Source: Isurus oxyrinchus
Taxonomy: Eukaryota
Length of the DNA: 64,000 bases
Reading direction: 5' to 3'
Assembly (NCBI GenBank): GCA_026770705.1
Contig: JANJGN010000012.1
Coordinates: 91,574,001-91,638,000 of the forward strand
Both the position numbers and the translations under genes were made by a program. The notes beneath the pieces are model-generated. The model did no database searches. It had not been told where the DNA came from and saw nothing but the letters and a program-made list of their open reading frames with translations. Every line of letters begins with the position of its first letter. Positions within the stretch are counted from its first letter, which is position 1. Shown here in pieces: positions 1 through 64,000 of this stretch.

Positions 1-1735
1 GAGGCAGTATGTCAGAGTGAGAATGCATCAGCTGATACTCGATCATTGCTGCTTCACGGAATGTACCACCATTCTCACTCACTGAAGGGCTGGTGTCAAA
101 GGGTTCATATCTACTAGAATGAAGTTACTGGCTCAAGCACAATGTTCTGATGCCAAAGATTTGGGCTTCTGTCAAAGACCTAAGCAAATGTTATTAATCT
201 ATTGTTCGCTCCTTAAATTTAAAAAAAATTCACAGTATTATATGCTTTTTATGCAAAGCTCTGTGCATAAGCCAGATATGGAATTAAAATAACCCTTCAG
301 AAAAATATAGGAAAGCTACTTTTTTCAATTAGCTATTTGCAAAATTACTGTGTACATTGAGATTCACGTTCCTACTTAAAATTTACATTCCAGAGTAGGC
401 TCATCTTATTTTCTGCATGAAACCTGACTCAGATAAAACAATCCAAACCTGAACCCTTCATCTTTGTAAAATGCTAGCACAGAGAATCTAGATAACAAAT
501 AAAGTAGAACTGTGATTTGTTCCCAAACTATTAATCATTGCATCTGTCAAATATATGTAATTACTTCATCAGTCGCATAAGTAGCTAAATCCTTTAATTA
601 GTGCAGTAAGTTTGTTGCAATGAACTTAGTTTAACAAATGCAAACACAGAGCAAATTTCAGTTTATTTGTGTTTATCTCAAGATTACCATAAGTAAGCAA
701 TATTCTCAGTATTTAATATTATGCATAGAAATATTGCACCTAATATATCCAAGAAAAATTTGTACTTTAAAAGATGAATTTTCAGGACTCAAAAGGGTCA
801 AAATGCTTTCACATAAAAATGTGAGTGAGAGGTTTTTTTTCCACTTAATTTTTAATACCTCCAAAAGCTTCAACGACATATAAAGCTGGATATAATCTAT
901 AGTGTTTTGCATCAATAACACATTTTCCTTTTTTTCCCAGCACAGATGCTGGAAGGGACAATTTCTAATGTTGTATGTTGAACAATAGTTTCAGGGTACA
1001 TACAAATACCTTACATGGCCATATCAAATGTTGTTCACAGGGGAAAGGGAGGAATAAATTCCTGTAAAAAGCCCCATTTAAGGATAATCATGGTAAGTGT
1101 TACTTTTATATCTCTTCCCGATAAATTAAACTCTCATATATTGAATTTCTACCCCAGTAAGGATTGCAGTTTATTTGTTCCCCACTTTAATGAAAAACAA
1201 TGCAATTGAAAGCTTTGCATGAATAGGCCCACCTTCAGGCAGATCTCAACAGTGTGTAGATATGCTATGAGTAGAACAAAATCAGCCTGCAGGCTGCCTA
1301 CATCATCTCCCTGACCTCAGTTTTTGTGGCCTGCATTCTCTCCTGGGGCCTAGTTATTATTTCTTGGTCCTTTCACTAAAGGGATGAAGAACAGAAATAA
1401 TGATCTGAAGGTAAATGCAGTTTTTGGCTTGCACCCATGCCAAGCTATATGTTACCAATGGCAAACCAACAAACCTGAACAATTTTATGAATGTTCACGT
1501 AAGCGCTGAAGGTATTAAGTGTAGCCAAATTTGTTTCAGATTCTGAGGTTTTTATAGTCCCACAGAAGCTTTGGTAACCAAACTTATTCTGTTCAACAAA
1601 AAAAAACAACAAATCAACTGACGTGCAGATGATTGCTTAGAATTTAAGGCAAATTGGAAAATTAGTAGGCAGTTATTGGTTGCTTCTACTATTACAGGTA
1701 AAAATGACTTTCTCCTTTATGCCCTATACAGACTA

Positions 1736-1833
1736 TAACAGCAACTACACTTCAAAAGTAGTAAATTAGCTGTAAAGTGTTTTGGAACATCCTGAGGTTG
1801 TGAAAGGTACTATACAAATGCAAGTATTTCTTC
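1736..1833 (+). mobile_element. 3' fragment of SacSINE1/Deu-SINE-like element
   Basis: acacttcaaaagta...gctgtaaagtgttttggaacatcctgaggttgtgaaaggtactatacaaatgcaagt matches the 3' tail of the copy at 3205-3628. Confidence 0.7.
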
Positions 1834-2644
1834 TATACAGGTCATTTACGGCCACCTGTACTCTCAGGCCAAGATGATTCGCTACTGGCTAAAAGCTTCT
1901 CCGTGATACCACTGTAGCTCTATAATTGAATGATTCTGATTCAAAACTTGGTACTTGAAATGTATCCTGCCAATACTTCCTAAGCTGCAATCACTGATAA
2001 TGAAATGTTGCAACAACAAGTTGTAGAATCAAGGTAGGCCTGAATTTTGAATTGCACAACAACCTAGTGACAACAAGGAACTCAGTCCATTTTTTAAGTC
2101 AATCAAGCTTTGATTGAGGATACTGAGGTAATGAGTGCTTCACTGATGTTCTTGATAACTACACAGATTCAGTCCTGCCTCAGGATATCTATTGTGGCTT
2201 CTCAGCAACAACAAATGCCATGAAGTAGATCAAACTATTAATGTAGCAGGTGAGGCTATTTAAATGTTTCATCTCTGAACTCATTGTAGAGATCTAATAA
2301 TTATCTTGCCTGGAATCATTCGCTTTGCTACTTTTTCCATGAACTCACTCAAATTAATTCTTCAGCATTGGATGTAAACATTGCCAATTTAATCAGGAAC
2401 ATTTCCTCTGTGGTAATGAGTTTATTTTATAAAGTTCTTACTTTCATTTTATTTATTTAAGATAACTGTAAGATGTAGTATTGCTTAAGTCAGTACTCTA
2501 GACACCTAAGGTCCCTTGAGTAATAGGGCAAAGGTGAACTGCTAGCTGTGTTTATAAAAGAAGACATGTCGTTCACAGGAACACATTTGACACCATTGCT
2601 GAGAGAAAATAATTTGTTCAAATCAGAGTTGACACAACCTTTGT

Positions 2645-2880
2645 AATCTCCCATCACCACCCGGAGAGTGGTTCGATATGGAACTCTCTACTATGTAGCA
2701 TAGTTAAGGCAAATACCATAGATGCATTTAGAGGAAGCTTGACAAGTACACGAGGGAGAAAGAAATAAAAGGATATATGAATAAGGTTAGATGAAGTGGC
2801 ATGGAAGGAGGTTTATGTGGAATGTTAAGTCTGACATAGACCGGTTGGACTGAAGGAACTGAAATTTCTGTGGTCAGCTG
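2645..2880 (+). mobile_element. Degenerate 3' end of CR1 LINE
   Basis: agagtggttcgatatggaactctcta...gatgcatttagaggaagcttgacaagtacacgagggag resembles the CR1 ORF2 C-terminus/3' UTR also seen at 31425-31870 and 50950-51187. Confidence 0.55.
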
Positions 2881-3204
2881 TAAACAAATGGTGTTCATTA
2901 CACTTACATTTTCCCACAGTCTTTCAGTTGGTTTTGCACTGATTAGTATTGTAATTAGAGAGCCAAAACAGCACAGTAGCCTCTACATGGGATCTGGGGC
3001 ATTGGTGAACAGGGAAAGCAGTTGTGCATGTCCAGTCAGACTGAAGAATTGTCAATAAGCAATGCAAAGTCAGGTGCAGGCAGGATAGATTAGAGTATTT
3101 AAGCCAATGTCAAATCAGTACCGAAAGTGAAATAGAGGGGGAAATGGGATTAAGAGAGAGATAAAAAGGGACAGAAAGACAAGTTTTAAACCAAGAATTT
3201 ACTA

Positions 3205-3628
3205 TGTCAACTGTGATTCAGTTAGTATCACGCTAACCTCTGAATCACAAGTTCTGGGTTAAACCCCACTGAAGTGCTTGAGCACAAAAATCACGGTTGA
3301 CACATTTTTCGGATGAAACATTAAACTGAGGCTTCATCTGTCTGCTTGGGTGATGTAAAGGATCCCATAGTACAATTTTAAAAAATAGCAAAGTAAACTG
3401 TGTCTGGTGTCCTAGCTGATATTTACCCCTCAATCAGCATCATAAAGAAACAGATTATATAGTCATTATCACATCAATGTTTGTGGGAGTTTGTTGTGCA
3501 TAAATTAGCTGCTGCATTTGCTATATTACAACAATGACTACACTTTAAAAGTACTTCATTGGCTGTAAAGCGCTTTGAGACATCTGGAGGTCATGAAAAG
3601 TGTTATATAAATGTAAGTATTTTTTCTG
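3205..3628 (+). mobile_element. Near full-length SacSINE1-like (tRNA-derived, Deu-domain) SINE
   Basis: tRNA-like head (gtgattcagttagta...gggttaaacccca), central ggatgaaacattaaactgagg...gatgtaaaggatcccat domain, tail gtacttcattggctgtaaagcgctttgagac...tatataaatgtaagt. Confidence 0.75.
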
Positions 3629-4399
3629 TCTTTATTTTTTTAAACTTCACCAGCATTAATTAAAAGTTGAAAGAATGAAACCCCACACTTATAAAAGTTA
3701 ACTTCCAGTGTCAGATGTTGTTTAGTAGTAATTAAGAATTATCACACCATTAAAAATTTACATTTACTTGAATGGACAAGCACTCTTTTTCTTACAAGGT
3801 TTGTGGGTATCTGTCAAACAAGTATCACAAATCCATGCCTTCCAAGTGTTTCACTACCAAGTTTCTCAATGAGATTTTAGCATTGTACAACTTGTGATGC
3901 AGCAGGGCAACTTAGACAGCAAATACCTGATTTCTGTGGTGAATTGAGCATGTGCATATGAAGTTGTTGTCCAATTTCTGTTTAACAACATTGAGTGCCT
4001 CATTATTATTTTTACCACAAAATCCAGAGCAATATAATTGTGGCGGTATTTTGAAGTTGCCAGATACATCACAACTGTAGTCAAATATAGCTATCAGAAT
4101 CTGTGACAACATCAGAGGAATTCAGTTGTGGATATTGTTGCTTACTTTATATTCCTAATACTTCTTCCCTTTTTGTCTATTCCTTTTGAGATGTAGCAAA
4201 AGCAAACCTTAAGAGGCTGTTCTGCAAGTCACCATATCAAATTCTCCATCCCACTCTGACCTTGTCCTCCTACACTATCTCATAAAAGCTCAACACAAGC
4301 TTGAAAAACAGCACCTCTCCTTTCTTTTCGGCACTTCACAGCTTTCTGGATTCAACAATGGGGTTCAACGACTTCAGATTATAACCTCTATCCCTCTGC

Positions 4400-4990
4400 A
4401 TAAATCACAGAAGGAGAGTACGCAGGTACAAAAAATAATTAGGAAAGCTAATAGAATGTTATCATTTATTGCATGGGGAATTAAATATAAAAGTAAGGAG
4501 GTTATAATTCAGTTGTACAGGGCACTAGTGAGACCACATTTGGAGTTCTGTATACCACATTGGTCACCTTATTTAAGGAAGGATGTAAATACATTGGAAG
4601 CAATTCAGAGAAGGTTTACCAAACTAATACCTGGAATGGGTGGGTTGTCTATGAGGAGTTTAGAAGAGTAAGAGGAAACTTGGTTGAAACATATAACTAG
4701 GGGTCACTGTTTAAAAATAAGGGGTCACCCATTTAAAGCAGAGATGAGGCAACATTTTTTCACTCAGAGGGTTGTGAGTCTTTGGAATTCTCTTCCCCAA
4801 AAAGGCAATGGAAGCAGGGTCTTTGAATATTTTTAAGGCAAAGGTGGATAGATTCTTGGTAAGCAAGGGGTGATAGGTTATCGGGGTAGTGGGGTGCAGA
4901 TTTCAGGTTACTATCAGATCAGCTATGATTTTACTAAGAGACAGAGTAGGCTCGAGGGGGTGAATGGCTGGCTCCTGCTCCTTGTTCCTA
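4400..4990 (+). mobile_element. 5'-truncated CR1 LINE (ORF2 C-terminus and 3' UTR)
   Basis: ORF 4456-4671 LYRALVRPHLEFC...WSPYLRKDV..LEAIQRRFTKLIPG is the classic CR1 RT C-terminal motif; ends in gaatggctggctcctgctccttgttcct. Confidence 0.85.
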
Positions 4991-5107
4991 AATCCTCTTT
5001 TTAGCTTAGTGTTTTTTTTTGGACCATAGCTACTGATGATTCTGCTTTTCCCATTTACACGTCTTCTAGAATTATCCTTTTATTTAAAACTTGATCCATT
5101 ACCATCT

Positions 5108-5272
5108 AAAAAGCAAAATACTGTGGATGCTGGAAATCTGAAACAAACACAGCTGGAAAAACTCAGCAGGTCTGGCAGAACTGATGAAGAGTCATATGGA
5201 CTCGAAACGTTAACTCTGTCTTCCTCTCCACAGATGCTGTCAGATCTGCTGAGTTTTTCCAGCTATTTTTGT
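5108..5272. mobile_element. 165-bp inverted pair of PLE pseudo-LTR ends with hammerhead motif
   Basis: Minus-strand end 5108-5178 joined to plus-strand end 5179-5272; flanked by tccattaccat(c/g)t at 5095-5107 and 5273-5285; ctgatga...gaaac at 5181-5208. Confidence 0.8.
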
Positions 5273-6381
5273 TCCATTACCATGTCCTTTGTCTTGCACT
5301 ATCATCTCTTTTGTCATTTAATCTCTTCCATTGTCCACCCAATCACAGACCTTCCCTTTTGTTCTTTCCCTGTATCCTCACCCTTGTTGCATTTCCAACT
5401 GTTTCAGGTCTGCTGAAAGGTCATCAATCTCTCCACAGTTACTGTCTGAACTGATGAGTGTTTCCTGAATTTTCTGGTTTTGTTTCAGATTTCTAGCATC
5501 CATAGTATTTTGCTTTTACATCAAAATTCCTTCCTGAAATTAATGAAAACTATTTTGTATATTTGCAGAAAGTAAATACCTGGCTGAGAGTAAAAAGGTG
5601 TGATTCAACGGTTAATCACCAAACACTTAAGCTTCAAACTCATTATTATGGACATCAACAGAACGCTTGAATCGAATCACAGCCCTCTAACACACTGTAT
5701 TTGTATACTTACTCAAAAGAACATGGATAAACATACATTTAAATCTGGCATATTCTTCCAACAAATTTACTAAATGCTCTGTAAGAACATTTGCCAGGAT
5801 TTCCTGGCTATATATAAACTGTAGGAATCATTCCACATTCTGTGCTTTATTTTCACACTGTACTTCATTAATGCATTGAGTGGCACGATTCCAACACTGT
5901 CCCTTAAAATAACTTCAGCCTTCATACTGCTACATTCCTCATAGGGCTTAAATATCATGTAAACATATTTAGTGCATAGTTTCACAGTTTTATAAATGTC
6001 AAATTCTAATTAAAGGCCAGCTCATACATTTTACTTTATCAGCATTTATAGTAATAAATTTAAGTAAATTTTATGCCAAACACCCAGTTTTAGACTACCT
6101 TTTGTTTTAGAAAATGGGAAACAGAATAATCATTTCTATAACTACCTTGTCAAAAACAATTTTTTTCAAAATCTTTTCCAGTAAAGGACACTGCAAAAAT
6201 AAAAAACAAACCTACTTATTCTGGTATTTTTTTGCTGAATTCTCCTCTGATACCATTCCATCAATAATACTGGATAATTGAAGCCAGATTCTGTCAAATG
6301 AGCATTGACTCTTAATCATCACCTGACAGGAAGTGAGTTGTGACAATTTTCCCACCCAAGTTGAAATCTCTATTCTTATGC

Positions 6382-6401
6382 AGCACTCCACCTAGTGGCT
6401 A
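6382..6401 (-). promoter_or_regulatory. Candidate CTCF binding site
   Basis: Reverse complement tagccactaggtggagtgct fits the CTCF core; motif match only. Confidence 0.35.
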
Positions 6402-6445
6402 ATAAACTAATGATGCTTATATAACTGAGGCAAAAAAAGATTTAT

Positions 6446-7678
6446 GGCTCGGAACATCCGTTCTCCAGGGGGTCATACACTGGAGTTATGCCAGAAGATG
6501 TGCTGGGGGACCCCCAGGAAGTTCCCAGGCAAGCACTGTTTGAAAATTTCCCAGTAAGTTTAAATTTATGATGGGCAATAACCCTGCACCAGGAACCATC
6601 TGAAACTCCAGTGTAAATTGGAGACTTTGGATGGTTCCGACTCACTAAGCAGAATAGTTACTCAGGAAAATTTAGAAGGATTAAAACTACTTCTAACTCC
6701 TGGGTAACTATGGTACTAACATTACCCCCCCCAACCCCGACCACCCTGCACTCCCTCTGACTAGCTCCAATCCCCAACCACCCTACCCTCCCACCCCCTT
6801 CTCCCCACACCACACTGCCTCCACCCACCAGCTACCTCTCCGCTCCCCCACCACTATCCTGCTCCACCCCATGACTTCCAGCCCCTGACACCTGGCCACC
6901 CTACTCCCCTGACTACTGCCCAATCCCGACTACCCCCCCCAAACACCTTACTCTCCCGGCTACCCCATTTCCAACTACCCACCCAATTGCCCTCACTAAC
7001 CCCCACCCCTGACTTCACCCCCCCCCCAACTACCCTACTTCCACCCATCAACTAACCACCCCTCGACGCACTCAACATCCCCGACCTTCATAACCCAGCT
7101 CTCCCCGACTACCACACAGACCACCCTACCCCACCGACTACCAGCCCCTGACTATCCTGCCACCCCACCAACTACCCCCCAAATCTCCCCAACTAACCCC
7201 CAACCCCTGACTACCCCAATCCCCCGTTGAGTACTTTACCCCTTGTTCTCCAACTATCCCCTAATGCCTCCCACACTACACCCCCCACACCGCAACTATT
7301 CCCACGACCACACTACTCCAACCCCCTAAACACCCGACAACCTCCCACAAACCCCGACTTCCCTCCCACTCCCCAACTACACCCCAACCTGATCATCTGA
7401 CCCACCTCGAACCCTCTGACCACCCTATTCCCTCACCCACTTACCTGACACACTTGCCATCTCTCCTACCAAAATGCTGCAATCTTTAAACTTCCCCACT
7501 TTGTGGCAGCTCGTGCTGCTGCTCTGCGCTGGAAGGACTCCGGAGTTCCTGCGTTGCACATTTTTCACCAGGTGGTTGAAAGTCCAGGCAAGAAATATGC
7601 AGCTCTATTCCAGTGTAAGTAAAAATGAGCAGAGTGGCAATCCAATGGTGATTGCAACTCCATGGAATTTCTGGACCC
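6446..7678. mobile_element. Probable non-autonomous DNA transposon (MITE-like) with C-rich low-complexity interior
   Basis: Imperfect inverted ends ggctcggaacatcc / ggaatttctggaccc; 6725-7470 is degenerate cccgactacc-type low-complexity repeat. Confidence 0.45.
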
Positions 7679-7749
7679 ATGTTACACAAATCTGGAGTAG
7701 AAAAATATATATATATAAAAATATATAATAAATTATTAGAAAAAGGGAT

Positions 7750-8206
7750 AATTTTTTAAATATATATTTTTCTTTTCCCACCTAATTCTATTATTATTTT
7801 AAAAATTTATTTCCATCCATTGTTTTATCTCCAACTTTTAGCCTATTTGATCCCCACCCCACCCCCCACTAGGGCTATCTGTCACTTGCTCATCCTGCTT
7901 TCTACCCTTAATGTCACCATTAGCACATCCTTTAGCTAATATCACTACCATCAACACCCCTTTGACCTTTTGTCTATAACATCTTTGGCAATCACTCCTT
8001 TGCCTCGACCTATCACTGGCCCCCTATCCAGCTCCACCTGTCACACCCCCCACCCCCCCACCTTAAACAGCTTATATTTCACATCATTTCTATTCCTCTT
8101 TAGTTCTGATGAAGAGTCATACGGACTCGAAACGTTAACTCTGTTTTCCTCTCCACAGATGTTGTCAGACCTGCTGAGTTTTTCCAGCAATTTTTGTTTT
8201 TGTTTT
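7750..8206 (+). mobile_element. PLE 3' UTR/pseudo-LTR fragment
   Basis: Collinear with the 3' end of the young PLE at 18900-19350 (cccccactag, ccttaaac.agcttatatttc, gacctgctgagtttttccag). Confidence 0.8.
8102..8140 (+). ncRNA. Minimal type I hammerhead ribozyme motif with canonical core
   Basis: agtt-CTGATGA-a-gagtc(atacg)gactc-GAAAC-GTT-aact: stem I agtt/aact, stem II gagtc/gactc, loopless palindromic stem III ACGT. Confidence 0.65.
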
Positions 8207-9020
8207 AGCTCCTTAATTTGTTGGATTGGTTAGTTTTGGAGGAAGTAGAATTGGTGGGTGGAAATGTTCCGGGAGACGTATCTTATGGCTTGACAAATTT
8301 CTGAAAGCTGAGATCTTTCACCAAAGAGCTAACTGGATGGTGAGTCAACCATGCTGTTCCTAACAAGCTCTCAGCAGGTAATGATGTGGGGGGATCTAAA
8401 TCAGAGGAGGGGTGAGATCATGCAACAGACAGCAAATTATAAATGCAGTAACCATTCACTGGATCTATCATGCCCCAATTTCATTAGCCTATGTTACTGG
8501 CACGGATCTATGAGAGGACATGATCTGCTTATATTTACACCAATGTATTACTGACACTGATCCTTTGATAGTGGAAGCAATTCTCCCTGCTCCTTAAGAA
8601 ATATTGTTTTCCACAAGTAATATATCTTCTTGAGCTAAATTACCAGAAAATGACATGCATGTTTTGAAAAATTAGGTCATATATTTTACGTTCTCTGTAT
8701 GTTGGAGGCCTGTCATAAATCACCACGTCATCATTTCTTTAATGTGCTTCTACACATAGGGTTTCCATCAATGTAATTCATCCCTTTTTGCTTCATGGTC
8801 AGTACTCTTGCCTCCCCTAGTGTCATGTTGATGCTCTTCAAATCTTGGTTCTTGTCACCTAAGTCAGCCTCAGTATTGTTTTCAGCGTTTTTTCCCCTTC
8901 AGGCTCCCAGGTAAGCTTTCTCTTAAACAGATGTTTTGTTGGGTGTCCAAAGGATATGATCAAACAATTCTTACAAATGCTTTCCTGCTCTCTGTCTGAT
9001 ATATTAGTAATTTTGTACTG

Positions 9021-10686
9021 TGTCTTAATCCTCAATACACAGGAATGACAATGATGGTCAAAGACATTGGAGGTAATATGGATAATAGCGAATCAACAAA
9101 TTGACGCCTCTCCCAGTTTTTATTTTCATTCATGTCAATGGCAAAGTGTTATTTTTTACAAAATTGTATGAAGTCAAGATCAACTTCAAGGGACTGGACA
9201 CTGTGTCTGGATGGCTAACACTGTCTCCCCCTGGCAGGCCCTTTTTACTCAAATAGCCAACGTTCCAGGGGACAACAAAGAAAATGCTTCAAAAACACAC
9301 TGAAATTTTCCTTGAAGCCTGACACATTGACATTAATGACTGGGAGGAACTTGCTGCCAACCATTCAGAATGGTGATAACTTGTCCAAGCTGCATTGTGT
9401 TTTGTTTAATGTCTTAATGATGAGACAGAGTGGCAGCAGAAAAGGAAAGAAAAGATAACAAATCCTGCTCTCTGGGTCCCACTACATTGTGGGACATCCT
9501 GCCCTAATTGCCCAAAAACATGCAGGTCGATAATCGGCCTGTTCAGTCACATGAAGATCCATGGCAGAAACTCATGGCCCTGAGTTGACATCATCCTCGA
9601 TTTTGAGGGACAGCCAACGACAAGGACAATGATTATGGTGGCAAAGTCAAAATGACCCCATTTAGTCTCCTTTGCCAATAATAAATGAATTAGTAAGGAA
9701 ATTAGCAAGACCTACATGTGTTTCTTTTTGTTGAACAGATAATATATTCATGTTAGCGGATGACCACCCTTTTTTTACATATTCCTGGACCCCAAGTCAA
9801 ATTTAATTTAATAGTCTTTAGCAATGAGATCTAACGTGGTCGTGCTATCTTTTCTTTCTCCAATGCCAACAACTAATCTTGTGCTGTATGAATCTCGTTA
9901 ACATAATTGCAATAATGTTTTGTTCTGAAGGCTTCCTTTTTCTCAGAACAACAAGCCAAAGTGTTGAGTCTGTTACACAATTGAACATGATGATATTTCT
10001 ATAGCAGAATATAATGACTGCCAGTTAAACCTTTGGCCAACTTTTAAAAATGAGTGCAATTATGATCAGAATATATTAGCCTATCTGCAGAAAACTGTCA
10101 ACAAGGAGATATTCTGTGGTTCTTTTTGAATTGTATTTAAGATATTCTAATGTTACATAACTGGAAATAGGTGCCTGTGCTAACATATGCAAATTCTGCA
10201 ATCAAAGGGTTAATCAAGTGTGGGATTGATCTAGCAGCAGAAAAAATAGCAGTCCGGTGGTTTCTCTTGCCTTCAATATAGTGCTTTTAATGAGTTTTGT
10301 GGATGACATTTTGAACAGTGATATTGTACATTGAACATCATTTCCATTATTTACAATAGCAATTCAGAAATACTGGAGAATTATGAAGCCTTTCCATTTG
10401 TCAGCTGATAGTACTGTATAAGATGGTTACCAGGGCTGAGATGACATCATAAACAGAGATGTATAAGCATTCTCTGAACATTATCTGAACCCAGAAATAG
10501 TGGCACAGCTTTGAATTGTCTCCTAGTTACCAGTAACGTTATGTAAAAGATAGCAAGTACATGATTTTGACATTTGACATGAAATAAAAATTGGGGGAGG
10601 CGTAAATTTGCTAATTCGCTATTATCCATATTACCTCCAATGTCTTTGACCATCATTGTCATTCCTGTGTATTGAGGATTAAGACA
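9021..10686. repeat. ~120-bp inverted repeat pair (9021-9138 / 10570-10686)
   Basis: tgtcttaatcctcaatacacagg...taatagcgaat is the exact reverse complement of 10614-10686; the inner ~45 bp are diverged. Confidence 0.9.
9178..9625 (+). mobile_element. RTE-clade LINE 3' fragment
   Basis: Degenerate GHCVWM...QRKCFKNTLK...WEELAA motifs and C-terminal CPNCPKTCRSIIGLFSHMKIH zinc finger. Confidence 0.7.
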
Positions 10687-11484
10687 AATACAGTTGCCTA
10701 GTCTATAGAACTGACTGAGTTTGTGATCAGAATTGCCAACTGATGCTGCTCAGGAGAATAAAATGTTTTACTTGCAATGTGCCCCTGATTATTAGTGATC
10801 TGTTATGTACAACATTTGAATCTGACTATTCACTTAATGCAGAATATCCTTCACATGTATTTGACACAAATCAGAATTGGATTTTGCAAACTATTGGTTG
10901 AGAGTATATAATCCTACAACTCTTAAAGGTGATCATTTTAAATTAATCAATTAAGCTTGTTTTCAATAAAGTGATCTGGGCTATAAGAATAGCATGGAAT
11001 GTCTGCTTCCACATATATGGAAGGCAATAATTCACTCAAATTAAAAGAAAATAGGGAAGTATCTGATCTGAGAAGAGATAATTAGGGCTAAACTGAGTAC
11101 AAGGGTGTTGTTACACTGAGACACGAAATCAGCTGTAGATGTCCATGTCTCTCTTTCTGCTGGCTACCATCCATAGAGCAAATAATTTCAGAATTTCAGG
11201 TGTCAGAAAATGACAGTATTGTAAATCCAAAAATATTCAGTTCTGCCATTGGGATGAACAGTGCTTCCTATAATGTAAATTCTGGAAGTTGATCCTGTCT
11301 ATTTGTTCTCTGGATCTCCATAGTAACAGTGGAAGCTAACACTCCTACAAAAACTGGCTCCCACTTGTAGTGCAGAGAGTCATGCTTCCCTCAACAGCTG
11401 TGCTTTACAATCAATTTAAATTTGAACACCTTAACAATTTTAAAACTGCACCTTATTTAGCACATTATTTAAAGAAGTGAGTAT

Positions 11485-12190
11485 TTTTTAAAAAGTATAC
11501 TTTATTCATAAAATATCTGAAAGAACATTACAAAACATTTCAAACATCACAAAAAGAGCAATGATATTCAAGTTTTCCACATAGATCATGAGGTGCTTCA
11601 ATACAATCAATGAACTTTACAGACATTTCAACGTGGTCATTACAGGCAGTCAGACAGTGCACTGCTATTCAAGTTATTTACATAGATCATGTTGCACTCT
11701 GAGGTGCTCGACTAATGGCTGGAGCATGTAATTGTGATGCATGTAATATTCACTGCATACAGACAATGTGAGTTATACAGCTCAAGGTATATATACAATT
11801 CCCAGCCCCTCAGTGCACCGTGGCTAAAAGGTCTTGGAAAGCGACCTTTCCCCATTGCACCTTTGTGGCGGCTGACCCAAGCTTTAGTGCATCCCTCAGC
11901 ACATAGTCCTGGACCTTGGAATGTGCCAGTCTGCAACACTCAGTCAGGGACAACTCATTGCACCGGAAGACCAACAGGCAGACCAAGGAGCATCTTTCAC
12001 CAAGTTGATCTTCCAGATGTTGTTGATTCTTGTCTCGGTGTGTGTCCCTGGGAACAGCCCATAGAGCACAGAGTCCTGTGTCACGGAGCTGCTCGGGCTG
12101 AACCTTGACAAAAACCATTGCATCTCTCCAGACCTCCTTTGCAAAGGCACATTCTACAAGGAGGTGAACAATGGTCTCTTTTCTGCCAGA
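11485..12190 (-). mobile_element. Tx1/L1-group LINE 3' fragment
   Basis: ETIVHLLVECAFAKEVWR (HxxxxC knuckle) through CCRLAHSKVQDYVLRDALKLG; aataaa and A-rich end on the minus strand at ~11485-11505. Confidence 0.75.
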
Positions 12191-13007
12191 ACAGATTTTT
12201 TTTTGGTATACTGAGGGGGCAGCAGTACTTTCTTTTAAGCAACTGCACCATTCTGTGTTCAAAAAAATTATGTTCCATCCTTGATGTCCACAGTAAAGGT
12301 GTTGTTTCTTGTATCTGTCCCAGGACCAGATAACAACTGGATATAACCTCTCAGGCTGAATACATTCAGTAGAGGAAATCTGAGTGGCTCCCCATCATTA
12401 ATGGCATGGATCAGCTCAGTAATGAAGAAGGCTGGGATCCAGGATGGTCTCCATTTAAATAATCAATTCCTGGGACTGAAGAGGGAGAAAGTCCAATTTT
12501 TGCCTGGGGAAGGAAGAGGATTGTCGGTAGGCATGCCCTAAAATATGGGGAGGAGCTTGGTTTAGACTGGACCATTCAATTCTGGCTGATAGGAGGAAAA
12601 TCTGCCGATAGCTGTTTTACTAGATCAATGAGGAGAATTGGCAATGGTTTGCTGGATTTTACTGAGAAATTTTTCCCTTTAAACCATTGGAAGTGTTGCA
12701 ACTGTGATGAACTGTATTCCTGGAGATCTCATCACATGGCTTGCCTCCTGCTCCAGCCATTAGTCGAGCCAGCACATCCATCCCTGTGATGTACTGCCTT
12801 CCTATGACAATTGGATAGCAAAAAGACTCATTATCCAATTGGATGATGCTTGACTGTCAGCCAAACAGACTTTTTTTCTCACTTCAATATTTTTATACCT
12901 GGTAAAGAGAAATGTTCAAAGAAAATGGCAAAACAAAATATTTTTTAATGTCCCGATGATTTTTTTTCAGGGGTGCACACAGTCTATTACCAGAAGATGT
13001 ACCATTA

Positions 13008-13072
13008 GAACATAAGAACATAAGAAAAAGGAACAGGAGTAGACCATTCAGCCCTTAAAGCCTGCTCTGCCC
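13008..13072 (-). mobile_element. CR1 3' tail fragment
   Basis: agaacataagaacataag 8-mer tail repeat plus caggagtagaccattcagccc. Confidence 0.65.
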
Positions 13073-13254
13073 ATGGGATGAAAGCACTTAGCCAGCCACT
13101 TTTCAGGCTGCAAAGCAGGCGGAATTGCTGTTCCTTGCATTTAGAATGCTCACTGACCTGTATGGACCATCCTGAGCATTATAACAACTTTGTTTAATCT
13201 GCTATGATAACACACTATACTTGGGGCAGATTGCACAACACTAGCATCTGAGGC

Positions 13255-13355
13255 AGCAGTTCTGTTGAAAGGTCATCAACCTGAAAGTTAACTCTGTTTC
13301 TCACAGATTCTGCCTGACCTGCTGAGTATTCCCAGAATTTTCTGTTTTTATTGCA
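13255..13355 (+). mobile_element. Old PLE pseudo-LTR end with decayed hammerhead
   Basis: agttctgttgaaaggtcatcaacctgaaagttaactc...gacctgctgagtatt. Confidence 0.65.
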
Positions 13356-13477
13356 AAACTACTTCTTGAAATGGGTTCTGCAGCATGAACAAATGTGCCA
13401 CAAGAATTAAGGCAATAGTTTTAGGCCCTATCAGCAGGAGGCACTATTAGGCACATATCAAAACAGAATAGCAAACA

Positions 13478-13900
13478 CTTTTTTTCATGGGATGTGGGTG
13501 TTACTTACAGCACCAGCATTTGTTGCCTATTCCTAATTGTCCTTGAACTGAGTTTGCTCAGCCAGTTCAGAAGGGCAGTTACGAGTTAACTAAAACAAAA
13601 ACAGAATTACCTGGAAAAACTCAGCAGGTCTGGCAACTACATTGTTGCATGTCTGGAGTCACATGTAGGCCAAACTGGGTAAAGTTGGCTGATTTCCTTT
13701 CCTAAAGGACATGAGCAAACCAGATGGGTTTTTACAGCAGTCAATAATTCATACTGAACTAGTTTTATATTTCAGATTTATTAACTGAATTTAAATTCCA
13801 CCAACTGCCATGGTGGAATTTGAACTTGTGTTCCCAGAGCATTAGCCTACACCGCTAACCTACTAGTCCAATGACACTACCATCTTCCTAACCACTACAT
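13478..13900 (-). mobile_element. tRNA-derived SINE with CR1-type 3' end
   Basis: Minus-strand head with A/B-box-like motifs (gtcattggactagta...agttcaaattccacc), 3' end cccacatcccatgaaaaaaa; same head on + at 49609-49712. Confidence 0.7.
13593..13634 (-). mobile_element. 42-bp young PLE terminus inserted into the SINE
   Basis: aaacaaaaacagaattacctggaaaaactcagcaggtctggc is identical to 14109-14150; flanked by aacta on both sides. Confidence 0.8.
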
Positions 13901-14171
13901 TTGGTCAATAAGATCCCTTACAAAAAATACTCAATGTAATCACTATCAACATATGGAGAAGGTGATGGTAGACCTTCTCCTTGAACTGCTGATGATGTGA
14001 TACAATTAAGTGCTTTCCTAAACCACTTCAGAGGACAGTTAAGAGGCAAACACAATGGTGAGACTCAACTGGCAAATAAGGCAGAACTAAAAGGAGCAAT
14101 AGAATGAAAAACAAAAACAGAATTACCTGGAAAAACTCAGCAGGTCTGGCAGCATTGGCGGAGAAGAAAAG

Positions 14172-14210
14172 AGTTGACGTTTCGAGTCCTCATGACCCTT
14201 CGACAGAACT
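14172..14210 (-). ncRNA. Hammerhead-like motif in left-arm pLTR (variant core CUGUCGA)
   Basis: Reverse complement identical to the motif at 19250-19288. Confidence 0.55.
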
Positions 14211-14597
14211 TGATTTCGAGTCCAAGAAAGAGTTGAAATATAAGCTGGTTTAAGGTGTGTGTGTGGGGGGCAGAGAGATAGAGAGAGAGGGGGGGGTGTG
14301 GTTGTAGGGACAAACAAGCAGATCATCAAAAGATGTCAGCGACAATGGTACAAAAGAACACATAGGTGTTAAAGTTAAAGTTGGTGATATTATCTAAATG
14401 AATGTGCTGATTAAGAATGGATGGTAGGGCACTCAAGGTACAGCTCTAGTGGGGGTGGAGGGAGCATAAAAGATTTTAAAATATTTAAAAATAATGGAAA
14501 TAGGTGGGAAAAGAAAAATCTATATAATTTATTGGGGAAAAAAAAGAGGGGGGAAACAGAAAGGGGGTGGGGATGGGGGAGGGTGGGGGGGGGGAGC

Positions 14598-16742
14598 TCA
14601 CGACCTAAAGTTGTTGAATTCAATATTCAGTCCGGAAGGCTGTAAGGTGCCTAGTCGGAAGATGAGGTGTTGTTCCTCCAGTTTGCGTTGGGCTTCACTG
14701 GAACAATGCAGCAAGCCAAGGACAGACATGTAGGCAAGAGAGCAGGGTGGAGTGTTAAAATGGCAAGCGACAGGGAGGTTTGGGTCATTCTTGCGGACAG
14801 ACCGCAGGTGTTCTGCAAAGCGGTCGCCCAGTTTACGTTTGGTCTCTCCAATGTAGAGGAGACCACATTGGGAGCAACGAATGCAGTAGACTAAGTTGGG
14901 GGAAATGCAAGTGAAATGCTGCTTCACTTGAAAGGAGTGTTTGGGCCCTTGGACAGTGAGGAGAGAGGAAGTGAAGGGGCAGGTGTTACATCTTTTGCGT
15001 GGGCATGGGGTGGTGCCATAGGAGGGGGTTGAGGAGTAGGGGGTGATGGAGGAGTGGACCAGGGTGTCCCGGAGGGAGCGATCCCTACGGAATGCCGATT
15101 ATGGGGGTGAAGGGAAGATGTGTTTGGTGGTGGCATCATGCTGGTGTTGGCGGAAATGGCGGAGGATGATCCTTTGAATGCGGAGGCTGGTGGGGTGATA
15201 AGTAAGGACAAGGGGGACCCTATCATGTTTCTGGGAGGGAGGAGAAGGCATGAGGGCGGATGCGCGGGAGATGGGCTGGACACGGTTGAGGGCCCTGTCA
15301 ACGACCGTGGGTGGAAAACCTTGGTTAAGGAAGAAGGAGGACATGTCAGAGGAACCGTTTTTGAAGGTAGCATCATCGGAACAGATGCGACGAAGGCGGA
15401 GGAACTGGGAGAATGGGATGGAGTCCTTACAGGAAGCAGGGAGAGAGGAGCTGTAGTCGAGGTAGCTGTGGGAGTCGGTGGGTTTGTAATGGATATTGGT
15501 GGACAGTCTATCACCAGAGATTGAGACAGAGAGGTCAAGGAAGGGAAGGGAAGTGTCAGAGATGGACCACATGAAAATGATGGAGGGGTGGAGATTGGAA
15601 GCAAAATTAATAAATTTTTCCAAGTCCCGATGAGAGCATGAAGCGGCACCAAAGTAATCATCGATGTACCGGAGAAAAAGTTGTGGAAGGGGGCCGGAGT
15701 AGGACTGCAACAAGGAATGTTCCACATACCCCATAAAGAGACAGGCATAGCTGGGGCCCATGCGGGTACCCATAGCCACACCTTTTATTTGGAGGAAGTG
15801 AGAGGAGTTGAGGGAGAAATTGTTCAACGTGAGAACAAGTTCAGCCAGACGGAGGAGAGTAGTAATGGATGGGGATTGTTCGGGCCTCTGTTCGAGGAAG
15901 AAGCTAAGGGCCCTCAGACCATCCTGGTGGGGGATGGAGGTGTAGAGGGATTGGACGTCCATGGTGAAGAGGAAGCGGTTGGGGCCAGGGAACTGGAAAT
16001 TGTTGATGTGACGTAAGGTGTCAGAGGAATCACGGATGTAGGTGGGAAGGGACTGGACAAGGGGAGAGAGAAGGGAGTCAAGATAACGAGAAATGAGTTC
16101 TGTGGGGCAGGAGCAAGCTGAGACGATCGGTCTACCGGGGCAGTTCTGTTTGTGGATTTTGGGTAGGAGATAGAAGCGGGCCGTCCAAGGTTGGGCGACT
16201 ATCAGGTTGGAAGCTGTGGGAGGAAGATCCCCAGAGGAGATGAGGTCAGTGACAGTCCTGGAAACAATGGCTTGATGTTCAGTGGTGGGGTCATGGTCCA
16301 GGGAGAGGTAGGAGGTAGTGTCTGCGCGTTGACGCTCAGCCTCCGCGAGGTAGATGTCAGTGCGCCAGACAACAACAGCACCACCCTTGTCAGCGGGTTT
16401 GATGACAATGTCAGGGTTGGACCTGAGAGAATGGAGTGCAGTAAGTTCAGAGAGAGACAGGTTAGAATGGGTGAGAGGAGCAGAGAAATTGAGACGACTA
16501 ATGTCGCGCCGACAGTTCTCAATGAAAAGATCAAGAGAAGGTAAGAATCCAGAGGGAGGGGTCCAGGTGGAGGGAGAATATTGGAGATGGGTAAAAGGAT
16601 CCGTTGAACTGGGAGAGGACTCCTGCCCAAAGAAGTGAGCCCGGAGACGAAGACGGCGGAAGAAGAGTTCAGTATCACGCCGAGCCCGAAATTCATTCAG
16701 GTGAGGGCGTAAGGGTATGAAACTAAGTCCTTTGCTGAGCAC
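14598..16742 (-). pseudogene. PLE RT + GIY-YIG endonuclease ORF, 5'-truncated, one in-frame stop at 15099-15101
   Basis: KPADKG, LPKIHK, RPIVS, DVQSLY, GVAMG, RYIDD RT motifs; VYCIRCSQCGLLYIGET...RFAEH endonuclease motif. Confidence 0.9.
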
Positions 16743-16945
16743 TGAACATTCAGCATCGGAGAGGGGAAGGTCAGGGGGTATAGTGAATACACGGCTGGGG
16801 CTGGGATTGGAAGATGGGGTGGGGACGGAGGGACAGGCCGGGGTGGAGGGTCCTAGATGGGTGTTGGTGTCGATGAGTTGTTGGAGCTTGCGTTCCTTAG
16901 CACTTGAGAGAAAGAGAAAAAGTCTCTTGTTGAGGCATCGGATGC

Positions 16946-18853
16946 GACATTCGTCGTCTCAATTTCTCTGCTCCTCTCACCCATTCTAACCTGTCTCTCT
17001 CTGAACTTACTGCACTCCATTCTCTCAGGTCCAACCCTGACATTGTCACTAAACCCGCTGACAAGGGTGGTGCTGTTGTTGTCTGGCGCACTGACCTCTA
17101 CCTCGCAGAGGCTGAGCGTCAACTCGCAGACACTTCCTCCTACCTCTCCCTGGACCATGACCCCACCACTGAACATCAAGCCATTGTTTCCAGGACTGTC
17201 ACTGACCTCAGCTCCTCTGGGGATCTCCTTCCCACAGCTTCCAACCTGATAGTCGCCCAACCTCGGACGGCCCGCTTCTATCTCCTACCCAAAATCCACA
17301 AACAGAACTGCCCCGGTAGACCGATCGTCTCAGCTTGCTCCTGCCCCACAGAACTCATTTCTCGTTATCTTGACTCCCTTCTCTCTCCCCTTGTCCAGTC
17401 CCTTCCCACCTACATCCGTGATTCCTCTGACACCTTACGTCACATCAACAATTTCCAGTTCCCTGGCCCCAACTGTTTCCTCTTCACCATGGACGTCCAA
17501 TCCCTCTACACCTCCATCCTCCACCAGGATGGTCTGAGGGCCCTTAGCTTCTTCCTCGAACAGAGGCCCGAACAATCCCCATCCACCACTACTCTCCTCC
17601 GTCTGGCTGAACTTGTTCTCACGTTGAACAATTTCTCCTTCAACTCCTCTCACTTCCTCCAAATAAAAGGTGTGGCTATGGGTACCCGCATGGGCCCCAG
17701 CTATGCCTGTCTCTTTATGGGGTATGTGGAACATTCCTTGTTGCAGTCCTACTCCGGCCCCCTTCCACAACTTTTTCTCCGGTACATCGATGATTACTTC
17801 GGTGCCGCTTCATGCTCTCGTCGGGACTTGGAAAAATTTATTAATTTTGCTTCCAATCTCCACCCCTCCATCATTTTCACGTGGTCCATCTCTGACACTT
17901 CCCTTCCCTTCCTTGACCTCTCTGTCTCAATCTCTGGTGATAGACTGTCCACCAATATCCATTACAAACCCACCGACTCCCACAGCTACCTAGACTACAG
18001 CTCCTCACACCCTGCTTCCTGTAAGGACTCCATCCCATTCTCCCAGTTCCTTCGCCTTCGTCGCATCTGTTCCGATGATGCTACCTTCAAAAACGGTTCC
18101 TCTGACATGTCCTCCTTCTTCCTTAACCGAGGTTTTCCACCCACGGTCGTTGACAGGGCCCTCAACCGTGTCCAGCCCATCTCCCGCGCATCCGCCCTCA
18201 CGCCTTCTCCTCCCTCCCAGAAACATGATAGGGTCCCCCTTGTCCTCACTTATCACCCCACCAGCCTCCGCATTCAAAGGATCATCCTCCGCCATTTCCG
18301 CCAACTCCAGCATGATGCCACCACCAAACACATCTTCCCTTCACCCCCCTTATCGGCATTCCGTAGGGATCGCTCCCTCCGGGACACCCTGGTCCACTCC
18401 TCCATCACCCCCTACTCCTCAATCCCCTCCTATGGCACCACCCCATGCCCACGCAAAAGATGTAACACCTGCCCCTTCACTTCCTCTCTCCTCACCGTCC
18501 AAGGGCCCAAACACTCCTTTCAAGTGAAGCAGCATTTCACTTGCATTTCCCCCAACTTAGTCTACTGCATTCGTTGCTCCCAATGTGGTCTCCTCTACAC
18601 TGGAGAGACCAAACGTAAACTGGGCGACCACTTTGCAGAACACCTGCGGTCTGTCCGCAAGAATGACCCAAACCTTCCTGTCGCTTGCCATTTTAACACT
18701 CCACCCTGCTCTCTTGCCCACATGTCTGTCCTTGGCTTGCTGCATTGTTCCAGTGAAGCCCAACGCAAACTGGAGGAACAACACCTCATCTTCCGACTAG
18801 GCACTTTACAGCCTTCCGGACTGAATATTGAATTCAACAACTTTAGGTCGTGA
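16946..18853 (+). CDS. PLE RT + Cys-rich linker + GIY-YIG ORF, 5'-truncated but apparently uninterrupted
   Basis: ORF track 17489-18853 (454 aa) is in frame with the junction at 16946; RYIDD; CPRKRCNTC linker typical of the Neptune group; LVYCIRC..C..LYTGET. Confidence 0.9.
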   Translation, partial: DIRRLNFSAPLTHSNLSLSELTALHSLRSNPDIVTKPADKGGAVVVWRTDLYLAEAERQLADTSSYLSLDHDPTTEHQAIVSRTVTDLSSSGDLLPTASNLIVAQPRTARFYLLPKIHKQNCPGRPIVSACSCPTELISRYLDSLLSPLVQSLPTYIRDSSDTLRHINNFQFPGPNCFLFTMDVQSLYTSILHQDGLRALSFFLEQRPEQSPSTTTLLRLAELVLTLNNFSFNSSHFLQIKGVAMGTRMGPSYACLFMGYVEHSLLQSYSGPLPQLFLRYIDDYFGAASCSRRDLEKFINFASNLHPSIIFTWSISDTSLPFLDLSVSISGDRLSTNIHYKPTDSHSYLDYSSSHPASCKDSIPFSQFLRLRRICSDDATFKNGSSDMSSFFLNRGFPPTVVDRALNRVQPISRASALTPSPPSQKHDRVPLVLTYHPTSLRIQRIILRHFRQLQHDATTKHIFPSPPLSAFRRDRSLRDTLVHSSITPYSSIPSYGTTPCPRKRCNTCPFTSSLLTVQGPKHSFQVKQHFTCISPNLVYCIRCSQCGLLYTGETKRKLGDHFAEHLRSVRKNDPNLPVACHFNTPPCSLAHMSVLGLLHCSSEAQRKLEEQHLIFRLGTLQPSGLNIEFNNFRS

Positions 18854-19249
18854 GCTCCCCCCCCCCTCCCCCATCCCCACCCCCTTTCTGTTTCCCCCCC
18901 TTTTTTTTCCCCAATAAATTATATAGATTTTTCTTTTCCCACCTATTTCCATTATTTTTAAATATTTTAAAATCTTTTATGCTCCCTCCACCCCCACTAG
19001 AGCTGTACCTTGAGTGCCCTACCATCCATTCTTAATTAGCACATTCGTTTAGATAATATCACCAACTTTAACTTTAACACCTATGTGTTCTTTTGTACCA
19101 TTGTCGCTGACATCTTTTGATGATCTGCTTCTATCACTGCTTGTTTGTCCCTACAACCACACCACCCCCCCTCTCTCTCTATCTCTCCCTCCCCCACACA
19201 CACACCTTAAACCAGCTTATATTTCAACTCTTTCTTGGACTCGAAATCA

Positions 19250-19288
19250 AGTTCTGTCGAAGGGTCATGAGGACTCGAAACGTCAACT
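19250..19288 (+). ncRNA. Hammerhead-like motif in right-arm pLTR (variant core CUGUCGA)
   Basis: agtt-CTGTCGA-a-gggtc(atgag)gactc-GAAAC-GTC-aact. Confidence 0.55.
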
Positions 19289-20225
19289 CTTTTCTTCTCC
19301 GCCGATGCTGCCAGACCTGCTGAGTTTTTCCAGGTAATTCTGTTTTTGTTTTGGATTTCCAGCATCCGCAGTTTATTGTTTTTGTTTTTAGCAATAGAAT
19401 GAAATCCTGACATTTTCTGTTGCTGTGTTATACTGGAAAATGAGGCTTTGTAATTTGCTGTCCTAAGCAAAGCAGCTGTGACCTGATTCATGCAATTAGA
19501 AATGGTGGTTTGGTTGAGGCTTGTCATACCACCTGCAGTGTTGTGAAGGACCCAGCAGCAGGTGAGAACAGCTGTCTGATCACTACCACAGATGAGACTT
19601 TGCTCATTTCAGCATCTGTTTAGAGAATAGTTAACAACTCTTTACAGAGAGCAAGGCCGGTTTCTGTTGAGAACCTGAATCTTTGGAGATTTGTGTTTAT
19701 CAGGCAAAAATTACATATTTTTGCTTAAACACACATATACTTTTATTTCTTTTTCTACCTCTACAACATCAGCATATTGTATTAACATTAACAAATTGTA
19801 TACAAAATCAAGGTGGAGCATTGAAGAAGCATGCAGTTTTTGGTAATTCTCTTGGTTAATACATTCATTAGGTAAGAGGTAGATCACTAACAAAATTCTA
19901 TAAAGCATATGAGTGAGACTGAGCACATCCATAAACAACATACAAAATCATTGCAGCCAAGCAAATGAGCACAGCTGAGGAAACTGAGTGCAACATGAGA
20001 GTTTGGTGATTGGGAGAGTTTAAAGTGTTAATTTTGTTCTTAAAATCTGATCTAGCCTGTAATTAGCAATAACTGGGAAATACTGTGTAAACAGACTAAT
20101 TTTCTTTCTTTTTTGCAGCTTAGACAGGGTAAATACACTCCGCTGTGAGAACTGAGTAGTTAATTAGCTAACTGGTTGAATCTGGTTTCTCTAGCCCCAA
20201 TTCAGTTGGCTACAAATTCAGGGTT

Positions 20226-21300
20226 GCTTGGCCTAAATAGCCAAGTGGTTATGGTACTGGGTTTGTATTCCTGAGATCAAGGGTTCAAATCTCACAATGG
20301 CAAACTATGAAACAATGTAACTTCATCTGAAACAGATGGAAACGGGTTTGTACTCTTAAAAAAAAAGTTACCTGTCACAGTTTTGGCTTGGCCTAAATAG
20401 CCAAGTGGTTATGGTACTGGGTTTGTAACCCCAAGATCGAGAGTTCAAATCTCACAATGGCAAACTATGAAACAATGTAACTTCATCTGAAACAGATGGA
20501 CACGTGTTTGTGCTCGAAAGAGTATCAGTAAAGTGATATCATCGACAATGCTATCAAGCGGCACTTATATAGCCATAACCTGCTCAATTAGGCTTGGCCT
20601 AAATAGCCAAGTGGTTATGGTACTGGGCTTGTAACCCCAAGATCAAGAGTTCAAATCTCACAATGGGAAATAATGTAACTTCATCTGAAACAGATGGAAA
20701 CGGGTTTGTACTCGAAAGAAATCAAGAGTTCAAAGGCTTGGCCTAAATAGCCAAGTGGTTATGGTACTGGGTTTGTAACCCCAAGATCGAGAGTTCAACT
20801 CTCACAATGGCAAACTATGAAACAATGTAACTTCATCTGAAACAGATGGAAACGGGTTTGTGCTTGAAAGAGTATCAAGAGTTTAAATCTCACAATGGCA
20901 AACCTATGAAACAATGTAACTTCATCTGAATAGGAACAGATGGAACCATGTTTGTACTCGAAAGAGTTACATTGCCGGGCCTTTAGCTTGGCCTAAATAG
21001 CCAAGTGGTTATGGTACTGGGCTTGTAACCCGAAGATCAAGAGTTCAAATCTCACAATGGCAAACTATAAACAATGTAACTTCATCTGAAACAGATGGAA
21101 ACGGGTTTGTACTCGTAAGAGTATCAAGGGTTCAAATCTCACAATGGCAAACTATGAAACAATGTAACTTCATCTGAAACAGATGGAAACGGATCTGTAC
21201 TCGAAAGAAATCAAGAGTTCAAATCTCACAGTGGCAAACTATGAAACAATGTAACTTCATCTGAATCAGATGGAAACGGGTTTGTACTCAAAAGAGTTAC
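20226..21300 (+). mobile_element. Concatemer of five tRNA-Thr-like SINE units with eight B-box/tail modules and unique junction sequences
   Basis: Heads gcttggcctaaatagccaagtggtta at 20226, 20386, 20592, 20736, 20986; A box tagccaagtgg, anticodon-loop-like ttgtaa, B box agttcaaatc; TSD tacaaattcagggtt at 20211-20225 and 21298-21312. Confidence 0.85.
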
Positions 21301-21577
21301 AAATTCAGGGTTCTTAGTGCAGCCAAGGCAACTGAGGGAAGCTAAGGAAATTGATTGCAAACCTGAGTGTTTGGGGAGTTAGGGTGAAGTGGAAATTGGT
21401 TCTTACTCTTAAGCAGGGAAAGGAGATAGCTGTTTGCTCAGTATCTGATAAGTTGATAAATTCTATTCTATCCCTAAGGTTTAAAATACGACACAATTTT
21501 GTGGTAAAATTAATAAAATATATAAAAAAAACAAAATAAATAAGTGAACAATGTAATAAATTAAAACACATTAAGGG

Positions 21578-22480
21578 TGGCAGGACAGGTGATGTGTCAA
21601 GGCTGCCGAATGTGGGAGATCCAGAATACCACTGTGATCTAGGGAAAACACATCTGCAGTAAACGTTTGCAGCTTGACAAACTTCGACTCAGGGTTCACT
21701 GAGCTGGAGGCTGAGCTGTGGACTCTGCAACATATCAGGAAGAGTGAAAGTTACTTTGTACCAGGAGGCAGTCACACCACTTAGGATAGGGTCTTCTGAT
21801 TTGGTCAATGGTCAAGATGGTGTGAATGCAGCTGAGGCATGTAAGGGGACCCAGAGGGCAGGAGTGTCAGCCTCTGCAATTGTCCAATAGGTTTGAGGTT
21901 CTCTCAGCTTGTTTGGAGGAGAGTAGGGGCTGCAGGATAGATGAACAAAATATGGCAATGTGGTACAGGAAGCCATGCAAGTGGGGGGAGCAAGAGTGAA
22001 TGGAGTGGTAGCAGGGGACGGTATAGTGAGTGGGATTGACACCGTTCTCTGCAGCAAAGAGCGAGAATCCAGATGGCTATGTTGCCTGCTGGTGCCAGGG
22101 TTTGGGACATCTTCTCAGGACTGGAGGGAACTTGCAGTGTGAGTGGGAGCATCCAGTTGTCTTGGTCCAAGTAGGTACGAATAACATAGGTAGAACTAGA
22201 AAAGAGGTTCTATATCAAGAATATGAGGAGCCAGGCACTAAATTTAAAAAGCAGAATCTCAAAGGTTAAAATCTCTGGATTATTACCTGAGCCAGCATAG
22301 GGTATATAAAATTAGAGAGATGTTTACGTAGCTCATGTGGGTTCCGGTTTGTGGAGCACTGGCATCAGTACTGGGGAAAGTGGGGGCTGTACTGTTGGGA
22401 CGGTCTATACCTGAACCATGCTGGGACCAGTATTCTTGCAAACCATTTAACTAGGGAAGTAGAGAGGGTTTCAAACTAAA
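21578..22480 (+). pseudogene. CR1 ORF1 (zinc finger/leucine zipper + esterase), disrupted
   Basis: Motifs spread over frames 21960-22142 and 22030-22269; multiple stops and frameshifts. Confidence 0.75.
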
Positions 22481-22644
22481 TAATGGGGGCAAAGGATTAA
22501 AAGGGAAAGATGTAATACATCAGAGTAGAGACAAGGTAAGAGAGAAAAATAGTGATATGGGGAATGAGGGTGAGAATAGCAGGTAAGGACAGAGAAAAAA
22601 ACCTAAGAATGCTACAACAATCAAGGCTAGATGTTGAGATAAAA

Positions 22645-24745
22645 ACTAAACTAAGGGCTCTGTATCTGAATGCACATTGCATTCATAACAAAGTAAATAT
22701 TGATAGTGTACGTTGAAGTAAATAAATATAATCTGATTGCCATTACGGAGACATGGCTGCAGGATGACAAGGATTAGGTCCTGAATATTGAGTGGGAAAT
22801 GACATTCAAGAAGAATAGGAAACTAGGTCGAGGTGGAGGGGTAACACTGTTAATCAGGGATGGCATTTGTGCAATAGAGATGACTTTGGTTCAGGAGATC
22901 AGGGTGTAGAATCGGTTTGGGAAATGAGAAACACTAGAGGAAAGAAGTCACTAGTGGGAGTGTTCTACAAGACCCCTAACAGCAACCATAATGTAGGACA
23001 AAGTATACAAGAAGAAATACTGGGTGCTTGTAATAAAGGGATGGCAATAATCATGGGTGACTTTAGCCTGCATATAAATCAGATTGTCAGTAGTAGTCTG
23101 GATGAGGAGTTTATAGAATGCTTTTGAGATTGTTTCTTAGAGCAACATGTTCTGGAACCAAAAGACTACATTAAACTTGGGTATTGTGTAATTGTCCTGG
23201 AACCAACAGGCTATATTAAACTTGGGTATTGTGTAATTGTTCTGGAACCAACAGGTTATATTAAACTTGGGCATTGTGTAATTGTTCTGGAACCAACAGG
23301 CTATATTAAACTTGGGTACTGTGTAATGTGACAGAATTAATTAATGACCTCCGAGTAAAGCACCCCTCGGTAGCAGCGACCACAATATGATTGAATTTTA
23401 CATCCAGTTTGAAAAGGAGAAGAGTGTGTCTAAGACTAGTTTATTAAACATGGATAAGGGCAACTATGTTGGCATGAACGCTGATCTAGCTGAAGTGAAT
23501 TAGGATACTAGGCAAGAGGATAGATCAAGAGAGAAGCAGTGGGAGACATTTAAGGGGATATTTCAGAATACTCAGAATAAGTATATTCTTATGATAAAGA
23601 AAATTCTAAAGTGAGGACCCACCATCCGTGGTTAACTAAAGCAGCTAGGGAAAGCATCAAACTTAAGGAAAAAGCATATAACTGTGCAAATATGAGTGGA
23701 AAGTCAGGTGATTGGCCTGAATATAAAGAATGGCAGAGAATAACAAAAGGTTAATCAGGGGAAATAAAATAGAGTATGAGAAGGAGCTAGCTGGAAATGT
23801 AAAAACATGATAGCAAGAGTTTCTACAGGTATTTTAAAAAGGAAAAGAGTAAGTAAGGTGAGTGTTGGTCTTCTAGAGAGTGACAATGGGGAGTTAATAG
23901 TAGATAATAAGGAAATGTCGGATGAAATGAACAAATATCTTCTGTCTTCACTCTAGAGGAGACAAAATACATTCCAGTAATAACTGTAAATCAGGAGGTG
24001 GAAGGCAGAGAGGAACTTGGTGAAATGGAGCTGCAGGCTGACAAGTCTCCGGGTCCAGATGGACTAGATCCTCGGGTCTTAAAAGAAACAGCTGATGAGT
24101 GGTAGATGCATTCATATTAATTTTCTAAAAATCCCTAGATTCTGGGAAGGTTCCATCAGACTGGAAAGTAGCAAATATAACCTCTCTATTCAAGAAAGGA
24201 GGCAGGCAGAAAACAGGAAACTATAGACCAGTTAGCTTGACGTCTGTCATGGGGAAGGTGTTAGAATCAATCATTAAAGAGGTTATAGGTGGGCACTTAG
24301 AAAAACGCAAGGTAATCGAGAAGAGTCAGCATGGTTTTGTGAAAGGAAAATCATGCTCAAACAATGTATTGGAGTTCTTTGAAGGAGTAACATGCGCTGT
24401 GGATAAAGGGAAGCCTGAAGACGTATGATACTTGGATTTCCAGGAGGCATTTGGTAAGGTGCCACATCAAAGGTTATTGTAGAAAATAAAAGCTCATGGT
24501 GTAGGGGGTAACATATTAACATGGAAAGAAGATTGGCTGGCTGGCAAAAATCAGTGTGCATAAATGGGTCTTTTTCTGGTTGGCAGGATGTGAGGAGTAG
24601 AGTCCCACAGGGGTCTGTGCTGGGACCTCAAATTTTTACATTTACATCAATGACTTTGTTAAGGGGAACAAAGGTATGGTAGCTAAATTTGCAGATGACA
24701 CAAAGATAGGTAAGAATGTATGTTGTGAAGGGGACATAAGGGGGC
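22645..24745 (+). pseudogene. CR1 ORF2 (APE endonuclease + RT), disrupted
   Basis: Fragments 22867-23127 and 24237-24428 in the ORF track, plus motifs in other frames. Confidence 0.85.
23148..23327 (+). repeat. 45-bp x4 tandem repeat inside CR1 ORF2
   Basis: tgttctggaaccaacaggctatattaaacttgggtattgtgtaat repeated four times with few substitutions. Confidence 0.95.
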
Positions 24746-24929
24746 ATTACAAAAAAGACTGGAGAAAATGCAAAAAGAATTCACAAGGATGATGTCAGTT
24801 CTAAGAGACTACGGGCCTTATTTTTGTCAAGGAAATGGGTATTAGGAGTCGGGAATTTCCCCTTCAAACTGCGTAACCAGGTACTTGCTAAGTTGAGTCC
24901 ATTACTCATTCTTGGTTCATTCAAGTTAC

Positions 24930-25985
24930 ATACGCATTTATGTATGGTCATGCATAGAACATGCCCATGTCTCACAGCAGAGCTTGGCCTCCAGTCACCT
25001 TGCAACACCTTTGCCATCGGACTGAGGCCCTGCTCTGCCCAGTCTGTGTGGTGGTCGACGTGCAATGACTGCCCTAGTTCATAGTTAATAGAGTCACGCA
25101 CAGGCATCTTCTACTTGTAAAAATGAAGTTTGGGACCTGGAACATCAGGACCCATCAATGGCCAACCCAACAGTAACAGACCTGAGTGCCACTCAGCCAT
25201 CATAGCTTGGGAACTCTGGCATCTTAACATCAACATTGCCGCACTAAGTGACACAAGACATTAAGGAGAAGGCCAGCTGAAATATCAATGTGAGGTAGTA
25301 CACCTTTTTCTGGAAGGGCCTCCCAGAGAGGAAAGATGCCTGCACAGGGTGGGCTCTGCCATCAGAAATGATCTTGTCTGGTACCTTGCTGACTCCCCCT
25401 GTGGGATAAGCTAATATCTCATGACTACACAGCTCACCCTAATGGGAATCAGCATGACACCCTCATCAGCGCATATATTTCTACACTTGAGGTGACAGAT
25501 GAAGTCAAGGAGGGATTCTACACCAGCCTTGAGCAATTTTTAACCCAAGTACCAGCAGGTAGCAAACTGATCCTCTTTGGAGATTTTAATGCAGAGTCAG
25601 GAAGGATGAGAATCTCTGGTAGGGTGTGATAGTTAAGGAAGGAGTAGGGAAAGCAAACTCCAATGGAGTTCTCTTTCTGACAATGTATAGAAAATGACCT
25701 TGTCATAATTAATACCCTGTTCCGACAGCGAGGCAAACATAAGACTTCATGGCAACAACCACAGTCCAAACTTTGGCATTTGTTCACCTTTATCAACGTT
25801 CAAGCAAGGGACTGCAGAAATGCTCACAGCATCCCGCCCTGACAGGTACTGATAACTGCTGGATCAATAGCTCCTTATCCAATTTACTGTCTCCATCAGT
25901 CTAGCCCCCCAACAGCAGAAACAACAGAAGCAATGCTGTGAGAAAATTAATACTGAACGCCTCAAAGATCCCACCAAGACAGCAC
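24930..25985 (+). mobile_element. RTE-clade LINE 5' portion (APE domain), decayed
   Basis: MKFGTWNIRT, NINIAALSDTR, GEGQL, YTFFWKG, KLILFGDFNA, KTSWQQPQSKLWH motifs. Confidence 0.8.
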
Positions 25986-26944
25986 TTTTTTCATAACCAT
26001 GTAAAAGGTGTTTCCCCAAAGTGGTCTGTGAGCTAAGGATTTGCGTGCATGTGTTTGTAGATCTCTTCCCCCTCCCCACGCACCCCACCCCCCTTTAATT
26101 TGAGTAATTCAATTGAAAAATAATCAGCAGAAAAGTTTTAGCCTTAAACAAGATAAAAGTTTGTTTATTACAAAACTACTGCTGTAAGTTAGTTAAGGAA
26201 AAGCAAAAAGTTACTAACTAAATACATACAAAGTTTAAATGCAGATAAGGATAAAATATACTTATAAAGATGAAATTCAGTTCAGTCCTTTAACATATCA
26301 TTGCAGGCCCTTAGCTTGCAGATGAAGTGTTGGTTGTCTGGAGCAATGAGTTGAAGTTGAAGCGTTATGCTAAGCAGATGCAATGACTTCTGTAATTGAA
26401 TAATCAGTGTTTGCCTTTTCTGGTGGGATCAGCAGGTTTTGGGAGAGAGAGAAGGTTTCTTGTTCCTCACTAGTTTTGTGGTTGTGGTACTTGCAGATTG
26501 CCTGGACTCTCTCAGCAGAACAACTGTTGATTCCTGAATACCTTCCTTTTCACCCTCCCTTGGACAAGAAACCTCTTGGATGATGTCTTTGAGTTCTCCC
26601 TGGGGCTCCATACAAAAATGGCTTTCACAGATTGTTTTTATCTGTTCAAAACTCAAGATGGTCAGTAGCTCAAACTGTCAGATCTTGCTTCCATATTAAG
26701 TACTGGGTTGGCCTAGGTCTGAGTCATTGTCTTTTAGCCGAGGTAATTAATCTTTTAAATGCCTCAGCCATTAATTTGATTGGATCCCATCTTCCAGGTT
26801 TGTTGAGATGGGAAAGAGCTATCCACACCTCTAGGGAAACCATTGCCAATGTGTTTCTGCTTACTCTTGTGGAAATGCGCATTGAATTTCAAATGTCTTC
26901 ACATGTCTTCATATGTCTATTTGCAATCCACTTGGAGCCTTCGA

Positions 26945-27345
26945 GAAGCTTGAGGTTCATCCCGAGCAGCTCTGTGACACAGGACTCTGTGCTCCATGGG
27001 CTGTTCCCAGGGACACACACCGAGACAAACATTGGCTGCAACTGGAAGATCATCAACTCGGTGAAAGACGCTTTTTTGGTCTGCCCAAGACTTGTTGGTC
27101 TTCCAGCGCAAAGAGCTGTCCCCGACCGAGTGTTGCAGACTGGCACATTCCAAGGTCCAGGACTAAGTGCTGAGGGATGCACTAAAGCTTGAGGCAGCCT
27201 CTGCAAAGGCGCAATGGGGAAAGGTCGCTGTCTAAGACCTTTCTGCCACAATGCACCGAGGGGCTGGGAACTGTTGAGAGCCCCTTGGGCTGTACAGCTC
27301 AAAATGAATGTGTGTTTTTTTTGCAGATTACATTGTAGAAACAAG
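26945..27345 (+). mobile_element. Tx1-group LINE 3' fragment, same family as 11485-12190
   Basis: RFIPSSSVTQDSVLHGLFPGTHTETNI...WKIINSVKDA is near-identical to the minus-strand copy. Confidence 0.8.
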
Positions 27346-28595
27346 AAGTAAATAAATAGACACTATATTTCCACATACAAATAGCTGATTCAATACAGCT
27401 TCCCTCATATATTTTTCAGTTAGATTTTATCCGGGAATTCTCTTCATTTTTTTTCCCTGTTTTTACAAGTTTGTACTGATTTTAACTTTGGCGCTTTGCT
27501 GGACTTGGTATATGTAGCTTTCTCATCATTGAGGCCTACAAAGAATGTAGACAAATCTGAAGCTAAACCAATTGCTGTTTTTCACCTGGAAGTGTTTCCC
27601 GTTCCCGTCCCTGACTTAAACCTTTTAAATTACTCCTTTGAAATAGTAAGTCGCCAATGGTCTCTTTCTGTGCCAGTAACTCAATCCTTTTTTGATTAAA
27701 CCCAATTTTTGTTGTTAAATGAATGTCATTTAGATGCTTTTCCTGTTCAAACAAGAAGGTTATGATATTCTCGTCTAGTTTGTTCTATGAACATTTTTAT
27801 GTATCTCAGTTTTTCTTCATTCCACTCAGATCGGATTTTATTTAATTATTTTCGAGCTAGGTCGACATGTTCTAGGTTTTGAGTTTTTGCTTTTTCTTCT
27901 GATAATTTGAGTCTGCCTTTTCACTCACTGGTCAGTTTATCAAAGTCATGTTTCGAACTGAGTTCAGTGACTTCTCGTTCTGCAACCTGAGACTCCACAC
28001 TGATGGGTGTTGTTAACTTCTGTGCGCTCTCAGCACAGACAGGTTCACTTGATCCAGTATTAGCTGACATTAACCCTTTAGGGCCACTCTGAGGTCTCAA
28101 TTCTTTCCAGGTCAAATTTTGATTTGGACTCTCTGAAAATCCCTTTTCAATCCCTTTCAACTTACTTGGCCTTGCTTCAGCCCTTTATCATTCAAGGGAT
28201 TTCTCTCAGGCCTGTTTTAATTCTGTGGAATTTTGCTAAGCCATGTCAACCTTTGTGGGTTGTAGCATTTCTACCTTTTTTCAGATGTCTGCACTCTGGC
28301 AGAAACCTGCTGAAACTGTGTAGTTTGTTCAGCCTCATTGGACAGTTCTTAAATTTTGGGGAGTAACACCTTCCAGCCTGCAAGGTCATTCCCTAGTGAA
28401 AAGTCAACCCCCTGCGTAGGCAATCCTGAGATTACACCCACCATCACCAATCCGATAACAAGTTTACTTTCTTAAGTGAATTTTCACCTTTGGAACGTCA
28501 ACTCTTTCTTCAGTTAGTCTTTTGACTATCACTCCGGAATATGTCCTGCTTCTGCGTGAGAAATCTCAATTCTCCCTGCCAGCACTGTCTTCTGG

Positions 28596-28733
28596 ATCTC
28601 TGAAGAAGAGTCATTCGGACTAGGAGCGTTAACTCTGTTTCTCTCTCCACAGATGCTGACAGACCTGCTGAGTTTTCCTGCCTTTCCTGTTTTTATTTCA
28701 GATTTCCAGCATCCTGACTATTTTACTTTTATT
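28596..28733 (+). mobile_element. PLE pseudo-LTR end with tail, inserted in the Gypsy relic
   Basis: ctgaagaagagtcattcggactaggagcgttaactc...gacctgctgagtttt...gatttccagcatc. Confidence 0.7.
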
Positions 28734-28849
28734 CAGGTGTATGTTAACCTCCTTTCCCAGTTCTTTGGAACCTCTAGGGACCATTTCATCCATTACACAC
28801 ACAATCTTGGTAGGTTTCTTTGCCTTCCTTTACTTTTGAACAAAGGATT

Positions 28850-30041
28850 ATTATTTTAGTGACCAAGGATATGGGCTGTGTTGGAATGCTGCCTTTGGCT
28901 TTCTTTCATAAGGCCCAGTTTTCCACAATTAAAACAGATGGGGCATGGTTGTGCAGCCCTGCCTTCTACATTATTTATTTTCAAAGTTGGGGATTTTCCC
29001 CCACAGGATCTATTCCTTTTCCTGTCTTCTCCCTGTATTTTTCCTTGTTGATACAAACTGTTTGACCCATGTCTGCTGTGATTCAGAAGTCTGTGAGTCA
29101 ATTCAAAATCCTCTCCCTTCACAGTGGCTGCTCTTACTGAAGTGACCTTTTGTTCCTCAAGGTGTATTTTATTATAAGGGAGACAATTTTTGAGCTCCTC
29201 TAACAACATCAATTATCTTTCTCCATCATAAATGTGCTCTATATTTAAAGCGCACACCCATCGGTCAAAAGCAAGCTTTTTGACTCTTTCAAATTCCTGA
29301 TATATTTGCGTGACTTTGTCACGTGAATTTCTGAATTGTTGACGATATGCTTCCAGCACAAGCTCATAGGCATTCAGGAGTGCATTCTCAATCTGTTTAT
29401 AATCAGCAGTCACTTCAGGGACAGTGTGGAGAAGATCTCTTGGTTTTCCTGTTAACTGATCACACTTCCTGGGGTAAATATAGCTGTTCTGCTACTTTTT
29501 CAAAAGCAGGGAACATGCTTGGAAAAGTTTAGGGCTTTTGAGACCTGTTTCGGTTTGTCATTAGGCAGTGCGAGATTTTCCCTGGCAGCTTCAAGCTGCC
29601 TTTGGTCTCCATCTCTCTGTGCTTGCAGCTCCAATTCCAACTTCTACAGTTGGTAATTACACTCCCTCTCTCTCTCTCTTTCTCTCCTTTTTCTTCTCCC
29701 TGTACCCTTCTTTCCTGGGATTGAAACTGTAGATCCTTTTCTCGGGCTAGTCTTTCTTCCCTTTTTTTCTGAGCCTTAAACTCCAGCTCAATTTTCAACT
29801 TTTTCAGCTCTGTTTTGGCTAAAGTAACCCAGTCTGACTACAATTCAGCTTCTGTTGCCTGTTCTGACCCTGGACGGAATTCAAAATCCTCAGCCAGCAT
29901 TTTCAGGAATTCCCATCTCTTTTTCTTACTGGGAATCTTAAATCTGAAAGCAATGGTTTTCAGTTACTCCATGCCTAAGGATGCCACCTTTTGCCAATTT
30001 AAACCCTCCTGATCAATAACCCATGCTTCAAAAGTTGCCAT
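28850..30041 (-). pseudogene. Gypsy gag with SCAN-like capsid and zinc knuckle, disrupted
   Basis: Coiled coil KKREERLAREK, AFEKVA, ALLNAYELVLEAYRQQFR, LLEELKNCLP, CFNCGKLG. Confidence 0.75.
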
Positions 30042-31424
30042 TTAATTTATTGTTTGTATTTTTACAAAGCAAAGCTTGCTGTTGTAACTTCTGATTAGGT
30101 TTCAAACAATTTGGTCTCTTACTTTCCTTCTACTTCCCATTTCTTTACAGTTCAAATTTTGGCTCTTTTCGCAATGAATTAAATCCTGGCTTTAGCTCAT
30201 TTTGCAATGGGATACAATTCCAGACATGAGACTCCAATTGTCACGTTCATGTAAGGAAGTTTCCTCAAAGTGGCCTGTGAGTTAAGGATCTTTGTACGCA
30301 TTTGTAGGCCCCTTTTAATCTGCAAGTGATTCAATTTAAAAATAACCAGCAGCAAAGCTTTAGTCTTAAACAGGATAAAGGTTATTTAATGACAGAACTA
30401 CTGCTGCAAGTTCCTTAAGGAAAAGTAATAAAGTTACTAACTAAATACATACAAAGATTAAATGCAGATAAGGATAAAATATACTTATAAAGATGAAATT
30501 CAGTTCAGCCGTTTAACATGTCGTTGCAGACCTGAAGCTTGCAATTGAAGTGTTGGTAGCCTGGAACGAAGGATTGAAGTTGAAGAGTTGGTCTCAACAG
30601 TTGTGATGGCTTCTGTAGTGGAATAACCAGGGTTTGCCTTTTTCAGGTGGACTCAGCAGGTTTTGGGAGAGAAAGGTTTCTTGTTCCTCATTATTTCTGC
30701 GGTTACTGCATTTGCAGATTGCCTGGACTCTCTCAGCAAAACAGCAGTTGATTTCTGAATACCTTCCTTTTTGCCTTCCCGTGGCCAAGAACCCTCTCCG
30801 ATGATGTCGCTGAGTTCTTCCTGGGACTCTGTACAAAAAATGGCTTTTGCAGCCTGTCCTTTTCAGTTCAAAACTCAAAATGGCTGCTTTCCAAAAACTG
30901 TCAAATAATACTTCTATATTAGGTATTTGGTTGGCCCAAGTCTGCGGCAGAGTCGCATCTATTGCCTTTGAGCTGAGGTAATCAACTTTTTAAATGTCTC
31001 AGCTTTTAACTTTTATAGCTCCCATTTTTCCAGGTTTGTTGAGATAGGGAAAAAGTAATTCAAACCTCCAGGAAAGCCATTGTCAACTAATTTCTGTTTA
31101 CCCTTGCGAAAATGTGTATTGAATTTCAAATGTCTGAGTATGTCCATTTGCAATCCATTCAGAGCTACTGAGATGCCATGTATCATGTCTGCTACCAAAA
31201 TGGGCCCATCTCTACTAAAATAGTGGGGGGTCTGAAATGCCCACTCCTGTAATGGAGTTGGCAAGGGCAGAAGTACTGTGCATGTGCTCATTACCTACAC
31301 CCATGCTGACAAAAATTGCCAGACTTGGGAATGGGAACAGGAATCCTGGAAAAGGGGCTTGCTTGCTTGCTATTCTATAATGCTTCTGCCTCCATTTCAT
31401 GCGACGAATGGAGGCATGAAAATC

Positions 31425-31870
31425 CCAGCCTAAAGTTATCATGAAAGGCTGAACAAGTTGTTTTTCTTTAGTAAAGGGAAGACGGAGAGGAGACCCAATG
31501 AATGGTTTTAAGTTATAATTAGGTTGGGCAAGGTAGATGTAAAGAGAATGTTTCCACTTATGGGAGAATCCAAAACTAGGGCCCATAAACCAAGATAGTT
31601 ACTAATAAATTCAATTGGGGGAATAGAGAAATTTCTTTACTTTGTGGTTAGTATGTGAATTTGCTTTCACAGAAAGCAGTTAAGGTGAATAACTTTGATT
31701 CTTTCCAAAGAGACTGGACAAGAACATGAGAGAAAAGGGAACATAAATATATGCTAAAAGGCTAAAATCAGGTTGATGGAATGGGAGAAGACCTAGTGAA
31801 GTATAAACCCTGGCACAGATTAATCGGGCCAAATTGCATGTTTCTGTACTGTGTAAACCATGTAATACAT
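31425..31870 (+). mobile_element. Degenerate CR1 3' fragment
   Basis: gttatcatgaaaggctgaacaagttg...ggagaggagacc...aaaactaggggcccataa are CR1 C-terminal motifs. Confidence 0.65.
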
Positions 31871-32261
31871 GGTAACTACCACAAAGAAAATCTTGAGCTC
31901 TTTTAACTCAAATCAACATTTACATTTTCGCTTCTTTCCTGGCTGAAGATTGACTTTCCAAGTAAAGCATTGCGATAATGAATACTTTGGTGATTTGATC
32001 ATAACTGTATTAATTGAAGTATCCAAAGTTGGAGAGCGCACATCCTATGGTACACATCAGTGAAGTTGGTTTAAGATTTGTATTAGAGCAAGAAGAAAGC
32101 AACTATCAGAGGCAACATGTTTTATCTTTTCTTTTCTGCCGATGCTGCCAGACCTGTTGAGTTTTTCCAGGTAATTCAGTTTTTGTTTTGGATTTCCAGC
32201 ATCCACAGTTTTTTTGTTTTTATCCCTTTTTGTTTAATTGACTGCCACTGCTCTTCAAGAA

Positions 32262-34998
32262 ATGCCTACCTTGAAGTTTTGTTCATCTCTGCGACAAGAT
32301 TTCTGTATCTCTCTTTTGCCTTGTTCACCTTCATTGCTTTCCATTTCTCTCCTGGTGTTTGACAAGGTGTTTACTAAAACCTGCTTTCACAGCCATATCT
32401 CCTTTCTCAGTGACTGTCTCCATCTCCGACATACCCCACGTGGATTTCAACTGAAATTCTATCCCTCTTGTTTCGAACCCACCCAGGATTACAGGTATCT
32501 CCTGGACATAAAACATTTCTCGGACTGCTGTTCCCGTCACATTCTGAGATCCACATTCAGTGCCATGCGCCGCCATTTGAACACACTCGACCTCTCCCTC
32601 CAGCAGCACCGTCGTACCCTTTTTCAAAGCTGCGCGTGCCCCCAGTTTCATTTTATTCTTCGTCTCATCCGACGCCTCAACAAGAGACTTTTTCTCTTTC
32701 TCTCAAGTGCTAAGGAATGCAAGCTCCAACAACTCATCGACACCAACACCCATCTAGGACCCTCCACCCCTGCCTGTCCCTCCGTCCCCACCCCATCTTC
32801 CAATCCCAGCCCCAGCTGTGTATTCACTATACCCCCTGACCTTCCCCTCTCCGATGCTGAACGTTCAGTGCTCAGCAAAGGACTTAGTTTCATACCCTTA
32901 CGCCCTCACCTCAATGAATTTTGGGATTGGCACGATGCTGAACTCTTCTTCCTCCGTCTTCATCTCCGGGCTCACTTCTTTGGCCAGGAGTCCTCTCCCC
33001 GTTCAACGGATCCTTTTACCCACCTCCAATATTCTCCCTCCACCTGGACCCCTCCCTCTGGATTCTTACCTTCTCTTGATCTTTTCATTGAGAACTGTCG
33101 GCGTGACATTAGTCGTCTCAATTTCTCTGCTCCTCTCACCCATTCTAATCTGTCTCTCTCTGAACTTACTGCACTCCGTTCTCTCAGGTCCAACCCCGAC
33201 ATTGTCATCAGACCCACTGACAAGGGTGGTGCTGTTGCTGTCTGGCGCACTGACCTCTACCTCGCGGAGGCTGAGCGTCAACTCGCAGAAACTTCCTCCT
33301 ACCTCTCCCTGGACCATGACCCCACCACTGAACATCAAGCCATTGTTTCCAGGACTGTCACTGACCTCATCTCCTCTGGGGATCTTCCTCCCACAGCTTC
33401 CAACCTGATAGTCACCCAACCTCGGATGGCCCGCTTTTACCTCCTACCCAAAATCCACAAACAGAACTGTCCTGGTAGACCGATCGTCTCAGCTTGCTCC
33501 TGCCCCACAGAACTCATTTCTCGTTATCTTGACTCCCTTCTCTCTCCCCTTGTCCAGTCCCTTCCCACCTACATCCGTGATTCCTTTGACACCTTTCATC
33601 ACATCAACAATTTCCAGTTCCCTGGCCCCAACTGCTTCCTCTTCACCATGGATGTCCAATCCCTCTACACCTCCATCCCCCACCAGGATGGTCTGAGGGC
33701 CCTTAGCTTCTTCCTCGAACAGGCCCGAACAATCCCCATCCACCACTACTCTCCTCCGTCTGGCTGAACTTGTTCTCACACTGAACAATTTCTCCTTCAA
33801 CTCCTCTCACTTCCTCCAAATAACAGGTGTGGCTATGGGTACCCGCATGGGCCCCAGCTATGCCTGTCTCTTTATGGGGTATGTGGAACATTCCTTGTTC
33901 CAGTCCTACTCCGCCCCCTTCCACAACTCTTTCTCCGGTACATCGATGATTACTTCAGTGCTGCTTCATGCTCTCGTCGGGACTTGGAAAAATTTATTAA
34001 TTTTGCTTCCAATCTCCAACCCTCCAGCATTTTCACGTGGTCCATCTCTGACACTTCCCTTCCCTTCCTTGACCTCTCTGTCTCAATCTCTGGTGATGGA
34101 CTCTCCACCAATATCCATTACAAGCCTACCAACTCCCACAGCTACCTTGACTACAAATTCTCACACCCCGCTTCCTGTAAGGACTCCATCCCGTTCTCTC
34201 AGTTCCGTCGCATCTGTTCTGAAAATGCTACCTTCAAAAACAGTTCCTCTGACATATCCTCCTTCTTCCTTAACCGAGGTTTTCCACCCACGGTGGTTGA
34301 CAGGGTCCTCAACCGTGTCTGGCCCATCTCCCGCGCATCTGCCCTCATGCCTTCTCCTCCCTCCCAGAAACATTTTAGGGTCCCCCTTGTCCTCACTTAT
34401 CACCCCACCAGCCTCCGCATTCAAAGGATCATCCTCCGCCATTTCTGCCAACTCCAGCATGATGCCACCACAAAACACATCTTCCCTTCACCCTCCCGGC
34501 AGCATTCCGTAGGGATCTTTCCCTCCGGGACAACCTGGTCCACTCCTCCATCACCCCCTACTCCTCAACACCCACCAATGGCACCTCCCCATGCCCACGC
34601 AAAAGATGCAACACCTGTCCCTTCATTTCTTCTCTCCTCACCGTCCAAAGGCCCAAACACTCCTTTCAAGTGAAGCAGCATTTCACTTGCATTTCCCCCA
34701 ACTTAGTCTACTGCATTCGTTGATCCCAATGCGGTCTCCTCTACATTGGAGAGACCAAACGTAAACTGGGCGACCGCTTTGCATGTTACCTGCGGTCTGT
34801 CCTCAAGAATGACCCAAACCTTCCTGTCGCTTGCCATTTTAACACTCCACCCTGCTCTCTTGCCCACATGTCTGTCTTTGGCTTGCTGCATTGTTCCATG
34901 AAGCCCAACGCAAACTGGAGGAACAGCACCTCATCTTCCGACTAGGCACTTTACAGCCTTCCGGACTGAATATTGAATTCAACAACTTTAGGTCGTGA
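32262..34998 (+). pseudogene. Complete PLE ORF (N-terminal region, RT, linker, GIY-YIG) with several frameshifts and a stop
   Basis: ATG at 32262 (MPTLK); ORFs 32238-33767, 33829-, 33984-34673 tile the same protein as 16946-18853. Confidence 0.9.
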
Positions 34999-35366
34999 AC
35001 TCCCTCCTCCATCCCCACCCCTTTTCTGTTTCTTCCCCCTTCCTTTTGTTTTTTCCAATAATTTATATAGATTTTTCTTTTCCCACCTATTTCCATTATT
35101 TTTAAATCTTTTATGCCCCCCCACCCCCCACTAGAGCTATACCTTGAGTGCCCTACCATCCATTCTTAATTAGCACATTTCGTTTAGATAATATCACCAA
35201 CTTCAACACCTCTGTGTGTTCTTATGTCTGTGACATCTTTTGATTATCTGCTCCTATCACTGCTTGCTTGTCCCTACAACCACACCACCCCCCTCTACTT
35301 CTCTCCACCCACCCAACTCCCCACCTTAAACCAGCTTATATTTCACCCCTCTCCTGCGATTCACCC

Positions 35367-35405
35367 AGTTCTGCTGAACGGTCATGAGGACTTGAAACGT
35401 CAACT
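35367..35405 (+). ncRNA. Hammerhead-like motif in 3' pLTR (core CUGCUGA)
   Basis: agtt-CTGCTGA-acggtc(atgag)gactt-GAAAC-GTC-aact. Confidence 0.5.
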
Positions 35406-35482
35406 CTTTTCTTTTCTGCCGATTCTGCCAGACCTGCTGAGTTTTTCCAGGTAATTCTGTTTTTGTTTTCAACATGTTTTAT

Positions 35483-35599
35483 AGGTGGAATGTCATGCCC
35501 AGGGGATTTTACGATCCCGCCGAAGTCGATGGACTTTTGAATGGCTCGCCACATTTTACAGCCCTGCCCCCACTCCTACAGGGTGGTAAAATTCCACCC
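35483..35599. mobile_element. Small Harbinger-like MITE
   Basis: Inverted ends aggtggaatgtca / gtaaaattccaccc. Confidence 0.55.
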
Positions 35600-38122
35600 T
35601 TTGTTTATTCATTAAGTTGAGTATTTCTTTAAATATAGAGTAGATTTATATTGTATTAACTCTAGGTATGTTTAAATTTTTAATGATGCACAATCATTTT
35701 ATAATTACTGTTTTGATGCTGGTACTGGTGGTTTTGGGAACGAAAGGATAACATTATAAGATGAGTAACACTCAGGACAACTGCCCTTGAAAACTAAACA
35801 CAGGGATTATGAGGAAACTAGTTCTGCTAAAGGCAGCTGATAATATAGCAACTGCAAAATTGTGATTGTAGCTCTCACAACTGTTAGGCACAGGAGTGTT
35901 ATAAATATTTCATTCAACTCAGATTGGAGGAAAAAGACACTAACTGCATTCATTTGCAGTGTTTTAGATATTGCTGTCATGTCTAACTCTTGGAACTCAG
36001 ATTGTCAAAAAATAGTCATCTGATCAAAGAGCTGTATTTCAGAGAGTGTGGAGAATGCACAAATTTTGGACAGATTTTAAAGGTAATGCAAACATTTAGC
36101 AGTAGGGGCATTATATGCTGGTGGGCTTCTAGATGATTATACAGATGAGAGGCTTGTCACATAGTGGCCTGCTTATCGATTTGCCCATTACAGGTAGTTA
36201 ATGCTTGACAGACAGGCTGGACTAGCCGGAAATGTACCATTTTCCACAATCTTTCACTTCACTTGCTCAACTGACACATACTTCAGTTGTTTGCTAATTG
36301 ACCAATTTCGTATAAGTATATGGAATGGGCTGAGATAAAAAAAAACACTCAACACCACTTTTATCAAGGCTGTTTTATTATTCTGATTTTAATCTCTTTT
36401 GCCCTTGTTGGATATTAATGTCAGGATGCAGCATGTTAAAATGGGATGTTTGCAGTCTACTTGGTGTAAATAGGCTCCTTTCACCATCCATTGTACAGTA
36501 GCAGATGTCATTGAGAAGAAGTCATCCACATCGGCAGCATAATCTGCAAGTTAATTTTTTCAGAACATCCGCTTGCAAGTTTATCCAAGTGTTAAAAACT
36601 GTGGTCGTCTTAAACTAATGTAACCCTTTCAGATCTATAGAACATCTTATATATGTATGATATATTACTTCCGTCCGAAGTAGAAAAGTTTCATTTATTT
36701 GGTCCACACTTTAATTACCCCATAGTTAATTTTATTGAATGTGATACTCTGGCAAACAAGGGCACATTAAGTTAATTTAATTAATTTTAATTACTTTTAT
36801 TTTGCATTGCTGAAACCTCTCAGATTCAGTAGACGAATAATAGCAGTGCACAAAATTACTCTAAATTTCGTCACTCAAACATTCCATGTAAACACTCTTA
36901 ATTAAGGCAATGCTGGAGGCTCTGCTGAGGTGAGATTGAGATTCACTATCGGAAGGTTTATATTGCAATATTGCATTTGCCTTATCCGACTTGGAAATCC
37001 ATAATGCTATGAAAGTAGAAACTATTCTGTCTGCAGCTTCTTCCTACCATCAATGTAGGAGTGACCTCACCACAAGGATGACAGAAGTTGAAGAAGTAAA
37101 CTTACTATATGGTGCTTCCAAACTTCTTTTCTGCTGTGACAGGGTGAGGGGGGCAAGGGGATAGTTGTTGAGCAGGGTGGGAGGCTCAAACCGCAGAGAT
37201 GCAAGCATAAAAAACTAAGAAATCTACCATTTTGCAGGCTCTGTTGATGTCAACAATCAGCTCATTGGCCACAGTCCAAACATATTGTGCACATTTAAAG
37301 GGCCCTTGTGGTTTATTGCGGGGTTGTAAAATCTGAATCCCCCCCCCCCGCAACAGCTGCATTGCTGCCTTGGAGCTCGCGATCCAGATGGCTCATCCAG
37401 GACCCCCTAGCCAGACTGACAATCACCTCCAGATAGACAATAATTACAGTGTCTTTGGGAAGATTTTATACATTTGATAATTATATTTTCATTGATAAGC
37501 CTAGGTAAGCAAATTAAAGATTTTTGGCTATTTAAAATGTTAGGTGCTTCTAAATGATCGCCAGGCAAGAAAGGATGCAACAGAGATACAACCTTATTGT
37601 TCATAGAATTTTAAGTGGATTAGCTCACACTCATGTTCACTTTTTAGTTGTAAGATTAAATGTGATGCAATATTTGGCTACCCCTGGATGTTTGGTGATT
37701 TGAGCTTCTGTTAAGTGGTATTATAGGTAACATTCCATTTTTTGTGGGTTCAGAGTGGCTTCATCTCTATGGTTACCTGAGTTTTTACTTCATGTTGTTG
37801 CATAATTGATCTTACCATCCAACTGGAAACAGGCCCAGTTCATCAAGTCTTTTTCACTTAAGCATAAGGAAGGAAATGTTACAAATCCAAACTGAAACTT
37901 TGTGATGCAAAACAGAGGACAATTTTTCTTAAATGTTTTCAAAATGGAAAATCTCGTCAAAACTTTAACCAGAAACACTGGCCCTGATATTAATCTGGAA
38001 GGTGGTGGGAGTCCAGGGAAGGAGGAATTCTCATCGGTCACCAATGATCATGCCAACTACCAGAGATAAGCCTTCCCATGATCTTCACCAGTGAACAATC
38101 TGCCATCATCATCACCATCATG

Positions 38123-38448
38123 AGGATCGGGTAGATGCAGGTAAGATGTTTCCCCTCTTTGGGGAACCTAGAACCAGGGGGTATGATTTCAAAATACGGG
38201 GGGAAGCCACTTAGGACTGAGATGAGGAGTTGTTTTTTTACTCAAGGTTGTGGATCTTTGGAATTCTCTACACCAGAGGACTGTGAAAGCTCAATCATTG
38301 ACAAATTTTCTGAATACCAATGACATAAAAGGATATGGGGATAGTGTTGGAAAAAGGCCATGAAGTGGATAAGCAGCCATGATCGTATTGAATGGCAGAG
38401 CAGGTTCGACGGGCTGAATGACCCACTCCTGCTCCTATGTTCCTATGA
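38123..38448 (+). mobile_element. CR1 3' fragment nested in the Harbinger
   Basis: PLRTEMRSCFFTQG motif; 3' UTR gggctgaatgacccactcctgctcctatgttcctatg. Confidence 0.8.
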
Positions 38449-38805
38449 ATTGCACGTGTGAAACCCTGATGTCAAATCAGTGACATCGGGTGGAATCTTC
38501 TGGCAACAATGAGGTTGTCAGCAGCGGGACAGGAAGTGAGGAACACTTCCGCTTGGGGGGTGGGATGGCTAGCCATCCGAGACCATATGGCGGCCAGCCA
38601 ATTAGATATGCATGGTCAAGGAGCATGGTGAATTATGCGGCAGGGTGGGCTGTAAGTCGGTGCTCCTGCTGTTACCTCATGGGGTTACCATATTTAAAGG
38701 TCACAAGATCAGGCATTCATTCCCTACAAGCTAGCAGCATCAGCCCATCTGTCTGAGTGGACGCCGAGATTGCAGTCAAACTTTTGGATCTTTTCCCACC
38801 TGGTT

Positions 38806-40520
38806 ATGTCTCAGAAAAAGCAAAGACTGGCCTCACGGTTCAGCAATTCCTCACTGCAGGTTCTCTTCCAGGCCATCCAGAAGAGGGGGAAAGGCTCCTG
38901 CCTTTCCCAGGGATGGCAGCAGGAGTTCCCCCTGTCTGACCAAGGCAGCCTGGATGGAGGGTGCAGCACAGGTTAGTGCCAGTGGAGCTCACTACAAAAC
39001 CTAGATGTAGTGCAGGAAGAGGATGAACGATCCAACGTGCTCCACCTGGGTAAGTGGCATCATGTAGTCACTGCAAAATAACAGCCCAAGGGGCATTAAG
39101 TAATGCAAGCACAGAGGGATGTCAGAGGAGTTTGGGTTGTTGGCCTCAGCAGCAGATGGAACATGTGGACCTAATGTGTGGAACCGCTTCATGCTGTGAA
39201 TGCTGTACTAGTTGTAAGACAGTGTGGATGTCAAACACTGACTGGAGAGGGCTCGGGAGCTGTCATGGGCTTGTATGCTCATAGTGGTTCTGCATCCATT
39301 GGGATGACATTCAATCACCTCTCTGCAGGAGAAAAATGTTCATAATCACCAGGAGTACAACATGACTGGAGAAGGAGTCCCAGACATAAAAATCCTTACC
39401 CTGTTTGTGGAAGAGGCTGCAAAATTTGCCGGGGATGACCAGGACTGAGCTTACACAGATGGAGAGACCATCAAGTGAGGATGCCTCCAGCCTGGTGTTC
39501 ACAAATGGCCTTAGAGCAGTAATGCCTGAAACATTGTTCTGAAAAAGGTTGTGCATAACCATCAGCTAATTCTTTTTGTTCTCCCTTGCAGGTATTCATA
39601 CATTCAAAGAACAAGATGATGAAACACCCTTCCCCCGGTTCCAATTCCACCTCCATCTACAACTCCAGTTCCACCTTGAGGATAATCTGAGTTTACCCCA
39701 GAATCCACAGAGGCTGCACCATCAGAACATTCCCCTGCACCCTGCACCAGCACAGAGACATTCACCTAATTGGGTGCACATTCTAGAATAGGCTCAGGGT
39801 CACAATCTGGTAGGCACATCACAGACACATGCCTGTAACTGACAGAGGATGTGACAGCTGAGGCCCCTGACATTTGGAGAACATCTGGAGAGCAGGCCCA
39901 TGCTGAGCCCCATAGAGATGACGAGTCTGAGTTCATCCATAACAGACTTGATGGAGACAGGTGAGAGAACATCATTTGGATATGCCAGAGACAATATAGT
40001 CTTGAGCGAAGCATGGAAGAATCCGCCCATGTTATCAGTGCTGTCATGGCTCTGGCATGCGAGCACTTTACCTCCCCCATGGAGAGGGTGGCAACCACCA
40101 TGGAGGGACTGGTCCAAAACAGTACGCAGTGACTACGGCTATGTGCTTGGAACTGTACCCCATTATGCCAGAGATGGATGCAGTGCAGCAATGACTAGGT
40201 GAGAGGGGTCAAGGCTCCTCCACCTCCGTCAGGTGCGCATTCTCCTCTAGTAGTCAGGAGCTACCATAGCGTACCAACAGGGAGGAGTGCCAGCCAAGCA
40301 CCGCAGGGGCATCATATTAGGACACTCCAAGGGTGCCTTGCCTCTCCATCACCCTCAGTGGGTCAGGCCGAGGATGGTGCACCCTCACCTGTGCAGGAGA
40401 CCCTCAGCAGGCTGGAGCCTTCTAGGGACGTAGCAATCAACAGGTTGCCTCCACCTGAGCTGTGCATGTCGGGGCTGCACCTAGGCATAATGATAGAAAA
40501 AGAAAGATTAAGAAATTATA
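38806..40520 (+). pseudogene. Harbinger Myb/SANT-like DNA-binding protein gene, three exons, disrupted
   Basis: MSQKKQRLASRFSNSSLQVL...KAAWMEGAAQVSA...CRKRMND; donor gtaagt at 39050, acceptor ctgcag at 39328, exon 2 EKNVHNHQEYNMTGEG, donor gtgag at 39475, acceptor ttgcag at 39591. Confidence 0.65.
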
Positions 40521-41349
40521 AGGGCACAAAGGTGGCACGGATGTTTAATCACTGCACATATGAAACACACTTGTAAATATATGTTTAATTGCATTCATTC
40601 ACGTATGTCGTATTTTCATTATGCTGCCAGTTGCTGCAATGGTCACATGTATTTAAGGGCATTGTACTTGATTCCTGATCAGTTGTGGATGGTGTGGGCC
40701 TATGGATACATCATTTATTGTGTCATATTGTCAGTGGTGGCATCTCTGTTTATCTGACATGTGTGGGATTGAACCTCAGGCGTCATTTGTAAAGTTGTAG
40801 CCTTGCAATGCAACTGACTGTTCATCAGGTAGTGTTCACCTGATCATCATACCTCTGAGGCTGCTGTCTGAGGAGCGTCTGCAGCTGAGTCATTCTGTGC
40901 CTTGCTGGTGTCCGCATGACAGAGTTCTTTGCAAGGCCTTGCCCCATTTGGAGAATGTGTCAAATGAGACATGAATGAATCTCCACCAAATTAACAGTGC
41001 ATGTGGCTTCCAATGTTGCATGCATGTGGGTTTGCTTGACCCAAGGGGCTGCAGCATTTACCTGGTCACAGGAATATGCAGTGTTATACAAGTAGCGTTG
41101 CACTGCTTCTGGCACTGATGCCACCATGTCGTCAGAGGAGCACATTTTTCACCAGTGTGATGTGTTCCATTTCTGAGTGGCCCATACACAGGATCACAAT
41201 ACCAGCAGATTTAATGTGAATACATAAAATTTAATGCAGCCACCAGGATATAAGAGCAATGAAATGAAACCAAAAAGTCTGTGCCCACTAACGAACCCAG
41301 CCTCACAGAGGATTAGAACCCACAGCGTAGTAGACATGTGTCAGTGCCT

Positions 41350-41900
41350 CACTCGGCCTGGAATCTGGTGGCGATAAGATTGTCATAGGCCTGTCTGCCA
41401 TGATGCACTGTTGTCTTGGCTTCTGCTGCTGCATCTGCAACATCCACTCCCTCATCAGCAGCATCGTCTTCCCCTTCCTCCTCCATCAGAGGAGACATCT
41501 GGCTCCTCCATCACCCCTCTGCAACAAAATCTGCGACCAGCATTGAATTGTCTCCCATTCCTCATGCGTACTGGTCTTCATGGAGCAGCTGGAATAGCCA
41601 AGTTACCACATCCTAAGCCACCTCAGGTGTTGCCTTTCAAACATCAGCAGATAGCTGCATTGCCTGCGGTATGATTGTGCGCCAATGCTGGACATCACAC
41701 AGATCCCTGGTTGCTAGCATCCTGCACTGCTTGTCCGTGTGCTGGCCCTGGCCCACACTCCAGTGGTTCCTCCGCAGCTGTAACATTACTATCAGGAGTG
41801 CTAGGTTGACTTGCTCCAACATCATGCCTGACTGAGGTTATCTGTGAAGAAATTGCAGGGATCGATTTGGTCAGCATATTCTTTGAGGCCCTCCCTCCTA
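41350..41900 (-). pseudogene. Harbinger transposase remnant (N- and C-terminal pieces only)
   Basis: YRRQCSYLLMFERQHLRWLRM (N-terminal-like) lies within ~250 bp of an acidic stretch and HGRQAYDNLIATRF (C-terminal-like); DDE core not seen. Confidence 0.5.
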
Positions 41901-43814
41901 TCCTGAGCATTTCTGCCCAATGGGAAGCCCCATACTTAGCATCGGGCAAACCTTGGCCTCCACCCACCCCACTGTGATCAATCCCATCCTGGAGGATCAA
42001 TACCGAGATCTCTTGTTAATGCAGCCATGTGCATGGTGACTGGAGCATTGACTCCAGAACTGGAAGCCATAACTTGTGCGCCCTCCTATCACTGCAGAGC
42101 TTCCCTCCACCATCTTTGAGCCACAGTCCAACACCCTTGCCTTGAACTCAGATAAGTTCCACCCAACCCCTTATCAAATTTGACCAGCTGTCAGGGAACT
42201 TGTTCCCCGTTTGCCCCTTGTTCTTCCTACAATCATTTCTTCCAACATTGAGTTTCCCTACATGGTCCAGTAGCCTCATGTTTCCCACCCCAGCCCCCCT
42301 TTCCTCCTCACCCATTTTTCTGCACTCTTGCCTTCCCTCCCTGCCTCCCACCCTACCCTGGACTCCCTCCCTCGGTCAGCCAGCCTCCCTATCCAATGCG
42401 CCTTAGACTGCTTTCCACCCAATCTCAATCATCACATGACTGAACAACGCTCCCCAAAGAGGAAAAATACAGCGGCTACTGACGTGAACTCCAGCAAGTT
42501 GGCTATCTTGCCTGCTGCATGTCACTTTCATGCAGTCATAAACCTGAAGGCACATATTGGTCCTCACGGATAACTTAATTCTGGCAAGATTGTCTTTTAT
42601 TGGGCATGCATGACATGCAAATGCATGCAAAAGGGCTTCCTGATGCTTGCCTTCAAATTTCCCAGAACATAATAGTATCACACCACACCCCACCCCCGCC
42701 CCAGCCCCCATTGGGAAGCTGATTTTTGGCCTCCCGCTCCATTAAGTTCCCCCACCCACCTTGCTTTCTGCTGCTGGGAACAGCACAAGATTCCACCCAT
42801 CAACTCAGTTGAAGTGATAGATTTTGACTTCTGTGTTTCGCATCTCCAAGCTGTGCAGCAAGCATGATGCAACCTCAGCTACGTTTATAGGACAATATAC
42901 AGATGGATCCAGGTTTTTAGGAAAGGGTGCTACACATAGAAAAGGGGCAGTACCTTAGACTTAATGATGCATTGCTGGATTTACTGCTGTTCCCAGTCAG
43001 GAGCAAGAAGAACATAACTTTCCCCAGTAATGAGAATAAGAAACATATGGCCCTCACCAAGAAGTTTGGTTGGAGGTAGCTGAAGAGATAAAGAGCAGGA
43101 GCAATGTGCCCTGGTCATGGATGTGATGTATGAAACAATTTAATTATCTAACCACATCCGTAAAAATTAATAGATTTGCTGATTCACCTACATTCTGCAG
43201 TTTGTCTTGTCTTGTCAAGTGTGCTTTATCACGTTGCTCCTCCAGGCCAACACAATTTTCAGAAGCACCCTACCTTCACTTTCTATGTATTTGTCACCTC
43301 TGCACTTATCCATCCACTGTTGCTACTCTTTGCAATGTGATATAATTGTCTCATAGTCACTCTCACTGAATACACAGCACTGACTGAGTGATTACTTCAC
43401 CTTCACTTACTCACAACAGGCTTCATTTGTTTTCTCACTCCTTAATTGTAGCAATAAGTGCCTGTCCACGAGTAATAATTTAAGATAAGGTATTGCCACT
43501 CAGGGGACCCAAATGCACCACCATTAAACCTGGAAGTGGACATGTTGGAGCCAGGTTGTGATAGTGATTGAAAATTCTATTATTTTAACTCCACTCCCAT
43601 CCACAATCCGCCCATTCCTGGGGTTTAAAAACGTCTCCCGTTATTTTTGAATTTAAAGCAGCTGAAAACCTGAGTCACCATTGAACTGTGTGAAGTTCAT
43701 TTTTTCTTCTCCATTTAAAGGATATGTTCCATATTATATATTACAGCAGGAAGTTAAGGTAAAATTGTCACTCAAATGTTTTTCTTTGGACAGGGAGAGT
43801 GAACCCATGTCATA

Positions 43815-44040
43815 AATTTAGTCAGGGTTGGCATGAATTTAAATTCCATTATGGCAAGTTGAGAAATTGAAATCAATAATATTTGTGCTAGCACCAAACA
43901 AATAAATGACCATCAAAGTGAATGAATTGTTCAAAAACCAACTAATGTTCTTTAGGGAATCAAGCAGGTCATCCCTGTCCAGTAGGTCCATGGTTGATTC
44001 TGACTGCCCCCTAAAATAGCCAAGATAGCCACTCAGCTGT
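43815..44040 (+). mobile_element. Degenerate copy of the 13478-13900 SINE family
   Basis: aaaaaccaactaatgttctttagggaa...ctgactgccccctaaaatagccaagatagccactcag. Confidence 0.5.
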
Positions 44041-44380
44041 AAAAATAAGTACTCAAGAAGAAAAAAAAAAGAAACATTTGCATTTAAATAGCACCTTTCA
44101 GAACCTTTGGATGTCTCGAAGTGCTTCATATGCAGTCAAGGAAGATCTTTTGAACTGTAGTCACTGTTGTGAAGTAGGAAACATGGCAGTTGATTTGTGC
44201 ATAGCAGCTTCCGCACCATGACCAGATAACCTGTTTTTGAGATGTTGGTTCAGGGTTAAACATTGGCCAGGAGGTCAGGGGAAAAACCCCTTGCTCTTCA
44301 AAATAGTGTGAAAGGATCATTTACACTCAACTGAGAAGGCAGATTAGGCCTCGGTTTTAAGATCACATCTGAAAGACAGA

Positions 44381-44553
44381 GGGTGGGATTTTCCACCCCC
44401 GCCCGCCGCTGGGATCATCCGGTCCCACCGCTGGGATCTTCCGGTCCCGCCGCTGGGATCTTCTGGTCCCGCCGCAAGTCAGTGGGCTCCTGTCTGGGGC
44501 ACCGCCTCAGCCGCAGTGGGTCCCGCCTGCGATGGGGCCGGAAAATCCCGGCC
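44381..44553. mobile_element. Harbinger-like MITE with 3-bp TSD AGA
   Basis: TIR gggtgggattttcc / ggaaaatcccggcc; aga on both flanks; internal 22-bp x3 repeat gctgggatc(a/t)tccggtccc(a/g)cc. Confidence 0.8.
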
Positions 44554-44635
44554 AGAGTGCAGCATTCTCTCAGTATGCACTGAAGCATGTGCCTAGATGG
44601 TTGTGCTCAAGCCCTGGAATGGGATTTAACTCACA

Positions 44636-45236
44636 GGGCAGAATTTTACAGGTCGGCAAGCGGGGGCAGGGTTGGGGCCCACTCACTGACGTGTAAAATA
44701 ATGTGCAGTGACATCGGGGGGAACTCCCGAAGTCACCCTGTCTGATTTAAATTTTAAGGAAGGCAGGAGCGCAGCCAAATCAGTGCACCCGCCGACCGGT
44801 CAATGGCCAACTGAGGCCATTGACAGGGTCAATTAAGTAATTAAAGGACCTGCCCGTCCAACCTTAAGTTGGTGGGCAGGCCAGAGCCCTGGCAGGAACT
44901 AGGAAAAACATGAAACCTCACCTCACATAAGGGGACATGTAAGGGATTTTTTTTTCTATTTTTGTCTTTTTTACATGTACAGCCGATCTCCCTGAGGCAG
45001 CACTTAGCCTCAGGGAGATGAGCGTGCTCTTTCGGGCGCATGCGCGAAAGAGCACACTCTCGATTTTGGGATTCCCTCCCCCCCCCCCCACCCCCCGGCC
45101 CGCACAGGGAGCGCATAGCGCTTCTGTGTGGACGTCAAGCTGGGCATGCCTTAATTGGCCCGCCCACGTAAAATGGCGGTGCGCTTCCCATCGAGGGTGC
45201 CGATTGGAAGCACGCCCATATGCGCCCACCCATCAA

Positions 45237-45267
<31 letters not shown>

Positions 45268-45289
45268 ATCCGGGGGAAAGCTTCAGCCC
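44636..45289. mobile_element. Harbinger-like MITE with 3-bp TSD ACA
   Basis: TIR gggcagaattttac / gaaagcttcagccc; aca on both flanks; CpG-rich, internal hairpin ctccctgaggc...gcctcagggag. Confidence 0.75.
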
Positions 45290-45325
45290 ACAGAGGCAAG
45301 AGTGCTATGCTAACTGAACCACAAT

Positions 45326-45445
45326 GACAGAAAATGCTGGAAATACTCAGCAGGTCAGGCAGCATCAGTGGAGCGAGAAACAGAGTTAGCATTTCAGGTT
45401 AGTGACCTTGCATCAGAACTGGATCAAGTTATAGATGTGAAATTA
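45326..45445 (-). mobile_element. Old PLE pseudo-LTR end
   Basis: cagaaaatgctggaaatactcagcaggtcaggcagcatc...catcagaact; minus strand reads agttctgatg. Confidence 0.7.
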
Positions 45446-45724
45446 ATTTTAAAATGCACTGCCTTGCAATATTGCTTCTGGATGGAAGGCGTGAGAGGAT
45501 TGTACGGTGAGCTTGAAACTGATGTATAGTCATGCTCCAGCAGAGGGTGGCAGTGAAAGTGAGCACAAGTTTCTGTTTCTAGGTATCAGGATCTCTTCAA
45601 GGCAACTACATGGGAAATTGTACATGCCTGCCAGCCTGCCTCTGACAGCTTTATATGTGAATAACTGATGTGCTGTTTGTGAAGGCCAAACAAACAGCCT
45701 CCATCCCCTTGGACAATTCTACTG

Positions 45725-47920
45725 TTTTTACTTGATCATGGGGTGTGGCTGTCACTGGCAAGTTTAGTATTTATTGCCCACTGTTTAAGAAGGTGGTAGT
45801 GCTGCATCTGTGTGCTGGTGGAGGGAGTGAATGTTTAAGGTGGTGGCCAATCAAGTGGGCTGTTCTGACCTAGATGATGTTGAGCATCTTTAGTGCTATT
45901 GGAACTGCAATCATCTATAAGTGGAGAGTATTCCATTACACTCCAGCCTTGTGTTTTGTAGATGGTGGGCAGGCTTTTGGGATTCAGGAGGTAAGATACT
46001 CGCTTCAGAATTCCCAGCCTCTGACTTGCTCTTGTAGCCACAGAATTTATGTGGCTGGTCCAGATATGTTTCTAGTCAATAGCGATCCTCAGGATGTTGA
46101 TGGTGGGGGTTGAGGCAATGGTAATACCTTGAATATTAAGGGGAGGTGGTTAGGTTTTCTTTTGTTAGAAAAGATCTCTGCCTGACGCTTGTGTGACATG
46201 ACTGTTACTTGCAATGTATCAGCTCAAAGCTGAATGTTGTCCAGGTTTTGCCACATGCTGGCACGGATTGCTTCATAATCTAAGAACATGCAAATGGTGG
46301 TGAACACAGGTGTAATCGTCAGCAAACATCCCCAACTCCAGTCTTATTATAGAGAGAATGTCATTTATGAGGCAACTGAAGTTGTTTGGATCTAATTTAC
46401 TATCCTGAGAAAATGTCCTGGGCCTGAGGTGGTTGGCCTCTAACAATCACAACCTTCTCTTGTGCCAGCTTTGACACCAGCCATCGGAGAGTTTTCTCTC
46501 TGATTCCCATTGACTTCAATTTCATTCGAATTCATTGAAGTCACACTTGGTATGGAGTGGAGTTGTCCTGGGGAAACTAAACTGAGCTGGTTTATAGCCC
46601 TGTCAATGACCCCTTCCTGATGATCGTGAACAGACTGATGGTGGGATAATTGGCCAGAATGGATTTGTTCTACTTTTCATGGGCTGGACATATCTGGGCA
46701 ATTTTCCACTTTGTCAGGTTGATGTCAGCATCGTAGCTATACTAGAAAGCTTGACTAAAGGCACAGTTAGTTCTGGAGCACAAGTGTTCTGCATCACAGC
46801 CAGGATGTTGGTGTGGCCCATAGCTTAAGTTGCTTACATTGCACTTGGCTGTTTCTTGAAACCACACGGGGTGAATCAAATTGACTGAAGGCTGGCTTCA
46901 GAAGGAGATTGAGATTGATCATTAATTTGACATTTCTGCCTGTAGATAGTTGCAAATAATTCAGCCTTATTTTTTTTTTGCATTGAAATGTTGGTCTCCA
47001 CTATCATTGAGAATGGGATGGTCACAAAGTGCCACCTTCTGTTAGTTGTTTACTTGTCCACCATCATTCATGAGTGAATGTCGAAAGAATGCAGAGCTTT
47101 AATCAGATCCATTGTGGGATCACTTAGCTCTGTCTAGCATTCTGCTTCCACGATTTAGTGTGCATGTAGCTCTGTGTAGCTTTACCAGATTGGTACCTCA
47201 TTTTTAGGTACAATTGGTGCTGCTCCTGGCATGCTCTTCATTGAACCATGGCTAATGCCCTTGTTTGATCGTATTGTTAGTGAGGGGATATTCCAGGTCC
47301 TGGTGGAATATAATTCTGCTTGTGCTGATAGCACACATGACTCACATGGAGGCTCAGTTTTGAGCTGCTAGATCTGTTCAGAATTCATCCCATTTACTAC
47401 AGTGGTGGTGTCACACAACATAATGGAGGGTATCCTCAGTGTGGAGATGGAACTTTGTCTCTTGGTTGCCATTCTTACCAATACTGGCACGAGCAGATTC
47501 ACCTGTGACAAGTAGATTGGCGAGGATGTGATCAAGTATTTTTTCCCTCATACTGGTCCTCTGAACAACTGCTGCAGGCCAACTTTGATGGTTATGTCAT
47601 TCAGGACTTGGCCAGCTTGGTCAGTAGAGGTGCTACTGACCAAGTCTTGTTGATGGACATTGAAGACCTCACCGAGTGTACATTCTGTGCTCTTGTTACC
47701 CTCTGTGCTTTTTCCAAGTGGTGTTCAACATGGTGGAGTGTTGACTCATCAGCTGATTGAGGGCAGTAGGTGGTCATCCTAGCTCATGTTTGATGCTAAT
47801 CCTTGCTCATGTTTGACCTGATGCCATGAGAATTCATGGTTTTTCAGGCCACTCTGGCCTGACTATATATCGCTGTGCGACCATTTCTGGTGGATATATT
47901 CTGTCGGTGGGTGAGGAAAT
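45725..47920 (-). mobile_element. Old CR1-group LINE (second lineage), ORF2 relic
   Basis: ASQRLGILKRVSYLL.PKSLPTIYKTQ..SVMEYSPL (45835-46041); further RT/APE remnants upstream on the minus strand. Confidence 0.7.
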
Positions 47921-49502
47921 GTATGTTGGGCTTCCTGTGAGCCCAAAAATGGGAGCGCCTAAATTTCTAGGCCCAAGCTCCTACATCAGATGTAACCTCT
48001 TTTGTCACAGCAACCTGTCATATGAGTACAAAGATCATGTATCTACACCAAGTGTGAATGAAATTCACCTACTTTACCTCTGAGTGAGCTGATTACCTGA
48101 CAAGATGGCCTGATGTTGAAATGTGAATGTTGAAAATTCCAGGAGGGCAACAGCTTTTCCTAAGGTGTCAAACTTGTTTCCCCAACATGAATCCAAGAAT
48201 AGAGGTAAATCATTGGGTTTTCTCAACTCCATAGGGTTCCCTTCAACACTCTGATAGTTCGTGCTTTTAAAGGTCCCATGATTAGCCACCAGAGAAATGC
48301 ACAGATTTAGTGAATTATCTGAATTTTATGAAATAAGATCTGACTTACCAAACAGGCTCAATAAGTGATGCAGCAAGAAATCATTTATTTAATTGGTATT
48401 AGTTCCCCTTTGTCAAAAAGCAGAATGCATGAATCTAAAAGATATAATGAAGATATAATCAAATAGAGAAATTGAACTGTCCATAACTATACTAGAAAGA
48501 CCTATCAGCAAGGATAAGAGTTGAGCTAATCATTCGTGAAGCAACAGTCCAGTGATCAACTCTTATATAATTCCTGCTAAGTTTTGCTGTGCAATGTTAG
48601 TAACTTTTAGTGCAGTTATACAGTAGATTCTGTATTTTTCCAAAACATTTTTTGCCTCACAGAAACATAAATTTTGTTGAAAAACTGCATCAATTTGGCT
48701 GTTGCTAAGGCAGTAATGTGACTTGGGTGTGTTTCCATTCATTCTGAATAGTCTTTGAACATTCATCCTCCAGGCTCTGTCATAGAGAATGATTACTTGG
48801 CAATGCCTATGCCTTCAGAAGAGGAGAGGAGAGAGTCGGGGAATGGATAAAATTGTCAGCAGAGAGCCATTAGAAATTTCACTGGTAATCTGAGGATAGG
48901 TAGGTGAGCTGTGTGCAGTTCCAGTCATCCTGTTGTAGGAATCACAGGGTCCAGCAAAGACTTTCAAACAGTAAGCCAAAAATAAAAGGTGCTAGCTTTG
49001 AACAAAGGGTTCCTTTGAAACAGAGAAGGTTGGGATGAGGGATGGAATCTAAGAGTCTTTAAAACGTTCAAATCTGTCTTCATAGCAACTTAAAGATTGT
49101 GGTCAAAGAATGTGGGGGTAATTTTAACTTTGTGTGATAATGTTTTGTAGGTGATAGCGAATTGGCAGTCTGTTCTACATCGTGCCAGATTTAAATAATG
49201 AGTTACTGTCACTCATTATCCACTAACATGCAAAGTCAAACTGACCCTGTTGAATCAATGAAGAGGGAGCATTGACTTAAATTGAATCTTATTTCACCAA
49301 ATTTACGATGTCAAATGGGCACAAAGAGAGTCGATTTTGGGGAGCAATTTTATGTACTTCAAGCATACCTGAAAAACTGCCAACTGGATATTTTGTCAGG
49401 TTGTTTTTCAGGCATCTGGCAGCCACCTAAAGCAGGTAGTAGACTTTTGGATATGTTGATATGGTAGTGAAGTTGCTTTTGGGTTGTCTACACTGAAGAG
49501 TA

Positions 49503-49592
49503 CAAACAGCAAATGCTGGCAATTCAGAGCAGTCAGTAGCCATTTATAACAAGATAAGTTAATATTTCACCTGTATGTACATCATCAGAACC
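49503..49592 (-). mobile_element. Highly decayed PLE pseudo-LTR end
   Basis: aaacagcaaatgctggcaattcagagcag...gttaatatttca...catcagaac. Confidence 0.45.
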
Positions 49593-49608
49593 CAACTTTA
49601 TCGTGGGA

Positions 49609-49712
49609 AGTAGCGTAGTGCTAACGTCAATGGGCTAGTAATTCAGGGGCCCAGACTGATCCTATGGAGACATGGGTTCAAATCCCACTGCAGCAGGTGG
49701 AATATAAAATTC
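49609..49712 (+). mobile_element. tRNA-derived SINE head
   Basis: A box tagcgtagtg, B box ggttcaaatcc; same family as 13478-13900. Confidence 0.65.
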
Positions 49713-49714
49713 TG

Positions 49715-51187
49715 ACCATCATTTCCAAATCCTCACTGGGTATAGGTGAGGTGCTGGAGAATTAGAGATCTGCTAATGTTGTACCTTTGTTAAAAAAGGT
49801 AGCAAGGGATAGACAGGATAATTACAAGCCAATCAGTCTGACCTCAGTCATGGGCAAATTATTGGAATAAATTCTGAGGGATAGGATAAACCGTCACTTA
49901 GAAAGGCATGGGTTACTTAAGGGCAGTCAGCATGGACTTGTTAAGGAAAGGTCTAATTTGATTTAATTTTTTGAGGAGGTAACAAAGAGGATTGATGAGG
50001 GTAGTGTAGCTGATGTAGTCTACATGGATTTTATCAAGGCTTTTGACAAGGTCCCACATGATATTCTGGTTTTTTAAAAAAAAAGTCCCATGGAATCCAG
50101 GGAAATGTAGCAAGCTGGATACAAAATTGGCTCAGTGGCAGGGTAATGGTTGATGGATGTTTTTGTGACTGTAGGGTTGTTTCCAATGGGGTTCTGCAGG
50201 GCTCAGTAGTAGGTCCCCTGCTTTTTGTGGTACATACTAATGATTTGGATGTAAATGAAGGGGGAATGATCAAGAATTTTGCAGATGACACATAAATTGG
50301 CTGTGCGGTTGATAGCGAGGAGAATTCCTATAGACTGCAGGAAGATTTTAATGGACAGGTCAGGTGGGAGGAAAAGTGGCAAATGGGATTCAACCTGGAG
50401 AAGTGTGAGGTGATGCATTTTGGGAGGTCAAGCAAGGCAAATGATTACACAATAAATGGGAGGGTACTGAGAGGTGTAGATGAAGTGCGGGTCCTTGGAG
50501 TGAATGTCCACAGATCCCTGAAGTAGCAGGACAGTTTGATAAGGTGGTTAAGAAGGCATGTGGAATCCTTTCCTTTATTAGCCGAAGAATAGAATATAAG
50601 AACAGGCAGATTATGCTGGAACAATATAAAACATTATTTAGGCCACAACTTGAGTACTGTGTGCAGTTCTGGTTACCTCATTACAGAAAAAATGAAATTG
50701 CATTAGAGAGGGTACAGAGGAGATTTACAAGGATGTTGTCAGGACTGGAAAGTTGCAGCTATGAGGAAAGATTGGATAGGTTGGGGTTCTCCTTGGAACA
50801 GAGGAGGCTGAGGGGGGATTTGATTGAAATGTACAAAATTGTGAGAGGCCTGGATAGAGTGGATAGAAAGGGCCGATTTAAGTTAGCAGAGAGGTCAGTA
50901 ACTAGGGGGCATAGGTTCAACATGATTGGTAGAAAGATTAGAGGGGAGATGAGGGAAAGTTTTTATTTCACTCACTTATGGCAATCTGGAACTCACTACT
51001 TGAAAGGGTAGTGGAGGCAGAAACCCTCAACTCATTGAAAAGGTGTCTAGGTATGCACCTCAAGTGCGGTAACCTGCATCACTACAGACAAAATGCTGGA
51101 AAGTTGGATTAGGCTGGGTGGCTCATTTTTCAGCTGCACAAACACAATGTGCCAAGAAGCCTCTTTCTAAACTTTCTATGATTCTAT
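49715..51187 (+). mobile_element. 5'-truncated CR1 LINE (RT to 3' tail)
   Basis: NYKPISLTS, YMDFIKAFDKVPH, FADDT, ORF 50544-51011 RPQLEYCVQFWLPHY...RRLRGDLIE; tail ttctatgattctatg. Confidence 0.9.
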
Positions 51188-52794
51188 GTTGTTGAACCAA
51201 AGCCAATATACTGCAAAATCAACAAGACAGTTGAGGGATAAAAATGTGAACTTCAGCCTTTCACTTTCAAGCTGACAGAACATTGAGCTTTAGCAAATTT
51301 AGCATTCAAGTCATTGTATGGATATTGATTGATTGTGACCAGTATTTGATTTGCTGCTCATGAGAGGAGTTTTTTGACCACTCAAATTTCAGCTGTGTTT
51401 TGATATTGATGATATTTATGCCAAAAGATGTCAGGACTGTATTGAATTTGTTTCGCTCAACAAATTCAAAGTGACATAAATATGTTGATCTGATTTTTCT
51501 CCCCTCTCTCATTCCTGTAGCAACATCTGAGAGCTTATTTTGACAATTAAAAATAATGCATGATGCTGGCATGTGGCTTCTAGATTTTCACTTTATGTAC
51601 TTAGTGTTGACTATGAAGACTGGTTATTATCTGTTAGGCTAAGTTACAGTTAGAAATCTCAAAGGGGTATCGCCAGCTCACTATAATGAACACCAGGTGT
51701 TTTTTTTAGAATATGCATCAGCTAATAGGCACCCTATTAATGAGAATATTCCTTTTAAAGAGAATATTTGTCCAAGCATAGATTAACTCCTGATATACAC
51801 TAATAGAAAACAGCTGATATATGTGAGTAGCTTAGACAGAGGGATTATAGTTAACTAGTGTTGCAATGCTGAATTAGCAGATGTAAATATGTGAAACAAA
51901 AGCAATGCATCATGAACCAAAGGAAAATGGCTCATTCAAGGAAAGTGCTGGTATCCAAGCTTTACTTTCCAATACTCTCTGATTTATATAACCCAATTTC
52001 CTGCCACTGTTCTTTCACTTTGAAGGAATGAGGGCCCATCAGTTATGTTCAGTGATAAATAAAATGCACCTTGATGTCAGCCCATTACAATGATTTAGAT
52101 CTTCTCACCTGCATCACTTTTGGTAACCATTTGCTCAATTGGCTGGCTGATTCTAGGAGAAAGGGTAAGTGCTGAATTTAATAAACCTTAAAGCAGAAAC
52201 AAGGCAGTGTGAAGCTTTCTGAATGAATATCCACAGGGGACCTGATAATACCTGCTCTTTAAAACTGTTCATTTTACCTGGTCTTTAAAACTGTTCATTT
52301 TTCACATGTATTTATAGTCTTTGTTGCTTTTGGTGGTCCCTTGGAGAACTTAGTTGATATTTCAGCTTCCATCACTTACTGGCTACTTTTAAACTATATG
52401 AATTCACAATATTGAACATCAGGTTAGCTTTTAAATTATATATGAAGTTATATTCTGATGCCATTAAAGAGCTCTACTCAGTGCTCTGTAGTTTTGGATG
52501 GAATAGTGATGCAGGATCATAAGCTAAAGGTAAACCTACAAGAGGATTTGGCAATAACTTTTTCTTTTTGGGGTTTTTTAGGTTTAAAATGCTTCTGTAA
52601 ATTTAATCCCTTGCTGCTTGGTGTGTTCTGTAATTTCCTTGTGAACTTGAATCTGCTGCATTGATCTCTTGATATTTTTAGCCTTCCTCTTTAAAGTGTT
52701 GCTGCTGATACATTTCATGCAGAGCTACTTCATTCTAGCCATTGCTGATTTATTGCCCTGCCAGGTAGCAAGCTGCCTATAAGCAACATGGTTA

Positions 52795-54031
52795 TGTTAT
52801 GATCCCCCACTGAGATTACCCCTGGACAAGCCTGATCCCAGGGTGGAACCCAGCCTGATATATCCTAACTTTTATTTTTGTTTAATTATGTGGAGAGTAG
52901 CTACTGAACAGAGTCACAGGAGTCAGCTGATAAATTTTTATAAAAGAATAATGCATTTGTTCAACAAGAAAAGATTAACTATATTACAATACTCCTTCAC
53001 CCAAAAGTATACATATACATGTATATACATTATTTGTAAGGATAGCACAAGTCACAAAAGCTTTCTTACACTTTACTATATACAGTAAGTACCCAGTCCA
53101 TATAAACCTATGGTGCCCTGTGGTCAGACACACCACACTCTGGCCTCAAGTGACAGGTGTTATCTCAACCAGATGCTATGGATCTCAACTTCCCCCAGAC
53201 GCTTGTCACACCATCACACACCTCTTCGCATGAGGGTTTCCAATCTCCAATCCCCAAGCCTTGCCTTGGAATTTTCACCCAAACTGATGCTTTCTCCTGG
53301 AAACCTTTCACAGGGGTTTGCCTCCAGGATTTCAAATTCTCCTTCTGATGTTCATCTTCCCTGGGTCACCTCATGCATTCAAGCTGCCTTCCATGCACTC
53401 TGTCTCACCAACTCAGCCTTAACAGTACACCACTGCTTCGTATGCCCATAGCAAAGAATTACAGGTCTTCAGTTGTCTCTTTTGAACCTTCTTGCTTGGA
53501 GCCTTTTCCTCTGGCCCTCACTCTTAACTTCATTTAACAGGATCTTTTCTCAGGTTCCTGTCGTTCCTTTGACTACAAGGTCTCCTTCGGACTTTCCCCT
53601 CTTCCACTCTCCTGGATTTTTGAGGCTTTTCTTCACTTGGGCCCTTTTTTGTTCTTTTGGGAAATCTACAGTTCCCTCTCCCAGTGTCCAGTCTCTCCAG
53701 GGTCCTGGCTTCAACTGAAATTAAAACTATTGTTTCTTTAGTTCTGTTTGTATGTCTGTGGGAGGAACCTGCCTATCTGCCCACCCCCCCAAGTTGCTAG
53801 CAACAGCACTGTTTTTCTACTCCTTGTGTGTTTACCTTTACCTTATAGCAGTTGTAAATTCCTTGTTAGAAATGCAAACAACCTTTTTAAAGTGAAACTA
53901 AAACTTCATTTGATCTTTTTTAATACACAGATATAGAAAACCAAATCAAATGTAAACTTTAAAGATAAAGCTCATTCCTAACACCCACAAATACAAATAT
54001 AATATACTTAAACTATCTCTATTTCCTAACG
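52795..54031. mobile_element. Probable solo LTR
   Basis: Starts tgtta and ends taacg (near TG...CA inverted ends); flanks gtta/atta; pyrimidine-skewed composition like the LTRs at 26 and 30 kb. Confidence 0.5.
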
Positions 54032-55714
54032 ATTAGCACTGCTACCTTGTCTGTCCTATTTAGATAAGGCTTCAACCACACAAAAAAAATTCAACTATCC
54101 ATCAAAATTCTGCCCATTACCCATCCGATCTGCACTGGATCCACATCTCCAAGATATATGGTTGGGATAGAACAAAGGGAAGTTTGTTATGTATCCAACT
54201 TTACCATATCTAATTAGAGAATTATTCTAGTCCTCAGCCCCTTATTTCTCAAATTCACAAAGCAGCTCTTCTACATGTGTAAGTCAACATAGGTTCTGGA
54301 ATCCTTGTGTCACTGACAGATCAGGTATTCATAGACACCGTCCATTTCTTTTCAACTCTGAGTGGGAACTTGGAGGTACATACTTCACCTGATAATGAAG
54401 ATGTGGGTGGTGAAAATTTAATAAAGAAAGTATTGAGATCCTAATTTTTTGACAAGTATGAATTTTGTTAATTTGCTAGTAAACTAAATCGGTTATAGGA
54501 TCTAGATCTAAGGATCTGATCTTTCTTAAGGGGGACTGAAGTGGAAAGATTGAGGGACCAGCTGATGCAACAGTTCACAGCATGGTGCATCTCAGATTGA
54601 AGTTCAAATATAGCTTCCACAATGATCTTTTCAATCTACCCTTGTAAGGTCATTGGTGAGATAAATTTAGACTGCCATAAAGTCCATAATTTGGCAGAAT
54701 TATTCAGACAGGCTAGGATATAGAAAGAGGTTAATTATACTGATGGAGCAGAGGAGGATGCAGGTTTTTAATTTTGGTACCAACTTGCAAATTGGGCTCC
54801 CATTATGGAACTGAAAACTGGGCGATCTTTGTAATGGACAATCAACCAGCAACACCAATTTTGCAACCAGGTGACAAGCTGCCAACCTGAGGCTGATGAA
54901 CCATAAAAAAAAATACTGAGTGCTGGAAATTTCAGCATTTCAGAAGCATAAAATGATAGAAATCATAGCAGATTGACCAACTTACCAGTGAAAAAAATTC
55001 TAACCAAATAAAAGGTCTCCCTTGAAATGAGAACCTATCTTTGTCAGATGTCTAATCTGCTTTGACAGGCATATCCAAAATATTTTGTATTCGTTTGAGA
55101 CTTGTTTAAAATTGGAGGTTAAATCGTGTTCTTGCTGTAAATTAATGAGAGCATTATGTAACATGATTTAGAGTGCCTTGTGTGGGGAATAAGCCATAAT
55201 AACACAGGCGGGCTGTGAATTTTATCCATATTTTGTCAATGATTGGAGTTCATTAAAACATTGTCATGTTTTTAAAATGGAAAACAAAATAAAACATGAG
55301 CACTGTATAACAGAGCCTATAGGTAGAACTTACATGATAAGACTTGTAAGACAAACAAGAAGTGATCATCCCCAGATTTCTTTAAAGTGTTCTTAGCTGA
55401 TCACAAGGTGGTGTAGAACCATCAGCTAGACATAACTCCCTACCTGATTCTTCTTCTGTCCAGTGCCTGGAGATGCTTGACTTCCATCTCTGCCATGTGC
55501 AGCAAAGAACAGAAATCAACATCTCAATTGCCTGAGAGCACATTGCAATACCAAGTTGTACTGCCATGAAAGAGGCCATTCAGCCTCTCTCATCTGCAAT
55601 GGCCATCCAAATAGACCCGATGCCCTGCTCTTTCCCCATAACCCTGCATATTTTTCTTTTACTTAATGCTGTTTGGTTCTTCTGTTTCCAAATTTTGACA
55701 TTGCATTGAATCTC

Positions 55715-56122
55715 ATGCCCAATTTTCAAAACAGTGGGTTGGATAACATGGGCTGGATTAAGAGCTAAGTGTAGGCTCCCCATACCCCAGGGGAGGGTGA
55801 ACACAGAGGGAAGCAGTGGCAGGAGGGGGCCTCCGATTGATTACTGGGAACCTGGAAACCCCCCTTTCACTGGCCAGCAGTTCACAGGGACAAACCTGCC
55901 CAACTGCACATTGGACTCAGGCCTCTCCCACTACCCAGTAAAAAATCTGAGCAGCAGCAGGATGAGGCCCTTAAGTGGTGGGTGGGTGATCCACCCATAC
56001 ATCCCCCACCATGGCTGGGGTGGGTGGTTTGGCAGCAGGCACGCTGCTGATGGCACACTATCCTATTTCATGGGTTCACCAGCCTGCTTTCCCACCCATG
56101 AGTGGCCCGTAAAATCCAGCCC
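55715..56122. mobile_element. Harbinger-like MITE, decayed
   Basis: GC-rich island ending in gtaaaatccagccc, same TIR type as 35599 and 45289. Confidence 0.5.
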
Positions 56123-58512
56123 CATCTTCATGTTATTTTAGTGAATAGTATTTGAAACAATAGTTTTGTAATACAGACCCTGGCATTCAGTGTCCAAAGA
56201 TCAGTGTTTGAATTCTATGCAAAATTATTTTAATTATGTAGCAATTTTGTTTTTTTTCTAAAATCAGAATTTGGATGGTAAGTCAGGATAGTTTTTTTTT
56301 CTCATCAGATCAACTGATAATTTCCATATGCCATACTTAAAATGGCAGCATGCTCACAATTGACATAATTTTTGCCATGATCACCAGCTTATAAAGACAA
56401 TATGTAATCTCATGCTATTGATTTTTTATGACATGCTTTTATTCATCTAAATGTCAACAAAGAAATCCTAATGCTTAGAAGTGAAAGACATTAAAGAAAG
56501 TGTATTGCTACACACTAGACAGGACCACATGGTACCACTGATTGTTATCACCTATGTTTGACTTTGAACAGCATATCCTCTGCTGCTAAGGTATGGAGAG
56601 GCAGATATTTCAATTTTTCATGGGTTCTTAAGTTTCCATGTTGGGAGACAATTCCAACAGCTCGGTAGGTCACAGAGTTGCAGAAACCTCAGTGATAAGG
56701 AAACACATATATATCAATGTACTCTTGTGTATAGCAAATTAATTTCTCTAAAAATCAGCTGCAATAATATCTGTCAATTTTACACTTAGAAAGGCCCTCC
56801 GTAATGTTTAGGCTGACAAAAGAAGTCTAGTTATAATAAAAATGGCAACAATTCTCAGCTGCAAAGAATAAATTTGGGCCTCTTTTCATTATTTTAGCAC
56901 TGTTACTTTCCATCCTCTGAGGCAAAATTTCAAAAAGAGATATGGATGCTAAAAAGCATAAAAAACAAAAACACATTTAATTAGGCATTTCCAACAGTTT
57001 GTATAAATCATATAAGATATTGTAAATTACATGTCATGTTTTCAGTTTCACCTCCTGTTGATTATTTTGATCTTGCATCTGGATTTAATTATCACGTTGA
57101 GATAACATACAATGTTTATTAAAAATCTGCCTGTAAAGCACAGACTGGAAGCAGGATCAGCCGCTTTTATAATGGAATACATGATTGGGCAGATTCACCT
57201 GTCTTGTGAAAAACAGAAAAAAAAATCAGATAAACTGGCCTTCTGACTTTTGAGTTGACACGTGTTAAGCACTGAACTTCTCTGGTGTTTGAAATGTTCT
57301 GAGTCCATGCATTGCTGGCATAATTAACCACCCCTTGCACATAAAGCATCTCAAGTATTAACTTAGTCTAATGAGAGATGTGGAATAAAGCCAATGGCTT
57401 GGTGAAGAGTGAATTAAAATGACAATGAGAAAATTGCAGTAGTAATCTATTTTTTCATTATACATTTTAGAGCTGAGATGAGGTCTGTGTATTTGAAAGC
57501 ATTCAGTATTTATCCAGAGTATATTCAGTATAATAACAGGGATTTTAAAGAGTTTTAGAAGAAACAACCCTACTAAAATTGTAATATAGCTTTTCTCAGC
57601 ATATTTTTTGCCTTCCTCTACTTTTTTATTTTCTTCCTTATCTCCTGAATATAATAACTCTTTCCCAGTTACATCTCTGGGGTCATTAGTTGCACTCACC
57701 CAAGTGGTTATTCTCCATGTGTGAACCAGGGCAGCAAGGTCTGGAATCCTAATGTTGGCTAACTGCTGCTGGATGTACTGTGTTGTGGGTCACAAATTTA
57801 CTCTTATGCATAGGCACTGACCCTGATGGAAATCCTGGAGTCAGCTGATCTTCATGATTCGCAATACATCTTTTTGTTGTAACCCCTGTCTGGATGCCAG
57901 TGAAGGTCTATAAGTAGCCACTTAATGGCCTCAGCCCACAACGGTGGGCAGGGGACTCAGTATCCAGGGAGGCTGCTCAGCAAAACCTGTTGGGTTTTCC
58001 AGCAGCCTACCAAGGGGACCCCTCATTCACAGGCATGTTGTCCCTATGACTCCCATCCCAACTGCACTCGCCTCCATCCAGGGATCCATGGCTGATTTAG
58101 GCCTGAGTGTAGTACTGGTAACAGTCACCTACTGGAGAGCTGTTGGCCTCTGATTGGCTGGCAGGTCCCAGGGATAGGATTTTCCCACCACTGGGGCTTT
58201 AATCGAGTGGGAGGTCTGACACTGTCCAGCTATGCATCGTTACCTGGTTGTTGCATTGCACCACCTGGAAAGAAGCAATGCAGGGCTCTCACCGGTTCTC
58301 CAACCAGTGGACGAGGCCCCAATGCACTCTCTAAATTCCACCTATCATTACCCCTCGCTCCCGTCACGACCCATAGCCATGTAACTTGGGAGAGGCAAAA
58401 TCTGGGGACAAAATGCTTTGAAAACTTACTCTCCAATCCCCTCAGGTAATCAAACCTTCGCCTTCGTCGCATCTGTTCCGATGATGCTACCTTCAAAAAC
58501 GGTTCCTCTGAC

Positions 58513-59259
58513 ATGTCCTCCTTCTTCCTTAACCGAGGTTTTCCACCCACGGTCGTTGACAGGGCCCTCAACCGTGTCCGGCCCATCTCCCGCGCATCCG
58601 CCCTCACGCCTTCTCCTCCCTCCCAGAAACATGATAGGGTCCCCCTTGTCCTCACTTATCACCCCACCAGCCTCCGCATTCAAAGGATCATCCTCCGCCA
58701 TTTCCGCCAACTCCAGCATGATGCCACCACCAAACACATCTTCCCTTCACCCCCCTTATCGGCATTCCGTAGGGATCGCTCCCTCCGGGACACCCTGGTC
58801 CACTCCTCCATCACCCCCTACTCCTCAACCCCCTCCTATGGCACCACCCCATGCCCACGCAAAAGATGTAACACCTGCCCCTTCACTTCCTCTCTCCTCA
58901 CCGTCCAAGGGCCCAAACATTCCTTTCAAGTGAAGCAGCATTTCACTTGCATTTCCCCCAACTTAGTCTACTGCATTCGTTGCTCCCAATGTGGTCTCCT
59001 CTACATTGGAGAGACCAAACGTAAACTGGGCGACCGCTTTGCAGAACACCTGCGGTCTGTCCGCAAGAATGACCCAAACCTCCCTGTGGCTTGCCATTTT
59101 AACACTCCACCCTGCTCTCTTGCCCACATGTCTGTCCTTGGCTTACTGCATTGTTCCAGTGAAGCCCAACGCAAACTGGAGGAACAACACCTCATCTTCC
59201 GACTAGGCACCTTACAGCCTTCCGGTCTGAATATTGAATTCAATAACTTTAGGTCGTGA
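58513..59259 (+). CDS. PLE C-terminal part: RT thumb, Cys linker, GIY-YIG endonuclease (truncated ORF)
   Basis: 248-aa ORF with CPRKRCNTC and VYCIRCSQCGLLYIGETKR...RFAEH. Confidence 0.85.
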   Translation: MSSFFLNRGFPPTVVDRALNRVRPISRASALTPSPPSQKHDRVPLVLTYHPTSLRIQRIILRHFRQLQHDATTKHIFPSPPLSAFRRDRSLRDTLVHSSITPYSSTPSYGTTPCPRKRCNTCPFTSSLLTVQGPKHSFQVKQHFTCISPNLVYCIRCSQCGLLYIGETKRKLGDRFAEHLRSVRKNDPNLPVACHFNTPPCSLAHMSVLGLLHCSSEAQRKLEEQHLIFRLGTLQPSGLNIEFNNFRS

Positions 59260-59664
59260 GCTCCCTCCCCCATCCCCACCCCCTTTCTGTTTCCCCCTTT
59301 TTTCCCCCTTTTTTTTTTCCCTATAAATTATATAGATTTTTCTTTTCCCACTTATTTCCATTATTTTTAAATATTTTAAAATCTTTTATGCTCCCCCCAC
59401 CCCCACTAGAGCTGTACCTTGAGTGCCCTACCATCCATTCTTAATTAGCACATTCGTTTAGATAATATCACCAACTTTAACTTTAACACCTATGTGTTCT
59501 TTTGCACCATTGTTACTGACATCTTTTGATGATCTGCTTCTATCACTGCTTGTTTGTCTACACAAGCACCTCTGTCTCTCTCTCTCTCTCCTTCCCCCCC
59601 CCCCCCCACCCCCCACACACCTTAAACCAGCTTATATTTCAACTCTTTCCTGGACTCGAAATCA

Positions 59665-59703
59665 AGTTCTGTCGAAGGGTCATGAGGACTCGAAACGTCA
59701 ACT
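59665..59703 (+). ncRNA. Hammerhead-like motif (variant core CUGUCGA)
   Basis: Identical to 19250-19288. Confidence 0.55.
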
Positions 59704-60657
59704 CTTTTCTTCTCCGCCGATGCTGCCAGACCTACTGAGTTTTTCCAGGTAATTCTGTTTTTGTTTTAGATTTCCAGCATCCGCAGTTTTCTTTGTTTTC
59801 AACTGTTCAGGAGATGATTGGGTCAAGTGTTATCTGTAAAGACATTTACCTTCTAAAGAATGGGATCTCGGTCCTGCCAGGAACTGGCCTACCTTCCTCT
59901 TGAAGGCATTTGGAGAATCAGCACCCCACCCCCCGACCCCCACACCAGCTAAAATGTAGGAGTAAAAGAAAATCAGTTAATTTTCTTGAAAGTGAGTTGC
60001 AGCATCTCCTATGCATAATGAGGCAGGGAATGGATTCATCTTCTAGGGTTTGAGCCAAGAAGCCTGCAAACTGCACTATGGAAGTTATTCAAAAAGAGTA
60101 ACATTGGCATTTAACCAGCAGGACATCCTCTTGTGTTGCAAAAGCCCAATAATTTGACAACAGCAGCTAAGTTTGGTGCTACAGCAGTTTCACAACTGAT
60201 TAGTATAACATAACCACAGAGCCAAGGGTAACACAAGCATTCTAGCATTCCCCTGTGAGGTACCACAGTGAGCAAGGAATTAATAACTGCAGTCACCCTA
60301 TTGGCTAGATTCCTCCAAATTACCTGTGTTCTCATATATCTATCCATATCTGTCTTCTTATACATCTCATTTCATGTTATATTCTCACACATCTGTCAAA
60401 ATTCCGTTTCAATAGCATAACAATTATTAAAATTGAACGGCAGACCATCAAAATGTTAAACACGATTTATTTTTGTTACAGGAGAAAATAGCTCCCAATG
60501 CACAGTAACATCAGGTAATCCCTGGAGGACCAGCAGATCATTGTGTTCATGGTACTGGCCATGACTAAAGCAGTAGGGCAGAGAAGTGTGAGGTCAGCTA
60601 ACTGGGCTTTTTCAGTGCAGATGAATGTGTTGCAATTGGAACCAACTCCATTGCATC

Positions 60658-60850
60658 ATAAATAAAAACAGAAAATGCTGAAAAAAGTCTCAGGTCTGGC
60701 AGCATCTGTGGAGAGAGAAACAAAGTTCACATTTTGAGTCCAATATTACTACTTCAGAACTGAAGAGAGGTAGAAATGTGATGGGCTTTAGGCTGTTCGA
60801 AAAGGGAAGAGAGTCAGGTAGAACAAAAGGGATGCTCAGGATAGGTTAAG
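60658..60850 (-). mobile_element. Old PLE pseudo-LTR end
   Basis: aaaaacagaaaatgctg...ggtctggcagcatctgtggagag...gagtcc...cttcagaactg. Confidence 0.7.
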
Positions 60851-62057
60851 ATAAGTTCTTATAGAGCTTTGAGTGCATCTACAGCATTTTGATTACCCCT
60901 GCTGTGACATTATCTCAGATAATGTCCTTTATAATGTATAGAAGACTAACTAAGCCTGCAGGTTCTGCAGGTACAGAACTGGACACTAACAAGATAATTC
61001 AACAAAGACTGAATGCAAAAAAAAACATTGTTTCTTCAGCAATAAAAAAAATGTCCCTACTCCTCTAACTGTCAGTGTGCATCAACCACGAGACGTACCG
61101 ATACTTTTAGATCTCTGACTAAGCCAGTCTCAACAAATAACAATGTTGCATACATGAATAAAATGAAACCAATGTAATATGAAATATTTACACGTGAAAT
61201 GTAATACTGAAAAACACTCGTGCCATCTTTGTGCTCTCAATAAGTCTTATGTTAATAGCAATGGAGTTGGGCAAGAAAGTTTTGGCCATGATGCAGAGCC
61301 TCCCTATTTGACTAGAACACTCTTTTGTATCTCATCTGTTGCTTTCAGCTGACAATGCCGTAGCTGGTTTTCACCACTGAAAAGCTTCTCCCGCTGCGTG
61401 ATCGCATGTGTCTCCCATGCATGTCATCACCACTTTAGATTTTAATTAGAATTGCTGTCAGAAACAGCACCCCATAATTAAAATTCCACCCAGAGCCCAA
61501 AGAGAGTCTGGTTTTCTCTGATATTGCCTCATTTTTCTGTTTTCCATGACAGCCCCTTGCTCACCTGTATCGTTTTCTCCATCAGATTGTACATTTTCAA
61601 AGGAATGCCAATTAAGTTGTTTCAGCTTTAAGAAACGACTTAGATCCTGGCAGAAATGTTGGTTAAATACAGACATTCATTATGCGGCCAAAATTGAACA
61701 TAAAAAATTGATCAGACGTGATGTTATCCCATTCTAAACCAGTTATTGGTTATCTGTCATTGATTAATTGATAGAGATTTATTGCTACGATTAGTTAATA
61801 ACTCAATTATCACTGCATCATGCAGCTACCAGAATAGTAGAAGATAAATTAGATGGCCTTCAATCTTTCTTGCATCTATCAATTCCCATGTTCCTATGAA
61901 TGCATGGTGGACAGAATCCCTGCAGACTTGGGATCCACTTCACCCTGCCCCCAGGCAATTGGTTTGCCCTATCTCTGCCTTTCTTCAATTGGAATTTTAG
62001 AGCGTGAATGCCTTTCGCTATTTGGCCAAAGGATACCATTGTTGAACATGTGCATGT

Positions 62058-62272
62058 GGGTTAGGTTTTTATGGGGTCTGAGGGAGTGTACTGGGAGGCG
62101 GGATGCATGGGGTGGCATGACCATTGCCTTCCCTCCACTGCTGGCATTTTAGTAGTGGCACGGAAGGTGGTGAAAAGCCCTCTGGCCTTGAGGAAAATTG
62201 AAACCCTTAGGTGGTCAATTAAGAGCCACTTTCTGCCTTACGGCACCGCCATCAGCTTGTAAAATCCAGGCT
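62058..62272. mobile_element. Harbinger-like MITE, decayed
   Basis: Ends gggttaggtttttat / gtaaaatccaggct. Confidence 0.45.
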
Positions 62273-62374
62273 ATGCACTCAGTAGCTGAACAGCCCTCAA
62301 ATTGAAATCCCAGCTGATTTTCCCCACCAGGAGGGCACAGAAACTCAGATAATCTGAGTGGCCTATATTATTGG

Positions 62375-62955
62375 CTATCCCTTGCTAGTGGGGATGATTG
62401 TCTTCCATAGTCTGAAGATGGCTGATGAGGTTGATCCTGCATCTGCAGACTTTATGGCATATCGGGCATTTGTTGCCAGGTTGGATGCCTGGTTGTGTAT
62501 TATTAGTTCGGGTCATGTGTATTCTTTTCGCCACTCTTGCTTTTCCTCTTCATTTTGTCATTGTTGTGTCTCAAAATGCTGGGATCCTTCCCACAGACTC
62601 TGCTGCCATCTGGTTCCATCCAGGATGGTGGTCTCTCAGGAGTTAATGTCAGTGTTGCATTTCTTCATGTTGGCTTTCAGCACATCCTTGAAGGACCTCT
62701 TCTGTCCCCCTCTGGTCATCTGCCTTGACTGAGTTGGGAGAAGACCACTTGCTTTGGGGCCTGACATTAGTCCATCTGTCCTTCTACTCAATATGTAAGA
62801 TCTCCTGCAGGTGGCATTGGTGGCATGACTCCAGTGCTTTGAGGTGCCTCCTGTAAGCTGTCCATGTTTCAGCTCCGAACAGGGAGGAAGAGATCATGGC
62901 CGCATGGTAAACCATGAGGTTGGTTTCAGCTTAAATGTCGTGATCTTCAAACACT
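62375..62955 (-). mobile_element. RTE-clade LINE 3' fragment
   Basis: Minus strand reads LMVYHAAMISSLFGAETWTAYRRHLKALE...RGGQKRSFKDVLKANMK. Confidence 0.7.
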
Positions 62956-63454
62956 CAAATACTTCTGTGGTGAGGAAGAAGGAGTGGACTTTGAAGTCCT
63001 GAGTGCCTTATCACTAACTGGATCAGCAAAGACAGGGGTTAAACTTCAGATCTTCCAATTCTTCATGACTCAGTTACTCAAGTGTTAATCAGTTCCATCA
63101 TTGGGTAGCTAATTTTTATCCTACTTTAAAATAAATATCTATTCTCCTTCTTAGGAACTACCTAAATTACTCACTGATCCCCAACCAAGAAATTAAACAA
63201 ATGGGCTGCTCCCAGTTTATAAACAGGAATGCATACATCCATGCTCATCCTCTGATGATTCATCCATCAATGTGGCCAATAGTTCAACTGCATTTGAGAC
63301 CTGCATTGACATAGAGGGTATCCGGACTGACCACATAAAAGGCTGCTAGCACGAACCGAAATGTCACCATTCTATGACACAATGTAGTGTTGCATATGGT
63401 GACATCTTTTACAGCACTTCTTGGACCAATTAGCTTAGTTTAGCTATTTGCCAA

Positions 63455-63585
63455 GAAGAAAGAAATACAGGCTTGCATTTTTATAGCATCTTTCATGACT
63501 CTGGATATCTCAAAACACTTCACAGCCGAGTACTTTTGAAGTGTCATCACTGCTGTACTGTAGGAGACTAAACTTTGCAGCAGAA
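63455..63585 (-). mobile_element. SacSINE1-like 3' fragment
   Basis: cttgcatttttatagcatctttcatgac...gtacttttgaagtgtcatcactg is the reverse complement of the SINE tail. Confidence 0.65.
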
Positions 63586-63884
63586 GCTGAATTAAACTAG
63601 AATCTAGAAATTGCAAGCGCTTAGCATTCATTAATCATATGTACGTATAAAACCTGGTCTTTTATTTTTCAGGTTTGGGATTTCATCAGTTTATTCCACT
63701 GCTGCTGCATTCATTTTTGTCTGAACATAAGGCATATGGCTATGAAAGAAAACAAATCTTGTGCTAAGCTTGCAAGAGAACTTCATTGATGGGTAACAAA
63801 ATGCATGGCTTTTAAAGTAATGATGAATAATTTAGACCAAATCCTGGCTGAAATTGCTGCATGTGCGCAGTAGTCACAAATTAA

Positions 63885-64000
63885 CCTCACCACAGGAAGT
63901 TGGGACAGGCACTATTTAAAGAAGATCAGGGTAATTATCCCCAGTGACTATATTTCACCCTCAACCAACAGCTAATACAGATGGTCTAATAATTTATTTC
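63885..64000 (+). mobile_element. SacSINE1-like central fragment running off the window
   Basis: ggcactatttaaagaagatcaggg...tatatttcaccctcaaccaaca. Confidence 0.45.

Follow-up and report, generated by a model that had tools for sequence, protein, structure and literature searches.

Tandem copies of a SINE around a target-site duplication (TSD) have been described earlier in the crocodilian SINEU. This element is moved by Tx1-type LINEs (Tx1-Mar) that target a DNA transposon, and one Tx1 family is known to target Harbinger elements (PMC4494074). The repeated, independent additions at the 5' end of SINEU have been ascribed to a template switch (PMC4494074). The SINE discussed here resembles SINEU in its tandem copies around the TSD, but it differs in other respects. 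SINEU carries snRNA heads and poly(A) tails and has no Pol III promoter; its additions are described as single short pieces, and its tandems are read as sequential insertions (PMC4494074). Chains of many full units, or 3' trailers traced to source loci, do not appear in the relevant sections of that account (PMC4494074).

Another kind of comparable structure is the chimera of U6, 5S, tRNA or Alu with LINE-1. As in the present arrays, a small RNA lies in sense 5' of the retroelement, within one TSD (Law et al., 10.1101/2025.02.02.635956). Template switching or ligation has been proposed for these chimeras (Law et al.). They are, however, two-part and rare, with 253 candidates of the known types in human, whereas chains are the majority state here. 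The 5S pieces in them are mostly truncated and antisense (Law et al.), while those found here are full-length and in sense.

Serial template jumping in vitro has been reported for the R2 reverse transcriptase (PMC8594491) and for L1 ORF2p (PMC10830420), both of which, as is proposed here, copy several templates end-to-end into one cDNA with added nucleotides. In R2 transgene insertion, 'extra template' joints occur at low frequency (PMC11331408). Such jumping was seen in the test tube or in engineered systems, and in other clades, whereas the present case is a natural germline record with thousands of joints, made by what is likely a Tx1 enzyme. The SINE arrays of the blood clam come in two layouts (PMC11481361), TSD-(SINE-TSD)n and TSD-(SINE)n-TSD, both of which also occur here. 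The clam arrays account for ~3% of copies, are built of very similar units that are all cut at one position, and have been ascribed to unequal recombination (PMC11481361); unlike them, the arrays described here hold 105 of 128 sampled heads and have dissimilar units and foreign spacers. No account of this SINE family, or of multi-RNA SINE chains with traceable flanks, was found in the literature searched, which includes few subscription journals and neither Repbase nor Dfam; PMC13343379 makes no mention of Tx1, tandem or template. As far as was searched, a SINE family that normally yields chained RNAs, with flanks that can be traced, would be new, while jumping in vitro, extra-template joints, two-part chimeras, the extensions and tandems of SINEU and the clam arrays were already known.

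The block under study lies in a window of 64,000 nucleotides (C12:91,574,001-91,638,000) of a 4.98-Gb genome. Judged from the sequence, it is probably a single insertion, made in one target-primed reverse transcription event by a Tx1-type enzyme that jumped serially between RNAs. Exact SINE heads start at 20226, 20386, 20592, 20736 and 20986 and nowhere else in the window. The 15-bp TSD, TACAAATTCAGGGTT, stands on the + strand at 20211..20225 and again at 21298..21312, the two copies being identical at 15/15 positions. The 3' copy shares TAC with the tail of unit 5, and the same overlap is seen in most clean TSDs of the family. A third copy was searched for inside the block and is absent. The original prediction had placed five heads with the same first base inside one 15-bp direct repeat, with this overlap and without an internal TSD; all of this is borne out here, though at least 11 of the 25 multi-head arrays sampled elsewhere do carry internal target copies.

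The array splits the 5' region of an older CR1-like element (20092..21900, + strand), and both flanks align to a paralogue, L068, as fits the CR1 5' region that had been named as the host. A downstream host frame in L068 matches a GDSL esterase, a domain associated with CR1 elements, and fits CR1 ORF1. The 15-mer was followed in 11 paralogous host loci. It occurs once in 8 of them (at most 3 mismatches), one more aligns but is too diverged there, and two are unaligned over the site. It is doubled in none of the 11, and the SINE is present in none of them, so that the empty site expected for a TSD was indeed found. At L075 (~1440-1500), a U6-like 3' piece, labelled by eye, and an A run stand directly before a 5'-truncated copy of the host CR1-like element. 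Elsewhere in the window, an inverted pair of LINE pieces (14108-16507 and 16944-19352) shows 97% identity at a distance of 436 nt, and a 45-bp tandem repeat occurs four times in a row (23148-23327).

All the parts of the block lie on the + strand. Unit 1 (20226..20371) is made up of a tRNA-derived head, one module and an A-run variant of the tail, and is followed by spacer 1 (20372..20384), a putative captured 3' trailer that ends in T4, and then by a G. Unit 2 (20386..20527) has a head and one module and ends in the B-type tail; behind it come the 62 nt of spacer 2 (20528..20589) and then AG. Unit 3 (20592..20734), followed by G, has a head and one module with an 8-nt deletion, and is cut 14 nt into what is either a second module or a B-type tail. 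Its end, which is not at a T run, allows two readings: either the B box is cut, or this is the B-type tail (the second tail of the family) with three A. In unit 4, the head and first module (20736..20873) are followed by a second module (20874..20970), and then by spacer 4 (20971..20984) and an A. Unit 5 (20986..21300) has a head, three modules and an A-type tail that agrees with the LINE tail in 21/23 nt, and would have been the first template copied. The numbers of complete modules from unit 1 to unit 5 are thus 1, 1, 1, 2 and 3, and the four joints carry, in order, the extra letters G, AG, G and A. These extra purines could be untemplated, or could reflect a variable transcription start. 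The joints are as they had been described, except that spacer 2 was given as 63 nt; the predicted cut of unit 3 inside its B box is one reading, the B-type tail being the other.

The units differ from one another, as had been noticed, in their substitutions as well as in their module number, with 4-9 changes in the head and first module in 10/10 pairs. A tandem array or satellite born of recombination was ruled out for this block, as units with 4-9 changes are not near-identical. It is also highly improbable that the block grew by independent successive insertions at the same site or by tandem duplication of the DNA. Block duplications do occur in large arrays, and the tandem SINEU-3 copies around a TSD have been read as sequential insertions (PMC4494074). 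However, each further insertion should leave a duplication, of which this block has none; its units differ as random members of the family do (median 7.5 vs 8), and the foreign spacers are left unexplained by both routes.

For tracing the spacers, the diagnostic changes were compared against 520 other modules and 394 other heads. With the first search pattern, spacer 1 had five other matches with no SINE near any of them; with the second, it had five matches outside the window, of which three are unrelated and two are linked to a SINE (L061 on C2 and L066 on C22). L061 is a monomer followed by the spacer 1 trailer with T5, and it shares the A-run tail of unit 1 but not its head. L066 is a unit within another array, has the same trailer and carries the head diagnostic of unit 1. 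This diagnostic occurs in 1/394 other heads (L066/L151), and the A-run tail in 2/520 other modules, both at spacer 1 loci. Spacer 4 has four exact matches outside the window, three in one C12 array and one on C13. At C12 it is the target duplication of a mixed LINE/SINE array itself, which continues into the TTTT with which a truncated LINE piece begins, and the spacer in the window comprises this duplication together with the first of these Ts. The origin of spacer 4 as LINE coding sequence was ruled out on the same ground. At C13 (L051) it stands behind the unit that opens an array; the trailer runs on for 4 nt more there, and these too agree with the C12 sequence. The second module of unit 4 carries a 1-nt insertion that is found in 3/520 other modules, all of them at spacer 4 loci.

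The match of spacer 2 is of a different kind. Among the best 40 of 1069 candidates scored, its best match is the C18 site L032 (C18:43,993,461), with 98% identity over 66 nt, followed by one of 84%. The SINE is absent at this C18 site in the assembly, the spacer is joined via ATCA, and no T4 stands at its end. The match may represent a SINE allele that was lost or remained unsampled. Contigs of organism B read C at L032:1536, the same base as in spacer 2. The prediction that the spacers would be found 3' of SINE copies, with more Ts and with shared diagnostics, holds for spacers 1 and 4, but not for spacer 2 with its SINE-free site. In all, two of the three testable spacers sit behind SINE modules with matching rare diagnostics; these sources are, however, not the clean monomers identical to the units that had been expected. 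An exact source RNA was not found for any unit among the matching loci, because the head of unit 1 is missing from L061, and the C12 copies are without one change that unit 4 has in common with L051. In other arrays, spacers 1 and 4 reappear beside different neighbours and with different T lengths (T4-T5). Of the three outcomes that the prediction had set against its own reading, none came about in full; a fixed composite element was ruled out by these differing neighbours, and a 15-mer doubled before the insertion by the host paralogues.

The loci around the spacers also bear on another possibility, an unlikely one, that the same jumping took up units 2-4 as a single read-through transcript of an older array, about three RNAs being joined in all. 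No T4 occurs between 20386 and 20984, and units 2-4 could therefore have come as one RNA. Moreover, read-through trailers become heritable subfamilies, and source alleles can be absent from the assembly. Against this, no precursor with the neighbours seen in the block turned up either in the spacer 2 search (best 40 of 1069 candidates) or in the exact spacer 4 search (5 matches). Thus, the claim that one event serially copied five separate RNAs is largely supported, with the qualification that units 2-4 may have been one RNA, and that the number of templates may exceed five, since additional switches seem to lie behind the extra modules.

The element itself is a tRNA-derived SINE, short, non-coding, dispersed and TSD-flanked, with a tRNA-like head that carries A and B boxes. 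The Rfam tRNA score of the head is 29.4-30 bits in 3/5 units, against a cut-off of 29, and its fold is cloverleaf-like (z -2.0); ARAGORN called no tRNA in the window. An identity with SINEU, with its U1/U2-derived head and poly(A) tail, was ruled out by the tRNA head and hairpin tail. In the genome, exact matches to the 13-nt head number 20,435 (control pattern, 1), and exact tail-to-head joints with a gap of 1-30 nt number 6,201 (control, 0). For the arrays, the sample was built on the first 100 heads of C1, which lie in 47 loci; sampling by exact heads slightly favours long arrays. Arrays of two or more heads make up 25 of the 48 sampled and hold 105 of the 128 heads, and the longest array has 36 heads. 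TSDs of 14-15 bp are common in the family, though automatic TSD calls are missing or wrong for many arrays. The SINE and its head-to-tail joints are also contained in contigs of organism B (runs X8, X14).

At least 11 of the 25 multi-head arrays have copies of their own target between units, a feature that would favour sequential insertion. In 24 chosen arrays, 19 of which gave pairs, successive units separated by a target copy show a median difference of 7, against 8 for random family members, and 4/65 pairs are nearly identical; the units are therefore not duplicates of one another. This speaks against sequential insertion in these arrays as well. Large arrays such as L117, L126 and L054/55 repeat whole spacer blocks in order and have therefore undergone duplication at the DNA level. 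In L019, L026 and L010, inner spacers of 68-223 nt copy the upstream flank of the array itself, far beyond the normal length of a duplication. In L121, L124, L125, L137 and L058, many inner units end at a T-rich spot ~67 nt into the module, perhaps through early termination by Pol III.

The spacers between units were then considered as a set of 320 inner joints in 97 arrays, chosen partly for being chains. By an automatic and imperfect classing, the 248 distinct spacers fall into 135 foreign ones, 67 target copies, 3 pieces of the preferred target and 43 of under 8 nt. T3 or more is found within the last 3 nt of 60/135 foreign spacers, as compared with 8.3% of random flank pieces and 6/67 target copies; the other 75/135 lack a T3 end, and the foreign class includes some misfiled target copies. 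In long foreign spacers, internal T5 occurs in 0/63 (9.9% in random pieces) and internal T4 in 6/63 (23% in random pieces), while A5, in 11/63, is not depleted. The T-run ends, together with the depletion of internal T5, are the signature that would be expected of Pol III transcripts. One trailer is found at 14 loci, which differ in its T tail and in what lies beside it; at L163 it stands as a true flank with a duplication and T5, whereas in the daughters it ends in T2-T4, and both the letters that come next and the template behind them vary. The flank of the monomer L166 reappears inside array L155. A further foreign spacer (L079) likewise leads to a SINE-free site (C11:58,215,499), at 92% identity, with TAC homology, and has T7 in the array as against T3 at that site.

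Cellular RNAs are also captured. Full-length 5S is present in arrays L025 and L160 and full-length U6 in L133 and L155, each beginning at its own first base and ending, ahead of the next head, in a short run of T. Genes for tRNAs, complete with leader and trailer but without CCA, occur in L007, L059, L092, L126, L128, L154 and L157, the last being a tRNA-Tyr of 91 nt, long enough for an intron. All the captured 5S, U6, tRNA and LINE pieces are in sense, and the 5S, U6 and tRNA copies stand either ahead of a unit or between two. The same orientation, the full-length U6 and 5S and the shortened U tails would also be in keeping with RNAs ligated end to end by RtcB before reverse transcription, a mechanism named and proposed for U6/LINE-1 chimeras (10.1101/2025.02.02.635956). 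Here, however, such ligation has very little likelihood. The acceptors all start at one base, the likely transcription start, and the triphosphate at a transcription start is not a substrate of RtcB. The joints carry variable extra letters, homology is used at the module joints, and many arrays have copies of the DNA target between units, which ligation cannot make.

A LINE that could supply the enzyme is found in the arrays themselves. It is 7.0 kb long and occurs in tandem as well as mixed with SINE units. It has two ORFs, of which ORF1 is without a Pfam match and ORF2, in two frames in the copy examined, has endonuclease (APE), RT and zf-RVT domains, the last below the curated cut-off. Its best named relative is the Xenopus Tx1 149 kDa protein (49%, E 3.5e-225), and on its domains and this match it is predicted to be Tx1-type. 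The LINE has two tail types, both shared by the SINE. The A-type tail agrees with the SINE tail in 21/23 nt and has, in both SINE and LINE, a small terminal hairpin of weak z (-1.5 to -2.3); the B tail contains an 11-mer of the B box of the head. Of the 47 sampled loci, 7 share one insertion site, as judged by eye, and the repeat in which it lies has a DDE_Tnp_4 frame and is presumably a Harbinger-like transposon. From the shared tails, the shared target and the mixed arrays, it is most likely the enzyme of this Tx1-type LINE that moves the SINE. Perfect preferred targets give 1,273 matches in the genome, and 20/20 of those checked are empty. This makes plain repeated insertion at poor sites less likely, though the SINE tail may itself be a strong target.

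Several details of the target and the LINE deserve a place here. The flanks of L022, L066, L087 and C12:10.54 Mb show that the same site of the Harbinger-like repeat is used even where it has diverged. At L145-L149 (C11:48.71 Mb and C13:60.41 Mb), full-length tandem copies of the 7.0-kb LINE are 98-99% identical, with the preferred target between them and SINE chains on their flanks. At L052/L053 (C12:10.54 Mb), the 5' breakpoint is the same in three LINE pieces whose tails differ, a pattern that independent truncation does not explain; L087 and L091 look alike. Just beyond the array at L052 (C12:10.539 Mb) lies a processed, A-tailed ribosomal protein mRNA copy, presumably RPL38-like.

A course of events can be proposed for the block. 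The SINE appears to have no terminator, and Pol III would therefore read on through the 3' flank of each locus until it reached a T run. The first RNA would be primed inside its own tail via 3-4 nt of homology (TAC), and therefore bring no flank. On arriving at the 5' end of one RNA, the enzyme would then jump to the 3' end of another, and the later RNAs, entered at their free 3' ends, would bring their flanks along. The extra modules probably come from a second type of switch, at the 11-mer common to the B box and the B-type tail, and the block may therefore hold up to eight templates. The second module of unit 4, which has its own head at C12 and C13, is likely such a separate RNA joined at this 11-mer; L166/L155 show the same exchange. 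It is also possible that extra modules come from inherited multi-module RNAs.

A wider reading can be offered tentatively, with rather less confidence than that of the single insertion. The Tx1 enzyme may work in rounds at one nick, chaining RNAs end to end and re-priming on a new RNA after copying the target overhang, so that TSD-unit-TSD-unit arrays too would be single events. Chaining would then be the normal way in which the SINE spreads, and its joints would form a library of the ancient germline Pol III transcriptome. If so, thousands of joints would name active source loci, nascent pre-tRNAs and SINE alleles since lost.

As a rule, the transcribed sources among the thousands of copies of a SINE cannot be told, since insertion does away with the 3' flank. 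Inner units keep theirs, and the source loci as well as the genealogies of source and daughter could therefore be read from the assembly alone; the chains would form a fossil record of the small RNAs made in the germline. They would also show serial template jumping, so far familiar chiefly through in vitro work and scarce two-part chimeras, as a majority outcome in a vertebrate germline. Beside recombination or repeated insertion, this would be an alternative origin for tandem arrays of SINEs. A reverse transcriptase so prone to jumping may also find use in small-RNA sequencing.

Follow-up and report, generated by a model that had tools for sequence, protein, structure and literature searches.

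5' ends of a Neptune-type PLE family in Isurus oxyrinchus pile up at the front edge of its hammerhead motif, 35 nt upstream of the predicted cut

In R2 elements a ribozyme cut sets the 5' end of the insertion. For PAc, a Poseidon element of the green anole, the accessible text describes two internal RT start sites that define a tail downstream of the hammerhead, cleavage and extension of both strands in vitro, and dispensable hammerhead cleavage; unprocessed RNA is the main substrate there, and no RNA-seq ends fall at the cut (PMC11167929). The idea that Penelope-like element (PLE) RNA is cleaved, circularised and copied comes from Cervera and de la Pena 2014 (PMC4209133), so far as its accessible text goes, and both the rebuilding of the pLTR and the role of the hammerhead are called open questions in the accessible parts of PMC2377424 and PMC8557442. 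EN+ Neptune-type PLEs, as described in the accessible text of PMC8557442 and PMC3846280, have a single RT and GIY-YIG ORF with a linker zinc finger, partial tandems, an inverted 5' copy, TSDs, heavy 5' truncation and a 30-40-bp tail on one side, and all of these recur in the family described here, the GIY-YIG end as a motif seen by eye.

The window analysed is a stretch of 64,000 nt from Isurus oxyrinchus (GCA_026770705.1, JANJGN010000012.1:91,574,001-91,638,000, forward strand) and contains a PLE insertion of 3,344 bp. Positions are numbered from the predicted hammerhead cut: +1 is window position 35402, just past the cut, -1 is the preceding C, and -35 is 35367, where helix I starts and where the 5'-end hot spot of the family falls. 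Identical 13-mers at 32113-32125 and 35470-35482, with no third occurrence within the window, bound the insertion. Its 5' end at 32126 corresponds to +5, or to +4 if the final T of the TSD belongs to the element, its 3' end at 35469 to +68, and the predicted cut trinucleotide GTC occupies 35399-35401. The first-pass annotation of this locus had the TSD, the GTC and both ends right in every letter and coordinate. The features are as follows.

32113..32125, + strand: 5' TSD, 13 bp, its last T possibly element +4
32126..32189, + strand: 5' partial pLTR, +5..+68 relative to the predicted cut, 3/64 mismatches against the 3' copy
32190..32261, + strand: remaining 5' leader including the 'long tail', whose end at ~+100..+104 is the second family 3'-end class
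32262..34998, + strand: ORF of a Neptune-type PLE, RT and GIY-YIG-like, disrupted by multiple frameshifts plus an in-frame stop near 34721
34999..35366, + strand: 3' UTR and upstream part of the 3' pLTR, pyrimidine-rich; subfamilies vary just before -35
35367..35405, + strand: predicted minimal type I hammerhead fold, predicted cut after 35401
35367-35370 and 35402-35405, + strand: hammerhead helix I arms
35371-35377, + strand: hammerhead core, C at position 6
35394-35397, + strand: hammerhead GAAA
35402..35469, + strand: 3' end segment +1..+68, short-tail class, putative RT initiation site (from the sequence and the accessible text of PMC11167929)
35470..35482, + strand: 3' TSD, 13 bp

The family is abundant, with 106,809 exact occurrences of its tail 36-mer in the 4.98-Gb genome and at least 4,200 ORF-bearing copies (3,991 + 222 exact matches). 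The window ORF is coding-dead and its five ORF fragments gave no Pfam match, and the RT motifs DKG and YIDD are visible in its frames. A naturally intact relative, L331, spans 927 residues from stop to stop; DKG, YIDD and a C-x4-C-x2-C linker are all present, its end is GIY-YIG-like, and it matches Pfam RVT_1 with E=3.7e-7. The single ORF with a PLE-type RT that characterizes EN+ PLEs is therefore recognizable in both the window frames and L331. A VY-x10-YI(G/R)ET motif, which we take to be that of GIY-YIG, was found by eye in both, whereas a Pfam GIY-YIG match was absent. The further EN+ PLE hallmarks, namely the pLTR or partial tandem, inverted 5' copies, tail and TSD, were all observed. The C-x4-C-x2-C linker fits the CX2-5CxxC zinc finger between RT and EN, which Neptune shares with Nematis according to the accessible text of PMC8557442; by the linker criterion of that source the element, as judged from its sequence, is a Neptune-type PLE. 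Three ORF starts spaced 3,325 bp apart in G000:C1:12159811-12166488 (L353-L355) form a full head-to-tail tandem. The element is also present in contigs taken as RNA, a status that is a guess, and these show no start or end sites; all 24 runs available were contigs or of unknown kind. In the RNA contig L021 a joint from 1298 to 1466, considered as a splicing product, has at its start a sequence that only resembles the hammerhead front, and a microhomology deletion accounts for it better.

Helix I, helix II, GAAA, a palindromic helix III and an NUH site, the elements of a minimal type I hammerhead, are all found in the family, which has kept both helices, the GAAA and the ACGU palindrome. As in the accessible descriptions of the published minimal PLE hammerhead, helix I is short, an extra A precedes helix II and a palindromic ACGU replaces helix III. 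Unlike the published motif, 377/381 family motifs have U or C at core position 6; A6, as in the canonical CUGANGA core, occurs in 3/381 (overlapping loci counted separately). In two other hammerheads the A6C exchange sharply reduces Mg-dependent cleavage (accessible text of PMC7151607, where A6U goes unmentioned). The window copy has a C6 core, and the first base pair of its helix II (C35379/T35393) is disrupted, neither of which the first-pass annotation noted. An Rfam scan of the window returned no hammerhead match, and when three motifs were folded as monomers the MFE structures did not include the hammerhead (z -0.3 to +1.2), a result that is expected for dimer-type motifs and is uninformative. 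A common subfamily (L109, L124 and many others) carries a near copy of the hammerhead 3' half at -50..-36, which could compete for helix II or assist slippage.

The first-pass annotation had taken ribozyme cleavage to define the RNA 5' end, so that copies should show a cluster of 5' ends at the GUC site. None of three samples had one; ends accumulated 35 nt upstream instead. The first sample was anchored in the tail and combined 30 loci with the tail 36-mer, forty 10-kb stretches surrounding other places on the list as far as C1:3.02 Mb (excluding the last 8 of 100 listed) and 30 of 100 listed variant-pattern places. It comprised 170 distinct tail copies, a few of them from a related subfamily, and anchored alignment against natural copies, repeated with a larger panel, located their ends. 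Reading through beyond ~-72 was seen in 81/170 copies. None of the 163 copies at risk ended in -3..+6 (7.0 expected), whereas 36/135 ended in -38..-31, at the upstream edge of the hammerhead (5.1 expected). These 36 ends were made up of 10 direct flank junctions, 24 inverted junctions and 2 others. The two arms of an inverted pair do not count as independent events, so the count of direct junctions, 10 against 1.3 expected (P ~1e-6), is the safer figure; palindromic microhomology helps the inverted junctions at this peak. The direct junctions showed no cap-like excess of G (5/28 versus 9/52).

The second sample was anchored in the ORF, at +111, and held 116 copies, drawn from 60 loci plus 60 stretches, excluding 6 listed places of one pattern, 70 of the other and the mis-called L401. 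Here 3/85 copies ended in -5..+6 against 2.3 expected, and 7/76 ended in -40..-33 against 1.5 expected (P=0.001); the rate of 5'-end loss in ORF-bearing copies was ~0.25% per nt. Among the 38 copies spanning the whole ORF to the second tail, 28 read through past ~-72 and the other ten ended at -71, -40, -8, +6, +12, +37, +68, +71, +72 and +93. There is no clear -35 peak among these full-length copies, which counts against reading -35 as a template end, and the scatter of their ends places the peak mainly in short or internally rearranged copies.

For the third sample, genome-wide patterns required non-element letters upstream of a 9-nt window. The cut window gave 70 matches, a control at -21..-13 gave 494 and the edge at -38..-30 gave 3,106, the last count being inflated by inverted arms (25/32 called ends). 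On real junctions the filter passed at rates of 0.027, 0.107 and 0.074, respectively; corrected for these rates the counts become ~2,600, ~4,600 and ~42,000, with anchor abundance not normalised. Thirty fetched cut-window loci had ends spread across -1..+9, three of them at +1, with no +1 peak. Thus the R2-like pattern of insertion 5' ends peaking at the cut appears in none of the three samples. The 5' HDV-like ribozyme of R2, as described in the accessible literature, frees the element from its co-transcript, whereas insertion 5' ends of this family avoid the cut; for this family the genome rules out a simple R2-like answer. A 5'-end hot spot fixed at the front edge of the hammerhead goes unmentioned in the accessible text of PMC8557442 and PMC3846280, and genomic 5' ends, mapped here, are not mapped in that of PMC11167929.

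Individual copies bounded by TSDs illustrate both positions. Three stubs (L107, L299 and L301) begin at -35 and the full-length L318 at -32. The full-length copies L321 and L322 begin at +1 and at -3/-5, respectively, and both came from a query beginning at +5, which favours copies starting there and was kept out of the statistics. The proximity of the window copy to the cut is a coincidence no greater than chance: with 3/85 ORF-bearing ends near the cut against 2.3 expected, its 5' end is likely to be fortuitous, and on the order of a hundred window-like copies are expected by chance among the at least 4,200. Its 3/64 pLTR mismatches do not separate transfer from read-through.

Family 3' ends fall into two clusters, at +62..+72 and +99..+109, and 49/55 inverted pairs combine one long and one short tail. 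By analogy, the two end classes and the tail pairing fit the internal RT starts and both-strand extension of the anole element. Two tail-defining RT start sites and both-strand extension would thus be shared with PAc, going by its accessible text; the PAc cut is located 26 nt inside the ORF, whereas here the ORF starts ~140 nt past the cut. The internal RT start that the first-pass annotation placed ~68 nt from the RNA end agrees with the +62..+72 cluster, with ~+102 as the other candidate site. In the accessible literature, an internal RT start at the tail (Frangieh 2024) and the circle idea (Cervera 2014) are already published. A further end cluster at +106..+112 in BLAST output was discarded as partly an alignment edge near the anchor.

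Run-off followed by template transfer, which the first-pass annotation had also envisaged, is partly supported by footprints in chimeras and duplications, but with the run-off point at ~-35 and not at +1. We found 20 distinct chimeras in which an upstream element piece is joined directly to a pLTR piece (604 tails, not an unbiased set). In 12 of the 20 the sequence resumes at -42..-31, often with extra letters, resembling the RT run-off and jump with extra letters described for R2 in the accessible text of PMC6765202 and PMC8857657. Five of the twelve (L317, L319, L386, L416 and L450) land near element position ~+1065, where the ORF matches the -40..-30 region at 10/11 letters; given this resemblance, they may be homology-driven deletions.

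A search for the hammerhead 3' half followed by the front edge returned 46 matches, which collapsed to 28 loci once arrays and segmental copies were merged. All 28 were fetched and carry an extra hammerhead piece of ~35-40 nt. Every duplicated piece stops at -43..-16, the upstream piece reads into the pLTR in 0/28 loci as compared with 81/170 generally (P ~1e-8), and 25/28 loci have a TSD-like match of at least 9 nt (automatic search, hand-checked in part). The lack of pLTR read-through together with the TSD-like matches suggests that the duplications arose at insertion. The downstream ends of the extra pieces fall at -2 (0), -1 (6), +1 (8, ambiguous with -1), +2 (3), +3 (8), +4 (2) and +5 (1). 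Against a uniform null, the absence of ends at -2 has P 0.02-0.09 and the 14 ends at -1/+1 have P 0.002-0.14, depending on the window assumed; the test is post hoc, -2 is its sole upstream control, and the +3 group is without explanation, while the +2 ends are explained by microhomology. Front-edge duplications in unselected loci are too few to give a baseline at -20..-3. The 14 pieces ending at -1/+1 are a possible trace, suggestive only, of cleavage in vivo that would have produced an RNA 3' end serving as acceptor. Single insertions at L462, L473, L479 and L480 hold arrays of 2-7 head-to-tail hammerhead pieces of 35-41 nt. The open main-text literature searched describes neither 5' ends at the front edge of the hammerhead nor duplicated leader pieces; the sources without either, in their accessible text, are PMC8557442, PMC3846280, PMC6765202, bioRxiv 10.64898/2026.07.22.740005 and PMC8857657.

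The reading we favour, with a probability of roughly 0.68, is that the window holds a full-length, TSD-bounded Neptune-type PLE, probably truncated beside the cut by chance, and that the -35 pile-up probably reflects the 5' end of an uncleaved template RNA. We infer a class of RNA beginning at about -35, probably at a transcription start; the letters at -36/-35 resemble what we take to be the initiator consensus. An endonuclease would nick the target and RT would prime internally, at the tail. Priming at the nearby tail of the -35 RNA would give stubs of 100-140 nt that run off the RNA end, after which RT would join the target or the opposite-strand cDNA, or jump to another template. A longer tandem transcript primed at its downstream tail would yield full-length copies whose 5' ends are scattered. 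Such priming with an ordinary 5' truncation is the simplest account of the window copy: on a tandem read-through RNA, RT primed at the 3' tail would have stopped 4 nt short of the upstream hammerhead, with no transfer involved. Cleavage would be rare and is not needed. In D. virilis Penelope, transcription begins within the pLTR, from an internal promoter (accessible text of PMC2377424); for the present family, no RNA 5' end was seen in the contigs and cap-like G was not in excess, both of which weigh against a start at -35.

The peak could instead mark a place on a longer RNA where local sequence, such as the helix I arm, palindromes (for example around -36/-35) or the upstream pyrimidine tract, makes RT stop or attracts repair. 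Read-through of -35 in nearly half of the tail-anchored copies, the inverted nature of two thirds of the peak ends, the missing cap-G excess and the flat distribution in full-length copies all agree with it. We nevertheless consider it unlikely, as RT moving 3' to 5' would reach helix I first at +4, where ends are depleted, the peak persists in direct junctions and across subfamilies that differ upstream, and the 28 duplicated pieces never read on into the pLTR. A boundary made by a 3' splice site, with its AG at -35/-34, or by other processing appears distinctly improbable: a pyrimidine tract and YAG directly precede -33 in most subfamilies, and the D. virilis Penelope intron ends at helix I (Cervera 2014, accessible text of PMC4209133), but the TSD-bounded stubs carry 0-3 extra letters before -35 with no shared exon, and the AG is also required for helix I.

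Highly improbable is the scheme in which the template 5' end is made by hammerhead cleavage and RT, initiating 68 nt inside it, runs off at +1 and then switches to the RNA 3' end or passes over a circle junction. The window copy, L321 and L322 do begin within 5 nt of the cut, internal RT starts and jumps do occur, and a circle closed at the cut site would be invisible in the DNA sequence. That scheme, however, predicts many +1..+68 stubs where the tail-anchored sample has none; moreover, matches in the cut window are fewer than in the control, ORF-anchored ends near the cut are at baseline, and the hammerhead core is non-canonical. The observation of the first-pass annotation is thus confirmed, and its interpretation is partly supported but largely refuted.

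A more tentative possibility, to which we would give well under even odds, builds on the preferred reading of an RNA that starts at -35: the hammerhead, lying at the RNA start, may clip off a 35-nt leader, and RT, having run off at -35, may jump end to end onto other templates, that leader among them. The -35..-1 segment could then serve as an R-like terminal redundancy, allowing seamless transfer that rebuilds partial tandems. If so, cleavage in vivo by a PLE hammerhead, even one with a U6 core, would have its first genomic record in the 28 insertions that carry extra [-35..-1/+3] pieces. The window copy itself is ordinary; the end map of the whole family allows sharp tests of mechanism, with bench targets at single-base resolution: the predicted RNA start at -35, the putative RT starts at +68 and ~+102, and the possible cleaved 35-nt leader.

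Other copies lie elsewhere in the window. An inverted pair of the same family occupies 14103-19390, with both copies 5'-truncated, a junction near 16945, a short tail on the minus arm and a long tail on the plus arm; a long-tailed, 5'-truncated copy occupies 58455-59800. Ends of a related PLE family at 5107-5273, 8106-8206 and 28600-28730 have a canonical or near-canonical CUGANGA core, and the related copy at 5181 is a fold-back with its junction at the hammerhead front. An array of 7-8 units spaced 87-250 nt apart at 20225-21301 has weak Rfam tRNA matches and probably consists of repeated tRNA-derived SINE heads.
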